Shown in pieces: positions 1 through 64,000 of a DNA stretch of 64,000 bases; the stretch's first letter is position 1, and every line of letters starts with the position of its first letter. The notes under the pieces were generated by a model. It searched no databases. It saw only the letters and a program-made list of their open reading frames with translations, and was not told the origin of the DNA. Source of the DNA: Eremomyces bilateralis CBS 781.70. Its lineage: Eukaryota. A program made the position numbers and the translations under genes. The stretch is from the NCBI GenBank assembly GCA_010015585.1, contig ML975172.1. One strand, given 5' to 3'.

Positions 1-1171
1 GATCAAGCAGTGGTAGTGCAGCGGCAGTTGCAGCTAATGTCGTCCCCTTTTCGCTTGGAACCGAGACGGATGGGAGTGTGATCAGTCCTGCTGAGCGGAA
101 TGCAGTAGTCGGGATCAAACCCACCGTTGGACTAACGTCTCGAGCCGGGTGAGTTGAAGGGGGCGTCTTCCAGTTTCGAATTCTAACATGTGATAGAGTC
201 ATCCCAGAATCAATTCATCAAGACACGGTGGGAACGTTTGGAAAGACCGTGAGGGATGCGACATATGCATTTGACGCCATATTCGGACCGGATTCAATGG
301 ACAATTACACCGCTGCTCAAGTTGGTAATACGCCAAAAAGAGGATACGCAAGCTTTCTAGCCGATAAATCAGCTCTGAAAGGAGCAAAGTTTGGACTTCC
401 TTGGAACAGCTTCTGGGTGTATGCCGACGAGGAGCAGCAATCCATCCTTCTTCAACTGATTGATATGATCAAGCAGCAGGCGCCACGGTGATAAATGGGA
501 CGGAGCTGCCAAACTACGAGACGATCGTGTCCCCCAACGGCTGGGACTGGGATTACGGCACGACACGCGGACGATCTAATGAGTCGGAGTACACGGTGGT
601 CAAAGTGGACTTCTACAACAACATCAAATCGTACCTTTCCGAGCTTAAAAACACAAACATTCGTTCGCTGGAGGATATCGTCGCGTACAATTACGCCAAC
701 GACGGCACCGAGGGCGGAAACCCATGGCCATTTGGCAACCCCGCCTTCTACTCCGGCCAAGATGGATTCCTCGCATCTCTCGAGACCAAAGGACGTATGG
801 ACGAGACATACTATCAAGCCCTCGAATTCTGCCAACGCAGCACACGCGAAGATGGAATCGACGCTGCCTTGGCCCAAGGCCCAGATGGCAGTCAACTTGA
901 CGCATTGCTCGTCCCACCGGACGTGGGTCAGACATACCAGATCGCAGCGCAGGCGGGATATCCCATGATCACGGTTCCTGCATCGGTACAGTCGTCAACT
1001 GGGATGCCGTTCGGGCTTGCACTCATGCAAACGGCATGGGGAGAGTCGAAGTTGATTCGGTATGCCAGTGCGATTGAAAATCTGCAACGAACGTCTGGAA
1101 CGCCGTATAAAAGAACGCTGCCAGGTTGGTATGGTTATCTCAGGAAGAATATTCCGGTGCTTAACTTGTAA
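1..1171 (+). CDS. Amidase-signature family protein (5' end outside window; intron 149-196; apparent 1-nt frameshift near 472)
   Basis: Translation gives [53 protein letters not shown]...DTVGTFG, the amidase signature. ORFs 228-491 and 488-1171 join if one base is restored at AAG-(G)CA. Confidence 0.9.
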
Positions 1172-3990
1172 GGAGTAGCTAGGTAATAGCATGTACACCC
1201 GGAGAGGCTTGATCCGCCTGTGAGTATCAAAAGATATTTAGTAGGGGATATAATAGTGAAGAGCAGGTGGGCTTTGGAATATTAGATCACCACCCTTTTC
1301 ACAAAAATCTCTCAGTCATCAATTCAACAATCGCCTCCTTTTTTGACTTCTGAGTAACAATACATTAAATTAGTTGTGCTCCAGATGCAGTCCTATCAGT
1401 GAGCTTCGTGAGACACTAGCGAATAGCACACGGGATAACTAGTTGAACGTTATTCCGATTACAACTTCTATAACCTGTCAACTTCACAACATTCCTTCAG
1501 TAAGACACACTTTTGCGTAGTGATTTAATCGTAGCCGAATCTTTGACAAACCGTAATGGACGTGTTAGGAAGAGGGATCAACAACTCCATGATTAGGTTG
1601 CTCTGTATCCCCATGATAGGTTCTTCGCCGCGCATCGGCCAGCAATCAAACATTTCCTTTCTTCGGCATCACAACAGTTGGTTCATTGAGTCTTTTTGCG
1701 GTCTCTCTTTTGGTCAAACCTCTCAATTCCTGCCTCAAGGCAGACCCCCGATTCGTCATCCGGTCAAATAATGTTACTGTGCCATGTTGCGTCAGAGAAG
1801 TCGGCGAGATCAACCCGAAACGAGCCCCTGCCAGTAGTCAAGCCTTCTCGGCTCTCGCTCCTCAGTAGCTCGATCTTCAGCGCCACTCCCCTAGTGTTGC
1901 ACCGCGTATCCACTTGCCAGAACTCTAATCCAAGAATCAGCGGGTCGCCTTGAGCCTCACTTTCATAACCCGGTCTCGGGCTACGAGATTTGGCCTGTTG
2001 GCATCATGTCCACAACTATTTGTCCGGGCTCATCATATCGCGGGGCGGTAGTACTAAACCGAAACCGAGTATTTTGTATTCGATAAGAGGCTAACCTAAC
2101 GACTTTAGATATCAGTACCCTGATGATGCAGGTGTCAGTACCACAATTTTGCGTCATCGTTCCAGAAGGCACGCGTGCATGGGGCTCCCGCCTCACAGGC
2201 ACCAAGGCGTTCTGCATCTCAGCGATGACGAGTCGTCATCCATGAGCTGGACGACAGCAATTCGGGTTTGCGTTGACCGCGGGGGAGCAGTTGCGGTGGT
2301 GCCCAAGCGTGTTCTGCTGTGAATGGAGCAGATGCGACAAGTGGTGCCCAAGTGCGTTCTGTTGCGAAATGCACTTGGCGTTGACGTCGGGCACAACTTA
2401 TGGAAGGCCTCGCTGTGGCTGTGCAGGGAAAAAGAAATTTTCTACATGAATGTCACATCCAGGCGACAACAGAGCGACTTGGACTGGATTGATTCAAAAA
2501 CATCGTACGATCGGAAGCGCGTTGAATCTCCATATCGGTGGCTGCAGAGGTTCCACGCACAGCCTCCTCAGTCCTCACCGGTTTGGTGGTTGAGTTTTGG
2601 CTCCTGGGATACATGACGAACCAGCGTGCAAATCAGGGGGGCTGCTAGAAGCATCCATGTCCAACATTTGCAACGCTCTGGTGTGTCCCCTTGGTCGTTG
2701 GATATTTCAATCCTGCTCCTCCTGTTGGCTGAGCCTCCTGCATTCACGGCAAGATATCCCCTGGAGCTGAACTTCAGGCTTCAGTAGTTTGGTGAAACAA
2801 CCTGGAAATTTTTTCACAATATCCAGCCAAATCGTTATTCATAGGTCCCACCTGTCCGCTTGCAGCTTTTTGTCTCACGAAAATTTGCGTGTTACTACTA
2901 AGGGAGATCCCGTATACCATGGAATTCCTGGTATCTTCTATCACGGCTGAAAATGGTGTGGATGATGCTCCACAATCCCCGCTTCTGTTGGGGGTGTGTC
3001 TTATTGCGGGACGGGACGAAAAGTATCCAACCTTAGCCACATGGTCGAACTATGCGGAGATGTGTACATTACGGCATATGCACTCCAAGAATACCCCCTA
3101 GACAACCTTATGAGTAGCCTTATTGGTAAGGTCCTCGGAGCTATTGGCACTAATACATTCCAGAATCCAGTTGTCTCCGGAAGTACGTGTCTGCGAATCC
3201 AATTTTGGATAGCAGGGAGTTTTGCGTGTTGGATACTCCAACTACTGCTCCATTGTCCAAATCGCCTTGTATCCGCAAGTTCCGCGCTGGGCTACTTGTG
3301 AGGCGCCGCGAACCCGCGAACCTGCTGGGCTAGCACTGACCTCATTTCGACTGGCCTTCCGGCTTCTATCTTCTCCCAAAAGTAGCCACCATGTTCGCTG
3401 ATCTGCATTCGAGCAATACTTTGTGATCAAGGGCTCTAGGAATCGCATCGCGAACCATTGGTCCTCGTGCAAATACTCCCCAACGGAGAATATCCCGTAT
3501 TATGTACGCAATAAAAGGCAGCCGAGCGGAGGAGTGGCGGAGTAGATCCATTGGGCGTTAGTCTGTTATCAATCTGTTGCCTTCTTTGGAAAGATAGATA
3601 TAAGGTAAGACGACCCACAACATGGAATTCCCGCTGGAGGCAGTCCTACGTATCAACTGTCTCCAGACTCCAAGGCCCGCCTCTTTGGCATACATTACAG
3701 TCTACAGGACGCACTGGCCTCTTCACTCTGTCCCACCAAGTGTGTACGTAGGAGGCGCTTGGTCTAGAACCCATCTCCTCCATGTGGTGGTCACCATTTC
3801 AAATTCCCTTTAGCATATCCGCGAAGCTCAGCCTGAAGCCTTCCACTATCCCTTTCTAAGTTGCGGAGGTATCGCTGTTCGGGCATGCAATAATCACTGA
3901 CTTTGATGGGTTTTAAATCCTTCATTAAACGTTAGAGCCTTGCGTTTACTTTTATTATCCCTCTTCTTCTTACCACGCTGAATTAACAAT

Positions 3991-6068
3991 ATGGCGAACA
4001 TCAGCCCCGCCGTCAATGGTACCACGAGCAATTCCAACCTTCCGAATAGTGTCCTTGAACCATCAGTCGATGAAGAAAGGCCCGAGAATGCCACGTCTAT
4101 GGGGAATCAATCCAACCAGCCGGAGGAAGAATTCGTGCCCCTACCACTGAGACCATCAAGAACTTTGTCTTTCCGAAGCCAGATCCCATGGCACGTTTTC
4201 CCGGATGGACTCACCATCACCGTTCCGCTGCATGGTTCGTCAATTAACTTTCGCACTGATCACACTGGGCTGACCCTGATGTAGGAAGTTGTCCTGCGTG
4301 TCACCACCTTCACGATCAATCCGCAGTGGCTTTAACCCTCAATAGGATGGGCTCCACCAGGACCACTGTCACCTGCACGAACTGCGGTCACAAGTGGTTT
4401 GGCATTGGCGGCAACTCCAGGACCATGTCCTTTGTCTCGGAAGAGACGATCCTTGACCCACAGGACTTGCGACGACTGCAGAGGGACAGGTATTGCCATG
4501 ACACACCTCAAAGCCCACCCGCCACGGCACCTCGTGGCATGGCGCTTGACACTCACGAATCCCGTACAAGTCCAGTTTCCCAGAGACTAGGACTTGGTGG
4601 ATCTGGAATACGGTCCCGGGCAAGCTCGATACTTGGACGCATCTCGAGCCACAGATCGAAGGACGGTACTCGGAATCCAAGTCCAGTCGAAGCCTCACCC
4701 CAAGCCCTGCATGAAAAACCCCTTGACGACTCATCCAGGGGTATTTCTGCCGAAACTCCCGTGGCTCTAGCCCCCGAGACTGGTCTTCGGGTGTACGGAA
4801 GTCATGAACCTAGCCAACAAAGGGCAAAGAGGCAACATAAACATATGAAAGTCATCCATAGACTCAAGAAGATGGTGAAGAAGCTCAAGTGGCCGAGGCG
4901 GTCGAAAGGCCGTTCTGAACCTCTGCCTCTGGAAGTCGATGAACCGCTTCCGCATTCCACCTCTTCTTCTGCTGCAAACCCTCCAGCCGAACAGCCTTTA
5001 ACATCGCCAGATGCCCGAACACCATCGCAAGAAGTTGAACACGAAGCTCACCTCCGTCCGTCCTCTGCTGGGTCGGCGAATGGATGTCCCGGAAGCTCGT
5101 CGCATACAATTATCCAGCCTGACGGGCAGACAGAGCAAGAACATGTGGACAGAATCTCCGGACATGGGAGACAACAGACTGAAAGTGACGTGGGAGAGAG
5201 CAGTGATGGCCCTCAACCAGCTGGACGTCTCCCGCTGGACCGCGCTGAGGATGTCCAACAACCAAACGGTTATATTCCATACAATGCAGATGGCCAGCAA
5301 GGATCGCATAGAACCCAGGAGGGGCATATTAACCATCTAGGACAGACTCACAATGGTCAGGAAGAATCTAGTCGCCAAGAGGTGGGATCCGAGGATGAGC
5401 GTCGCGACCCGGCTTGGGAGCAGCATGTGAAGGAGGTTCGTCGCCGGATTACTTTCCAACGCCGTTGGAGGTGCCTGTGCACAACAAATTGCAACTGCCG
5501 CGACCAGCATAAAGGAAGTGTAGCGCCACCAAGCAATCGGAAGACCAACTTCGCAATCCCTGATAATCCGCTCGTGGATGGAGCTTCTGACTACATGAGC
5601 GACGCAGGCACATCCGCTGTTGGCTCAGTCTGCTGGAACTCGTTTGACCTCAACCAACTACGAGAAATGGGCGCTCAATTCGATTTGGATATCACAGAAC
5701 GGACGGATTCCGGAGTCTTTCGTCGCGACATGGTCTTCATGTATCGCTCACCGAGTTTGACTACCCGTGGGAGCACTGAATCCACCTTGGTTGCCAGCAA
5801 CGGAGGCAGCCTGACCGGCATTATTCCTCTAGCACTTCGCTCCCCACCCACCGTCGTTGCCCGCATGTCTCCCGAGGCGATCCCGAGGATACATTTGCCT
5901 ACTCGGATTCCTCGTGTGCATGCCCCCTCGTCGCGATTGAGGGATGATTTGCAGCAGTCGAGGTGGTCAATGCCCCAGCTATCGTCTATGGGTGCACTTG
6001 TCGCGAGGAGGTCCTCCGCACCAATGCTACTAGAACAAGTTAGTACTCAAGGTCGCAGCTGGGCTTGA
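3991..6068 (+). CDS. Hypothetical fungal protein with N-terminal Cys/His zinc-ribbon-like motif and long disordered region
   Basis: Intron 4235-4284 (GTTCGT...CTGAC...TAG) joins ORF 3991 to the 4326 frame, giving HGSCPACHHLH...VTCTNCGHKWFG. A later CLCTTNCNC cluster is also present. Confidence 0.7.
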
Positions 6069-6805
6069 GGTCGCGGGAGCGGGGATGATGATAGAGGACG
6101 GCATGTCGCGGCGGGGCGCGAGGGTTCGAGTCGCGGTGGGAGTCGCTTCCACTTTCATTCGCAGCCTGAGTAGGCTATTATTATTGTGCAACTGCATGGT
6201 GGCGCCCAAAATGTTTTCATCTACGTCCATTAACGGTATCGCCATTCGCCATGAGGGTATTTTCAGGCGCTCTATCATGGACTTAAGACGTTATTCCGTG
6301 GATGATGGTCAGGTTTCTCTGTTTCTTTATCGTGATCCCTTTTTGCTGCTACGCTATGTACATCAGTTCATATTCTTGGTCATGGACTTCGTGGTTCATA
6401 GAGCTCTTGCACTTTACCTCTACTCCATCGTGTTAACAACAATCGCTGTAAGAATTATGTCACCAACCCCGTGTAGAACGCCTTTGATGCAAGTTGTATA
6501 CTCCGTACTTGTAGTGTAAATATCTGTAACTATCTCGTTGTGTTTTAAAGAGACATCTGGATCTCTGTCGATCTTGATCGATATGAAGATCGATAAAATT
6601 AAAGCGGGCACCGAGGGGCGGGATCAGGTGTCACAGCCCAGAGGACCCACACTACAAGTTGCTACTATCAAAGCCCAGTTAGACGTCATCACATATCCAT
6701 ACCAATAAGTATTCTTAATACTTACGCAAAGTCGCAAATTATTATCTGACAGCATCCCACTCCATATGACAACCAATCTATGGCATAGAGAAAATACAAC
6801 CCAAC

Positions 6806-8029
6806 ATGAGTGGCATCAAAGACATGGTCAAAGGAGGCTGGCACCCTGGAACGAAAGAGGGGAGCCAGAAACAGAGCTGGAGAGGTGATTTCAAGGGGGT
6901 CAATCAAGTCGTAAGTCTGTTCGGAGAACGGCATTTGTTTGTATCGTCTGACTGAGTCCAGGCTGGACTCCTTGGGAAAGGTCAAGACAATAGCTCGAAT
7001 GTGAATGCGCAGGCCAGGGCAGAACGTCAATCCGCCCCAGTATCGTCCCTTCAGGACCCAGACACATGGGGCCCGCCTCCAAGACGAAAGGATACGGGAG
7101 ATATCGCAAGCAGTAGTGGATCCACGCCTGTCGCGCGTCCACAACAAGCGGTACCCCAGCCTTCTTCACCAGAGCAGGAAGCGGTTGAAGAAGAATCTCA
7201 CCAGCCATACAGAGCAGATACGACGGGACTAGGAACTGCGAACCTACCGAAGCCCCCGGTCCGGAGAGTAGGAGCCACACCCCCTTCTCGGCCAGCAAGG
7301 ACAGACGCTACAAGGCCGAAACCGAACCTACCTCCTCGACTCCCTCCGCGACAGAATACGAGCTCAGCATCCACGACGCCCTTGTCTCCTCCTCCAGCAT
7401 ATGAATCTCTGCAGAGACAACGAGAAGACGGACTAAACCAGTCGTCACTCAACAGCCTTGGAAGAGCAGGAATCAACATTCCGGAACTAGGGATATCCTC
7501 GAGTAGCAAACCCACGCCTACTTTACCAAGCCCCCTATCCACCGGCTCACCTGCGCAATCTCCTAGGAGTCACACTCTTTCCGGGCTAGGCTCCCGATTT
7601 TCCTCCCTTAAAACCCACGATACCTCCGATCCATCAGATTCGCCCGCGACCCCCAAACCGACTTTAACCTCCACCTCATCCGCCTTCAAAACCGCCACCG
7701 CTCTCCGCAATAACCCATCCTCCGTATCCGCCTCCGACGCGCGCGACGCAGCTACCACGGTCCATGGCATTCAGCAACGTCATGGCAGCCAGATCGCATC
7801 GGGATGGCGGAAAGCCGGGGAGGTGAACGAGCGGTATGGAGTCATGGATAGGGTTGGAAGAGTCGGTGCTCCGGAGACCACGCAGTCTGGTGGTTCTCTA
7901 GCATTGGCAGCAGGCAAGAAGGCGCCGCCGCCGCCGCCGAAGAAGAAGATGGGTATAGGAGAAGTGGATAGTGGTGGTGGGGGGGGACCACCGCCGGTTC
8001 CGACGGGGAGCAAACCGAGGTTCTCTTAG
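6806..8029 (+). CDS. Proline-rich Aim3-like (actin-patch/SH3-ligand type) protein
   Basis: Exon 1 MSGIKDMVKGGWHPGTK...WRGDFKGVNQV, intron 6911-6961, exon 2 in frame with ORF 7001-8029. Motifs LQDPDTWGPPP, KPNLPPRLPPR, KKAPPPPPKKK, PPPVPTGSKP. Confidence 0.7.
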
Positions 8030-8216
8030 CTCTTGGTACTCCCTTTGGATATCAGGTACTAAGGCACTCCGAATAGGACGGTTATTGAAATCTGCTTATG
8101 TTGCAAGCGATACCTAATAGTAGTTTATGGACTATCTGGGGATGGTTCCCCTCCATTGACACACTCATCCTCATGAGATCTGAAGTCGAAATCCCAGGGT
8201 TCAGTGATTTCACTAT

Positions 8217-9126
8217 TCATCGTCCTGCCCCAAGCTTGATCAAACCTTCAACAGCAGCTATGATCACCGCTCCACCGACTGCAACCCCTTGCACAATGCC
8301 ATTTACGACCATGAGTCCGGTGCCGCCTGCACCTGCGGATTGCAGGATCGCGAAGGCACTCCCAGCAGCGACATCCCCAATCCCAGCCTGCACTCCAGCC
8401 GCAATCGTCCCTATGAAGGGTTAGCTCACTCTCAGTCTAGCCTCTAGGGTTCTGATGAAATGTTCAGTATACCAGCCCCAACTGAACCCAGAATGCCTCC
8501 TGCCACAAGGAAAGGCAGTGTCACGATGCTTGGAAAAACAACAAGCACTATGCTAGCGCCGATAGATCCGATCGTAGCTGGCCGCTCTTGTGCAAAATGG
8601 GCAACCTGGCTCTGTCAGTGTTACCGAAACTTATAGCAGCCTAAGTCGGGATTATCTTACATGACCGGCTATTTGAGGGGCCTTATCGCTAACGAACTTG
8701 CCGACCGTGTCTGCTATCTTCCCCAAGGTGTCTGCTGCGCCCCCTACAGCTGCTCCAACGGCCGGTCAGGAGTTCGTGGCGAATTCTTCGATTTTTGGCG
8801 CAACGTTCTGAGCGAAATGAGTGCTAGCTGCGTCCGCCACCTTCCCCTAGGTATCTGTAGCGTGGCCTATCACTCCTCCAACTGCTGGCCCGGCGTTCTC
8901 TGCGACTTGGCCGATCTGATATCATCGAAAAGTCAGTCACGATTCTTGAGGCCCGCAAACAGATTCCACTCACTCCGTTTCCGATGCCCTCCATCGCCTC
9001 TCCGAGACCCTTTCCGGTGCCCTCAAGTAACTCACCGGCACCCTTTGTTGCTCCCTCGATTAATTTCCCGAAGCTCTTCCCCATCCCTTCAAGGATTGGC
9101 CCAAGTGCGTGTCTAGGACCTGCCAT
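8217..9126 (-). pseudogene. IFI6/IFI27 (Ifi-6-16)-like membrane protein, apparently pseudogenised
   Basis: Last exon reads IAAGVQAGIGDVAAGSAFAILQSAGAGG, typical of the family. Exon 2 (after intron 8973-8916) has in-frame TAG at 8849-8847, TGA at 8768-8766 and a frameshift near 8745. Confidence 0.7.
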
Positions 9127-9640
9127 ATTTGCTTTCGTGAGGATACGTCTTCTACTGACTTCTTGCAAGGCTATTTAATGTAGTTCGAATGGGGATTCTA
9201 AGTAGTGAAGATGTTATGTATGGTGAGGGCAAGTGTTCATGCGCTACCACATAACACATGGAGCGTGCCGAGAGTGAGAGCTAAAAACTCAGATGCAGTT
9301 ACAAATTTTGCTGGAACTTAACCCGCGATCGAATATTCTTTCGCTTTTTATCCCTTCCCTTGGTTTAATCAGTTCGTCTTATCATAAATACCCCAGGGCA
9401 ATATATGTAGCCCACTGCAGTGTTGATATCGTTTCACCTCTAAAAAGTCTTGGCGTGACATCTCATGAAGACCTTACTCCTACCTCATCTCGCATACAAT
9501 GAACATTTATCCTGCTGAAAGTAAAAGCAAACACCAGAATGACTATTCAACACTGCAATTCTCAAATATTCCAATTCATCCATCATTCCAGGTGTGTTTG
9601 GTGGCTTCCCGTCGCCGATTGGAGATGCAAATCAGTGGTG

Positions 9641-10507
9641 TCAGTCGAACGACGTCAAGATGGGTCCTAATGGAACAGCCTGCCATGATAGAGCGGTCAG
9701 TATCACTTGTTTGACGACAGCTTTGATGCTGTTCTGTCTCCAAATGCACTTACGAATATTGTATATTCGAACTGTCTCAATGGCAAACATTTTGCGAACC
9801 AGTCTCAAAGGTGTCCCAGAGAAATCCTTCCCCATATTCCTGGTCCAGCTTCTCGCGAAGCCTTTTTTTAAATACAATGCTCGATTCTTCATAAAACTTG
9901 GCAGATTCTCGCGTGTCATCACAGTCAGGACCATATAATTGTCGCCCAACGACCAAGCGTAGTGCAGCATTCTGATTGAATATTTCATCTCCCCATGAAG
10001 ATCGTTAGCCAACTCTTGGACAACGCCAGTGGTAAATGCATCCCAAATAAGACTATAGGTAGCGGAATATTCCTCAACTTAGGCGAGTATGAGGTCACGT
10101 TTGCTTTTGTAGGATTCCTTGTGCCTATTCCACGCTTCCGCTAACTCCGCGGAATATCGGTTCATTTCGTTATCGATAGCCATCAATCTATCCTCGACAT
10201 CTCTTAACTGCTTTTCTAGCACCTCCATCTTTGCATTGAGTCTCTTTCTTTTATGTTTGACCCACCCGTTAATCAACCAATTGGGTATATTAGAGAGACC
10301 TCCTTCGGGCACTGGTTTTAGGCCGGCATTCGTCGTGATCTGATTTGGCTCATTGTGGGGACCTCGCTTGACTGGCCGCTCTTGACTCAAGGTTTCTGTG
10401 GTGCTCTCAGCCAGGTGGTGATCAGACCTCGAAGCAGGAATCTGATTTCCGGCATTAACGACTCTAGTGATGGCGACGAAGGTGACGAGCGCAGAGAGAA
10501 GCTTCAT
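9641..10507 (-). pseudogene. Secreted helical protein (effector-like) interrupted by one in-frame TAA
   Basis: Signal peptide MKLLSALVTFVAITRVVNA and a KR site. ORFs 10079-10540 and 9641-10012 are in the same frame, separated only by TAA at 10081-10079. Confidence 0.55.
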
Positions 10508-11141
10508 TGTGGATATCAGGAAGATAGTGTCCGTAAACAAATTGCAGTGCTGTTTTCCAGGAGGATAGCAAAACGACTGGTATTTATGAGATTTTTGTGG
10601 TGTTCAGATGGAAGAGGTAGAATGAAAAGATAAAATTTGCCTAGAGCAAGTACCGTCTGAGACATAAGAAACTGTAACTTACCATATGTTTCAACTCGTA
10701 CAAACAGGTGGTTCGTTGCTCAATTTCTTTCACTTTTTCTCTCGTTTGTTCATTTCAATTTGATCGTAGGCACCAGTCGTCCAGCCTGATCAGATGGGAA
10801 TATCCCGAATTCTAGGCAGTGTCACAGTATCCTGCCCATGAGCGATGGAAACTTATTTCTCAATGCCATTGAGCAGCATGTATTAAGACCCTTGACTTTC
10901 GATGTGATCAATTCACTACCGCCGTCATTCCTAGCCAGTGCCTATGGAAACTCCAAGTAGTCGGTTGCCTCCTAGGCAAGTTCGAGCTGCTTCCACTCTC
11001 TAACCATGCTTAGGTATATAAGTATACAAAACGCTGCTATATCCATGTTCGTTTGAATCATCCAGTCCACTCAGCCATATGTAATAGTGCTTCCCTAGTC
11101 GTGTCAAAAGAACCAAAAACCATGATCCTGCAAACCAATAT

Positions 11142-13028
11142 TCAGAACGCCCGTCCTACAGCCGGATGTCTTTCTTGATCGAAGCTCGGGCGCGGCCGTG
11201 TGTTCTCAACCGTAACCTCGACGTCAACAACTTTGCTGATCCCGCCCGCAAGCATCTTCTCGCTGTTTTTGCGGATGAGCTGCGCTGGTTCGGGATCAGT
11301 CGGGTATCGATATCCACGATCGTAATCGTTCCGGTCCGTCCGTTGATCATAGCCGTACCCGTATGTTTCCTGCCTATATGCATCGTCGTATCCATGCCTG
11401 TCCTCGCCGTCGCTGTCTCCTTCCATCCATCGCGTGGTGAGGCCTTTCGGCTGTGTACCGCTGCCGTCGACTCTTGGCCATATCGTTTCCCTACTTTCTG
11501 TTCGTGGCACATGGCCGAGCTCGACGCTACTGGCGCCCGATCGCGCCTCTCGTTCATGCAGGTTCTCCTTGCTGTTCTTCCCCGACCACAGGGCGGTGAT
11601 GCTCCTCCCTCTTGAATGGTTCTGACTTCCTTTCGATGACTGATGTTCTCGGTCGTCGACTTTGCTCAACTTCCCGGTGCAAGTAGTCGTTGTTTGGGCT
11701 GAATGGTCTGTTCGAAACCCATCCCATTTCAGGTAGCTTTTTCGCAGACTCGTCCGGTGCGGACCTTTCTGGAAGGTCTTCGGAGGTTTCGGTAGGATCG
11801 GTTGGTCACTCCCACGATTCGTACCCCGCTCCAGATCGGTATTTTTGCTTGCTGCACTGCTCTCGCGGCTATGTGACTCCTCCTTGACGGACACGATCAT
11901 ATCCCCGTGCCGATGGTCTTTGATGTCCTGGTGTATTCCGTTCCCAGCGCCACCCTGCCATCCGCCATGTTGCGATCGAGTGCGGGAGTTAGTTCCGTAT
12001 ATTTGAGCAGAGGATGGGCCGGTCCTATCGCCGAAGCTGCCAAATGTCCCTCCTCCTGATCGGGTGGATTTATTCACGTGGTACGCAATGCGTTTGAAAA
12101 GTGGCCGCAAAGTTGCGAGCGAGCCAGCAGTAATGCCGGTGCCGAGTTCAATGGTGGACCAGATGGCGAGGTTCGACGCATTCCAGAAGAAATCGTCGAC
12201 AAGGGCAATGTTTTCGATATAAGGGAAACGAGCGACAGCGGCGACGGAACCGGTCGTCCCCAGGAGGAGGATAAATCCAACTGATACCTTGGTTCTCCTA
12301 TCCATCTTCGCATTCCACAGAAGGAATACCGGCAGGATTGCCAACACCCAGTCGGTCATCAGTGTTACCCCAGCCTGCTCGTAAGCCATGGCAATCTGGA
12401 CTGTGCTGTTGACACATTTCTTCGTGACGACTCGGTCGAGATAGGAACGTGGGTTACCACACATAAATATGACAAAGAAGATGGACACGATATTGACTAT
12501 AGTGCCGAGACCGATGACGATAAAGACGAGATATCGTTGCCACTTGACGATGATGAGCCGTAGGAAGAGGATCGCGAGAGATATCTTCATAAAGATGTGC
12601 GTGAGGACGTAGAATACCTCGTTTATAATCGACCACTACTCGTGTAAGTCTTGACGTTAAACAAGGCATATCAAATGGATATCTTACCGTCAACGCCCGG
12701 CGTAATTGCGCCCCATCTCGAAGATGAGTGCCACCCCCATTCGCCGCAACGATGAACAGCGATATGCAGTTCATCGAGAATGCGACCTGATTTAAGTCAG
12801 CGCTCTCTAATACCGTATACAACCTCCGTTGATGCCATGCAAACTTACCAGCGCGATGCACATGTGAGCATCATCCCAGCCAAGTGAATGAATCATTCGG
12901 CCTCGAACCCATAATCTCAGTGACACTGTGAGGTATGTGACAAACAGCATTACTGCAGCCACGGCAATTAATGCATGACTCCTCGACTGAGTTTCTTCCT
13001 CCGAATGGTTCATCGTCGTAACGACCAT
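11142..13028 (-). CDS. Pth11-like integral membrane protein (fungal rhodopsin/GPCR domain, no CFEM)
   Basis: TM1 ...TVSLRLWVRGRMIHSLGWDD, then KISLAILFLRL, DWVLAILPVFLLWNAKM, WSTIELGTGITAGSLATLRPLF. Two 5' introns and a long disordered C-tail. Confidence 0.9.
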
Positions 13029-14775
13029 GGTGGTGCTAGGTGCCTCTCCTGATAGTTAATTGCGGTTTGAGGGTTTGTAAACAAGTATCCAGACGCTCAG
13101 AAGCAGGCATAAAACGGCGAGAGGGGAATAAAAGCATTGAATGAAGGATCGACAATTATGAGAATAATATGAATAATGATAGCCACAGCAAAAGAGGAGT
13201 GTTCGTGCTATACGTCAGGCGATTGTTGGTATCTCGTAGAAAATAGTACCATCTTCGCTTCTAGCCGGCCGTAATAGGTCTCAACTAGACAGATTTAATT
13301 GCGGAAGAGTATACCAAAATTCGGATTTCGTCTCTGAAGGAGTTTTCTTCACATACGATCCATCGGTGCCCTGAGAAACAGCGAATAGCCTACAATATGA
13401 CTGCACCATGAATGAGACGCACCCCAAACAGCTACGACTTACAGGAGAACACTCGACCCCAGTCAGCGAATGACGAAAGGTAATCCGGCGAACCAGCCAT
13501 GTATTGACCGAGGTACCAGGGGGCCATGGCGAATTCAATCGGATAGATCTCAATAAAGGGAATATAGACCGAGACCCCGGGGATGCCGATATTGCGCTGC
13601 ATGAACGGGTTTCTGGGGAGGATGACATACCGTATGGAATCCAGGGTAACCCTAGGGGTTGCAGAGTAGGGCCTGGGGATATGCAGCAAGACACCGCAGG
13701 GTTCTTGATGTGACTTGAAACTGCTTACCCTCCACTCACGTATTTGACACACCGAGTGGTTGAAATTAGAACGTCAGAAATCCAACTCCAGCTCCGGCAT
13801 GGATCCTTTGTCGGATGCAGCATCGCAGCCCAGGCCGGGAGATCCATGGCTCCTTGTCGTCAGAACGGTGTCTGCAAGGGCTGCTTCGTTCCGGATAATT
13901 TACTTCAAGCCTCGACCATGTGAAGCTTTGTTTCTTGGAAGTATTAACAGCAACACGAGCGAAAATGGATTGCGGAGCCCATCTCAACGGCTGGGATTCT
14001 GAGCATAGAGTGGTGGATAGAAGCTTCGTCCGCATATTCCTCATCAAAATAGACCCAAGGGAGGGGCTCACCGCAAAATGCTATTGAGAGACCTGGGGTC
14101 AGCTAGGCTCTTGTTGGGTTGTCATCTTTAACATAAGAGGCCTGAAATTTCCGCCGGAGGTTTCCAAGAGCCTAAGTCGGCGTAATGCAAGAAATGACCC
14201 CCTTAGAGGCTCCAGCCGAGAGGCGAGAAATAGTCGGCACTTAGATCATCTCTAGCGAATGGAAATTCGAGAGCAATATAAATCCCTAGAGGTTCCAATA
14301 TTCCGCACGTTGATCCGGGGCAAACAAGCATGAATCCTTCAGGGATATCTCGTCCAAATGCAGGAGAAGCTGGACGAGGTCGTTCTTCGGGCACTTCTTT
14401 CGTTGTCTGATTGTCTTGTTGGCTGGAATTCGCCACGCGATGTTCATGATGCCTGTCGAGGTTGGACGGTTGGTATGCCCATACCAGAAGGTCAGACGGA
14501 AGACAACAACCGTTGAAAACAAAGATGGAAGCATGGTTGATGTTTTAGGACGATGGAAGGATTCGATTGGAAACGATTGGACACCAGAAATTAAATTGAT
14601 GCATTTTCCCCGTGTTTAAACTTTCTCCTAGCTTCGCTCGTGCAGGGCGACACCTCCAACTTCTTCCAACTCCTCACATTCACGGTTCATCCCTTTCCTA
14701 TACGCACTCGAAAATCAGCCCACAGCGAAGCTGAGCTGAGATCCAGTCAGGATAGATATTCCTACATTCCAAAGG

Positions 14776-15213
14776 ATGGATGAGGACTACTTGTCATCAC
14801 TCATCAGAGACAACATTCGCAAGACTCTAGGAACCAACGAACAATTCTAGAAGACCTTATTGTACCCCGCAAGTCATTTCAAGAGACCATTCGGCAAAGC
14901 CACCTGAGCACATGCGATAGTCATTCAATAACCTCCACCCGGAACGGACTCTCAGTCCATATTGACAATGTGGATGAGGCGCGTGGCATAGATGAATCGA
15001 GAGCATCACGCGATGCAGATCATTGGCCCAGGATCCAGGTTCCTGCAGGTCGCAAGCGAAAGCACCAGTACGGAATGTTATGAGGATGTTATGGGCATCT
15101 GGCGGATCAATCTGCCTGAGACCCTCGCGCTCACAAGGATGAAGGGACCCAAGCGAGATCCCGTCCCCGATATCGACCCTCTCGCGGGTAATCTCCATCC
15201 GGAAGATCTCTAA
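14776..15213 (+). pseudogene. Possible fossil ORF of unknown family
   Basis: One reading frame from ATG 14776 through ORF 14992-15213, interrupted by TAG, TGA, TAA and TAG; protein-like composition, but no recognisable motif. Confidence 0.25.
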
Positions 15214-15959
15214 GGTCGACGAATCTCTCGATCGTGGAATGTGGGGTTGCTTGTGATCTTGTTTCACTTGTTTCACACCCCTTCTCTTCTGTGAGTTCTG
15301 TCATAAATCCCAAATACCGGTTCCAACCTATGTTTTATCAGAATCTTGAAGACCTTCCTTGTTGAAATCTGGTGTTTGAGACCAATCGCGTGGATATTAC
15401 CTAGGGTACACGAACACCCAACCATAGGAGACAACAATGGGCAAGTGGAAATAAGAACAAGGCATTTTGCCTTTAGTTCTCCGTCCCCGCGTTGAGGCCT
15501 CAGATTGTATCCATAACGGAGGACCCATCCGAAAAAGGCGGTGGGCGTCCCAATGCTGCGCCACCAGTCCAAGTGCAGTCCAAAACAACAATTCGACTGA
15601 ATTATTTTGGTAAGGCTGGTGAGAATTTCGCACCCGGTTTCCTAATTGATACTAGTACAGAATAAAGTGCATCAAGTAAGTCGCTCGCGATCATGCGCTC
15701 CTAGCTATAACTAGATATACGTTTATAAGTACATGTTCTCGAACTGTTCGGGTGTAAGCGCTCTCCATGCAACACTTCCATAAGCATACGAAAGGGTGTT
15801 CGGCGGGAGGCTTCCGTCTACTCCTGTTAAGTGACATATATCAGCTACTCTATATTATCAGGCCTATCTTCTTTTTACTGACGTCGCTGCCGCTTGCGCG
15901 GACCGAGTCCTTTCCAGGCATTTGAAGCCGCCTCTGCTGCAGCGTGCTTAGGGCGCTCT

Positions 15960-16289
15960 CTAGGCACATCTCGAGACCCAAAAGAGCATTTTGAGCATCG
16001 ACTTGGGTAAATCTTTCAGCGTAGAAGCTTCCATATTCCCAAAGTTATAATTCCATGCCATTGTTGGGGTACAGGAAGCATATACTCCGCTTGTAGCGAG
16101 AGCCATATTCCGTGCTTCGATCAGTTCTGTCGGGTCCCATTCCCGGCCTGTCTTTGCCAAAATATTGGTCATTGTATTCAAGTCACTACAGTTATGCAGA
16201 GTAGGCTGAAGCCGTCGACGCTCAATATCAGCAAAGAACTCTTCTAACGACGGAGGTTGCTAGGCAGATTGTGGAGGGGATCGGGACAT
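15960..16289 (-). pseudogene. Possible fossil ORF of unknown family
   Basis: MSRSPPQSA*QPPSLEEFFADIERRRLQP... is in frame with ORF 15960-16181, with one internal TAG. Confidence 0.25.
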
Positions 16290-16675
16290 AGTGACAGCCA
16301 TAGTAATAGGGACAGGTCTACTCCGGTTCAGCAGGAAGCTATAGCCATGCTGCATGTCATGGCTCCTAAGAGCATTATAGGCTTCTTCATAATACTCGTA
16401 AAGACAATCTAGAGGAAGGCGATATCCTCCATGCTAAGGTCTATGAGAGAAGGAACAGATTGAACATATTAGAAGTTGTCCCTAGACGAAGACAAAGGAA
16501 AATGCGCGCTAGGCCCAGTTCAGCGATTATTTTCCACCGTACTAACTACCTCAATCCATCCCAACTTCGAGTGCATGTGAAGCCATCTCTTCCATGAATT
16601 GGTTCGATTGCCATCGGGTTCATGGCTCAAATCATCCTCTCGTGAGGCCCATGCCTTCTTAAATCCGGTGCAACA

Positions 16676-19394
16676 ATGCGCCTTTTCAGCTCGACGATTA
16701 CCCCAGCTTCAGCCTGGCCGAGTTTGCCGAAGATGAGGTTCCTCGCTATGCCATACTCTCGCACACTCACACTTGGGGACATGACGGCTATGAAGTCACG
16801 TACAAAGACATCACAGATGGCACTGGAAGTGGCAAGGCTGGCTACGACAAGCTTCACTTCTGCGCAGTCCAAGCCAAGACTGACGGGCTGGGCTACTGCT
16901 GGATAGACACCTGTTGTATCGACAAGACAAATGCCGCCGAGCTTACCGAAAGTATCAACTCTATGTTTCGATGGTACCAGAATGCCATCAAATGCTATGT
17001 TTTCCTTACGGATGTCTCGGCTTCTATGAGCGAAGATGACAGAGACTCCCAGGTGCGGAATAGTCGGTGGTTCACTCGAGGCTAGACGCTACAAGAGCTC
17101 ATTGCTCCCCGATGCGTCGAATTTTTCTCGCAAAAGCGCGAGCTGCTTGGAGACAGAAAGACGCTAGAAAAGCAGATTCACCAGGTTGCTAACATTTCCA
17201 TTCACGCGCTTCGAGGGGAGCCGTTGTCTCACTTTACTATCGATGAGCGCATGTTATGGGCGGCAAACAGAATAACCAAGCGACCCGAAGACAAATTTTA
17301 CTCTCTACTTGGAATTTTCGATATTCATATGGAAGCTATTTACGGCGAGGGCGAGCATCACGCATTTCGGCGGCTCCTTAGGGAGCTCGAGAGATATTCG
17401 GAAAACCACCAGTTAAGCGAGTTGTTTCGGGATCAACTACTAGTATCCTCCGCCAGACAGCCAAAAACACCCCTAGAAAATCCGACATGGGTTGTGCCGT
17501 TTGAGCGGAACTCTCGCTTCACTGGCCGTGAGCCTGAGCTGGCTCGGCTCGAAGAAATGCTGTTCAGCAAGCATCGTACCGCGAAACTCGCGATCACTGG
17601 ACTTGGAGGTGTAGGAAAGACTCAGCTTGTTATCGAGCTGCTGTGCCGCGTCGCCGACAAGCAAAAGCACTGCTCGGTTATCTGGATTTCCGTAGTCAAC
17701 ATGGAAAGCCTACACCAATCATACTTGGACGCTACTCGGCAGCTTGGCATATCTGGATTTAAAGACAACAAGGCGGATATAAAGAGACTGGTGCAGGACC
17801 ATCTGAGCAAAGAAAGCACAGGGCGGTGGCTACTAGTGTTCGATAATGCCAACGACATCGATATGTGGATTGCCAAGGCTGGACCTGGGCTGCAGCAGCT
17901 TGGGCAGGGATCGCACCCTTTGATCGACTACCTCCCAAAGAGTAAGCAAGGAGCTGTTATATTCACGACGCGGGACAGGAAGATAGCAGTCAAGCTCGCG
18001 CAACAGGACGTCGTGGACGTTCCGGAGATGGGAGAAGACGCGGCTTCCCAATTACTAGGGAAGTGCCTGGTTAATACGGAGCTCGCCAAAAGCGGGAAAG
18101 AGACGGGTGCACTCCTTTTACAGCTCACCTACCTTCCGCTAGCCATTGTCCAGGCAGCGGCGTACATTAATGAGAATGCAATATTACTTACAGACCATCT
18201 GTCGCTCCTGGTCGAACAGGAAGAAGAGGTGATTGATCTTCTTAGCGAGGAGTTTGAAGACGACGGGAGGTATCGCGATATCATGAATCCGGTAGCCACA
18301 ACGTGGTTAATCTCGTTTGATCAAATCCGGCGGCGCGATCGGCTGGCGGCCGATTACTTGTCGTTTATGGCCTGTGTAGAGCCAAAGGACATTCCACAGT
18401 CTCTTCTTCTGCCAGGGGCGTCGCGGAAGAAGGAGGTGGATGCGATCGGAACACTTACCGCGTATTCGTTCGTCAATAGGCGGCCGGCCGACGAGTGCCT
18501 CGATCTCCATCGGCTGGTGCATTTAGCAACGCGGAACTGGTTGCGGAAAGAAGAGCTGCTTGCGCAATTAACCGAGAAAACTATTATGCGACTAGAACAA
18601 GTTTTCCCCGATGATAACCACGAGAACCGAAGCGTCTAGAGGGCTTACCTACCCCATGCGCGCTATGTGCTAGAGTCCAATCTTGTGAATAAAGATTGGA
18701 AACCCAGGTGGATCTTATGTGGAGGTACGGAATGTGTCTTTACAAAGATGGACGATGGAATGAGGCTGAAGAACCGATTAATCAAGTGTTCGATATGGAG
18801 AAAAGAGTGCTTGGCGCGGAGCATCCAGACACGCTGACCAGTCTGGCCAACCTGGCGTCGACGTACAGGAACCAAGGCCGATGGAAGGAGGCCGAAGAGC
18901 TGGAGATACAAGTGATGGAGACGAATGCGAGGGTGCTTGGCGCAGAGCATTCAGACACGCTGACCAGCATGGCCAACCTGGCGTCGACGTACAGGAATCA
19001 AGGCCGATGGAAGGAGGCCGAAGAGCTGGAGGTACAAGTGATGGAGACGAGTGCGAGGGTGCTTGGCGCAAAGCATCCCTCCACGCTGGCTAGCATGGCC
19101 AACCTGGCGTCGACGTACAGGAATCAAGGCCGATGGAAGGAGGCTGGAGAGCTGGAGGTGCAAGTGATGGAGACAAGAAAGAGGGTGCTTGGCGCAAAGC
19201 ATCCAGACACGCTGACCAGCATGAACAATCTTCCCTTCACGTGGAAAGCGCAGGGTCGAGATCCAGAGGCTATCGGTCTAATGATAGAGTGTACACGGTT
19301 TCGAGAACGGGTTCTAGGGGCTACCCATCCGCATTTCATTTCTTCCTCGAAAATCTTAGCGGATTGGGAGCTGAACGAGGCGCTCGTAAAATAG
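16676..19394 (+). pseudogene. Fungal NLR: HET - NB-ARC - TPR, pseudogenised
   Basis: HET motifs YAILSH(TH)TW, WIDTCCIDK, INSMFRWY, WFTRG*TLQELIAP; P-loop GLGGVGKT; LLVFDNA; LPLAIVQAAAYI; HPDTLTSMANLASTYRNQGRWKEAEEL TPRs. Lesions: frameshift near 16685, TAG 17083, TAG 18637, frameshift near 18707. Confidence 0.93.
18804..19225 (+). repeat. 126-bp (42-aa) high-identity tandem TPR repeats, about 3.3 copies
   Basis: Units start at 18804, 18930, 19056 and 19182 (AG[A/G]GTGCTTGGCGC...). Confidence 0.95.
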
Positions 19395-20214
19395 AAGAGA
19401 GCAAAGAGCACGAGGATGATAGCGCTATCGGGTAAAGTACAGTCGCTAAACCCTAAATATATAGTCAGACGATTACCACGTCTTCGTGGGGCTTCTAGAA
19501 CTTCGTAAGTCTTGACCGTATGCTATATGCATCTCAGAAGCTATGGCAGGAGGTTGTGATGTTGCTGGGCTACTAATTCGTTCACACACGCAGGGGGAAA
19601 TTATATTAGTAGGCTGGTTCCTTCACACAGGGACGTCCGCATCGCCCAAGAGCGTTAGTATGCCCAGGCTAAGATTAGAGGGTCCGGTCAGGTTGTGTTT
19701 TATAATCGATACGTTGTTATGTAATAATCCCGTGACTGTATGGGTCGCCGAAAGCGGAAGTTTGATTGGCCGCAAGTACCGATTGGCGTGCTAGAAATAT
19801 TTGGGATCGCTTCCAACACGGCGCATGCCTCAGATGAAGACTTTCTAGCATGATAATTGGATTTTGTGTCTTAGATTAATTTGTTTTATGTCTTTGCAAA
19901 AAGAAAAAACGCGGTGGGTGGCGTTATAACGTGGAAGTACTATGGCAGTGTCTATTATGCACTTCGTCCACTCCGCAGAATGCAGCCAAGCAATTGTAAT
20001 TTTTATGGTTCACAAAGCCTCCATATTTAAAGGCGGCTGGAAAATCTAGTTTATATAAATTATAAGAATTACAATATGCGTGGAGCCTCTGAGCTGTTTG
20101 AAGTCAAAGTACCTCGACTTCGTTCCAGCACGGCGTGTGTTCCATCACGTAGGGGGGAAGGTTAATTAGCACGGGTGGGAAATTCTCATTCGGCGGGAAA
20201 TTCTCAGAATCGGG

Positions 20215-20644
20215 TGTTACGGCACGGTAGCTGGATGCACACAACATACACGTAGCCAAAGGTATTCTAGATTAAGCTAAGGAATAGAACAAGAAGGGGA
20301 AACCTGTCGCCCGTGACGTGCTAAGTGGTTGGAACTTGGAAGGCAAAATAGTTTGATGAGCAAGCAGCAGAGTTGTATTGTTGTAAGTTGTTCTCGGTAT
20401 CTGAAAGTTGCGTTCAAGTTGCGTGTTCTTATGTCAATGCCTGGTCCCCTGGCCCTCCAGATATATGAGATTCGTGGCAAGTTTATTAATGCAGTTTGTA
20501 GCCTCGAGCTCCCTTAGATGAAACCTTGGTCTGCGACAAAACCTTTCTTGTTTACATCGACGAGGGTTGGATTTTGATTCAACCCTTGACCTAATCAGGC
20601 TTAGGCTCCCAGCCTTAGCCAACCAAGGGTTTCAACCCATAATA
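20215..20644. mobile_element. Solo LTR (430 bp) with 5-bp TSD
   Basis: TCGGG|TGTTACGG...CCATAATA|TCGGG. The right end matches the inverted repeat CCGTAACA with two transitions. Confidence 0.8.
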
Positions 20645-20849
20645 TCGGGAGGGAAAATCTCACCAGCCACTTATCTTTATGCTTGTGACAGATACATACA
20701 GTTGGAGGAGCGGTAGGCAGAGCGTTGGCATTCATATAATCTTCTAGAACGGTCACAGTAGTGACTAGTTACTAGTTAGGTATAGCTAATATGTAATCCC
20801 GAGGATATATCGTCAACATAATATGTAGTACCTAGCTCCTAGGAAGCTA

Positions 20850-22719
20850 TCACACACTTATAGGTAAGACCCGCATCTTTGTCTTTGCTAAATGACTAGG
20901 CAGGGGCTCTGCGCCATTCGTTACATCCGCCTGGACTGCATTTGTGAGTTCCGGATTTCTCGTTACCCTTAGAATCGAAGAGAAATCAAACGCGTAAGAA
21001 GCACCGTTGGCGACGACCGCAACGAAGCCAGCCAAGACTCCAAGAATCGAGAAGCCAACCGCCAATCCATATGCGAGAGCTAGATTCCTAGGCTGATAGA
21101 CGTAAATGTTTTGCGGGCTGAAAATCGTGAGATTGGTTGGGGCCGTGGCATTCTCGAAATCTCTATAGGTCAAAGTCAGCATCCGTTCTTCGTTAACATA
21201 ATAGGGGTATACAGACCGATACGTGGAAGTTCCGTATAAGCTCAGAGTGAGGTTTTGAAAGAGCTCTTCCGCTGCTTCAGCCATGGTGAAATTCCTCCCT
21301 CCACCCAAGTTCGCTATCTCACTATTAAGAAACGTGGTATCGCCAGACCCGGTGGCCTTTACGGTGGCTAAAATAGATCGCATCTCGAAAGAATTGATCA
21401 AAGCCGTGTTCAGCGCCTCAGTGTTCATGTTTATCTCGAGTGAGACAGACCATGACAGAGACCCAACCACAATGCGACCGAAAGCCTCAAAAATAGACAT
21501 GTAATTCTCATTCCACGGAGAGTATATCGAGTTTTCGTTCTGGTAGTTCCAATACTGAAACGGTCGCAGATCAGTCAGATTGCGGATCTTAATCGATTGC
21601 TGTCCGTTGTTGAACTCGAAGAGGGCATCGTATGATGCATTATATAGTCCACAATCATTGATGGCAGGAGGATTCCAAGTCCCGTTGATAGTCTCATTCT
21701 TAGTGGCAATGTATAATCTAGCCATGTCTCCAGAATAAAGATCCAGATACCGTAAGGTGCTACTCGACGAGGAAAGACTCGAGTTGTGAAATTTCTCCAA
21801 ATCTGTCGTGAAGTTGGCTGATGAGGGAACCATAGAAATGTATGGCTGAGTACGAAAAGCCCATGTTTTGTTGAAAGCATCGGTGACGGAGCTGTTCGCG
21901 GGTATGCATTTAAGGGTTGGTCCATAAAATTGCAAGGCATATGATGCGTTGGGGGCAGGCGCGGGAATACTCAGCATCGCGCCGCTGTACGCAACAGTAG
22001 TGGCAATTCTTTGCATGTCGGCCGTGGTTCTATAATAAAACCCAGCACCCTGAGTTTCGAACATGGGATATGTCCAGTTGATGAGTGGTATCTTAACCAA
22101 CTGCGAGGTTGATGCCATGTCAGGGGCCGGTTCGACAGTCAAGGTAGCGGGTGTTATGATTGCAGAGAACGGAATCAGCCTAATGAGTTCAGTAATAGTG
22201 GCAATAATTGAAATGTTGCGAAATATATTATTCTTACCAGCAAAGCAAGGCTAAACACAGGACCAGCGGACCTTGGGTCCAGGCCACGAGGTCCAGCAAC
22301 TTCCAAGAATTGGAGAGCACTCCAAACCAAGAATCGATGGTGGTAACTTTTACTGCCTTCTGGCGAAGAAGACTCCAAACGTTCTGGACACATGCTGTCC
22401 CCACCGCTCCTGTCAGCACCACTTTAACCAAAAAAGCGAGTCCAGTGCCGATTCGAAGGTTCCACGTTTGAGAAATAGAGCTGCTGACGACTTTGCTGTT
22501 CAAAGATGTATAGAAGAAATGATGTCCAAGTACAAGGCCAATTCCAGCTAGCAGATAGGCCGACATAAGAGTTGGCACCCTCCAATGAATACGATGTTCA
22601 TTCTCGGTAGTCGCAATGCTCTCCTGTACGTGTGCCATCATGGGATCTTTGGCCTCATTTCCTGATTGCATGGGAGAGTAGGAAGCATTTGCAACATGCT
22701 TGGTATCTCCAGGGTCCAT
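20850..22719 (-). CDS. Conserved fungal multi-pass membrane glycoprotein of unknown function
   Basis: LVLGHHFFYTSLNSK, IGTGLAFLVK, PNASYALQFYGPTLKC, EELFQNLTLS, YVYQPRNLALAYG, FSSILRVTRN. Introns near 22236-22175 and 21215-21166; many N-x-S/T sites. Confidence 0.8.
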
Positions 22720-22994
22720 GAGTGAAAGGGGCAGTCGTCCGGCAGTTGTCTCTTTGGAGCTGTGCTATTCCAAACGGGCATCAAGATCTAAGAAGTATCT
22801 GACAGTCTAACATCAAGGTAACGGCAGTCTGTTCATTCGGGAGAATTGAAAACTGAAAACAGACATTAGCTTAGATTTTCTTGGCCCCCAAAGAGAGTCG
22901 CGGATCATGCTGCATACAGCACCTCAAATTATCCTACCCCTTGTTGAACTCTTTTCTCACTTGTAAATCCACCAAAGGAAGCTAATGTTGCAAG

Positions 22995-23690
22995 GTGCCC
23001 CTGTTGATTCCAATGCCACGATTTATTCCAATCGCTGCCCGTTACCCCTGGGCTACGCCTAATCGGGACTCCTCAGTCTTTTCCCGTGTATCCGTGCCCC
23101 ATGACCGCCCCACAACCTGTGCTCCCACACCAAACGCTCAACCCACACCAAAACCTCAATTTTACCATTATCTTCAAGTCTATACCACCAAACATGCCTC
23201 ACCAAACATGCCTAAACGCGTCAAATATTTAGAGGAGACTAAACAGAAAGCAGTCAAGGAGGCTATAGACCAAAAAAAAAAAGCAGGAAAAACCGTCTAT
23301 ATTTCAGCATTGGCGCGTGGGTTCCAAATTAGCCGGTTCGTCCTTCAAGGCCGCCTTCAAGGAAAAACATCCTATTGATGGAAGCTGGAATGCATCGGTC
23401 GACCCCCCCACGTGATATTGAGCCAAATTAAGCACTCTGATTGGTTGAAGGCTGGTGAGATTTGTCCCTAACATTTTTTGACGATGTCCCTAAGGCGCGG
23501 GCACCTCTCACCCGTCTTGGGCTCTCCCACCACCCGTCCTCGGCACCCGGCTACCCATTTTGGGCACCTACGATCACCCGCTTTAGGCAACCCCTATCCC
23601 CCGTTTTAGGTTAGCCGCTTGTTGCGGGGCAGAAGTGGTCGAGGGCCGTATAGGCGTCAAAGAGTGCCCAAAAGTTTGGCACGGTGTTGT
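22995..23690 (+). mobile_element. Nest of DNA-transposon fragments, including a pogo/Fot1-like transposase N-terminal HTH remnant (23208-23378)
   Basis: MPKRVKY...ISALARGFQISRFVLQGRLQG resembles a psq-type HTH and is truncated. It is followed by terminal-like motifs CCCCCCCACGTG, repeated GGCACC/CACCCG, and the Tc1-like end GTGCCCAAAAGTTTGGCACGG. Confidence 0.6.
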
Positions 23691-24405
23691 GAAGACGACA
23701 ATAGTAGAAGACTGATTATATTGATTGATTTCTATGGAGACTAACTAGTTAGTTGGGGATGTCTACGCAGTAAGTTAGATATAGACGGTTGATCACCTGA
23801 CTAATGATGCTTGAGGCATCAATCCTGTGGTGAACAGAATCTTTCGCACATCCGTATCGTCATTATCAATCCAATCCAGTTCATAAGATTAGTCTCTTAG
23901 ACTGGGAGATGCTCCAAGAGCCCACCTCATCAACCTGTGTTGAAAATTGCTTGCCGGTATAGAATCGCCCTGCAGAGAAGTCTCTCGTTCCGCTCAGCCC
24001 CCTGTGAAAGGGTGGTGAGAGGGCGGAACCTGTTGCCCAGAGGGCGACGAGGCAAAATGGATACGAATTGTTATCAAGCTACAAAAATCCGCCAGATCCA
24101 TATTTTGGAATCTAAGTAAGAGAATCGATATTCAGGGCAGCTAAAGTTTAGCACAAAGCGGCGCGGTCGCAATTGTTGAGTGCATCAAAGTCCTACTATG
24201 TCACTATGGGATCAGACCACATATCACCTAACTTGATTTTCGGCAAGGCTCCTGCAACCGCAGGATTAGACAGTGTAAGTGACAGCTTGCCGTGCTTTCC
24301 AGAGTCGCACCGCAGCTCAGTTCTAATTACCAGTAAATCTTTGTTTCATTCCTAGTCAGTATGAATAGCGCTGATAACATTTAGAGGGAGAACTCGGAAT
24401 ATTTA

Positions 24406-27332
24406 ATGCCTGGTAACGAGCCTCAAACCAATCCAGTGGAAGTCCAGCATGCGATGTACCCTCCCGGCCCAAGCCAAAACGCGCATGGATCCAATCTCAT
24501 GACGGTGGATGGCAGGGCCGTACGGCTCTTTTTAGAGTGGATCACCGGATTTGGAGCTTCCTCGCCTCCAGCAGACGAAGAGTTCAAAGCTTTCGCTTGC
24601 CTTACACGTGTCCCCGTTGATGTTGTCCGAACTTGGTTTGCGAATTATCCTGTCGTATCTGGAAATGACTCAGGCTTCCATTCTGGACATCAGACTTCAA
24701 CACTCTCAGCTATCCCTAGCCTACCGTCATCGGGCACCGCTGCAAGCTCGACTCCACTTAGTGAAAAGACCTGTCCCAGAAGCCGAAGAGAATTGTGCAA
24801 GCGGACGTTGGATGAGAGTTGCTTGGGACGAAGCTCAGACTCGATCTATCAATGTACCCGAAAATGCGGTAGACGATTCCGGAGACGGGATATGTGGGAG
24901 AGACATGAATGTATATTCCTCCCTTCTCCACGATACCACTGCTCGATTTGTGTCTCCGAAAAAGGAAATGCGAGGGTCTTGTGTCGGAAGGACAAACTCC
25001 GGGAGCATTTCAAGCGCTTCCATCCGACGCTGAATCCGAAAAATTACGAAATCTCTAGCAAAATTAAATCTGCGGGAGTGCTTCCGACCTGGTGCGGTTT
25101 TTGTCAAAAGCGCGACCAATTTTTTGACCTCGATCAGCGATTTGGACACATCGCAAACCATTTCAAAGAAAGGAAGTGCATGCTTGAGTGGGTCGATGAA
25201 GAAACTCAAAAGGAGGTCACAGAACAAGACAATGACGACTTCGGTGGGAACGAGCCTGGAGAGGACTGGAATTTCTTCGAAGACCTCGACTGGAACGACC
25301 TTGACTTCAATGGTAGCGGACACAGCTCAGCCGGTAATGGATATATCTCCAACAGCAACTACTCCGGGTTCGGCGGACACAATTTCAGTCGATTCTGTCT
25401 CCGGATGGCTGACCATAGTATCATCTATCCTCACCTGACCCCTGAGAACTTTGTCAGTCGGCGTCTCTTGGGCGTGGGAGCCTTTTCAATTGTTGATGAG
25501 GTTATTGGGCTACTCTCTTTGATGAAATTTGCGCGCAAAGTGCCCACTAGCTCTGCACGCGCTGCCTACCATGCGTACAACGAAATCGAAATCTTGAAAC
25601 GCATCAGCCATCCACACATTGTCTCGTTGGTTGGGACCATCTCATTCAAAGGTCGGACAGCATTGCTTCTGTTACCAGCCGCCGATATCAACCTCAGAGT
25701 TTGGTTACGAAACCTTGATGAAGCTAGACCTCAGCGTTTAGGGAAACTAGTTGCAATCTTCTCGCAGCTTACCTCTGGATTGCATTATCTTCATGGAAGA
25801 ACGCCGCCGATTATTCATGGAGATATCAAGCCTGAAAACATCCTCATTATTGAGTCAAGGTCCCGTCCCATCCAGGCCTTTTTGAGCGACTTTGGCTCTG
25901 CACAGCGATTTGGACCCCGCAGGTATGGACAAGAAATTGGCCCCATAACAACGGTCTATGCTGCCACTGAATTGAGACGGCCAGGAGCTACTATCAGCCG
26001 GTCTGCCGATATATGGTCACTAGGATGTATCATGCTCGAAGCACTGATCTGGATTCTTGATGGAAAAGTTCCTGATAGAGCACTTTCCGGAGTTTGGACT
26101 AAACCCATGGAGCAGCTAGCACACCTAGGGACGATTTTGGAATATCAGAGAACGCCGTTGATAGGCATGTTCGACTATATCAAGTCAATGCTTAACGAAG
26201 ATCCCGCAAAGAGACCTGATATTGGTACGGTTGGGAAGGCCTTAGAATCCTGCATCGAGTATGTTATTCTCAGGCTTGGCCTTCTCATTGAAAATGAATA
26301 ACGCTGACACCTCATTGGCTCCGATCTAGATTAGGTGGGGTTCTCAAACTCCCCCATTACCCTCTGGCGGTCCGTAGAGAGCGTCATGAAGAAGGTGCCC
26401 GCAAATCTAGTAACGAGTCGCAACTCGATCTAGACCTTCTCGGTCTTAGCATGAAACCACTCGACGACTATTTTATCCTAAGACATGCTCTGAATAATTC
26501 TGGTCAAATCTGGGACTTGCTCCGGTTGCACAGTCGACTCATTGAAACCAGGTCACTCGATATCGTTGAGTCAAGTCGCTGGAATGAAATGTCGAACAAG
26601 TTACGTGCTGATTCAATGGCCGTGGAGCTTGGCATTGGATCGGAGGACGACGATACGAGCCTAGAAACTGATATTGCCTCGGATCCGTTTGTCGAGTTGA
26701 AGATCAGTACGCAATCTCCACCAGGGAGCATGCGGGATACCCCTCTTGTTCCTTCACGCCGCTGCGTAGTTGAATCATGGCTTTCCAACCCCGAAAGCTG
26801 GTCACTTAGGAAGGCACCGGAATTCGCGCACCGTTCACTGCCAGTTGTTGTCCCTAGCTCGCAGAAAGTCTGCCTTCATTCGCAAGCTAAGGAATTCCCC
26901 AACTCTTTCGAAGTTTTGGATTCAGAGGTCGAATGTGGAAGCACTGATGCCAACGTGCGATCCAAGCCTCTCAAGTTCTCATGCTGGTTTGAAGGCTTCG
27001 AAGAGCAGTCATCGGCGGGTCCATCCTATTATACTGGGGAACGGCTATACTCCGTTTTGTCAATGAACGAATCGCAATATGAAGGATCCTGGACTGCTGA
27101 CGAATTTGCCATTGGAGGTAAGATTGAAAGAGCTGCTACGCACACTCCAAGGCTGGACGGGGACACCATCGGCACCTTGACTTCTGGAATTATGCGTTCC
27201 CCGATTGAGGACGCGTTTGGATCCAAGAGCATGACGGAGAGCAAGGATCGAGATGATGGCTTGGAAGACCTCTCATCGGCATATGACAATCCTGTAGCCT
27301 TCGATCTAGGGTTTCCATTCTCTCCTAGTTAG
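24406..27332 (+). CDS. Homeodomain-like / C2H2 zinc finger / Ser-Thr protein kinase fusion with C-terminal extension
   Basis: LTRVPVDVVRTWFANY; three C2H2-like fingers; kinase LGVGAFSIV, ARK, HGDIKPEN, DFG, DIWSLGC. Intron 26259-26329 puts ORF 26451-27332 in frame. Short 5' exons upstream of the acceptor at 24384 are possible. Confidence 0.8.
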
Positions 27333-29216
27333 TTATCCGAGTCTCGTAGATAGAATGGTAGCGGCTATCCCAACCCTTTCGCATCCTGAAGAGAATCTAA
27401 GACCACACAAAGTAATGAAAAGCAGAAGAAATAACTGCGATCATTACCAGCATGACCATGGTGCTTATATGGACGTATTCCTATTTGCTAGATATCCTAC
27501 CTGCTCCTAGATTTCTAATGCTGATTTTATAATGTAATCTGTTATTTGCAACCAGAACGCCACTTACATGGACAATCCACTTCAGAACGCATTAATTAGA
27601 GAGCACCAATGGGCAAGGATGTCGGTTATAACCCCAATCGGTTGTTTACAACCGCCAAGACCTGTCTGCATGCAATTGGCTTATAATTAGTTGGTCCTCG
27701 ACCGATTCTGCTCATAGATCGACCTCAAACCTCATTACCCACCTCCGTACCCGCCATAGGTGAAAACGCGACTCGCCGAGCCAGTCGTCAACGTCGATGA
27801 CCTCTCTCGGTCGATTCGTCCGCCTTCCTAAGGCAAGTCTAAGCATTGAGCAAGCATTGATTCAGTGGGTAGTCCAGACACGGCAGCCATTCACGGTGGT
27901 GGAGCATTCTTTATTTCAAACAGTCTTTGAAGCTGGCAATGTCAAGCTTTCCGTTAAGAGCGCGGATACTCTCTATAATTAATCGAATCAAGGATGAGTT
28001 CTCCAAAAGCGGAATAGAGCTACGCTCAAGCAAGGCTTGGCACAAAGTTTGCCACTCCATTGCGCTATCGCTCGATGCTTGGACGTCCGAGAATCAATTA
28101 CCGATCTTGGGTGTGATCGGTTATTAGATCACCCTAGACTTCGAAAAGCGAGAAGTCCTCCTAGACTTTGCGGAAATCCAGGGGCCTTACTCAGGCCGAA
28201 ACCTGGCCGATTGCCTTCTTACCATAATTTACGAACTAACTTAGACATCGCTCCGAAAGTTCTAACTATTACGGGCGACAATGCTTGCAATAATGGCACC
28301 CTTTATAATATTCTATATACCGAGCTACTAAAAGAATATAAGGATGCGGATGATGGCCTCGGTCTCAAGCCACTATGGTAATGCGATTCCATGGCCGGAG
28401 AAGCTTCATTCGTTATTTGGCTGATGTTATCAATCTCGTCTACAAGGAAATTCTAGCAGCAATAGGATCGAGTTCGAATAGGGAAGCTAAGATAGCGTAA
28501 GATGAATTGGAACTTCATAAGAACCGGTCCCTCCTAACCACGAGTGAGGAGAAAAGTGCCATTGCCAAGATCCGTCTTCTCGTCCTCTGGGTTGCCCGAA
28601 GTCCACAGCGCCGCCAAGATAGAAGCTCGTCTCTCCAACTAAGCAAATTAACTACGACGTCGATACTCGATAGAACTCGATATATATCATAATCACCCAG
28701 GCGATCCGCCTTCGAAGAGAGCTTACACAGTTTATACGCACTCATCCCGACGTGAGGATACTACATCTTGTGGACGCAGAATGGTCCACCCCGGAGCAAA
28801 TTGAGAGGATTCTGAAACCGTTTTGGGATCATACTAACCACGTTTAAAGAGTTGTCCGAGCCTTATGGACTGCCTCCTAATATATTGCGCCCTCGATGAC
28901 TTTCTAGACGACAATCACACGGCGAAAGGCGGGTTTAAAGACGTGGGTATCAACCTTAGAGAGGCGATAGGAAGAGCGAGGAGGAAAATGGATAAGTTTA
29001 TTAAGATGATGGACAACAACATCCTATACTACGTGGCGGCGGTCCTCGATCCGCGCATTAAGACGTCCCTGATCGAAGCACAGATGAACAAAGAGGGTGC
29101 TGAACTGATCGTTTCCGAAGTACGCGAATTCTTCAAGCATAAATATCCATTTCACCCTAGTCTACCATTAGAGGCGGAACGCCCATCAGGTATGCCTAAG
29201 TTACGGTGGAAGACAC

Positions 29217-29485
29217 TGTGAGATAAATAGCGGTTTCGCTCAATCAGGTGATTAATGCAGGGACACGGTGGGAAAACCCCGTTAGATTCCAAAAGAGCGT
29301 AGATAGATTGAACTTGATCCTGAAGAGCCGGATCCTACGAAAACAGGCTGTTCTTGCAGCTATTTTATATGGTTTACAATGGTCAATGGTGATCTATTCC
29401 CTAAAAAGGGAAAGAATGGGGGTATATAATCGAATACGGAATGAAGCCGTGGGGAAACGCCAAGAAACACAGATATTCTGTGACA
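29217..29485. mobile_element. 269-bp TG...CA insertion (solo LTR-like) nested in the hAT transposase
   Basis: AGACAC|TGTGAGA...TGTGACA|AGACAC. Excision restores the hAT frame LRWKTLQRVQPYP...SDVDRYFDS. Confidence 0.85.
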
Positions 29486-29721
29486 AGACACTTCAGCGGG
29501 TTCAGCCGTATCCATGTACGCAGGCTTCGGACGTCGACCGATACTTCGATTCTCTCCAGCTAGCTGGTCGCATCCCTCGTTTGCGGACGGTGACCCTGAC
29601 TGGGTATTGAAATGGTGGAAAGCAAATGCGCCTGACTTTCCTTGCATGGCTCAAGCGGTACGCGACTAATAATGAGGCGTTAGATGTTACAACTTCATTT
29701 GCCTAACTATATATATGCGAA

Positions 29722-29845
29722 GTATTCATGAATAATATGAATGTTCATGAATATGAATATAAGGCGTAATCATATTCACATTATTCGCCAAGACTTTTAC
29801 GGTATTCATATTCACAAATTATTCATATTATTCGTATTCATTTCG
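29722..29845. repeat. GAATAT/ATATTC direct and inverted subterminal repeats
   Basis: Multiple GAATAT/TGAATA units followed by complementary TATTCA units before GGAGCTCTA. Confidence 0.75.
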
Positions 29846-31222
29846 GAGCTCTATCAGCATTGGATTCTGCTATGCTTCACATCTCGCCGCTACGCAGGAA
29901 ATATTAACGAGTCGAACCCGAGGTGATATCTTTGATACTCAGACCCAGGGAGGTTTGTTAGCCTCATCACGGTTGGTAACCAGCTTTGATCGTCATAAAC
30001 ATATTTTTCTCAACCTCTTCATTCCCAAGTCTCGTACTGTTCACAGTGTCGAGTTCAGTCAGTCGTTCGCTCAATTTCCAACAACACCATTATATAAATA
30101 CTACTTTTCCTCAGCTTTTGTCTCATTAGTGACCATTCTCTCCCCGGCTTCAGGTTGGTGAGACCACTACGACGCAATATTCCTGAAACCTCCCGACAGA
30201 GTGTCCGTGTGTCTACTAACAATGACTAAAACAAAATTGCTTAGTTAACTAGTTATATGTAACTAATCTAGATCCTCATAATATCCGAAGACCCGTTCTG
30301 TGCCCAGCAACTGTTGGAGATCCGCACTTCAGCCTTACAGGACATACTGTACCGTTTCTCTTTGGCTACCCTTCCTAGAGTATTGAGGGCGAACTTCTGA
30401 TGATGGAGCGAGTCGTGCAGAGCTGAACTGACTGGGAGTTGAATTGAAGACACGGCTCACTCAGTCGCCGAATCACAAGGATTAAGAAGTAGTATAAGAA
30501 ACTCCGCAAACTTGGCGCTCATTGTTTGCAGATCGTTACTATTACTACTACAAAGCCACTCGGGAAGGTCGCTTTGAGAAGCATTTTGAGGTAGGATATC
30601 CGAGCAGTTCCAAAGCCGTGTGGGTGTCGTTCCAAGACCGACTCCTCCTTCATTTATTCAACAGCGAGCAAGCCAAATTAGCCATGGCCAAAGACATAGA
30701 CAAGCGGTGTGCGGTCATCCAGGAACTTGAAGGAGCGTAATTCTGTGAGGATTCTAGCGAGATTTACAGGCTGGTTTAGGAACCCCCAATCATGTTAATA
30801 TCGAGAGTGATTGGCCATTCAAGTGCGGTTATGAGGACTGCACATATATGTGTAAGTTTGGTTGGCAAAGACACATAAACAGAGAATCTTATGGCATGCC
30901 TATGAAAACCATGTGCTAATTCCAGGTACTGTACCTCGTAGGTAAAATATGTAGTATCTAGGCACCATTATCAGTGGGTTCTGGGCGCAGTAAATGTAAA
31001 GGTCAAGGCACAAAACCCCTCGCACAACACTTATCCTGGATTGCGCGTTATTTTTCTCCAATTTCTACTGCTTCGCACTTCTAGAGACTCTGATGTACGC
31101 ACCACTCTGCTGAGGATCACATCCTAAGAAGCATTTTCCATATTTTCGTTCCTCTTGGGTTTTCCTTTCGCTCTAGAGTCTTTCATCCAATCATTATGCA
31201 CTCACCTGCCGCCAAACGAATC

Positions 31223-31683
31223 ATGCATCTCAATGCTGATATACACCTCTGACGCTGGCACAGAATGCTGGGTCTATCACGGCAAACGCCTCCATCATGG
31301 TACCGAGACCGAGTCCGCGAAGAGCTGCAGGAACGCCGGTCCGCCGAGTCCTTCTGTCAAAAGGTCAGCGAGACATCCGATGTCTTCTTCCCCCTCAGCC
31401 GCGCTCAATATGATGGCTTCCCAGTTCGCAAACTACCCGAGTTTGTGGCCTACCACCATGGTTTGGTTTATTCGTACATGATAACGAAGTACACTTTGCG
31501 CTGGAGCTTCTATCGGACGGCTGCAATGCTCTGCAATGTGCCTCGCTACGACCTCGTACGGGAGGTGGTGAGTCCTGGGAAAGATCCCAACTTGACGAGG
31601 TTGCTTCCCGGCACCAGATTGACCCTTTGGAGTATAAGCGAGTTAGTCGCCGACTACGACGGGTATGGCCACTTCTCCCCTGA
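31223..31683 (+). pseudogene. Small protein with MazG-like (all-alpha NTP pyrophosphatase) acidic motif, disrupted
   Basis: Reconstructed MHLNADIHL*RWHRMLGL...WYRDRVREELQERRSA...KVSETSDVFF...EVVSPGKDP/LDEVASRHQIDP...RRVWPLLP*. TGA at 31250; 1-nt frameshift near 31590. Confidence 0.55.
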
Positions 31684-32251
31684 GAACAGCTCCGGGTATG
31701 TGGGAGGCATGACCTCTGGTTCCATTATGACGGATAGGAAGCAAATGATGAACTACGATTTTATATTTCTGGATGGTTAGATCTTGTTTTACGACTGAAA
31801 GGGTTCTGGTAGATGCGGAAACGCTGTCCAGCAACTTCCAAAAGCCAAAGATTGTATGCACTTGTGAGATGGTGACGATTCCCTGTTTGCTCGCCTTTCA
31901 TATTTCATATTTGCTTCTCCGCATTCAACCATTCGGTGGACAGGGGCACGTTTGTCAGAACAATCAGTGGGCAGGCAACATAAACATCAACAAAAGCAAC
32001 GTGCTTACTATTAATCAGACTAGAGCAGCGTGAAGCATCTATGCGAGTCTATAATTACAGCCCTTCATTATCTGCGGTGGTTGGATTGTGCCTCGTTGAG
32101 GTCAGTTTGCCTTCGTGGCTCCGTAGTCCCCTTCACTGGAATCCGAAGTATAAAGGCAGTTCCATCCGAAGGCGATTGGATCTCATCGAAAAATTCATCT
32201 TCAAGGTTATTTCATGACGAGCAACCGATCGAACACGGTCACCGAACCCTG

Positions 32252-34296
32252 ATGGATTCTCTGTCCGACCAGCCTACAGGCTCAGATGCCGGATCCTCTT
32301 CCAACGTTAAACCAGTAATCATCGGCATCTACGGAATACCAGGGTCAGGCAAGACATTCTTGCTGAACCAACTCCAAAAAGAACTCGAAGGAGAGGATTT
32401 CAAGTTCTATTAAGGCTCAGAGGTGATTGCCAGTCTCACTGCCGGCGGTCTCCGTGCTTTCCAGGCTCTAGAGGAGAGTTCGAAACAAAACCAGCGGAAA
32501 CTTGCCATCGACTGGATCCGAAATGAATGCGTGGAGAGCAAAAATGTTGAGGTAGTCACTGGACACTACATGTTTTGGCCTGAGGGAGGAGTTGAACGCA
32601 GGGTATACACTCCAAATGACCTGGACACGTTCACGCATATCATCTACATGACCGTTGCCCCCAAACTGGTGATGGAGCAACTCCTGAAGGATACCAGAAG
32701 CCGACCACCCATGTCAATTGAACACCTGAAGAGGTGGCAAGAAACCGAACAAACCGAGCTGCTTGGACTTTGCTACGAGCATAGCATCCTATTCACAGTC
32801 AGTTTCGCAACCGGGCGTGGCCTCGAAGATCATACACTGCTTCCAATGTAAAGATGAAGGCATCAACCTAGAAAGCATCGAAAAGAGCTCGACGAAATCC
32901 TGGAGGCTGCTGGAGGGCAAGGAAAGCTATATACAGTGGTAGTCTTCGATGCCGATAGGACATTGGCTGCCGAGGACAGCGGTACACTGTTTTGGGAAAA
33001 GCTCGATCAGGTTATGCAACCGCTCCCTCGCGATAACCCCGTTGAAGGCCCTATTCAGCAGCCCCATGGGGTATTCTTATACCGCGTTTCGTCAAGCCGC
33101 TTTATTATATGAAGAGGCGGTGGACAACATCGTGTTCGAGGCCCTCTGCGAATCTACGGCCGCTGCATAACGATGCACCCTGGGCTCGTATTGTTGTTGC
33201 GAGAAATAGCAGGACAGGAGCATATCACCGCACTGGTTGTCACTTGTGGACTGCGTCTGGTCTGGGAAAAAGTACTTGAGAGACAAGGCCTGTCGAACAC
33301 CGTGAATGTCATCGGCAGCGGTCAAGCCGGTGACGCATCGATCGTTACTCCGGCTGTGAAAGCCGCATTGGTTAGACGTTTCCGGAATACTTTTAAGACA
33401 TATGTCTGGGCGTTTGGAGATAGTGTTCTGGATTTGCCCATGCTCCAGGCGGCGGACGTACCCATTGTTGTAGTTGGGGAGGAGCATCAAAGAGGCAAAT
33501 CCATGGACCAGCCACTGCTGGACGCTATCAACAAGGGTCTTGAAGCGCACCAATTGGTCATACCGAGCACCGCCTCCTGTCGACTCGATTCAGGGAAACT
33601 TCCACTCGTGAAGTCCACGATCGAGGCGTTTATCAGCTCAATCTTGTTGGGTCGGAGTGAACGAAACTTGTCTCGGGTCCGTCATGGAACAGGCTGTAAC
33701 TCAGCCAAACTTCTCATGACGCCGACGCGCGACTCGAAAGTTGCTAGTCCTATCCTGAGAGAAGCCCATCGCCGAGTTTGATGGTACCTTGCGGTGAGTA
33801 TCTAACCGGCATGATCGGCATGGAAGAGTATGCGATTCCCCACGTCCAGGGCCACGAGACGATTGGATATCGACTTTGTCACGAAGGACAGACTTTGATC
33901 GTGGCATTGATGCGCGGGGGAGAGCCAATGGCTATGGGCGTTAACGATGCCTTTCCACTCGCCATGTTCATGCACGCATCGCAGCCTTCTCATGTGACGC
34001 CTCATCATCTGGAGGGACAACGGACGGTGCTTCTGGTGGACTCGATGGTGAACAGCGGCAAGGCGGCCACTGGTTTCATACAACACGTCCATAAACTGGA
34101 CTCTACGGTTCAAATTGTGGTGGTTGCGGGAGTTGTCCAGGTCGAGTCGATCAGGGTCGGAGATCTAGCCGCGGAACTTGACCTGAGACGGAATGTTAGC
34201 CTCATCGTTCTCCGTCTTTCGGATAATAAATTCACCGGCGAAGGAACTACCGATACTGGCAATCGACTCTTCAATACGACTCGACTGGATGGATGA
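32252..34296 (+). pseudogene. P-loop nucleoside/nucleotide kinase - HAD phosphatase - uracil-PRTase-like triple fusion, pseudogenised
   Basis: IGIYGIPGSGKT; HAD FDADRTL (32948), VVTCG, K, FGDSVLDLPML; PRTase ALMRGG, LLVDSMVNSG, TDTGNRLF. Stops at 32411 and 33779 and about five frameshifts. Confidence 0.85.
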
Positions 34297-34886
34297 TGTG
34301 GGTTGTAAACTCACGCCCAGAGCAGCGATTGAGTGAAGGAGAAGAGTGATTTGACAGCATACATATTTGGCAGCACACGTTCATAGAAATATATCATTGT
34401 TTCCCCTTCTCCAACAATCCCATTTTCAATGGCTCAGACGGTTCAGGGGCGTCTTCGTGATACGTGATGCAGTGGGAACCATCCATAGGTCATTTCTCGC
34501 CGTGAAAGTAATTTAAGTTCCAACTGTGCATGTAGACAATTTCTATTTATTAAGCAATTATTGAGTTGACTTTAGGGAAGAGAGACTTAGGGAACTTCAT
34601 TGACTCAGATATAACTAGAAATGAATCGAGATGTGGTGGACTTGACGTTTTATGGTTGGTATCAAAGTAAAGAAAGCGCAAGACGTCCAACGACAATGAA
34701 ATCCAAATATTGACTCTCACACTTACAAAGGCTTCCAACTTCCACATCTAACCAACTACGAAATCTCATTTTGATCGATCCAAGGATAATAGCAATACCT
34801 TACCCTCCCACATCACCCTGAATCACTAATCCAAACCAACCCCACCACCACATCTTCCCACGGTACGCTCTACCACCTGAGCAACC

Positions 34887-36173
34887 ATGCCACCCCCGAC
34901 GCGTCGCGCGCGCCAACAACCCGCCTCCCCACCGCGCATCCAAACCGAGTTCTCCGACTCGGACGACAGCCAGATCGGGGCATTTGAAGACGAGGGGACG
35001 CTGCCGTCGCAGGATGATGTGTTGCAGGAGAACGAGCAGGGAGGGGTAGTGGAGGAAGGGGAGGGGGAGGGGGAGGGGGAGGAGGATGGAGAGGAGAGAC
35101 AGGGTGAGTAGGAGTTTTTTTTCATCATTTTGATTTTAGGAGAGATAGGAGGGTTTGGATTCGGATTTGGATTTCGGGTCTTTGGGATTGGTTTCTTTTC
35201 TATATTTGAAAGAAAAAGCTGTGGTCTCCTTTGCGCGTCTCCATCGTCATCAATATTTATATGTCCATCCGCTTCAACCAAACCCTGCGCTGGAATATTA
35301 TACCTGCCAACCCTTCTCCCCCCAAATCTCTCTCCATCACCCCATCTTGCTTTTCATCCCCCTCTCACCTTCCAACTAACTCCCCCAGCAACCCCTACCC
35401 CACCCCCACTCCCTTCCCACCTCAAAGAAATCTCCTCCCTCGCCTCCTGGACCGTCACCTCCTCCAAACCCGGCTGCTCGATCCCGCAACTCCTCTCCCC
35501 CTCCACCTCCTCCTACTGGCAATCCGATGGCCCCCAACCCCATCACCTCAACATCCACTTCTTCAAGCTCGTCGAGATCGTCGCCATCCGCGTATTCCTG
35601 GACTTCGAGCTCGACGAGAGCTACACGCCGCAGAAGATTGAGTGGGCTGCGGGCATGGGGAATGCGGATTTGCTGGTGTGGAGTACTATGCGGGTCGAGA
35701 TGCCGAGGGGTTGGTGTTGGGTGGATTTTGGGGGAGTGGATGGGTGGGGGGCTAGGGGGAGGGAGGAGATGGAGGTCGATGGGGACGAGGCGGAGCGGGT
35801 GCGACGGGAGCCGGCAGTAGTGGAAGACGAGGGAGGGAGCAGCGAGGGGTCCTACTCATCGGGCGAGGATTCCGCTACCGAAGAGCCCTCGCAGGCGGAG
35901 GGGTCGGAAGGAAGGAGGAAGCGCAGACGACACCATCCGACGCTGCGGTGCATGTTGCTGCAGGTGCGGATCTTGGAGAACCATCAGAATGGGAAGGATA
36001 CGCATTTGCGGGGGTTACAGATCTTTGCGCGGGATGCGGGGGCGAAGGGGAGGGGTGGGGGGGAGGGGGTGAGGAGGGGGAAGGTTAGAATGCAGGAGCC
36101 GAGAGAGAGACTGGGGCGGGCGAGGAAGAACGTGAGGGAGCCGGTATGGGATGATATGCCGGATTTGAGATGA
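34887..36173 (+). CDS. APC10: Anaphase-promoting complex subunit 10 (DOC domain)
   Basis: Exon 1 34887-35103, intron 35104-35388. EISSLASWTVTSSKPG, YWQSDGPQPH, DESYTP, NHQNGKDTHLRG; C-terminal LR. Confidence 0.93.
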
Positions 36174-36340
36174 TGGATCGCAGGTCCAAAATATTTGATT
36201 ATGAGCGGATGCATGACATGAAGGCATTCTTGCCGTACAGTATGCATTGATATCTAGGTCAAATGTACGTGTCTAGCATGCGTAGAATGTGCCGCCGAAT
36301 TCCCATTACAAATCCAAAATTCCCCCTCACGTTGCTTTTC

Positions 36341-37755
36341 TTAGCTCAAAATCCGAAGCAGCTCCTCTACGACCGCGTCGCCAACCTCGGTGGTCTTCGC
36401 CGTTCCGCCAATGTCCCCGGTGTTGATCCCCTTCTCGATCACGATCTTGACCGCATCGTCGATCGCCTGGGCAATTTCCGGAAGGCAGAGCGAGTATTTG
36501 AACATCATCGACACCGAGAGGATGGACGCGACGGGGTTGACGATGCCCTTGCCCGAGATGTCCGGGGCGGATCCTGCAATATATCAGCTTCTGCTTCCCA
36601 AATTCCAAGTTCTCACCACTCACCATGAATCGGCTCATAAACGCCATTGCACGGCGTTTTCCCATCCGGAATCCCACTCAAACTCGCACTTGGCAACAAC
36701 CCCAAGCTCCCCGGAATCACACTTGCCTCATCGCTAATTATATCCCCGAACAGATTGCTCGTGACGATGATCCCATTCAGCGACCGCGGATTCTTCACCA
36801 TGATCATCGCCGCGCTGTCGATCAACTGATGCCCCAGCTCCAACTGCGGAAACTCCTCCGCGAATACCTCGCTCACCACCTTGCGCCACAGCCGACTCGT
36901 CGCCAACACGTTCGCCTTGTCCAGACTCCACACCTTCGCCGGCGGGTCCTCCGCGAGGGCAAGGGACGCAGCCAAGCGGGCGATACGCTGGACCTCAGAC
37001 TTGCTGTATGGCTCGATGTCATAGGCGGTCGGGTCCTCATCGGTGGCCTCCTTGCGGTCGCCGAAGTAGATGCCGCCGGTCAGCTCGCGGAGGATGGTGA
37101 ACTTGGTGCCCTTGGCGATGTGTTCTTTGAGTGGGGAGTTGGCGAGGAGGGAGTCGGAGGCGAAGAAGCAGGGGCGGAGGTTGCCGAAGGTTTGGAGATG
37201 TTTGCGGAGGGCAAGGATGCCTTGTTCGGGCCGGACGAGGCCGGTACCCCATTCCTGTGGGGGTTAGTGGAAGGATATGAGGGGGAGAGGGGGGGAGGGG
37301 TGGAGGTACGGGACCGCCGATGGCGCCGAGGAAGATGGCGTCGGCTTTTTTTGCGGCTTCGAGGGCGGAGTCGGTGAGAGGGACGCCATGGGCATTTATT
37401 GAAGCCTGTGAGGAGGTGAGATTATGTCGTTGGAATCTGTCCGATGGTTGCCGTACCCCGCCGAGCAGTTGCTCATTGATATTGAACGAGAGACTTGGTC
37501 TTGCCTTCTCGACGGCTTTGATGACCTTGGGACATGTTAGCTACTCGCTATACAATCTCTCATTGAGAATTGGGTTATCTCACCTTGACGGCTTCTGCTG
37601 TGACCTGACATCTGTGAGCACACGTCTATTGAATGCGGGGCTTTTCTCATACTTCTGGACCGCAATGGTCGCCTATGTTCTCCATTAGTGACGGGTCCAA
37701 TAATTCTCCAGAGATTGTAATTACCTGGGAAGGTGACGATATTAAACGACGACAT
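36341..37755 (-). CDS. LEU2: 3-isopropylmalate dehydrogenase (multi-exon)
   Basis: [97 protein letters not shown]. Confidence 0.97.
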
Positions 37756-38315
37756 TTTGCTTGATGAATAACCTGGAATATAGAAGAATGAAAGGTGTAC
37801 GATGGTATATATACCGGTATTGAGTGAGCAGGAAAATGCCAATCCGGGGAACGAACATCCAAAACGCGCCCGATCTCGGGGCTCATCCGATCCACAGTCT
37901 CGGCTTCGTGTGAGTCTAGACGGCCGAGTTTCGGCTCTGATTTCGGGACCCTGTCATTGGCTAAGATGATAAGATCCCGATGAACGGAGAGTCCGAGCTT
38001 TGGCGCATATCGATGCCAGAATCGTAGTCAATAGCAAAGGGAAGACCTGAGAGTCCAGATATCAACCTGTGCTTCGTTCATGATATGCTGTGAACATTCC
38101 GTGCATCTAACCATTGGTCTTTCTAGTTATTGTATATAAGGAATAAGATATTGCAAGACTAATTTCAAGGCTTAATTCATAAGGGACAAGTCAGTTTAAG
38201 GGAAATCACGCTGACAAGCAGCATGGTGCAACCATCCGATCGCCACTCGTTAATATCACATTCACTTCTCCATTCATCTTCATATCCATTTTGATTTTCA
38301 CCTTCAATCACTTCC

Positions 38316-41165
38316 ATGCGGCCAAATCTCCGTCACCTTTACACCCTGCCCGTCAAATCTGCTGCTTTTCGACACGGCCGCTTCACTACCCGCAGACATA
38401 ACACCCCTAACAACAAACCTCCCACAGGTCATCCCGAATCTCCGAATCTGACCAAAGAGGCGAATACCCAATCCAATCACTTGAAAGTCAAGCGAAACGA
38501 CCCATTTGCAGCTCCTCGGATCCGCAAACACCCTTTCGGACCTCACTCTGGTACTGCGATACAACCTCCTTCCGCCTCCTCACCTCCGCAGACCCTAGGA
38601 AAAGTTCCATCCGACGTCCCCAGCACGATTCCAGACACAGCCCAACGATATGACCATTTAAAAGACAAGCGAACAGGTCAATTTGCGGATCCTCGGATAA
38701 GGAAACTCAAACGTAAATTCTCCCCCGTCCGAATCACAACACATCCGAGTACTACACTACAGCCGCTTCCTCTCCCCTCGCTTTTACGGAGGCTCGAACA
38801 GGATCCGTCTGACTCAACGCTACCCGTTCGAAAGCGACACATAAAACAGAAATTGAAATTGAAATCTCTCGTTAGACGCGTCGAGAACGGTCCCAAACAA
38901 GACGAGTTGGTTGGATCAACGTGGTGGACAGCTTCAGCCCACGAAGAAGCTCACCAAGAGGGTGAACAAGACAACCACCGAGTACCCGACCTCGATACCG
39001 ACGTCGATATAAGAGATATGTCTCGCTATGTGCCCCCCGCGTTCCGTAAGCGCGAACAACAAGACCCAGAGTCACCCAGCTCTCCCGTCCAATCGACCGA
39101 GACTCCCACGTCGCCTATGCAGGAACGGCCTCCCCCAAAACCTCAACCCCTTCTCTACACGAAAACAGAGCTGCATCACTATTTCTGGCCGGATGAAGAC
39201 GTTCAGACTCTTCGGCACGCCTTCGATGAGCGAGCGCGGATGAGCAATGGGCCTGGACGTGTGCCAACGGCTAATATTAAGTCCGAAGCAGAAGGAAAGG
39301 AGTTTGCTGAGGTTGTCAATGGCGTAGACGCACCGGCTGCATCCACCACTGCTCAATCGGAAGCTGCAGATTTCCCTGAGGGAGTCGAAGAGACCAAGAT
39401 CGAAGAGACTAAGACCGAAGCCACCAACGACGAAGCCACCAACGACGAAGCCACCAACGACGAAGCCACCAAGGCCGAAGTCACCAAGGACCAAGCCAGC
39501 ACTATTACCCCCACCGCTACCGCCAACCCTCCATCTCCCATCCAATCTACCAATGCAGCCGGCAAATTCGATACGCTCCAATCCTCCGCCGCCACCCCCC
39601 ACGACCTCTCCATGATCGTGATCCACCACGGCGCAAACCCCCTCTGGCACACCCAGCGCACCATCTTCGCCAAAACCAACATCCACCTCCTCCCCCATCT
39701 TCCCGGCGCCATCCCCCAAACCAACCAACCCCAACCTCCCACGTCCCGCGCCGAGTTCGTCGACGACTGGGACTACGTCCCCTCCTCGGAGCGTCTCGGC
39801 TCCGGTCATCCACCTCCGCCCCCTCTCCGCCCCCTCCCGACCACAGGATCCACCAATCCTGCCGCTAAGCTCCCCGCGGTCCCCGTCTTCGAGCAATTCC
39901 GGCGTGGCGGCGCCCGCAATTTCCGGTTCGCGGGGTATTTCCGGATGGCGCGACTTCAGATATTGGCGCCGTGGAGCGACGAGCTGAAGCGGATGATGGC
40001 GATTAAGTGGGAAAGGCGGGATGCGAAGCGGAAGGCGGAGGATTGGAATCGGGGGATGGGGTGTTGGTGGGCGGTGGTGGGGTTGGAGGAGGTGCAGGGA
40101 GGGAATACCGTGAATCATTCGGGTGCGGCTACGGCTGCGGCCGGGACTGCAGAGACGGTTGTAGATGCGGCGACGGAGACGGCTACGGATACAGACACGA
40201 ATACGAGCTCGGCCGATGCGAACGGCAAGGAAACTCACCAAGCGAGCGGCACGCAGCCTACCGCGCTCCCTCCCCCCGCCATCGACCGCATCGACCTCGC
40301 CATCCACCCCGATCACTCTCCCTCCGACTTCGAGAACCATCGCGGTCAACGCCAGCCATTCGGACGCGGGCGCGGACGCGGACGCGGAACGGAGAATCGC
40401 TTTGGCGGGGGTTGGGGTCGACAGGGGTATGCGGGCGGTTCTAATGCCGGTGGCGGTTCTAGGTATGGGTATGGTGGAGAGAGGAGGGCAGTGGAGGATG
40501 TGAGGCTGGAAGAGGAGGTGAGGGACGCGAGGGGCATGGTCCGGGATGTCCGGTTGGAGGAGGCCGGGACGGAGAATCGCGCGCCGAGGGGGATGGTGCG
40601 CGACGTGCGGTTGGAGGAACAAGAAGAGCAGGAAAAGTTGGCGCGATATGCGCCGTTAGAGGAGAACCGGGCGCCGCGGGGGATGGTGCGAGATGTGCGG
40701 TTGGAGGTGGAAAATAGAGCTCCACGAGGGGTGGTGCGCGACGTCCAGTTGGAGGAAACCAACGCGCCGAAGCCGACGGCGAGCTATGTCCCCTTCACTG
40801 AACCCCGAGGCCGCAGAGACATGGTGCGCGACGTCTGGCTAGAGGAACAAGAAGCGGCCCAGGCGATGGCGGAATCTGTTTCGCCAGAGCAACCCCGTGG
40901 TCGCAGCCGGACGGTGCAAGATGGACAGGTCGAGGAAACTGAAGCGCCAGCGCCTACGGCGAGCTATGTCCCCATGGACGAAAAAAGGGGTCGACGGGGC
41001 ATGGTGCGGGACGTCCGGGTGGAGGAGCAGGAGGAGCGGGAGCGACAGGAGCAGATGAAGAGGGCGGCGATGGAGCAGCGGGGACAGAATGGGGAGAGGG
41101 TGGAGGAGTCGTATGAAGGGAAAATCTCCCCACGGCTGTCGTATCGGCCGTTATGGGAGAGTTGA
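38316..41165 (+). CDS. Hypothetical protein (949-aa ORF; real start may be MSRYVPP at 39018) with RG-rich segment and C-terminal repeats
   Basis: Uninterrupted long ORF. Globular-looking core (IFAKTNIHLLP...VFEQ...FRFAGYF...WWAVVGLE), GRGRGRG, and 8 copies of an RGMVRDVRLEE-like motif. Confidence 0.8.
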   Translation: MRPNLRHLYTLPVKSAAFRHGRFTTRRHNTPNNKPPTGHPESPNLTKEANTQSNHLKVKRNDPFAAPRIRKHPFGPHSGTAIQPPSASSPPQTLGKVPSDVPSTIPDTAQRYDHLKDKRTGQFADPRIRKLKRKFSPVRITTHPSTTLQPLPLPSLLRRLEQDPSDSTLPVRKRHIKQKLKLKSLVRRVENGPKQDELVGSTWWTASAHEEAHQEGEQDNHRVPDLDTDVDIRDMSRYVPPAFRKREQQDPESPSSPVQSTETPTSPMQERPPPKPQPLLYTKTELHHYFWPDEDVQTLRHAFDERARMSNGPGRVPTANIKSEAEGKEFAEVVNGVDAPAASTTAQSEAADFPEGVEETKIEETKTEATNDEATNDEATNDEATKAEVTKDQASTITPTATANPPSPIQSTNAAGKFDTLQSSAATPHDLSMIVIHHGANPLWHTQRTIFAKTNIHLLPHLPGAIPQTNQPQPPTSRAEFVDDWDYVPSSERLGSGHPPPPPLRPLPTTGSTNPAAKLPAVPVFEQFRRGGARNFRFAGYFRMARLQILAPWSDELKRMMAIKWERRDAKRKAEDWNRGMGCWWAVVGLEEVQGGNTVNHSGAATAAAGTAETVVDAATETATDTDTNTSSADANGKETHQASGTQPTALPPPAIDRIDLAIHPDHSPSDFENHRGQRQPFGRGRGRGRGTENRFGGGWGRQGYAGGSNAGGGSRYGYGGERRAVEDVRLEEEVRDARGMVRDVRLEEAGTENRAPRGMVRDVRLEEQEEQEKLARYAPLEENRAPRGMVRDVRLEVENRAPRGVVRDVQLEETNAPKPTASYVPFTEPRGRRDMVRDVWLEEQEAAQAMAESVSPEQPRGRSRTVQDGQVEETEAPAPTASYVPMDEKRGRRGMVRDVRVEEQEERERQEQMKRAAMEQRGQNGERVEESYEGKISPRLSYRPLWES
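39416..39472 (+). repeat. 15-bp coding tandem repeat (ATNDE)n
   Basis: CCACCAACGACGAAG x3 plus partial flanking copies. Confidence 0.9.
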
Positions 41166-43055
41166 GGGGAGGTGCGCGTAATACGCTGGTAGAGACAATC
41201 GGAGGGGACGGGGTGAAGGGTTGTGCTGGTGAATAGGAGGAAGGAAATGATGAACGATTGTATAATTCCTCTGTATAGATACCCCAAAACTGCGTTATGT
41301 ATGAACACCCTGCCTCGGTGCGTCTGATTCGGATGAAGTGCGATGGCGTGGCTACTGACAATGGTTTACCTTATCATATCTGGACTTCTCACGATGGACA
41401 TATGGCGGAGAATGTAGACGATACAGGACATCAATCAATGTTGAGATGGGGAGGACGGTGTCAATCCATCCATCCATCCATCCAGTGCAGAGCAACAGGT
41501 ATCCCGTCCCAAGGCCGATAATTCCACCGACGTCGGATTCGGCGATGTGATGAAGGTCAATCCTAAATAGATAGATGTTGAATACGCGGTGCGACCATCC
41601 ATCCATCTCTGATCTCATATTCTCATACGATTTCACCAGCCGGGAGGTTACCGTTCGCTATATGTATTCTGACCGTGAAGCCATTGCTCGCTACGAATCC
41701 GCTCGGGCGCATCGTCACCATCCTCTCCCACGAGTGAGCCCCAGCGGTCACGATCCGCCAGGGAGATATTTCCTTATCCCCTTTCCCATCTTGCATCACG
41801 ACCAGTGGAAAACATCAGTCATCAACAGCCAAAGTAAACCTCAATGTCACCATACCATCCCAATCCTCGCATCTCCAAATCCTCACATCCTGATCGCTGC
41901 GCCTCGTGGACCCTGACGCGCCCATGCAGCCACAGCCCAGTCCTCCGCAGCGCGGCGGTGCAGCCCGCACGCAAGCCATGGCAACCCGAGCATGGACGAA
42001 GGCTAGCTGCAAATGGAAGCTATGTGTGTAGCATGGCGAGCGAGGTGGGGTAGTCGAGCGGGTGGTTTATAATTGGATGTAGGATGGAGGACGCAGGGTG
42101 GGCGGGTTGTCACTTGTCAGTTGTCAGAGGCTGTAAGCTGGGGGTCCGCCGCGTTGGTGGGGTGGTTTGCGAGATTGGAGATCAGGATGGATGCCACTTG
42201 TACTTTTGTAGTCCTACTTGCGAGAGACAAAGGAAAGGAAGATGTAAAGATAGACGAGATAGTTGTTCAGGTAGTCGGTCGGTCGTTGGTGCTGCAGACC
42301 TTCATAAGGGTTCAAGCTGGACCCGACTACCCAATGTACCCAAACGAATGATACCTCAGATCGAGATTGATCTTGTAAGACCGCACGCAATGAACAAAAA
42401 TACGAACGCCGTCAAGCTCCCACCTGGGAATTTATTGCTAACTTCAGCGATCAACTGGGCATAATTCGATGATCGGGATCGCGGGAATTCAGGGCTGATG
42501 ACCCCAACTCGCAGCAAGAATACTATTGCAGCCCATCATCACATTCCTCCCCGTATTCAGGATGCCAATCGAGATCTCAGTCGTGTCTTTGCTACAAGGG
42601 AAAATACTCAATAGAGAGAGGGAGCAACACGAGATTTCAACTGAATCCGAACCAAGGATAGTGGATGATGGATGATCGATAATTAGCACCTAGCAGAGGT
42701 GGTGGCTTAGCCGCTTAGGGGTTTATCGGGATCTCTAGTGTTAGCTGCTGACAATCATCATACCCAACGAATGCTTAATATTAGCTGGCGACTTAGCGTT
42801 CTTAGTGATTTCGGCTTCACTCAGCCTCACGAAGAAACGGAAGAATCGAGAATTCCTTGTTCACTTGGTTGAGTTGGTTTACTTGGTTCATTTGGTTCAC
42901 CTTCCCCGGCGCACCCGACCTTCGCCCACATCCCAAGCTACATCTAACTGAGTTGGTATACTTTGTATGGATACTGGCAAATACCAAGCCCGGCTACCTG
43001 CAAGCTACAACATCCAAAGCCTCTTAACCTCGTGTCAATCTGACATCCGCATTTT

Positions 43056-43120
43056 GCTGTCACTGTCGCTGTCGCTGTCGCTGTCGCTCTCTCTAGCTCT
43101 CTCTCTCGGACTCTCTCATT
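43056..43120 (+). repeat. (GCTGTC)n and (CT)n microsatellites upstream of the Hsp70-like gene
   Basis: gctgtcactgtcgctgtcgctgtcgctgtcgctctctctagctctctctctc. Confidence 0.8.
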
Positions 43121-43480
43121 CTCACTCCCCCTAGTCCTCTTCTAGTTTCCGGTGTGATTTTCTCGGTCTCAAACGAATCCCTTCCTCTCCTTTCTTACTC
43201 CCTTTCATTCTTTCGCTTCACGCCCACCACAACCTGAATACGACCTGAGTACTCCCATCCGATACCTAGCCTTGGCTCTGAAACCACCTCACTCCTCCAT
43301 CCTCCCAGCCCGTTCTCCCCTTGTCTCATCCACCTGAATCACCGCCACCTTTCAACCCATTTTCCTGTCTCGCTTCTTTCCTGCAGCTCCCTCCCTCGTT
43401 TCCTACATCTCCTACATCTTCCCCTCCTCCCTCCCTCCTCCTCGCCCTCTCCCCCTCCAACCCTCTCCCCTTCGACATTT

Positions 43481-46039
43481 ATGTCGTCGCGCTTCAAAAA
43501 CCTCCTCAGCTCCTCTCGACGCACTTCGTCCGTCCCCAATTCCGGCAACCCCCCACCCGCGAACTCCACCCCCCTACCCCCCAACTCCCTCCCGTCCTCC
43601 AACTCCCCCCAACCCCCCGCCGCCTCCCCTCCCCCCGGCAGCTCGTCTTCCTCCCTCCATTCCCACCCCCTCCCCAACGCCCCTTATCCGCCCACTGGCA
43701 CCCCCTCCGCCATGAACCCCAACAACCCTCTCGGTCGTCCCCCCTCGTACAGCTATGCCGCCCAGCCCGGCGGAGGTCTCGCTGCCGGCGCGCCCCCGGG
43801 CCAGCATCGTCCGACGAGCCCCATGCCGCCGCCGCCCATCAACACCAACACGAACCAGATGGGGGGTTATCCGCCGCAGCAGGTGTATGGTGCCCCGCCG
43901 CCTCAGGCTGGCCCGCCTGGGTATCCGCAGAATCCGGCGAGCTATGGGCAACCAGGTGGTGGGTATCCGCAAAATCCGGCGCCGGCGGTGCCGTATTCGA
44001 GGCCGGGTGCCGTGGAGGTGGATGGAGGTGGGAGAAGTAAGGCGCAGTTGATTGTGGGGATTGATTTTGTGAGTGTTCCTTTGACCATATACAGCAGACA
44101 TACTATCAAGGCGGGCGGAATGGGTGCACAGCTAGATGTTATGTTTGGACGATCAACAGAGCTGATGGGTGGATATAGGGAACCACATTCTCCGGTGTCG
44201 CGTTTGCGTTTGCGACCAATACCGAAGCAAAGGAAGACATAATAGCCGAATGGCCCGGCGCTGGCAACCAGACGAAGCAAAAGGTATGCCCCCTCAATAC
44301 TCTTCCTCACAACCCCTAACCCTTCAGATCCCCACCGTCCTCTACTACGACCAATACCAAAAAGTCGTTGGATGGGGCCCCGACATCGCGGATGCCCTCG
44401 CCCCCACCGGCTATCCCAAACCCGGCGTCCAAAAAGTCGAATGGTTCAAACTCCAGCTCATGCTCTCCGGCAACACGTACATCGACCCCATCAACCTCCC
44501 CCCGCTTCCTCCAGGAAAGTCTGAAGTCGATGTCGCCGCCGACTACCTCTTCCATCTCCGCCAAGCCATGCGCAACCAGCTCCAGAAAATCCTCGGCGAG
44601 GTCTTCTCCCGCGAGGAGCGCAACATCCGCTACTACCTCACCGTCCCCGCCATCTGGAACGACGCCGCCAAGGCCGCCACCCGCGCCGCGGCCATCCAGG
44701 CCGGCTTTCTCCGCGACGACAACGACAACCGCCTCACCCTCATCACCGAGCCCGAGGCCGCCGCCCTCTTCTGCTCCAAGACCGGCCTCCTCAACCTCAA
44801 GATCCACGACGCCGTGCTGATCGTTGACTGCGGCGGCGGTACCGTTGATCTCATCGCCTACGAGGTCGAGGAGGAAAACCCCTTCTCCGTCGCCGAGTGC
44901 ACCGCCGGCTCCGGCGACTCCTGCGGGAGCACCGCGCTCAATCGGAATTTCAGCAACATCCTGCGCGCGAAGATCCGCAAGATGAAGTTGCCGGATGGAA
45001 GCCGCACCGCCGGGAAGGTGTACGCGAAGTGCATCATGGACTTCGAGAACCGCATCAAGGCCGACTTCCGGAACAACGGGCAGAAGTGGGCCGTCGACGT
45101 GGGCATCGAGGCGGAGTTTCCCGAGGCGGGCATTGAGGAGGGGTATATGACCTTCACCAACGAGGAGATCCTGCAGTGTTTCGAGCCGGTGGTGAACCGG
45201 ATCTTGGAGCTGGTGCGGAATCAGATCATCGCGATCCAGGCGCAGAATCGGACGTTACAGGTACGTTTCTTCCCCCTTTTTCTTCTCTTATTTTTCTAAC
45301 ACCCCCCCAGAACGTCCTCGTCGTCGGCGGCTTCGGCGCCTCCGAATACCTCTTCCAACAAATCAAACTCCACGTCCCCCCCCAGTTCCAATCCAAAGTC
45401 GTCCGCCCCATGGACTCCGTCGCCGCCATCGTCAAAGGCGCCGTCACCGCCGGCATCACCGAGCGCATCGTCACCCACCGCGTCGCCCGCCGCCACTACC
45501 TCATGGCCACCCTGCAGCCCTTCAAGCCGGGCCACCACCCCGAGCAGTACCGCGTGCCCAGCCTCGACGGGAAGGATCGCTGCAAGTATACGCGCCAGAT
45601 CTTCGTGCAGAAGGGGCAGCGGGTGAAGATCGGGGAGCCGGTGAAAGTGAGCTTTTTTAGGCAGGTAGCGCCGGGAGCGACGTTGATGTATGAGGATGTT
45701 TTGTATGCGTGCGACGACGATGTTTGCCCGGAGTATACCAAAGATCCCCGTAAGTTTTAGTCCATTCCCTCCCCCCACTCTCCCCTCCCACAACCCCTGC
45801 GAAATCAAAGACCCCCCGCTAACCGTTGAACCTACACAGGCATCAAGGAAGTCATCACCCTCACGTCGGATCTCAGCCGCAAGAACCTCGAGAAGGACTT
45901 CGAGCGCATGGACACGCCGCAGGGCACGTTCTACCGCGTCTACTTCGACATCTACCTAACGCTGGACGGCAGCGAGTTCAACGCGGAGCTGGTGTGTCAA
46001 GGGGAAGTGATGGGGCGTTGCACAGCGCGGTTTAGGTAG
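43481..46039 (+). CDS. Atypical Hsp70-like (HSPA12-type) actin-like ATPase with Pro/Gln-rich N-terminus
   Basis: IVGIDF|GTTFSGVA, LTVPAIW, EPEAAA, DCGGGTVD, LVVGGFGASEYL. Introns near 44069-44178, 44284-44327, 45261-45310 and 45750-45839. Confidence 0.93.
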
Positions 46040-47036
46040 TTGGGACGGCGGCGAACGGCATGGAATTCAGCAAGATGATAGGCGTGGGATGTTGGGCTGA
46101 GGTTGGATGGGAATGGGTTATGCTACGGCCGAATGGATGGATAGATGCAGATGGGCAGGTGGGATGGGATGTGCAGAAAAATAGTCCTCAGTAAGCGTCT
46201 GGTTTCACAAAGCAGAGCAAAGCAGAGCACGTGAGCGATGGTTTCTCCTGAAAGATACACCCCACACCGCACCGTGTTCATTCGACACCCCCTTTTGTTT
46301 CTCGCGTCGTTGGTTTTCTATATAGTCGCTAGGTTAGTTTCATCGTGCGTACGGTTCGGATCGGATCTAATTGATCGATTGATGAGGTTTATGGAGTGGG
46401 TTTTCCGTGTTCGCATGGATTTCTTCTTCGAGTTAGTGATTAATGATCCCGTTCTTCCCGACGATTCGCTTCAAATGCCCAACTAAAGTCAAAGTATTAC
46501 TATTCCCTACAATGTACCGATTCCCAAGATACTACACTACCGCCAGTATTACACTTGCCCTGCCGTCGACACAGTCCGACGAGATGGTTCGCCCATCGAT
46601 CCACCAAGCAAGCAAGCATCAAGCAACCCAGTGCGGGAACTCCTCGCTCGGAAATTATACAGTTTCCTCCCTCCTGTCCGGTACCATATGCCGAAACGAC
46701 CGTCCAACCCTCGTCCACATCGGTGAGGATATGTGAACTGAGCAGGGAGCTCTAAAAGTACAAAGGATGCAGGCCAGCGGGTCGCGATCCAGTACTTCAT
46801 GCCGAAAATAAATGCGGCGCCGTTGCTCGAATCCGTGCAGATCGATCCATCTTGTGCAAAGAGGAATATCGGTGGAAATGGGAAGGGGGACGAGGACGCC
46901 ATCGTCCGGTCCATCACCATCCACCAAATATCCCATCTCTTCCACTTCTCACAGTATTACACCCTCGGCCCCCGCTCCATACCACTCATACCTCCCCCAA
47001 ATCCCATATCTCACCACGCACACGCACCGCCCCTCC

Positions 47037-48111
47037 CTAATCCTTCTTCTTTCCCCTTGCCCTCTTCTCTCTCCTCGCCACCACATCCCCCTCCGCCAAC
47101 CACCGACTCGCCTTCACCAACTGCACCAGATGAATCAGCTGCTTCCCCGCCATCACGGGCGCGCTGACCGTGACCAGGATCCACGGGATCGTGCTGTCCA
47201 TCTTGTTTGCGCGCGCCAGCTCCATCGCGCCCGCGGACCAGGGAGAGGGGAAGATGGAGGGTTTGGGCGGGGGGGCCGCCGCGGGGGTGGACGGGGTGGT
47301 GGGGAGGAGGTGCGGGGAGATGAGCGGAGAGGAGAAGGAGAGGAGGTAGAGGGCGATGAAGAAGAGTTCGTTGAGGGCGCAGAAGGTGAAGAGGACTTTC
47401 TGGAGGGGTGTTAGTGACTTGGCCGTAACAGTGGGGATGAGACGATATGAGATGAGAGAAGGGGATGGAATGACTCTGCAATACTCACATTATTCGAATA
47501 ATACATCTTCAAAATCCAACTCCGCCCCTCGTCCACGTTCTTATGACTCTGTCCCTGCTCCCCCATCGCCAACGTCGCATACATATGCATGTAGTGGCTC
47601 GCCAGATCCAAGCTGATCAGCCCCTGGAAGATGATGCTGTATCGCGGGAACGCCGAGGCGAGGAACACCATCAGACACGCGGTTGTGCAGCGGTCCGTCA
47701 CCATGTCCAACACCGCGCCGAACCGCGTCGATTGGTCGAAGTACCGCGCGGCGTAGCCGTCGAGGGCGTCGAGGGCGCAAGAGACAGAGTAGAGGATGCA
47801 ACAGGTGCGGGGGTGGAGGGACATGTAGTAGAGGGAGGCGAAGGCGAGGATGATGCGGGAGTAGCCTGGATGGGTGGTCAGTATAGGGTTGAGATTGGTA
47901 GATTCGTCGAGGGATCATCTCGCGCTGTTCGGAGAATCAGGAAGGGATGCGTTCCATCGGTCGCAACTAGATAGAGCTGATGGAGATAAGACAAAAGACA
48001 GGACTCACCGATCAAGTTCGGTATGAACAAGAAGATATTCTCCTGCGTCTCGTGGACTGCTCTCGTCGACGCGTGCGCGACGCCATTCGCCTGTGACTTC
48101 CTTCCCGCCAT
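47037..48111 (-). CDS. PIS1: CDP-diacylglycerol--inositol 3-phosphatidyltransferase
   Basis: ENIFLFIPNLIG|YSRI, DALDGYAARYFDQSTRFGAVLDMVTDR (CDP-alcohol motif), LDLASHYMHMY, SHKNVD, CALNELFF. Two introns. Confidence 0.96.
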
Positions 48112-49032
48112 GATACGTGATCGGTTCCGATCGTCTCTTATCAACACCCTTATGCTTCACTTGAATCGGGAGCTAGGTATCCGACCACCAGGCTCACACC
48201 ACCTGAATCCCTTCAAAGTTTCGACTTCCGTGTATGATCAAAGGAGCGACGTGGACGTTCGGCAGTTGCAGCGATATCTCCCAGAACTTTCCGGTTATCC
48301 AGATGGTTCCAACAGCTCCTCAGATACCCCGTTTCGGTTCAGCTTCCTTCCCCTTGCGGGATTTCTATTCCACTGGCAGCACGGGACAGGGCGGATGGGC
48401 TGATATCTGCAGCCTTGGGTAATCGAGAGCTTCCCCTGCAAGGTCCGAATCTCGTGTCCGTGTTTGTTGGTCCGAGATGGGGTCCGCGTCCGTCTTAGGT
48501 GGGGGCCGTAGGGTAGACAGTTAATTCTAGCTTTTCACGCGTATATATTGGAGAAGAAGCCGGTGGGAGACGGTGGAAAGAGATGGGAAGTTGGATGGTA
48601 AAGACGGTGGTGGTGGTGTTGACAAAAAGTTGGACTCAGCCCTGTGAGGAATCAGGAAACAGTGGAGGCGCAAGGCAACACGCGGCCAACACTGAAAACG
48701 GGAAGGGATGCGAGTGGGAAATTGAATCTTGCGAGATTGGGAATGAGGAGATGTGGACTTTGTTGAAAATGATTCGAGAAATAGTCTAAGGTGATAATGT
48801 ACCGAATTAATCGTCAATTGGTCGTGGAGGTAGATTACTTTACGAGCGCTGGCAAACAGACGGCCTCCTGGACAAGACGCTCCAGAAATACAAAGGGTCT
48901 CGAGTCGTATCTACATTAAATAGTACATGATCTTTCGTCCCATAAACAAATGACAATCCTCGATCGCTCGAGCATATGCACGCTTTCGAATGCCAAATCT
49001 AAACGTCCCGGTCATGAATTCCTGCATCCCCA

Positions 49033-51708
49033 TCACCCACCCCCTCCCACCTTTTTCTTCCCTTTCACCCCTCCAACCCCCACCCCCCTCTCCCTCCCCC
49101 TCCTCACCGCCAAAAGACACCTCCCCACCCCCTCCAAATCCCCCAACATCGTCACATGCCCCCTCCCTGTCTCCACCACCCCGCCCCTCTCCACCGCATA
49201 CCCCTCCGGCACCATCGCCGCCCTCGCCAACACCACCCCGTCGCCGCTCGCGAACGCCAACTCATCATACGCGCTCGTCCGCGCGATCGCCTCCCGGCTC
49301 GCCACCTTCGCGCCGAAGACCGTCGGGACGGATTTGCCGAAGAGGACGGCGTGCGGGGGGTAGCGATTGCTGGTGGCGGCGGAGAAGATGGGGTTGAAGA
49401 AGAGGAAGCGTTTGAAGGCGAGGGTGCGCGCGAGAGTGCGCTCGAGGTAGGCAATCGCGGTGTGGAGTGGGATGGTGACTATGGTTTTGGGGTCTTGGGT
49501 TGGGTTTGGGGGCCCAGGGAAGGGGTTGTGAGGAGGCGCGGTGGGGGGAGAGGAGGATGTCATTTGGGGTGTGATTGCGGTGGCAGCAGTTGCGGCGGTG
49601 GTGGCCGGGGCAGCGGTAGATAGGGCTTTTAGTTCACTCGTGGAGGAGTTGGAGCTTGATTCGATTTTGGAGAGGGAGCTCTTTCGACCGAGCATGGGGA
49701 GGTTCGGCATCCGCGAGCCGATGATGCTCCCCAGGCTTGTGGAGGAGGAATTCGTGCTCCCGAGGGCGGGGAGCGGTGGAGACATGCAGGGCGACCAGGC
49801 GTAGCGGATCCAATCGTTCACGCTGAAGAAATTGACGCGGTATTCTTCCTTGGTGTGCTTGTTGAAGAAACAGCGTCCGTCTTCTGGGAGTAGTGCGAAA
49901 CTCGATCGCATCGTGAAGTTCACTTGCGCGGTGAGCACGCGGGAGCTGAGGAAGACGTCGTCGCCGTTTCGCATGGGCCCGAGGATGTTCACGCATGTTT
50001 GTGGGACGCCCGCGTACACGACGCCGGAGAAGAGGGAGGGGTTGGTGTTGACGGCGTGGCGAGTGATGAGCCCGCCGAGCGAGTGCGCGATGACGAGAGC
50101 ACCTCGACGTTCAGGAGGGACGTCCGGTTGATTCGACGGCAGTTTCTCGAGGAATTGCACGAGCTGTCGGCTCAGGAGATCCGGACTCAGTCGCCAGTCG
50201 TATCCGTAATCGTGAATTCGTAACGTCCCGTTCTTCGCGTTCTCGCATTCGCGTAGTCGTTTAAACAATCGGCGGGAGATGTCGACAGGGCCGATGTGGG
50301 TGAGCATGCCATCCGGTTTGATGCGATTCCCCTCTTCTTCGTCTTCATCATTCAACCCGACTTCGAGATCGGCTTTGCGGAGGTTGAATCCGACTTTGAG
50401 TGGCAGCCAGACACGGCGTTGTGGAGCGGAGGCAGATCTGAGGACGGAACCACGGTAGCCGCCGAGGACCACAAGGTCCCCCGTAAGTCCTTCAAGAGCC
50501 TTTGTCAGATGGGGGTGAGGATCTGGTTTCTTCTGCGTGCCGTTAGGCGGGGGTGCGGTTTTGGTCCCGTTAGTTTGGCCGATTGCAACTGGTGTCTTCG
50601 AGCTTTGCGCGGCGAAGGTAGCCGCATTGGGACTGTCGACAATGGCTGCCTTCGTTTGGTTTAGGGGATTGTGGATAGAATCCAGGAATGACACGTTGAA
50701 ATTGAAGTTCTGTATCGAGCTGAGACTTGGGAACTTGAACTCCGTGTCCTGGATGGTGTCCACAATCGCCTTGAATCGAGAATTGGCCATCTCTTGCACA
50801 TTCTCAAACCTGCTGTCGTCCCCAAGGGAGGGTAGTCTTGACAATCCTGGCCGGCTCCTAACCGATAACGACAAGGAATCTTCCGATCTGATCCGTCGGA
50901 GTGGGAGGGATCCCGTGCGATACGACGACCCAATGGATAGCTGCCTCAGCTCATCAACCGGCGATCTGACCGCCGCCGAGGGCGCACCAATTTTTCCCGG
51001 CGTGTCGGATGAAAGCTGTGGTATGCGCTGCGGGTCTGACAAGTTCCTCGCGTGCTTCCCCTTCTTCCCAACATCGATCGAGAACCGTGTGAGGTCGATA
51101 TTGTTCATGAAATTCGGCGTCTTCGAAAGATTCGGCATGTTGAATGAAGGGATATATTTCTTCAGTCGGTCTTCCGTAGAGTACGACCTCGGTCTCCCCA
51201 TCCCAAATGCTTCTCGGAACACCTCCCTTCGCGACATCATCTCTACCTCAGATTTCCACGGCGACGGCAACCGAAGCTTCGCCACGTCCTCCTCTTCCTT
51301 TTCCACCAACACCTCATCCGACAGTGTATTTATCCCCTCGTCTCTCCTTGCTGCAGGTAATGGCGCCGCCCAATCATCCTCCCCAAAGAACACGTCCTGT
51401 TCCTGCATGGCCGCCACCTTCACCTCCGCAGGTATGTTGGCAGACGTCAACCGTTTCTGCGCGTACCCAATGCTTACCCCTATGACATCCTGCGCATCGT
51501 CTTCAGGAGAGGGGTCATCGAGAGGAAATTCGGCGTCCGAGTTTGTTCCCGTGTCTGAGTCGGTCGGGTCAGCGAGGGAGGCATAATTGATATCTTTGAG
51601 GGCGGAGGGGCCTGCGTGGGATGGAAGTGGTCGATTGAGGGGGGGCGAGGGCGGAGTGGTCGATTGGGGCATCGTGAATGCCTGATCGCTTCTGGAGGAG
51701 AATACCAT
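49033..51708 (-). CDS. LCAT-like alpha/beta hydrolase (YJR098C-like)
   Basis: VVLGGYRGSVLR, DYGYDWRL, IAHSLGGL (nucleophile), GDGVV, RGHVTML. The start may be the Met at 51672. Confidence 0.88.
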   Translation of the reverse strand: MVFSSRSDQAFTMPQSTTPPSPPLNRPLPSHAGPSALKDINYASLADPTDSDTGTNSDAEFPLDDPSPEDDAQDVIGVSIGYAQKRLTSANIPAEVKVAAMQEQDVFFGEDDWAAPLPAARRDEGINTLSDEVLVEKEEEDVAKLRLPSPWKSEVEMMSRREVFREAFGMGRPRSYSTEDRLKKYIPSFNMPNLSKTPNFMNNIDLTRFSIDVGKKGKHARNLSDPQRIPQLSSDTPGKIGAPSAAVRSPVDELRQLSIGSSYRTGSLPLRRIRSEDSLSLSVRSRPGLSRLPSLGDDSRFENVQEMANSRFKAIVDTIQDTEFKFPSLSSIQNFNFNVSFLDSIHNPLNQTKAAIVDSPNAATFAAQSSKTPVAIGQTNGTKTAPPPNGTQKKPDPHPHLTKALEGLTGDLVVLGGYRGSVLRSASAPQRRVWLPLKVGFNLRKADLEVGLNDEDEEEGNRIKPDGMLTHIGPVDISRRLFKRLRECENAKNGTLRIHDYGYDWRLSPDLLSRQLVQFLEKLPSNQPDVPPERRGALVIAHSLGGLITRHAVNTNPSLFSGVVYAGVPQTCVNILGPMRNGDDVFLSSRVLTAQVNFTMRSSFALLPEDGRCFFNKHTKEEYRVNFFSVNDWIRYAWSPCMSPPLPALGSTNSSSTSLGSIIGSRMPNLPMLGRKSSLSKIESSSNSSTSELKALSTAAPATTAATAATAITPQMTSSSPPTAPPHNPFPGPPNPTQDPKTIVTIPLHTAIAYLERTLARTLAFKRFLFFNPIFSAATSNRYPPHAVLFGKSVPTVFGAKVASREAIARTSAYDELAFASGDGVVLARAAMVPEGYAVERGGVVETGRGHVTMLGDLEGVGRCLLAVRRGRERGVGVGGVKGKKKVGGGG

Positions 51709-52512
51709 CCAGGAATGCTCGGTATCTGTCTTGATGCTAGGATATCAGGTGGGACGAAGAGTGCTAGAGGAGCTTGTGAAACGCCATAGAGTTCTAGCTG
51801 GACAAGGTACCTGTACAATGGATAACATCGGTACACGGAAAGACGAGACTAGGAATCAACAACACGAAAAGTAAAACGTGAAGCTGGAGTTGCTGACACG
51901 GTACTCTTGAATACCGAATGAAGATAGATGTCCGCAGGCGGTACACTGTCTCGATGGACCTTGGTCGCTGACCCACCGTCTATCCGCCCGCTTCCAGCCG
52001 CAACAAAAGCAAACCGATAAGATCTTAGACTTCTACTAAAACTCAAGTTGTGCAGGAATATGGAAATTGACAGACACGATGCAGACAACGTTCATCAGCC
52101 ATGTCGTCAGTGCGCGCCTCGTATTGCTTCCCCGATTGAGAGGAAAGGCAGAGGATGCCAGCTAATTACAAGAATTGACGTCGGGGATTGGGTGCGGCGT
52201 GGCAGGGGGCTGAGGCCTCCGGTTCCATTGGCGGAACTCCGTTGGGGGAACTCTTCAAGTTAATACAATGATCGGTCTCAAGGAGTCATGTTTGATCGGG
52301 ATAGCAGGTGTTCAATGAGAAACTAATATGACCAGTTCTAAATTCTAATCTCTAGGTTCAGGACAGCCAGGTAAGCAGATAAATCTGAGGACATCATTCA
52401 GGGGTAACGACGTCCGATATCTAAGTTCATCATTCTCATATACACCGTCATATCTTCTTTATATCCAAGTCTCCCATATCAGTCATCCATCGCATCCGCC
52501 TTTCAACATCCC

Positions 52513-53799
52513 TCATCTCCCCATCTGCGCCACCGCAACGGCATACCTCGCCTCCTGCACCTGCGCCACCATCTCCTCCGCTCCCTCCCTCACCTCCCTC
52601 ATCCCCCCCTCCATTCCCCCCACCCCCTCCCTGACCCTCCCCACCATCTCCCACACCCTCCCTACCTTCCCCACAAAGTCCACCACCGTCCCCGAGTCGA
52701 CCAGCATCTCCGCATCCCTCTCCACCGCCATCCACGCCTCAATCCGCCGCGCAAGCATCTCCGCCGCCTCCGCACATTCCCCGGCCGTCGCGAGGGAGGC
52801 GTCGATGTCGTCGACGGCGGCGAGGAGCGCGTCGTGCTGGGGGACGCAGGATGCTTGGAGGTGGAGGCGGAGGGTGAGGAAGTTAGAGAGGATAGAAGAG
52901 GGGGGGTTCTCGGTGGTGAGGTGGTGGAGGTGTTCGGCGTAGGCGTCGTCTTCGGCTGTGTGGAGTTTGGAGAATTCGGTCGCTTTTCGGCGGAGTTTGT
53001 CTTCGATGGATTCGTAGCGAGGGGGTTGGAGGGGAGTAGGTGTCAGTGCTGTTTCTGTTGCTGATACAGGAGGACTCAACGGGGAGCTCGGTCGTTGGTG
53101 ATGGTGCAGTGGCGGCACTGATTGCTGGCTCTTCCGAAACGAACCAGTCTTGTTAACCGGCGGTTTCCGTCTCCAGTTCCTAAGCAGCCCTCCCAATCCA
53201 CCCGACGACCCGACGCTATGCCCCGAATGTGCATCACTCGGCCGTTTCCACCCCTCCTCCCTTCGTTCCAGCGTCTGCCTCTCCTCCCTCCGCGGCGCTT
53301 CCCTCCGGTCCATCTTCTCCCTTGGAGCAAGCGTATACAGCGCTTCTTCCAGCAGCGCTCTCTTCTGCGCATCTTCTACCGGGCGCAGCACCGTCTCGAT
53401 GCCGGCGATCCATGTCGCGCGAGAGAGTTTCGGCTCGTGGATCCCGCGGTGCCGTGGGGGGAGGGAATTGTCGTAGCCTAGAGTTGGAGAATCTGCACGG
53501 CCAGATCTGGCGATCACGTCTGAATCGCAGGTAGGGTTGGCGTGGGTGGAGTACGCGAGGTCGGGTAAGTTGGCGAAGTAGCGGCTTAGATCGCAGGCTT
53601 CGTAGTAGTCTTCCTGTGGTAGCGCTGCGGTGTCGAAGCTATTGAATCTGGTCATTGTATCGGTGCTTGAGGTAGGCTTAGAGACATAGGGGTTCCTTTT
53701 TCTTGTTATTGTCCTATATAGAACAGTACTGAGAGAATCCATCATGATGAGAACGATGAAGGCTGTCAATGGTGACTCCCTAAAACTAGTGGTTTGCAT
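52513..53799 (-). CDS. Hypothetical protein with C-terminal coiled-coil (start may be MTRFNSF at 53655)
   Basis: 428-aa open frame with the same codon skew as neighbouring genes; no recognisable motif. Confidence 0.6.
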   Translation of the reverse strand: MQTTSFRESPLTAFIVLIMMDSLSTVLYRTITRKRNPYVSKPTSSTDTMTRFNSFDTAALPQEDYYEACDLSRYFANLPDLAYSTHANPTCDSDVIARSGRADSPTLGYDNSLPPRHRGIHEPKLSRATWIAGIETVLRPVEDAQKRALLEEALYTLAPREKMDRREAPRREERQTLERREEGWKRPSDAHSGHSVGSSGGLGGLLRNWRRKPPVNKTGSFRKSQQSVPPLHHHQRPSSPLSPPVSATETALTPTPLQPPRYESIEDKLRRKATEFSKLHTAEDDAYAEHLHHLTTENPPSSILSNFLTLRLHLQASCVPQHDALLAAVDDIDASLATAGECAEAAEMLARRIEAWMAVERDAEMLVDSGTVVDFVGKVGRVWEMVGRVREGVGGMEGGMREVREGAEEMVAQVQEARYAVAVAQMGR

Positions 53800-54108
53800 C
53801 TACTAGTCACTGAATAGACTCATCGTATGCGTCTGCCGTTCACTAGGAAGCGATTTGCCCGCTCACCCCAAGCACCCATATAGTTCTGGTGGATAGAGAC
53901 ATTATCGGATCCATACCAGTTAGATAGAGAATAAAAGTACAAAATAATACTGAGCAATAGGTATCTTAATCGACAGTCATAACAGCGTTTCAGTCATTCC
54001 CACGACGCGTCCAGCGCTCATTCATCGCCAAAGGAAGAAATCAAGGGAGTGGAGTGTGTATCTCACGTTCACAAAGGTTCCAACATTCCCACGGTTCAAC
54101 ATGGAGCG

Positions 54109-55525
54109 TCACCAGAGTAACCCGAACGATGCGCAAAGTGTCCCCATGACAATCCACACCCACCAACATGTATATCCAGTCCCCCAACTCCCCAGCAGCG
54201 CAAGCCTCACAGCAGCGCTAGTATCAGTCTTATTCCCCTTCCCCCCCCCCCGCCCTCGACTCCCCCCTGGCCCTCCCCTCCAACCCCCCTCTCCTCTTCC
54301 AAACCTCGCCAACATGCACTCCCACCGGCCCCAAACCCCCATCCCTTTTCGCCCTCCGCCCCCCCAACGCCACCTGTCCTCCATCCCCTGTCCCCGCCAA
54401 CGCCGATCTCAGAATCGTCGTGCTCCTCCCCCCATGACACGCCACCACCTCCCACCCCCACCCCCCGCCCCCGGGAACCACAAACGTTGCCTGCCCATCG
54501 TCGAACGCATAGCTATACGCATCCGGACACACGCGCTTCGCATTCCGCGAATACAGCCCCGGTGCGCACTTCTCCGGCGTCGCGAACTTGCCGGCGCAGC
54601 AGTCTTCGGGGCGGTTCCATTTCGCGCATGCGGAGAGGCAGGGCTGGAATACGGGGCGGGGGATGGCGTCGTCGGGGTAGGGGTAGATGTCGGCGCCGGG
54701 TTTGGGGGGTGGGTGGAGTTGGCAGTCCCAGGGGCACCAGTGGAGGAGGGAGGAGGGAGGGAGGGAGCGGTCAAAGGGGAGGGGGGATGTGGAGTTGGTG
54801 CCGAGGAAGCGGGATTCTTCGTGGGGATTTGTGGTGTCATCGGCGTAGGGGGAGAAGTCTTGGGGAGCGAGGTGGCTGGAGGTGGCGATGCAGGAGGGGT
54901 TGGTGAGGTTGGGTGGGATGTCGTCGATGCCGGTATTTCCGGGAGCTTGTTGGCGGATTATGGCTAGGGGGATGTTGTAGCCGTCGACGAGAGAGATGTC
55001 GTAGTATGTGTTGCCGTCGCCGGCATCGAGGGTAAATTCTGCTAGAGTGACGGGGAGGTCGCCCTAGCCTGTTAGTATATCCTTTCCTCCTCTCTTTCGA
55101 AAACCTACGGTTGCTTTACAGTCCAGAAGACCGTTGCAATCTCCAGTTCCACACGCTTTCCCTGTCTGGTTGTTTTCAGGCCCTGTGCCTCCCTGATTGA
55201 AGGTGCAGTTCGTCCGCATCCATATCCTTCCTTGCCAGTGCTTGTCCAGCGTCTGGTCGCGCGACTCGCCGGGTTTCAGCTCGAATCCATGGGACTTTGG
55301 CCCTTTTCCCGCCTGTGTCACGATTCCTGGCCAGATGGTTTCCTTGCAGTTGTTTGTGATAGTTATGGGGATCCTTTCTTCCTTCTCTTGTCGACCTCGG
55401 ATCCGAGGTAGAGGGTCATACGGCGGGATCCGATTCATATGATGGTATGCAGAGACATGAGGGATATCGAAGGTGACTAGGAGCATGAGAAGCACCCTTG
55501 TGACCGGCATCTCTATAGGCACCAT
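54109..55525 (-). CDS. Secreted thaumatin/osmotin-like protein (stop at 54230 as sequenced; hydrophobic tail to 54109 in a shifted frame)
   Basis: ITNNCKETIWPG, WQGRIWMRTNC, CGTGDC, TLAEFTL, YYDISLVDGYN, CPDAYSYAFDD. Signal peptide; intron near 55108-55064. Confidence 0.93.
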
Positions 55526-56094
55526 TGTAACGCTGGCAAAGTCTAACAGTCAGATAGACGGGCCTTCTAAGACTCGTTTAGTAGACAACCAGGAAGCTAC
55601 AGTGGTGCTAGTAGTGGTATCCAAGGATATAGCGGCACGAATGGGATCTTATAGAGAGATGGCTAATGGTTATATCAGTGAATGTAGTTTGAAAGGCATG
55701 AGGAACGCCCATATGCGAGGTAGCTCGGCGTCATGTTAAAGAACATCGCATGTCATTGCACGGCTGCTTGGTATTCCATGTCATCCATGAAGTACAGCTT
55801 CTTCCCTCCCAGTGGTCAATAGCGACATATTGCTCATCTAGAAACAGGGAAAGAAGAAACGCGTGGCGGGGGATGGCGATCCGTGTCGGGCTTGGTTGGA
55901 TTCGATGCGCCTGTCGTGTTTCATAATATGGACTGGACATCGACATCGACAGTCTGAACTGGACGGACTTTTGGATCCATGTCGTCATTGGTGCCTCAGG
56001 GGAATTGTTTAATGCCTGAGGCCAATATATTGCATGTGCATCAATCTGATGTGGTCACACACTCACACATGCAATGCAGTCTGGGGCAGTGTCA

Positions 56095-57563
56095 CGCGGT
56101 GGGACGGAAAAGCAAGACACATATGTCCCGAAATTTTCCCGCACACAACCAAAATGTCTAGAATCTAGGAAATTCCATCATTAATGTAGCCAATATGGTT
56201 TATACACGGTCTAAAGCTCATCAAATCGAGCGATTAAAGAAAAATGCCTCTCATCGTCATTATACGACTCCCGAAAAGGCCTGCCTTCGGGGAGAGGTGG
56301 AGCACGAAACCGCTCGTCGTAGGCAGTACGGATTCGAGACCGCCCACTCTAATACAGCGATTTTCAAGCGAAATAGAGTCCCTCGTTCGTCTGCATACCG
56401 TATCTTAAAGTCTTACAAGGACGATCGACGAATATCAGACCAGGAGACACGCGGGCGGAAGCCCCTCATCCCGCCTACCAAGCTCGCAGCCCTTGATACC
56501 CTGGTTGAATCGATGGATTACGAAGACAGGACTATATCATGGGACGGACTCGCGTACGAAGCAGATATTGACTGTTCACCACGTACGATTAAAAAAGCTA
56601 TGGAGACGATGGATTACCATAAGTGTATCGCATGCAGAAAAGCGTGGGTTTCAACGCAATTGGCTGCTAAACGCGTTGAATACGCGAAAAAGATGTTATC
56701 AAAGTATCCTACACCGGAACACTGGAAACATGTCAGATTCAGCGATGAGGTCCATATTGGTCTTGGGCCCCAAGGCAAGAACCTTATTATACGAAAACGA
56801 GGACAGCGGTACTGTTTGAATTGCATCCAACGAGTTTCTGATCCGGATGAGGCGGACAAACGAAAAGTCCACGCCTGGGCAGCCGTTGGATACAATTTCA
56901 AAGGCCCTCTTGTCTTCTATAACATACCGCCGAATAATACCGGCAAAATGTCGCAGGAGGTCTACTTAAACGAGATCCTCAAACCAATCGTTAGGCCGTG
57001 GATTGCAAATCATGAGTATTTTGTATTGGAGGAGGACCAGGACTCTGGACACGCACCGCCAAGATCAACCAAAACGAAGCCCTCCGCGGTATCCCAATGG
57101 AAAAAGGACGTAGGACTCCAGTCCTACTTCAATTGCGCCGGGTCTCCAGACCTTGCGATCATCGAGGACTGTTTTCAACCTCTCAAGCAATATATACGCA
57201 AGTTTAGGCATTGGGAGCCCGATGAAACACGCCAATTAGCACAGGAGACTTGGTATGAAACACTCGATCAGGAATGGATTAACAAACGAATCCTTACAAT
57301 GCCTGATCGGTTGAGAAAAGTCATTGAATCTGAGGGCCAACTAATTGCCTTTGGAGGAGGTATGGCGGGCCCGAGACCAGGATAACCGCCAGGTTTTCGT
57401 AGATATAGACTGATCATCTAAGTACAAATAGCCTCAAAAAAGGCCTGATTAAATTTCACTTGTTTTGCGTGGTGTATTGTACGTGAAACCGTATCTTCAT
57501 ACAAATTTGAATGGGGTAGTGGTGCCAAGACCAATATGTGTCTTGCTTTTCTGTTCCGTTTTG
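56095..57563 (+). mobile_element. Tc1/mariner-type DNA transposon with eroded TIRs
   Basis: A perfect 18-bp inverted repeat GAAAAGCAAGACACATAT (56107-56124 and 57534-57551) flanks the transposase ORF. The outer TIR bases have diverged. Confidence 0.85.
56195..57385 (+). CDS. Tc1-like DDE transposase, intact 396-aa ORF
   Basis: RGRKPLI, WKHVRFSDE, HAWAAVGYNFKGPLVFY, LEEDQDSGH, SPDLAIIE, MPDRLRKVI. Confidence 0.93.
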   Translation: MVYTRSKAHQIERLKKNASHRHYTTPEKACLRGEVEHETARRRQYGFETAHSNTAIFKRNRVPRSSAYRILKSYKDDRRISDQETRGRKPLIPPTKLAALDTLVESMDYEDRTISWDGLAYEADIDCSPRTIKKAMETMDYHKCIACRKAWVSTQLAAKRVEYAKKMLSKYPTPEHWKHVRFSDEVHIGLGPQGKNLIIRKRGQRYCLNCIQRVSDPDEADKRKVHAWAAVGYNFKGPLVFYNIPPNNTGKMSQEVYLNEILKPIVRPWIANHEYFVLEEDQDSGHAPPRSTKTKPSAVSQWKKDVGLQSYFNCAGSPDLAIIEDCFQPLKQYIRKFRHWEPDETRQLAQETWYETLDQEWINKRILTMPDRLRKVIESEGQLIAFGGGMAGPRPG

Positions 57564-57820
57564 TTGAGTCCTCAGGCAATAAGGCTCGAGTACCTCCTTT
57601 ATCTCGACTCAGCTCTGAGCTCTGTCTCACCGACATGGAGGGGTAGGGGAAGATGACTACAACTCCGTATCTTCACCTGAGGTGTTAACGTTGTTGTATC
57701 CTCCTCATTCTACCTAACAATCCATTTCTCTCGTTCGCTACCTTTGATATCAAGAGGTCCATTTGACATAACGGTGAATGATTGCAGTACCCCTAGCCAG
57801 AGCCCATACCCGAACCAGCA

Positions 57821-59523
57821 ATGGACGACAGCATTCGAGACATTGAGTCGCTCAACATCTCCATCGAACTGAGCAGTGATTGTGATAAGTATCCTGGTGA
57901 GGCCTCCCGTTATGAGGACCAAATTGCGGAAATATTAACGGCCTCTTAGCAAAACAACATGCTCAGCATGTCGCCCGTCAACTGGGTGTTGGTAAGGGCA
58001 TAATCTTCTTGTCATCTGGCAAGGATGGGAATTACGAGGATAGCGATACGCCAGTCCCGTTCCGTGTCAAGCGCTACTTCTATTACTTGAGCGGTGTCGA
58101 TGAGCCCAATTGTTCCCTTATCTACAACGTCTCGACCGATGAGCTGGTCTTGAGCGTCCCTCCGCGACGCACCCCGCGAGAGAGGTTCTACCTTGGAAGC
58201 CCGTTGTCGGAATCCGAAGCTCTCCAGCGGTATGATTTCGACGCGGTGGTGGAACCTGTGAAGTTCCTAGAAAGGATATCAAAATGGTTTGATACAAGTG
58301 ACGGCGACTTCTACTTGCTCAGTTTCACCGAGTTGCCAAGTTACCTGCAGTTGCTATACAACAAGTACTACCAGCGTTTCAATCTTTGCGGACTTTACCC
58401 TGCAATCAACGAATGTCGAGGGATCAAAGATGATCATGAGATCGGCTTGATCAAGAAGGCCAACGCCATCTCTGCCAAGGCACATCGTGCCGTCCTCGTG
58501 AACCTACGCAAGTTCAAGAATGAGTTTGAAATCGAGAATCAGTTTTTGTTCACTTGTCGCGCAAATCGAGCGAAGAGGCAATCCTATGAGGTGATAGCCG
58601 GTGCCGGTCAGAATGCTGCAACGCTCCATTACACTGCAAATGACCAGTCCTTCGCGAAGGACAGGAAACAGCTGGTCTGCATGGACGCCGGGTGCGAGTG
58701 GGAATGCTACGCTTCGGATGTCACCCGAACATTCCCTATCTCGGGCCACTGGCCATCCCAGGAGGCCGAGGAAATCTACTATTTGGTCAATAATATCCTG
58801 CGGGTCTGCGTGGGCATCCTGAAGCCCGGCGTGAACTATCGCGGTGTCAACTTTCTGGCTCATCAGATCCTGGTGAGATGCTTCCTGAAGCTTGGCATAT
58901 TCCACAACGGATCCGTCGAGGAGATCCTGCAAGCAGGCACCTCGTTGGTCTTTCTTCCCCATGGCCTCGGCCATCACATGGGGTTGGAGGTGCACGATGT
59001 CTCGGGCAGGCCGTTGATTTACCATACTCGGGAGGATATGGCTGCGAGGCAACATTTACCCGCCCCCGATGTCGGGGTGTTAATCAAGCAGCCACTGGTC
59101 GCTAACAAGGCATCAGAAGGTCTTGAATCAGGCATGATTGTGACCGTCGAGCCTGGCATCTACTTCAACAAACCCATCCTCTCGGAATACCGAAAAATAG
59201 AACCGCATAGAAGCTTCCTCAATACGAAGGTTCTGGACCGATACCTGCATGTTGGTGGCGTCCGTATCGAAGACGATATCCTCATCACAGACAAGGGGAA
59301 TGAAAACCTCACGACCGCCCCGAAAGGCGAATTTGCACTCAAGATTATTCGAGGCGACGTCGATGAGCACGCCAAAGCCCCGTGCGAAGAGCGCATGGTA
59401 GTTACTCCAGAGACTGCTGTGGAAACTGCCATAATTTCATTCAAACTCCATCACCAGCGGATTTGTCGGCGTTGGCAAGAAAGTGTATATGATCCCGTGA
59501 AAGAGTGCTCATTGGTCTCCTAA
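57821..59523 (+). CDS. Xaa-Pro aminopeptidase / prolidase (M24B)
   Basis: DKYP|AKQHA (intron 57897-57949), RYFYYLSGVDEP, DAGCEWECYASDVTRTFP, PHGLGHHMGLEVHD, TVEPGIYF, GGVRIEDD. Confidence 0.95.
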
Positions 59524-59631
59524 TTACAACCGGGCGATACAACTCACCACAAGTCCTGAATATCCAGCTCAATACAGGAATGTCAACATCTCCCCCCTGC
59601 GCAACTTCTCTGCCACCGATCTCTACACTGC

Positions 59632-60965
59632 TCAACACCGCACCGCCGAACCATTCCCCGGCGCTGAACCATTCCCCGGCGTCTGTGAGAACGTCACATT
59701 ACCCAACCACTCTCGAAGGATAGCGTTGAACTCGACGGGTTTCTCTTCGTGCGGCCAATGAGCAGTTTCAATTGTCTGCCACACTTGTTAGGCCGTGAAC
59801 GCAAAATCTCTGGAACATCAACATACCTGGTTGAAGTGGTTTGAGAGGAACGATGCCGATCCAATTAGTTCGGCAAATTCTTCCCAATCCGAAACGGGAT
59901 CCTTAGTCATGAAGAGGGTGAAGGTTGGTTGGGGCAAGGTGTAGTTGCCCTGACCTATCTCGAACTGGTAGGTGAGGTTTCTATTGCCCAGTTGATACCC
60001 GTTGAAAGCTATGTTCCGTATTAGCCTGCCACCTCTCTATTTATCGTTTCATATTTTATTCGACCATAACTTACTATTGTAGAATCCTTGCTTGCTATAT
60101 GAGTCGACCATGTAGTCCTCAACAGTCTTCGACATGATTCCAGAGGCGGGTATTTCCGTCAGGTTGTTTTCCTTGAGGTATTGTTTCCACGGTCCTAAGA
60201 ACGTCGTGTTCTTTGTCAAAAACTCTGCAGGCGGCGCCGTCTCCGCAGTCCGCGCACATGATCGGATCGACGCTCGAATGTCCGAGTCCAACTCCTTCGC
60301 CGCCGGCTTCTCCATTTCATCGAGGTACACTTGGTAGGTGAAGAACGGGTTCAATGCAGCCAGCGCCCTGTTCGTCGAAAATCCAAGAGTTGCGGACACA
60401 TACTACGGCTGGTGAGCCACCAAGGCGATCAAGAACTGAGATGCAAGACACATACCGGAATCCCGATGTTAAACACCCCGACGAACCGATCAGGTCGGCT
60501 CCGTCCCGCTTCCCAGCACAATTGCGCCCCGAAATCGTTCCCGACGCACACCCCGGTATCGACGCCCGCATTATCAAGCACGCAGAGCACATCATCCACG
60601 AAGTCGTACATCGTATTTGATGACTCCAAGTCGACCGGATGCTGTGAATCGCCATACCCACGATGCTCGGGCACGATAATCCGATATTCCTTTGAGAACT
60701 CCGTGATCTGGTTCCGATACGTCGTCCACAAGCTCGGCCAGCCGTGGACAAGGACGAGGGTCTTGCTGGCGGTGGGGTTGATGTCGAGGTAGGCGAGGCG
60801 GAGGTTGGTGGGGACCGGGGTGGCGCCGCTGCGGTCGACGGCCGGGCAGGTGACGAACGTCTTGCGGTATTCCCATGGGTTGAACGATGCGGGTTCCTGG
60901 GCTGAGACGAGGGAGAGGAGGGCGCAGTGGAGGAGGATGAAGGAGAGGAACTTGGTGGTGAACAT
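59632..60965 (-). CDS. Secreted epoxide-hydrolase-like alpha/beta hydrolase
   Basis: Signal peptide MFTTKFLSFILLHCALLSLVSA, HGWP, RGYGDS, GNDFGA, KDPV, AHWPHEEKP. Three introns. Confidence 0.9.
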
Positions 60966-63473
60966 CGTGAACTATGGTTTAAGGAGCGACTGAATGAGCT
61001 AAACGAGTGTACGGCCAACAGCACAAGGAACAGGAGGGGGACGCGACGAATTAGTATGGGGATGATATGTTTCCGGCTCTCTTGTGGATCTAGGTTGTTT
61101 CTATGTCAAGATATAGCAAATATCCGTCTCCCTTTCCCCCAAGCCTCGGTCTAGCATATCGTAATACGATTCCTCCAGCTAGGATATACGTTGCGTGAGC
61201 CCTCTACAAATCACAATGCCCAAGTCTCGGTATCACCCTTCCGATCTGTCTCCGCGGACGCATCCTTGAGCCAGAAGGCACCCCGCAAGAGCCGCACGAA
61301 GGCCACGGTACCAGCAACCATCACGGATTCGCGGTTGAAGAATTAAGCTCCGGTTTTCTCGATGCTTGAAACCGGAAATGCTGGGTGGTCGCGCGCATCA
61401 TGTATACTCGTACCGTCGTACCCACTGCCAAGCTCAGATCGTCCGACCCAGTTCGGTGGTCGGTAATGGAGTAGGGCTCGTTTCGGGATATGTAGCCCGC
61501 GGTTCTACGTAGTTGGGGACCAATAGGATCGCAAGACTTCCGGCTTCTAGAAGAGTTGCTGGATTGGGTTTGGTGAGGTCGCATTTAGTTTCAAACTAGG
61601 TGAGAATCATGAGATGCTGATTTCTGGCTGCTGCCCTAGCTCACGGAGCAGGCATGTTTAAATGATGGCTTCGAAAACTTCACCTTAAGGATGTTTCGAC
61701 TTGCTGTGGCCTGTATGCCACCATCGTCCTCTGGTCTCCGGAGCATACCTTAGGAAACCGAATCTGCGGGTGTCCAATTTCACCAGCGTCGCTGTGCAAT
61801 ACAATCCTAGGATGTCAGCCCTGTTCATCGCAGAACTGACCCCGACGGCAAGCTGCGAGTAGGGTATGCCAAACCGACCAGAATTCATCAAATTCTCCCC
61901 AATCACATTGTAGGACAGAGATATCAGATATTGCATGCGAACAAGACAAGAATCTCTATAATACATTCGTAAACAATGCTGTACAGGAAAGACTTCACCA
62001 TGACTATTGACAACATTTCCCGAGTCGTGGTTCTGGAGTTGAGACGCCGAGTCGCAGTTGAGAAGATGGGTTTATTGACAAACTCCTCAGGCATTCAACT
62101 GAAGATGAACTTGGAGCAGGAGTTCATAGTTACGACTTACGAGGAGTGACAAGGTCCTAGAGAACTCACGGACTTTCGCCCATTTCTCGCTTCCCAGCCT
62201 CCCAAGTACCATCACGTGGCTGCACTTTGCAGTTCTACCTTAATTACTTCTGCACTCCTTCCCCATTAACTCCATACTCCTGCATAACTTGCTCATAACT
62301 TCAGCATGGAACTTCCGCCCAACTTCTAGAAATGCACGTGATAATTTGGCACTTGCCTCCTGTATCGCTGATCGATCTCAAACTTGAGTTCTCCTTCACT
62401 TCTTGCCTCTGGACTTCTGGAGGTGGTTTGTAGCACAATCATGCTTGGCGGAAAGAAGGAGCCCCGAAACTTGGAGGCCTGCATCCCAAAGCCACACTCA
62501 GTTGAGACAGTCGTGTCGATAATTCTCATTTGTGAAGCTTAACTCTGCGACATCATTGTCATCTCGTCCAATCTTGGCAGAGAATATCATTCAACGATAG
62601 CAACCAGTCTGACTAATCGACACGTGTGTCTTGGGAAATCCCAATAATAATTTGAAGCATGTTCTTCTACTCTGTGCAATATCAATTATTTTCTTGGTAC
62701 CTTATCAACCCAGTTTTAGAGGTTAGTAAGAGGTCTCGCGTCGCACACGGTCATCTTCATCACAATAAGATTTTACGTGGGCACTAGAAGTGAGTTTACT
62801 TCACAGATGAGGCTCATTTCAGAACGGAAGAACTATCAACTGAAGATGAATGAGTTTCGAGAGCTTCGTATTCACGATCGCCCCAACGAATTTATGGGAG
62901 GCTCGGAAATCAGTGTTTAAGCTACTCTTCACGTCGCCAGCGGCATTTCGTATAACCACAAAGGCCCTCTCGTATTCTAGAACGATCATGATAATCCTAC
63001 AGCTCCTCGGCTATATATACCACGGACTTCGCGTCGGTCGAGCAACTGCGGAAAGGACAGATTCGTCCTAGCAATATTAGCCGTGCTGGCCTATGCAATT
63101 TCGGAAAGCTGGCTGGCACCGTGGCACGAACGTCTTGGACATCTGGAGGAGCAGTACATTAAAAGGCTGCGGAGGATATCAACATGAATCAGGCCGCTTC
63201 CAAACGCATTTACCTGCGTGTCCGGTATAAATTCCGATTTCAGAGAGAATCCACATAATCACCCATAATAAACGTGGAGAATGCTCACTTCCACCGCGTC
63301 TATCGCGAAGACTTTGCTGATCCCCTCCTTGGAGTATCCAACCCCCCCGCTAGCTCGACTTCCACGACGACTTCATGAGAAGCAAGACTAGGAGGCCATA
63401 GAAGCGTCTTGGGGGCGATATATCATGCATGTGTCTAGTGGAGTAGATTCTTGAACTCCAACCTGCCAGTCGA

Positions 63474-64000
63474 TCATAGAACATATCTAAAATATGGGTT
63501 CTCCTTGTCCGTCAGATCTTGGAATGCCAGATTTGCTCTTTCTTCTTCGCTACCTACTACGGCGTCTCTTTTCCTATTCTCGGACGAGAGAACGAAGTAT
63601 AGGGCAACGGAAGCAGCCATGCAGATGACGTAACTGGAATTGTTAGAAAGTGAGCGGTATATAGAAAAGGAAATTTTACCATATGATTAAGCCTGTCCAT
63701 AACTCTGGATAATGTTGTGACTTCGACTGCGACCGCACTAGTTGAGGTCCGATGATATTTCCTACACAGTAGGCAACGAAGATGGTGGCTGCTGTAAAGC
63801 TCTTCTTGGTATGGCCTGCCACGTTAGACATTCCGAGTACTATGGTGAGACTAGCGACGCCGCCAAAAGAGCCAGTGATAGAATAGCCGACCACAGGTGC
63901 TACTGCATGGTAAGTCCAGGAGCTTTTCCAGATTATTGCGCAGCCTGCGATGACGGGAAGACAGCAGAGTAGCAGCATGATGATTCGGATATTTGGAATC
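63474..64000 (-). CDS. MFS transporter, allantoate permease (Dal5-like) family, 3' part
   Basis: SNVAGHTKKS, AYCVGNIIGPQL, intron, then ENRKRD...FQDLTDKENPYFRYVL*. Confidence 0.92.

What the first reader, a model, noticed from the sequence alone, without database searches (positions are those of the whole stretch)
31223..34296. Operon-like fungal nucleotide module: MazG-like gene next to a kinase-HAD-UPRTase triple fusion
Seen: two co-oriented, apparently intronless genes about 570 bp apart. After correcting lesions, the first has EExxE...ExxD spacing (REELQE...SETSD). The second chains a Walker-A kinase, a HAD phosphatase and a type I PRTase. Known: EExxE..ExxD is the metal-binding motif of all-alpha NTP pyrophosphatases, and PRTase/HAD/kinase/MazG combinations recur in bacterial nucleotide-sanitising and conflict loci. 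Inference: the four activities could form a self-contained pathway that makes, removes or detoxifies a non-canonical base or nucleotide (antimetabolite resistance or antiviral defence). Its position in an accessory block near an NLR fits a defence role. Both genes decayed here, as expected for a functional unit.
Basis: partly seen in the sequence, partly recalled or inferred. Interest (0 to 1): 0.72.

Follow-up and report, generated by a model that had tools for sequence, protein, structure and literature searches.

The report
Dead fungal nucleotide-enzyme gene pair
Two neighbouring broken genes, a small MazG/dUTPase-like protein and a kinase-phosphatase-uracil-phosphoribosyltransferase fusion, are a dead copy of an uncharacterised gene pair that many fungi keep intact and side by side.

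Summary
Gene 1 (31223-31683, +) belongs to a compact 153-aa family with no Pfam model. Gene 2 (32252-34296, +, 568 bp downstream) is an AAA_17 kinase / HAD / UPRTase fusion. Both are pseudogenes: gene 1 has 1 stop and 1 frameshift, gene 2 has 4 in-frame stops and 3 frameshifts. The public gene model for this locus fuses them by placing an "intron" over every lesion.

Linkage is strongly supported. Of 22 distinct fungal lineages with enough flank, 16 have an intact or contig-cut gene 2 within 289-1340 bp of gene 1, in four orientations. Three more have a gene 2 fragment. No third gene is conserved.

New here:
- The small family is otherwise found almost only in Patescibacteria.
- Gene 2 occurs in a few bacteria as three separate genes, often behind a radical-SAM gene.
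- The gene 2 tree conflicts with fungal classes.

The defence role and the NLR argument are not supported. The substrate is unknown.

The parts
31223..31683 (+). Gene 1 pseudogene: member of a 153-aa all-alpha, MazG/dimeric-dUTPase-like family with no Pfam model
   Evidence: 165 homologues at E<=1e-3, the best at 2.8e-52 and 75% identity. The frame change is shown.
31250..31252 (+). In-frame TGA in gene 1, at the position of the first R of the family's L-L-R-R-W-H
31592..31596 (+). 1-base frameshift in gene 1. K-D-P-N-L is read in one frame and D-E-V-A-S-R-H in the next.
31316..31381 (+). R-E-E-L-Q-E ... S-E-T-S-D: the acidic E-E-x-x-E(12)E-x-x-D motif on helices 2 and 3
   Evidence: Invariant in 50 of 50 fungal members. 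The second E, third E, and E and D are invariant across fungi plus Patescibacteria in 24 of 24 and 49 of 49 sequences.
32252..34296 (+). Gene 2 pseudogene: NMP-kinase-like (AAA_17) / HAD phosphatase / UPRTase fusion
   Evidence: Pfam. 688 homologues, typically about 700 aa with the same three domains. Alignment.
32252..32851 (+). Kinase domain (Walker A GIPGSGKT), with an in-frame TAA at 32411-32413 replacing the family's E
32849..32857 (+). Two in-frame stops (TAA 32849-51, TGA 32855-57) in the kinase-HAD linker
32858..33600 (+). HAD domain (DADRT, GDSVLD). It is interrupted by a frame excursion between about 33035 and 33165; the conserved P-L-K-x-L-F-S-S-P-x-G-Y-S-Y-T-A-F-R-Q-A block is read only in the ORF 32943-33170.
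33779..33798 (+). In-frame TGA (33779-81, family has G), followed by a frameshift at about 33795 at the start of the UPRTase domain
33796..34296 (+). UPRTase domain (MRGGE, VLLVDSMVNSGK, GTTDTGNRLFNTT)
   Evidence: Pfam PF14681 4.1e-31. Alignment.

Best explanation
The region holds a dead copy of a two-gene nucleotide-metabolism module that many fungi keep intact and adjacent.

Gene 1 encodes a member of a small, very conserved family. It is about 150 aa long with six helices. I read it as a divergent member of the all-alpha NTP pyrophosphatase superfamily (MazG / dimeric dUTPase / HisE). On that reading it is a metal-dependent enzyme that cuts a nucleoside triphosphate to the monophosphate plus pyrophosphate.

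Gene 2 fuses three parts:
- a UPRTase-type phosphoribosyltransferase (base + PRPP to NMP);
- an NMP-kinase-like P-loop domain (NMP to NDP);
- a HAD phosphatase (NMP to nucleoside).

Inferred mechanism: the pair controls the pool of one pyrimidine-type nucleotide, uracil or a uracil-like non-canonical base. The base can be captured as NMP. The triphosphate can be pulled back to NMP by gene 1 and drained to the nucleoside by the HAD domain. The triphosphate therefore cannot accumulate or enter nucleic acids.

Shown: domain identities, intact catalytic motifs in the family, tight and co-diverging linkage, and decay of both genes here.
Inferred: the NTP pyrophosphatase activity, the pyrimidine substrate, and sanitation as the purpose.

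In this window both genes are pseudogenes. The public single-gene model is an annotation artefact.
For: Domains and motifs:
- Pfam domains of gene 2.
- Walker A, HAD motifs I and IV, a conserved Lys at the usual place of HAD motif III (assigned by recall), the MRGGE and VDS..N.GK PRPP elements and the D-T-G-N-R-L-F-N-T-T tail are invariant or nearly so in 40 intact homologues.
- Gene 1's acidic motif is invariant, and R60, K89, R93, K120 and K123 are conserved from fungi to Patescibacteria.

Fold:
- AF2 models reach pLDDT 90.1 and 94.4.
- The nearest named ESM Atlas clusters are PF04447 (0.83) and PF01503 (0.82).
- The top BFVD row is a DR2231-like NTP pyrophosphohydrolase.

Linkage:
- 16 of 22 judgeable lineages have gene 2 adjacent: 9 tandem, 4 convergent, 1 in the reverse order, 2 divergent.
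- No third gene is conserved.
- Pairwise identities of gene 1 and gene 2 correlate at r = 0.946 over 14 lineages; 0 of 5000 permutations were as high.
- Adjacent locus tags and 12 shared contig lengths.
- Merged gene 1 + gene 2 models exist elsewhere.

Decay and artefact:
- Lesions are listed.
- All 7 "introns" of the public model P0123 coincide with a lesion or with the spacer between the genes.
Against: - No sequence method places gene 1 in the superfamily. It has no Pfam hit and no PDB sequence hit. hhalign against 6 MazG proteins gives probability 2.9%. A profile search of 1.84 billion representatives found only 226 clusters and no bridge to a known family.
- Foldseek gives no significant match.
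- Forward enzymes (PRTase, kinase) and reverse enzymes (pyrophosphatase, phosphatase) in one module would be a futile cycle if they share a substrate. The direction and purpose are therefore guesses.
- 0 of 5 Patescibacteria genomes that carry gene 1 have a UPRTase above cut-off. Gene 1 does not need gene 2.
- 3 of 22 lineages have gene 1 without gene 2 nearby.
- Whether gene 2 occurs without gene 1 was not measured.
Confidence: 0.6

Rival explanations
1. The module makes a modified or nucleoside-like metabolite (a signal, toxin or antiviral chain terminator) rather than removing one. The PRTase and kinase build a nucleotide. Gene 1 and the HAD domain then trim it to the monophosphate and the nucleoside for release or signalling. 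It would be an accessory, horizontally moving conflict module.
For: - In bacteria the three parts of gene 2 are three adjacent genes.
- In 4 of the 6 such loci that were scanned with Pfam (L156, L157, L159, L160) a radical-SAM gene lies directly upstream.
- The L156 kinase matches the PADLOC model VakA at 3.3e-12.
- In L155 an LRR-Roc-COR-Schlafen gene sits between the HAD and UPRTase genes. HNH, Uma2 and PD-(D/E)XK genes lie nearby in L158 and L160.
- PRTase plus HAD are read as makers of a nucleoside/nucleotide derivative in the Ter system (PMC7824862, passage read).
- Viperin-kinase linkage is documented (preprint 10.1101/2023.09.13.557418, passages read).
- The gene 2 tree conflicts with fungal classes: Pezizomycetes are nested among some Leotiomycetes with support 99/98 and 97/94, and two Pseudogymnoascus copies are 0.55 apart.
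- Flanks differ between lineages, and transposon genes lie beside truncated copies.
Against: - No radical-SAM homologue lies in any of the 73 metagenome loci or in the window.
- The bacterial radical-SAM proteins are not viperins. pVip matches are 1.5e-4 to 1.9e-3 for the 279-aa type; the best NCBIfam and PDB hits are weak MoaA; L159's best hit is PapB-type.
- The fungal kinase domain does not match VakA at E<=0.01.
- 0 of 81 flanking ORFs are NLR-like.
- Tree conflict can also come from old paralogy with differential loss.
Confidence: 0.2
2. Ordinary pyrimidine salvage. Gene 2 is a uridine-kinase/UPRTase-type salvage enzyme with an added nucleotidase. Gene 1 is a house-cleaning dUTPase-like enzyme. 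The linkage only reflects co-regulation of housekeeping functions.
For: - The UPRTase domain aligns with bacterial uracil phosphoribosyltransferase (1o5o_A, 1.3e-7; NCBIfam upp).
- The best structural neighbour of gene 1 is a dimeric dUTPase.
- Kinase-UPRTase fusions exist in animals and plants (recalled, not tested).
- Patescibacteria, which carry gene 1, are said to depend on nucleotide salvage (recalled).
Against: - The pair is patchy and dispensable. It is dead here, truncated in 3 lineages, and absent next to gene 1 in 3.
- The named hits include no standard model fungi.
- NCBIfam upp scores are far below cut-off (45 bits against 208), and the base-binding tail differs from canonical UPRTase (the canonical motif is recalled).
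- The gene tree conflicts with taxonomy.
Confidence: 0.13
3. The public annotation is right: one spliced gene encodes a single 694-aa fusion of gene 1 and gene 2, and the stops and frame changes lie in real introns.
For: A deposited model (P0123, named Eremomyces bilateralis P152DRAFT_468344) matches the window exactly in 693 of 694 residues over 8 pieces.
Against: - Read straight through, the window aligns residue for residue with intact intronless homologues. Stops sit on conserved E, R and G positions.
- The model's introns delete conserved blocks. Four of them are only 32-53 nt long, and one is the 631-nt spacer between the genes.
- One contig of run X3 (labelled RNA only as a guess, depth 6.6) runs unspliced across the model's intron 33776-33828.
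Confidence: 0.04

Closest known systems
All-alpha NTP pyrophosphatase superfamily: MazG, dimeric dUTPase (e.g. 5myd_A), HisE/PRA-PH, DR2231, iMazG
   Same: Helical hairpin carrying E-E-x-x-E...E-x-x-D. These entries top both structure searches. The size is close to dimeric dUTPases (153 against 160 aa).
   Different: No Pfam or profile match. Two extra C-terminal helices and a conserved K-Y-T-L-R-W-x-F-Y-R / E-V-x-N-P-x-K block have no counterpart in the rows aligned. The distribution is limited to fungi and Patescibacteria.
Uridine kinase-UPRTase fusions of animals and plants (UCKL1, UKL; recalled, not tested here)
   Same: A nucleoside/nucleotide kinase-type P-loop domain fused to a UPRTase domain.
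   Different: Here the kinase is AAA_17, closest to archaeal-type adenylate kinase. A HAD phosphatase sits between the two domains, and a MazG-like partner gene is linked.
Ter-system PRTase + HAD genes, proposed to make a nucleoside/nucleotide derivative (PMC7824862, passage read; Anantharaman et al. 2012 seen only as its reference)
   Same: A nucleobase PRTase combined with a HAD phosphoesterase. There are weak PRTase_2 hits (0.0095 for the window; 5.3e-4 for P0277).
   Different: No Ter genes are nearby. The PRTase is of the UPRTase family. The organism is a fungus.
Viperin plus nucleotide kinase linkage (preprint 10.1101/2023.09.13.557418, passages read)
   Same: In bacteria the split kinase/HAD/UPRTase genes follow a radical-SAM gene, and the kinase matches the PADLOC model VakA.
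   Different: The radical-SAM proteins are not viperins by any threshold. Fungal loci have none.
HisG-HisE steps of histidine synthesis (recalled)
   Same: A phosphoribosyltransferase followed by an all-alpha pyrophosphohydrolase acting on its product.
   Different: The PRTase here is UPRTase-type, not HisG. Nothing links the pair to histidine genes.

Membership tests
All-alpha NTP pyrophosphatase superfamily (MazG / dimeric dUTPase / HisE) | All-alpha fold with the helix 2-helix 3 hairpin of the four-helix core | tested here: met
All-alpha NTP pyrophosphatase superfamily (MazG / dimeric dUTPase / HisE) | Metal-binding E-x-x-E ... E-x-x-D motif (the definition is recalled) | tested here: met
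   E33, E34, E37, E50 and D53 are invariant in 50 of 50 fungal members. E34, E37, E50 and D53 are invariant in 24 of 24 and 49 of 49 sequences including Patescibacteria. The only hhalign stretch puts S-E-x-S-D-V on E-L-G-D-V-L.
All-alpha NTP pyrophosphatase superfamily (MazG / dimeric dUTPase / HisE) | Significant match to a family profile (PF03819, PF01503, PF08761, PF04447) | tested here: not met
   0 Pfam families for the window ORF at E<=0.1. No precomputed Pfam for any of the 120 listed homologues. hhalign probability 2.9%.
All-alpha NTP pyrophosphatase superfamily (MazG / dimeric dUTPase / HisE) | NTP to NMP + PPi activity; dimer or tetramer | not testable with these tools
   Needs enzyme assays and a structure.
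UPRTase (PF14681) | Profile match above the curated cut-off, with the PRPP-binding loop | tested here: met
   108.5 bits against a cut-off of 27 for the window piece. V-D-S-x-V-N-x-G-K is conserved.
UPRTase (PF14681) | Equivalence to bacterial upp, i.e. uracil as the substrate | tested here: not met
   NCBIfam TIGR01091: 45 bits against a cut-off of 208 for P0228, and 71 bits for the bacterial split gene. The substrate remains open.
HAD phosphatase (PF12710) | Motif I D-x-D-x-T, motif III Lys and motif IV G-D-x-x-x-D (the motif definitions and the assignment of these residues to them are recalled) | tested here: met
   D252, D254, T256, K387, G406, D407 and D411 are invariant in 40 of 40 sequences. 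Pfam 1.6e-12 for the window.
NMP-kinase-like P-loop (AAA_17) | Walker A and a profile match | tested here: met
   AAA_17 at 41.3 bits against a cut-off of 27. G-x-x-G-x-G-K is invariant. The nearest solved protein is an adenylate kinase at E 0.0057.
Viperin (pVip) systems | A viperin-family radical-SAM gene next to the kinase | tested here: not met
   No radical-SAM homologue in the fungal loci or the window. The bacterial neighbours fall below every viperin cut-off.
NLR-linked fungal defence locus | Recurrent neighbourhood with NB-ARC/NACHT genes | tested here: not met
   The NLR lies 12 kb away in the window. 0 of 81 flanking ORFs of 200 aa or more, drawn from 19 representative loci, carry such domains.

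The most novel reading that the evidence does not exclude
The pair is a mobile fungal conflict module. It is an intronless two-gene cassette that moves between fungal classes. Its MazG/dUTPase-like enzyme belongs to a family shared only with Patescibacteria. Its kinase-HAD-UPRTase enzyme is the fused form of a rare bacterial operon driven by a radical-SAM enzyme. Together they would make or destroy a modified pyrimidine nucleotide used against viruses or competitors.
Probability: 0.2. Interest if true: 0.8.

Novelty: new variant of a known kind. Interest (0 to 1): 0.55.

Why it matters
- Conserved two-gene metabolic modules are rare in fungi outside secondary-metabolite clusters. This one is tightly linked in four orientations, intronless, patchy, and at odds with the species tree.
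- Its small partner is an undescribed protein family. It has no Pfam model and forms only 226 clusters among 1.84 billion representatives. It probably adds a new branch to the MazG/dUTPase superfamily.
- The family links fungi with Patescibacteria.
- Intact pairs are easy to express, so the substrate question can be tested directly.
- For this genome, the practical result is that the deposited gene model is a chimera built over two pseudogenes.

Tried and rejected
- Whole-genome search of the window's own genome: none is held.
- Sequence bridges from gene 1 to known families all failed: Pfam, profile against PDB sequences, profile against 1.84 billion representatives, hhalign against six Patescibacteria MazG proteins, and PADLOC and NCBIfam.
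- Foldseek against PDB (twice) and BFVD gave no E<=0.001.
- Complex prediction of the Pseudogymnoascus gene 1 and gene 2 proteins returned "no answer", score 0.00. This is evidence neither for nor against binding.
- Conserved neighbours of gene 1 in 75 Patescibacteria loci: none, at most 7 loci share any gene.
- A third conserved gene in fungal flanks: none, at most 3 lineages share one.
- Gene 1 homologues beside the bacterial kinase/HAD/UPRTase genes: none.
- More bacterial copies of the 279-aa radical-SAM protein: only 4 genomes.
- RNA evidence: no listed run is on record as RNA. X3 is RNA only by the tool's guess, and its low-depth contigs cover 12 of 30 bins.
- Earlier findings of this scan: nothing by sequence, place or words.
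- Literature: five searches found no paper on this pair or family.
- I first used P0123 as an independent gene 2 homologue. I dropped it after seeing that it is the model of this very locus.
- A RIP-type origin of the stops was considered. The inferred changes are mixed (C to T, G to T), so I did not pursue it.
Full report
**What is in the window**

Between 31223 and 34296 the + strand carries two reading frames broken by stops and frame changes.

The first runs from ATG 31223 to the stop at 31681-83. It matched 165 proteins at E<=1e-3. The best were 2.8e-52 and about 75% identical. Most are 153 aa, named "hypothetical protein" where named at all, with no precomputed Pfam domain in any of the 120 rows listed.

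Against these homologues the window copy shows two lesions:
- a TGA at 31250-52, where the family has R;
- a one-base frameshift near 31594, with K-D-P-N-L in one frame and D-E-V-A-S-R-H-Q-I-D-P in the next.

The second gene starts at ATG 32252, 568 bp downstream, and ends at 34296. Pfam finds AAA_17 (2.4e-10), HAD (1.6e-12) and UPRTase (4.1e-31) in its pieces. Read through with X at the stops, it matched 688 proteins. The listed ones are about 700 aa and carry the same three domains.

Gene 2 lesions:
- TAA at 32411;
- TAA at 32849 and TGA at 32855;
- a frame excursion between about 33035 and 33165;
- TGA at 33779;
- a frameshift at about 33795.

Contigs built independently from two DNA runs are identical to the window over 31000-34500 at word depth 174-258. 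The runs may be the source sample. The lesions are real in that DNA.

**The public gene model is a chimera**

The best "homologue" of gene 2 was P0123, which its source names Eremomyces bilateralis CBS 781.70 P152DRAFT_468344 (694 aa). It proved to be a model of this very locus.
- 693 of its 694 residues match the window exactly, in eight pieces.
- Its seven introns are 31571-31602, 31642-32272, 32402-32434, 32798-32875, 33011-33047, 33132-33217 and 33776-33828.
- Each covers one of the lesions above, or the spacer between the two genes.
- Each removes residues that intact homologues conserve.
- Four are only 32-53 nt long.

One low-depth contig of run X3 crosses 33776-33828 unspliced. The tool calls X3 RNA only as a guess. 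I conclude that there are two pseudogenes, not one spliced fusion.

**Linkage in other fungi**

A scan of metagenome contigs with the gene 1 profile gave 73 loci.
- 51 are fungal-like, with 50-90% identity in the scan's best segments.
- They collapse to 28 lineages at 97% nucleotide identity.

I then searched them with an intact gene 2 protein (P0228). Six lineages have too little flank to judge. Of the other 22:
- 16 have a full-length or contig-cut gene 2, 289-1340 bp from gene 1;
- 3 have only an N-terminal gene 2 fragment beside gene 1 (L009, L013, L043 group);
- 3 have none (L001 group with 10 kb on each side; L041 with 10 kb downstream only; L051, itself a pseudogene).

The 16 adjacent pairs take four arrangements:

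| Arrangement | Lineages |
|---|---|
| Tandem, gene 1 then gene 2 (as in the window) | 9 |
| Convergent | 4 |
| Tandem, gene 2 then gene 1 | 1 |
| Divergent | 2 |

Further points on linkage:
- Named genomes agree. V496_01625 and V496_01626 in a Pseudogymnoascus strain are neighbours. Twelve gene 1 / gene 2 pairs share the same longest-contig length, two of them contigs of only 4385 and 5870 bp.
- No third gene is conserved in the flanks; at most 3 lineages share anything else.
- Pairwise identities of the two genes across 14 lineages correlate at r = 0.946, and 0 of 5000 permutations were as high. Linked genes in related genomes are expected to correlate, so this shows co-inheritance and nothing more.
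- Several automatic annotations merge the two genes into one protein (P0277, P0336, P0290, P0382), as happened here.
- Limit: the loci were chosen by gene 1. How often gene 2 occurs alone was not measured.

**What gene 1 is**

The family is compact. A profile search of 1.84 billion representative proteins found 226 clusters at E<=1e-3.

Outside fungi it occurs in 75 species genomes whose titles are nearly all Patescibacteria: Nomurabacteria, Paceibacterota, Saccharibacteria, Parcubacteria and Uhrbacteria. There it has no conserved neighbour.

Invariant from fungi to bacteria are E34, E37, E50 and D53 (P0001 numbering, with D/E at 33). Also invariant are R60, K89, R93, N117, K120 and K123 (P118 too, though it is only nearly invariant in the wider alignment).

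AlphaFold models of a fungal and of a bacterial member are confident (pLDDT 90.1 and 94.4). Both show six helices, with the acidic residues on the helix 2 / helix 3 hairpin.

Aligning each model to 48,161 PDB representatives gave the following.

| Model | Best hit | NTP-PPase entries near the top | Call |
|---|---|---|---|

Weaker signals point the same way:
- The nearest named ESM Atlas clusters are PF04447 (0.83) and PF01503 (0.82); both scores are below the tool's 0.9 line.
- The top BFVD row is a DR2231-like NTP pyrophosphohydrolase, at E 0.36.

Against the assignment:
- Foldseek finds nothing significant.
- No sequence profile connects the family to MazG. hhalign gives probability 2.9%, although its only aligned stretch places S-E-x-S-D-V on the MazG E-L-G-D-V-L.

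I read gene 1 as a divergent new family of the all-alpha NTP pyrophosphatase superfamily, at about three chances in four. Activity and substrate are untested.

**What gene 2 is**

In 40 intact homologues the following are invariant or nearly so:
- Walker A;
- D-x-D-x-T, a conserved Lys and G-D-x-x-x-D of the HAD domain;
- M-R-G-G-E, V-D-S-x-V-N-x-G-K and G-x-G-T-T-D-T-G-N-R-L-F-N-T-T of the UPRTase domain.

All three domains therefore look catalytic.

The profile hits a solved uracil phosphoribosyltransferase (1o5o_A, 1.3e-7) and, weakly, an adenylate kinase (6pjw_A, 0.0057). NCBIfam's upp model scores far below its cut-off (45 bits against 208). Uracil as the substrate is therefore a lead, not a finding.

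**Bacterial relatives of gene 2**

A few bacteria encode the three parts as three adjacent genes: Bacteroidota MAGs, Kordia, Hormoscilla, Brachyspira alvinipulli and a Ureaplasma MAG.
- In 4 of the 6 loci scanned with Pfam, a radical-SAM gene lies directly upstream (L156, L157, L160 and, of another type, L159).
- L155 starts inside the kinase gene. An LRR-Roc-COR-Schlafen gene sits between its HAD and UPRTase genes.
- The L156 kinase matches the PADLOC model VakA at 3.3e-12. I take the name to mean viperin-associated kinase; that is inferred from the library's pVip descriptions.
- The radical-SAM proteins are not viperins by any cut-off.
- Fungal loci hold no homologue of them, and the bacterial loci hold no gene 1.
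- 0 of 5 Patescibacteria genomes with gene 1 have a UPRTase above cut-off.

The two genes therefore have separate prokaryotic histories. They are a pair only in fungi.

**Accessory behaviour**

Flanks differ between lineages. Neighbours range from housekeeping genes to a PKS. A piggyBac-like transposase follows a truncated gene 2 in L022, and a Helitron-like ORF lies in L041.

An IQ-TREE of 27 named gene 2 proteins shows:
- four Pezizomycetes placed inside a clade with four Leotiomycetes (support 99/98), with Halenospora nested among Pezizales (97/94) on short branches;
- two Pseudogymnoascus strains 0.55 substitutions per site apart;
- starred branches that force at least 3 changes for Leotiomycetes.

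This points to transfer between fungal classes, or to old paralogy with loss. I did not test which.

**The NLR argument**

In the window, an NB-ARC plus TPR gene lies at 17086-19394 and a protein kinase at 24385-26301. APC10 and an isocitrate/isopropylmalate dehydrogenase follow the pair. In other lineages 0 of 81 flanking ORFs of 200 aa or more have NB-ARC or NACHT domains. The proximity here says nothing about function.

**Mechanism**

Shown:
- two enzymes' worth of nucleotide-handling domains, all with intact motifs in the family;
- inheritance as a unit;
- loss as a unit here.

Inferred:
- The UPRTase makes an NMP from a pyrimidine-type base.
- The kinase pushes it towards the NDP.
- Gene 1 returns the NTP to the NMP.
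- HAD drains the NMP to the nucleoside.

The reading I favour is control or sanitation of one, possibly non-canonical, pyrimidine nucleotide. [quoted passage not shown] That rival is supported by the bacterial radical-SAM context, by the Ter-system precedent (PMC7824862, passage read) and by the viperin-kinase precedent (preprint 10.1101/2023.09.13.557418, passages read).

**Novelty**

Five literature searches found no description of the pair or of the gene 1 family. The library misses most subscription journals. The enzyme classes are known. The family, its fungal-Patescibacteria range, and the conserved fungal pairing appear to be undescribed.

**Verdict**

- Observation: confirmed.
- Interpretation: partly supported.
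- Novelty: a new variant of a known kind.
- Interest: moderate (0.55). It is lowered because this copy is dead and the function is unproven.

Noticed in passing
window 31265-34293: The deposited protein model P0123 (P152DRAFT_468344, 694 aa) is a chimera of two pseudogenes. Its seven introns each hide a stop, a frameshift or the intergenic spacer.
   Followed up: yes
window 17086-19394 (+): NB-ARC (6e-11) followed by a TPR_10/TPR_12 repeat ORF: an NLR-type gene about 12 kb upstream of the pair. A protein kinase ORF lies at 24385-26301.
   Followed up: partly
window 38295-41165 (+) and 39072-40655 (-): Long overlapping ORFs (956 and 527 aa) with no Pfam hit, in a stretch of G+C 0.60-0.64 with strong GC skew swings.
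   Followed up: no
L155:1398-4115: In a Bacteroidetes MAG, a 906-aa LRR-Roc-COR-Schlafen(AlbA_2) gene sits between the HAD and UPRTase genes of the split kinase/HAD/UPRTase set.
   Followed up: no
L156:3022-3858, L157:898-1734, L160:3163-4002, L166:5001-5825: A 279-aa radical-SAM protein (CHLRCDNC plus C-terminal cysteines) found in only 4 Bacteroidota genomes. In 3 of them it lies directly upstream of the kinase/HAD/UPRTase genes; in the fourth it sits at a scaffold end, with the trio on another scaffold. Its family is unknown: MoaA and pVip hits are only weak.
   Followed up: partly
L067:8291-8719 and 10611-11048: One Patescibacteria-like contig carries two paralogues of gene 1. An NTPase_I-T (ITPase/XTPase-type) gene lies between them and a NUDIX gene follows the second.
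   Followed up: no
L039:404-4036: About 6 kb upstream of the pair, a 1211-aa open frame combines FAD_binding_4, phosphomevalonate-kinase-like and Pribosyltran domains.
   Followed up: no
L016:16633-18474: An OTT_1508-like deaminase ORF lies 3.6 kb downstream of the pair in one lineage.
   Followed up: no
L022:11653-13581: A piggyBac-like DDE_Tnp_1_7 transposase ORF begins about 390 bp after a gene 2 copy truncated to its first 128 residues. This suggests disruption by insertion.
   Followed up: partly
L053:470-892: A gene 1 homologue that is bacterial-like in its core but ends in the fungal-type W-P-L-L-P. It may be an intermediate lineage.
   Followed up: no
P0124: A gene 2 protein deposited under the moss Sphagnum balticum groups with Wilcoxina (Pezizomycetes) in the tree. 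It is probably a fungal contaminant in that assembly.
   Followed up: partly
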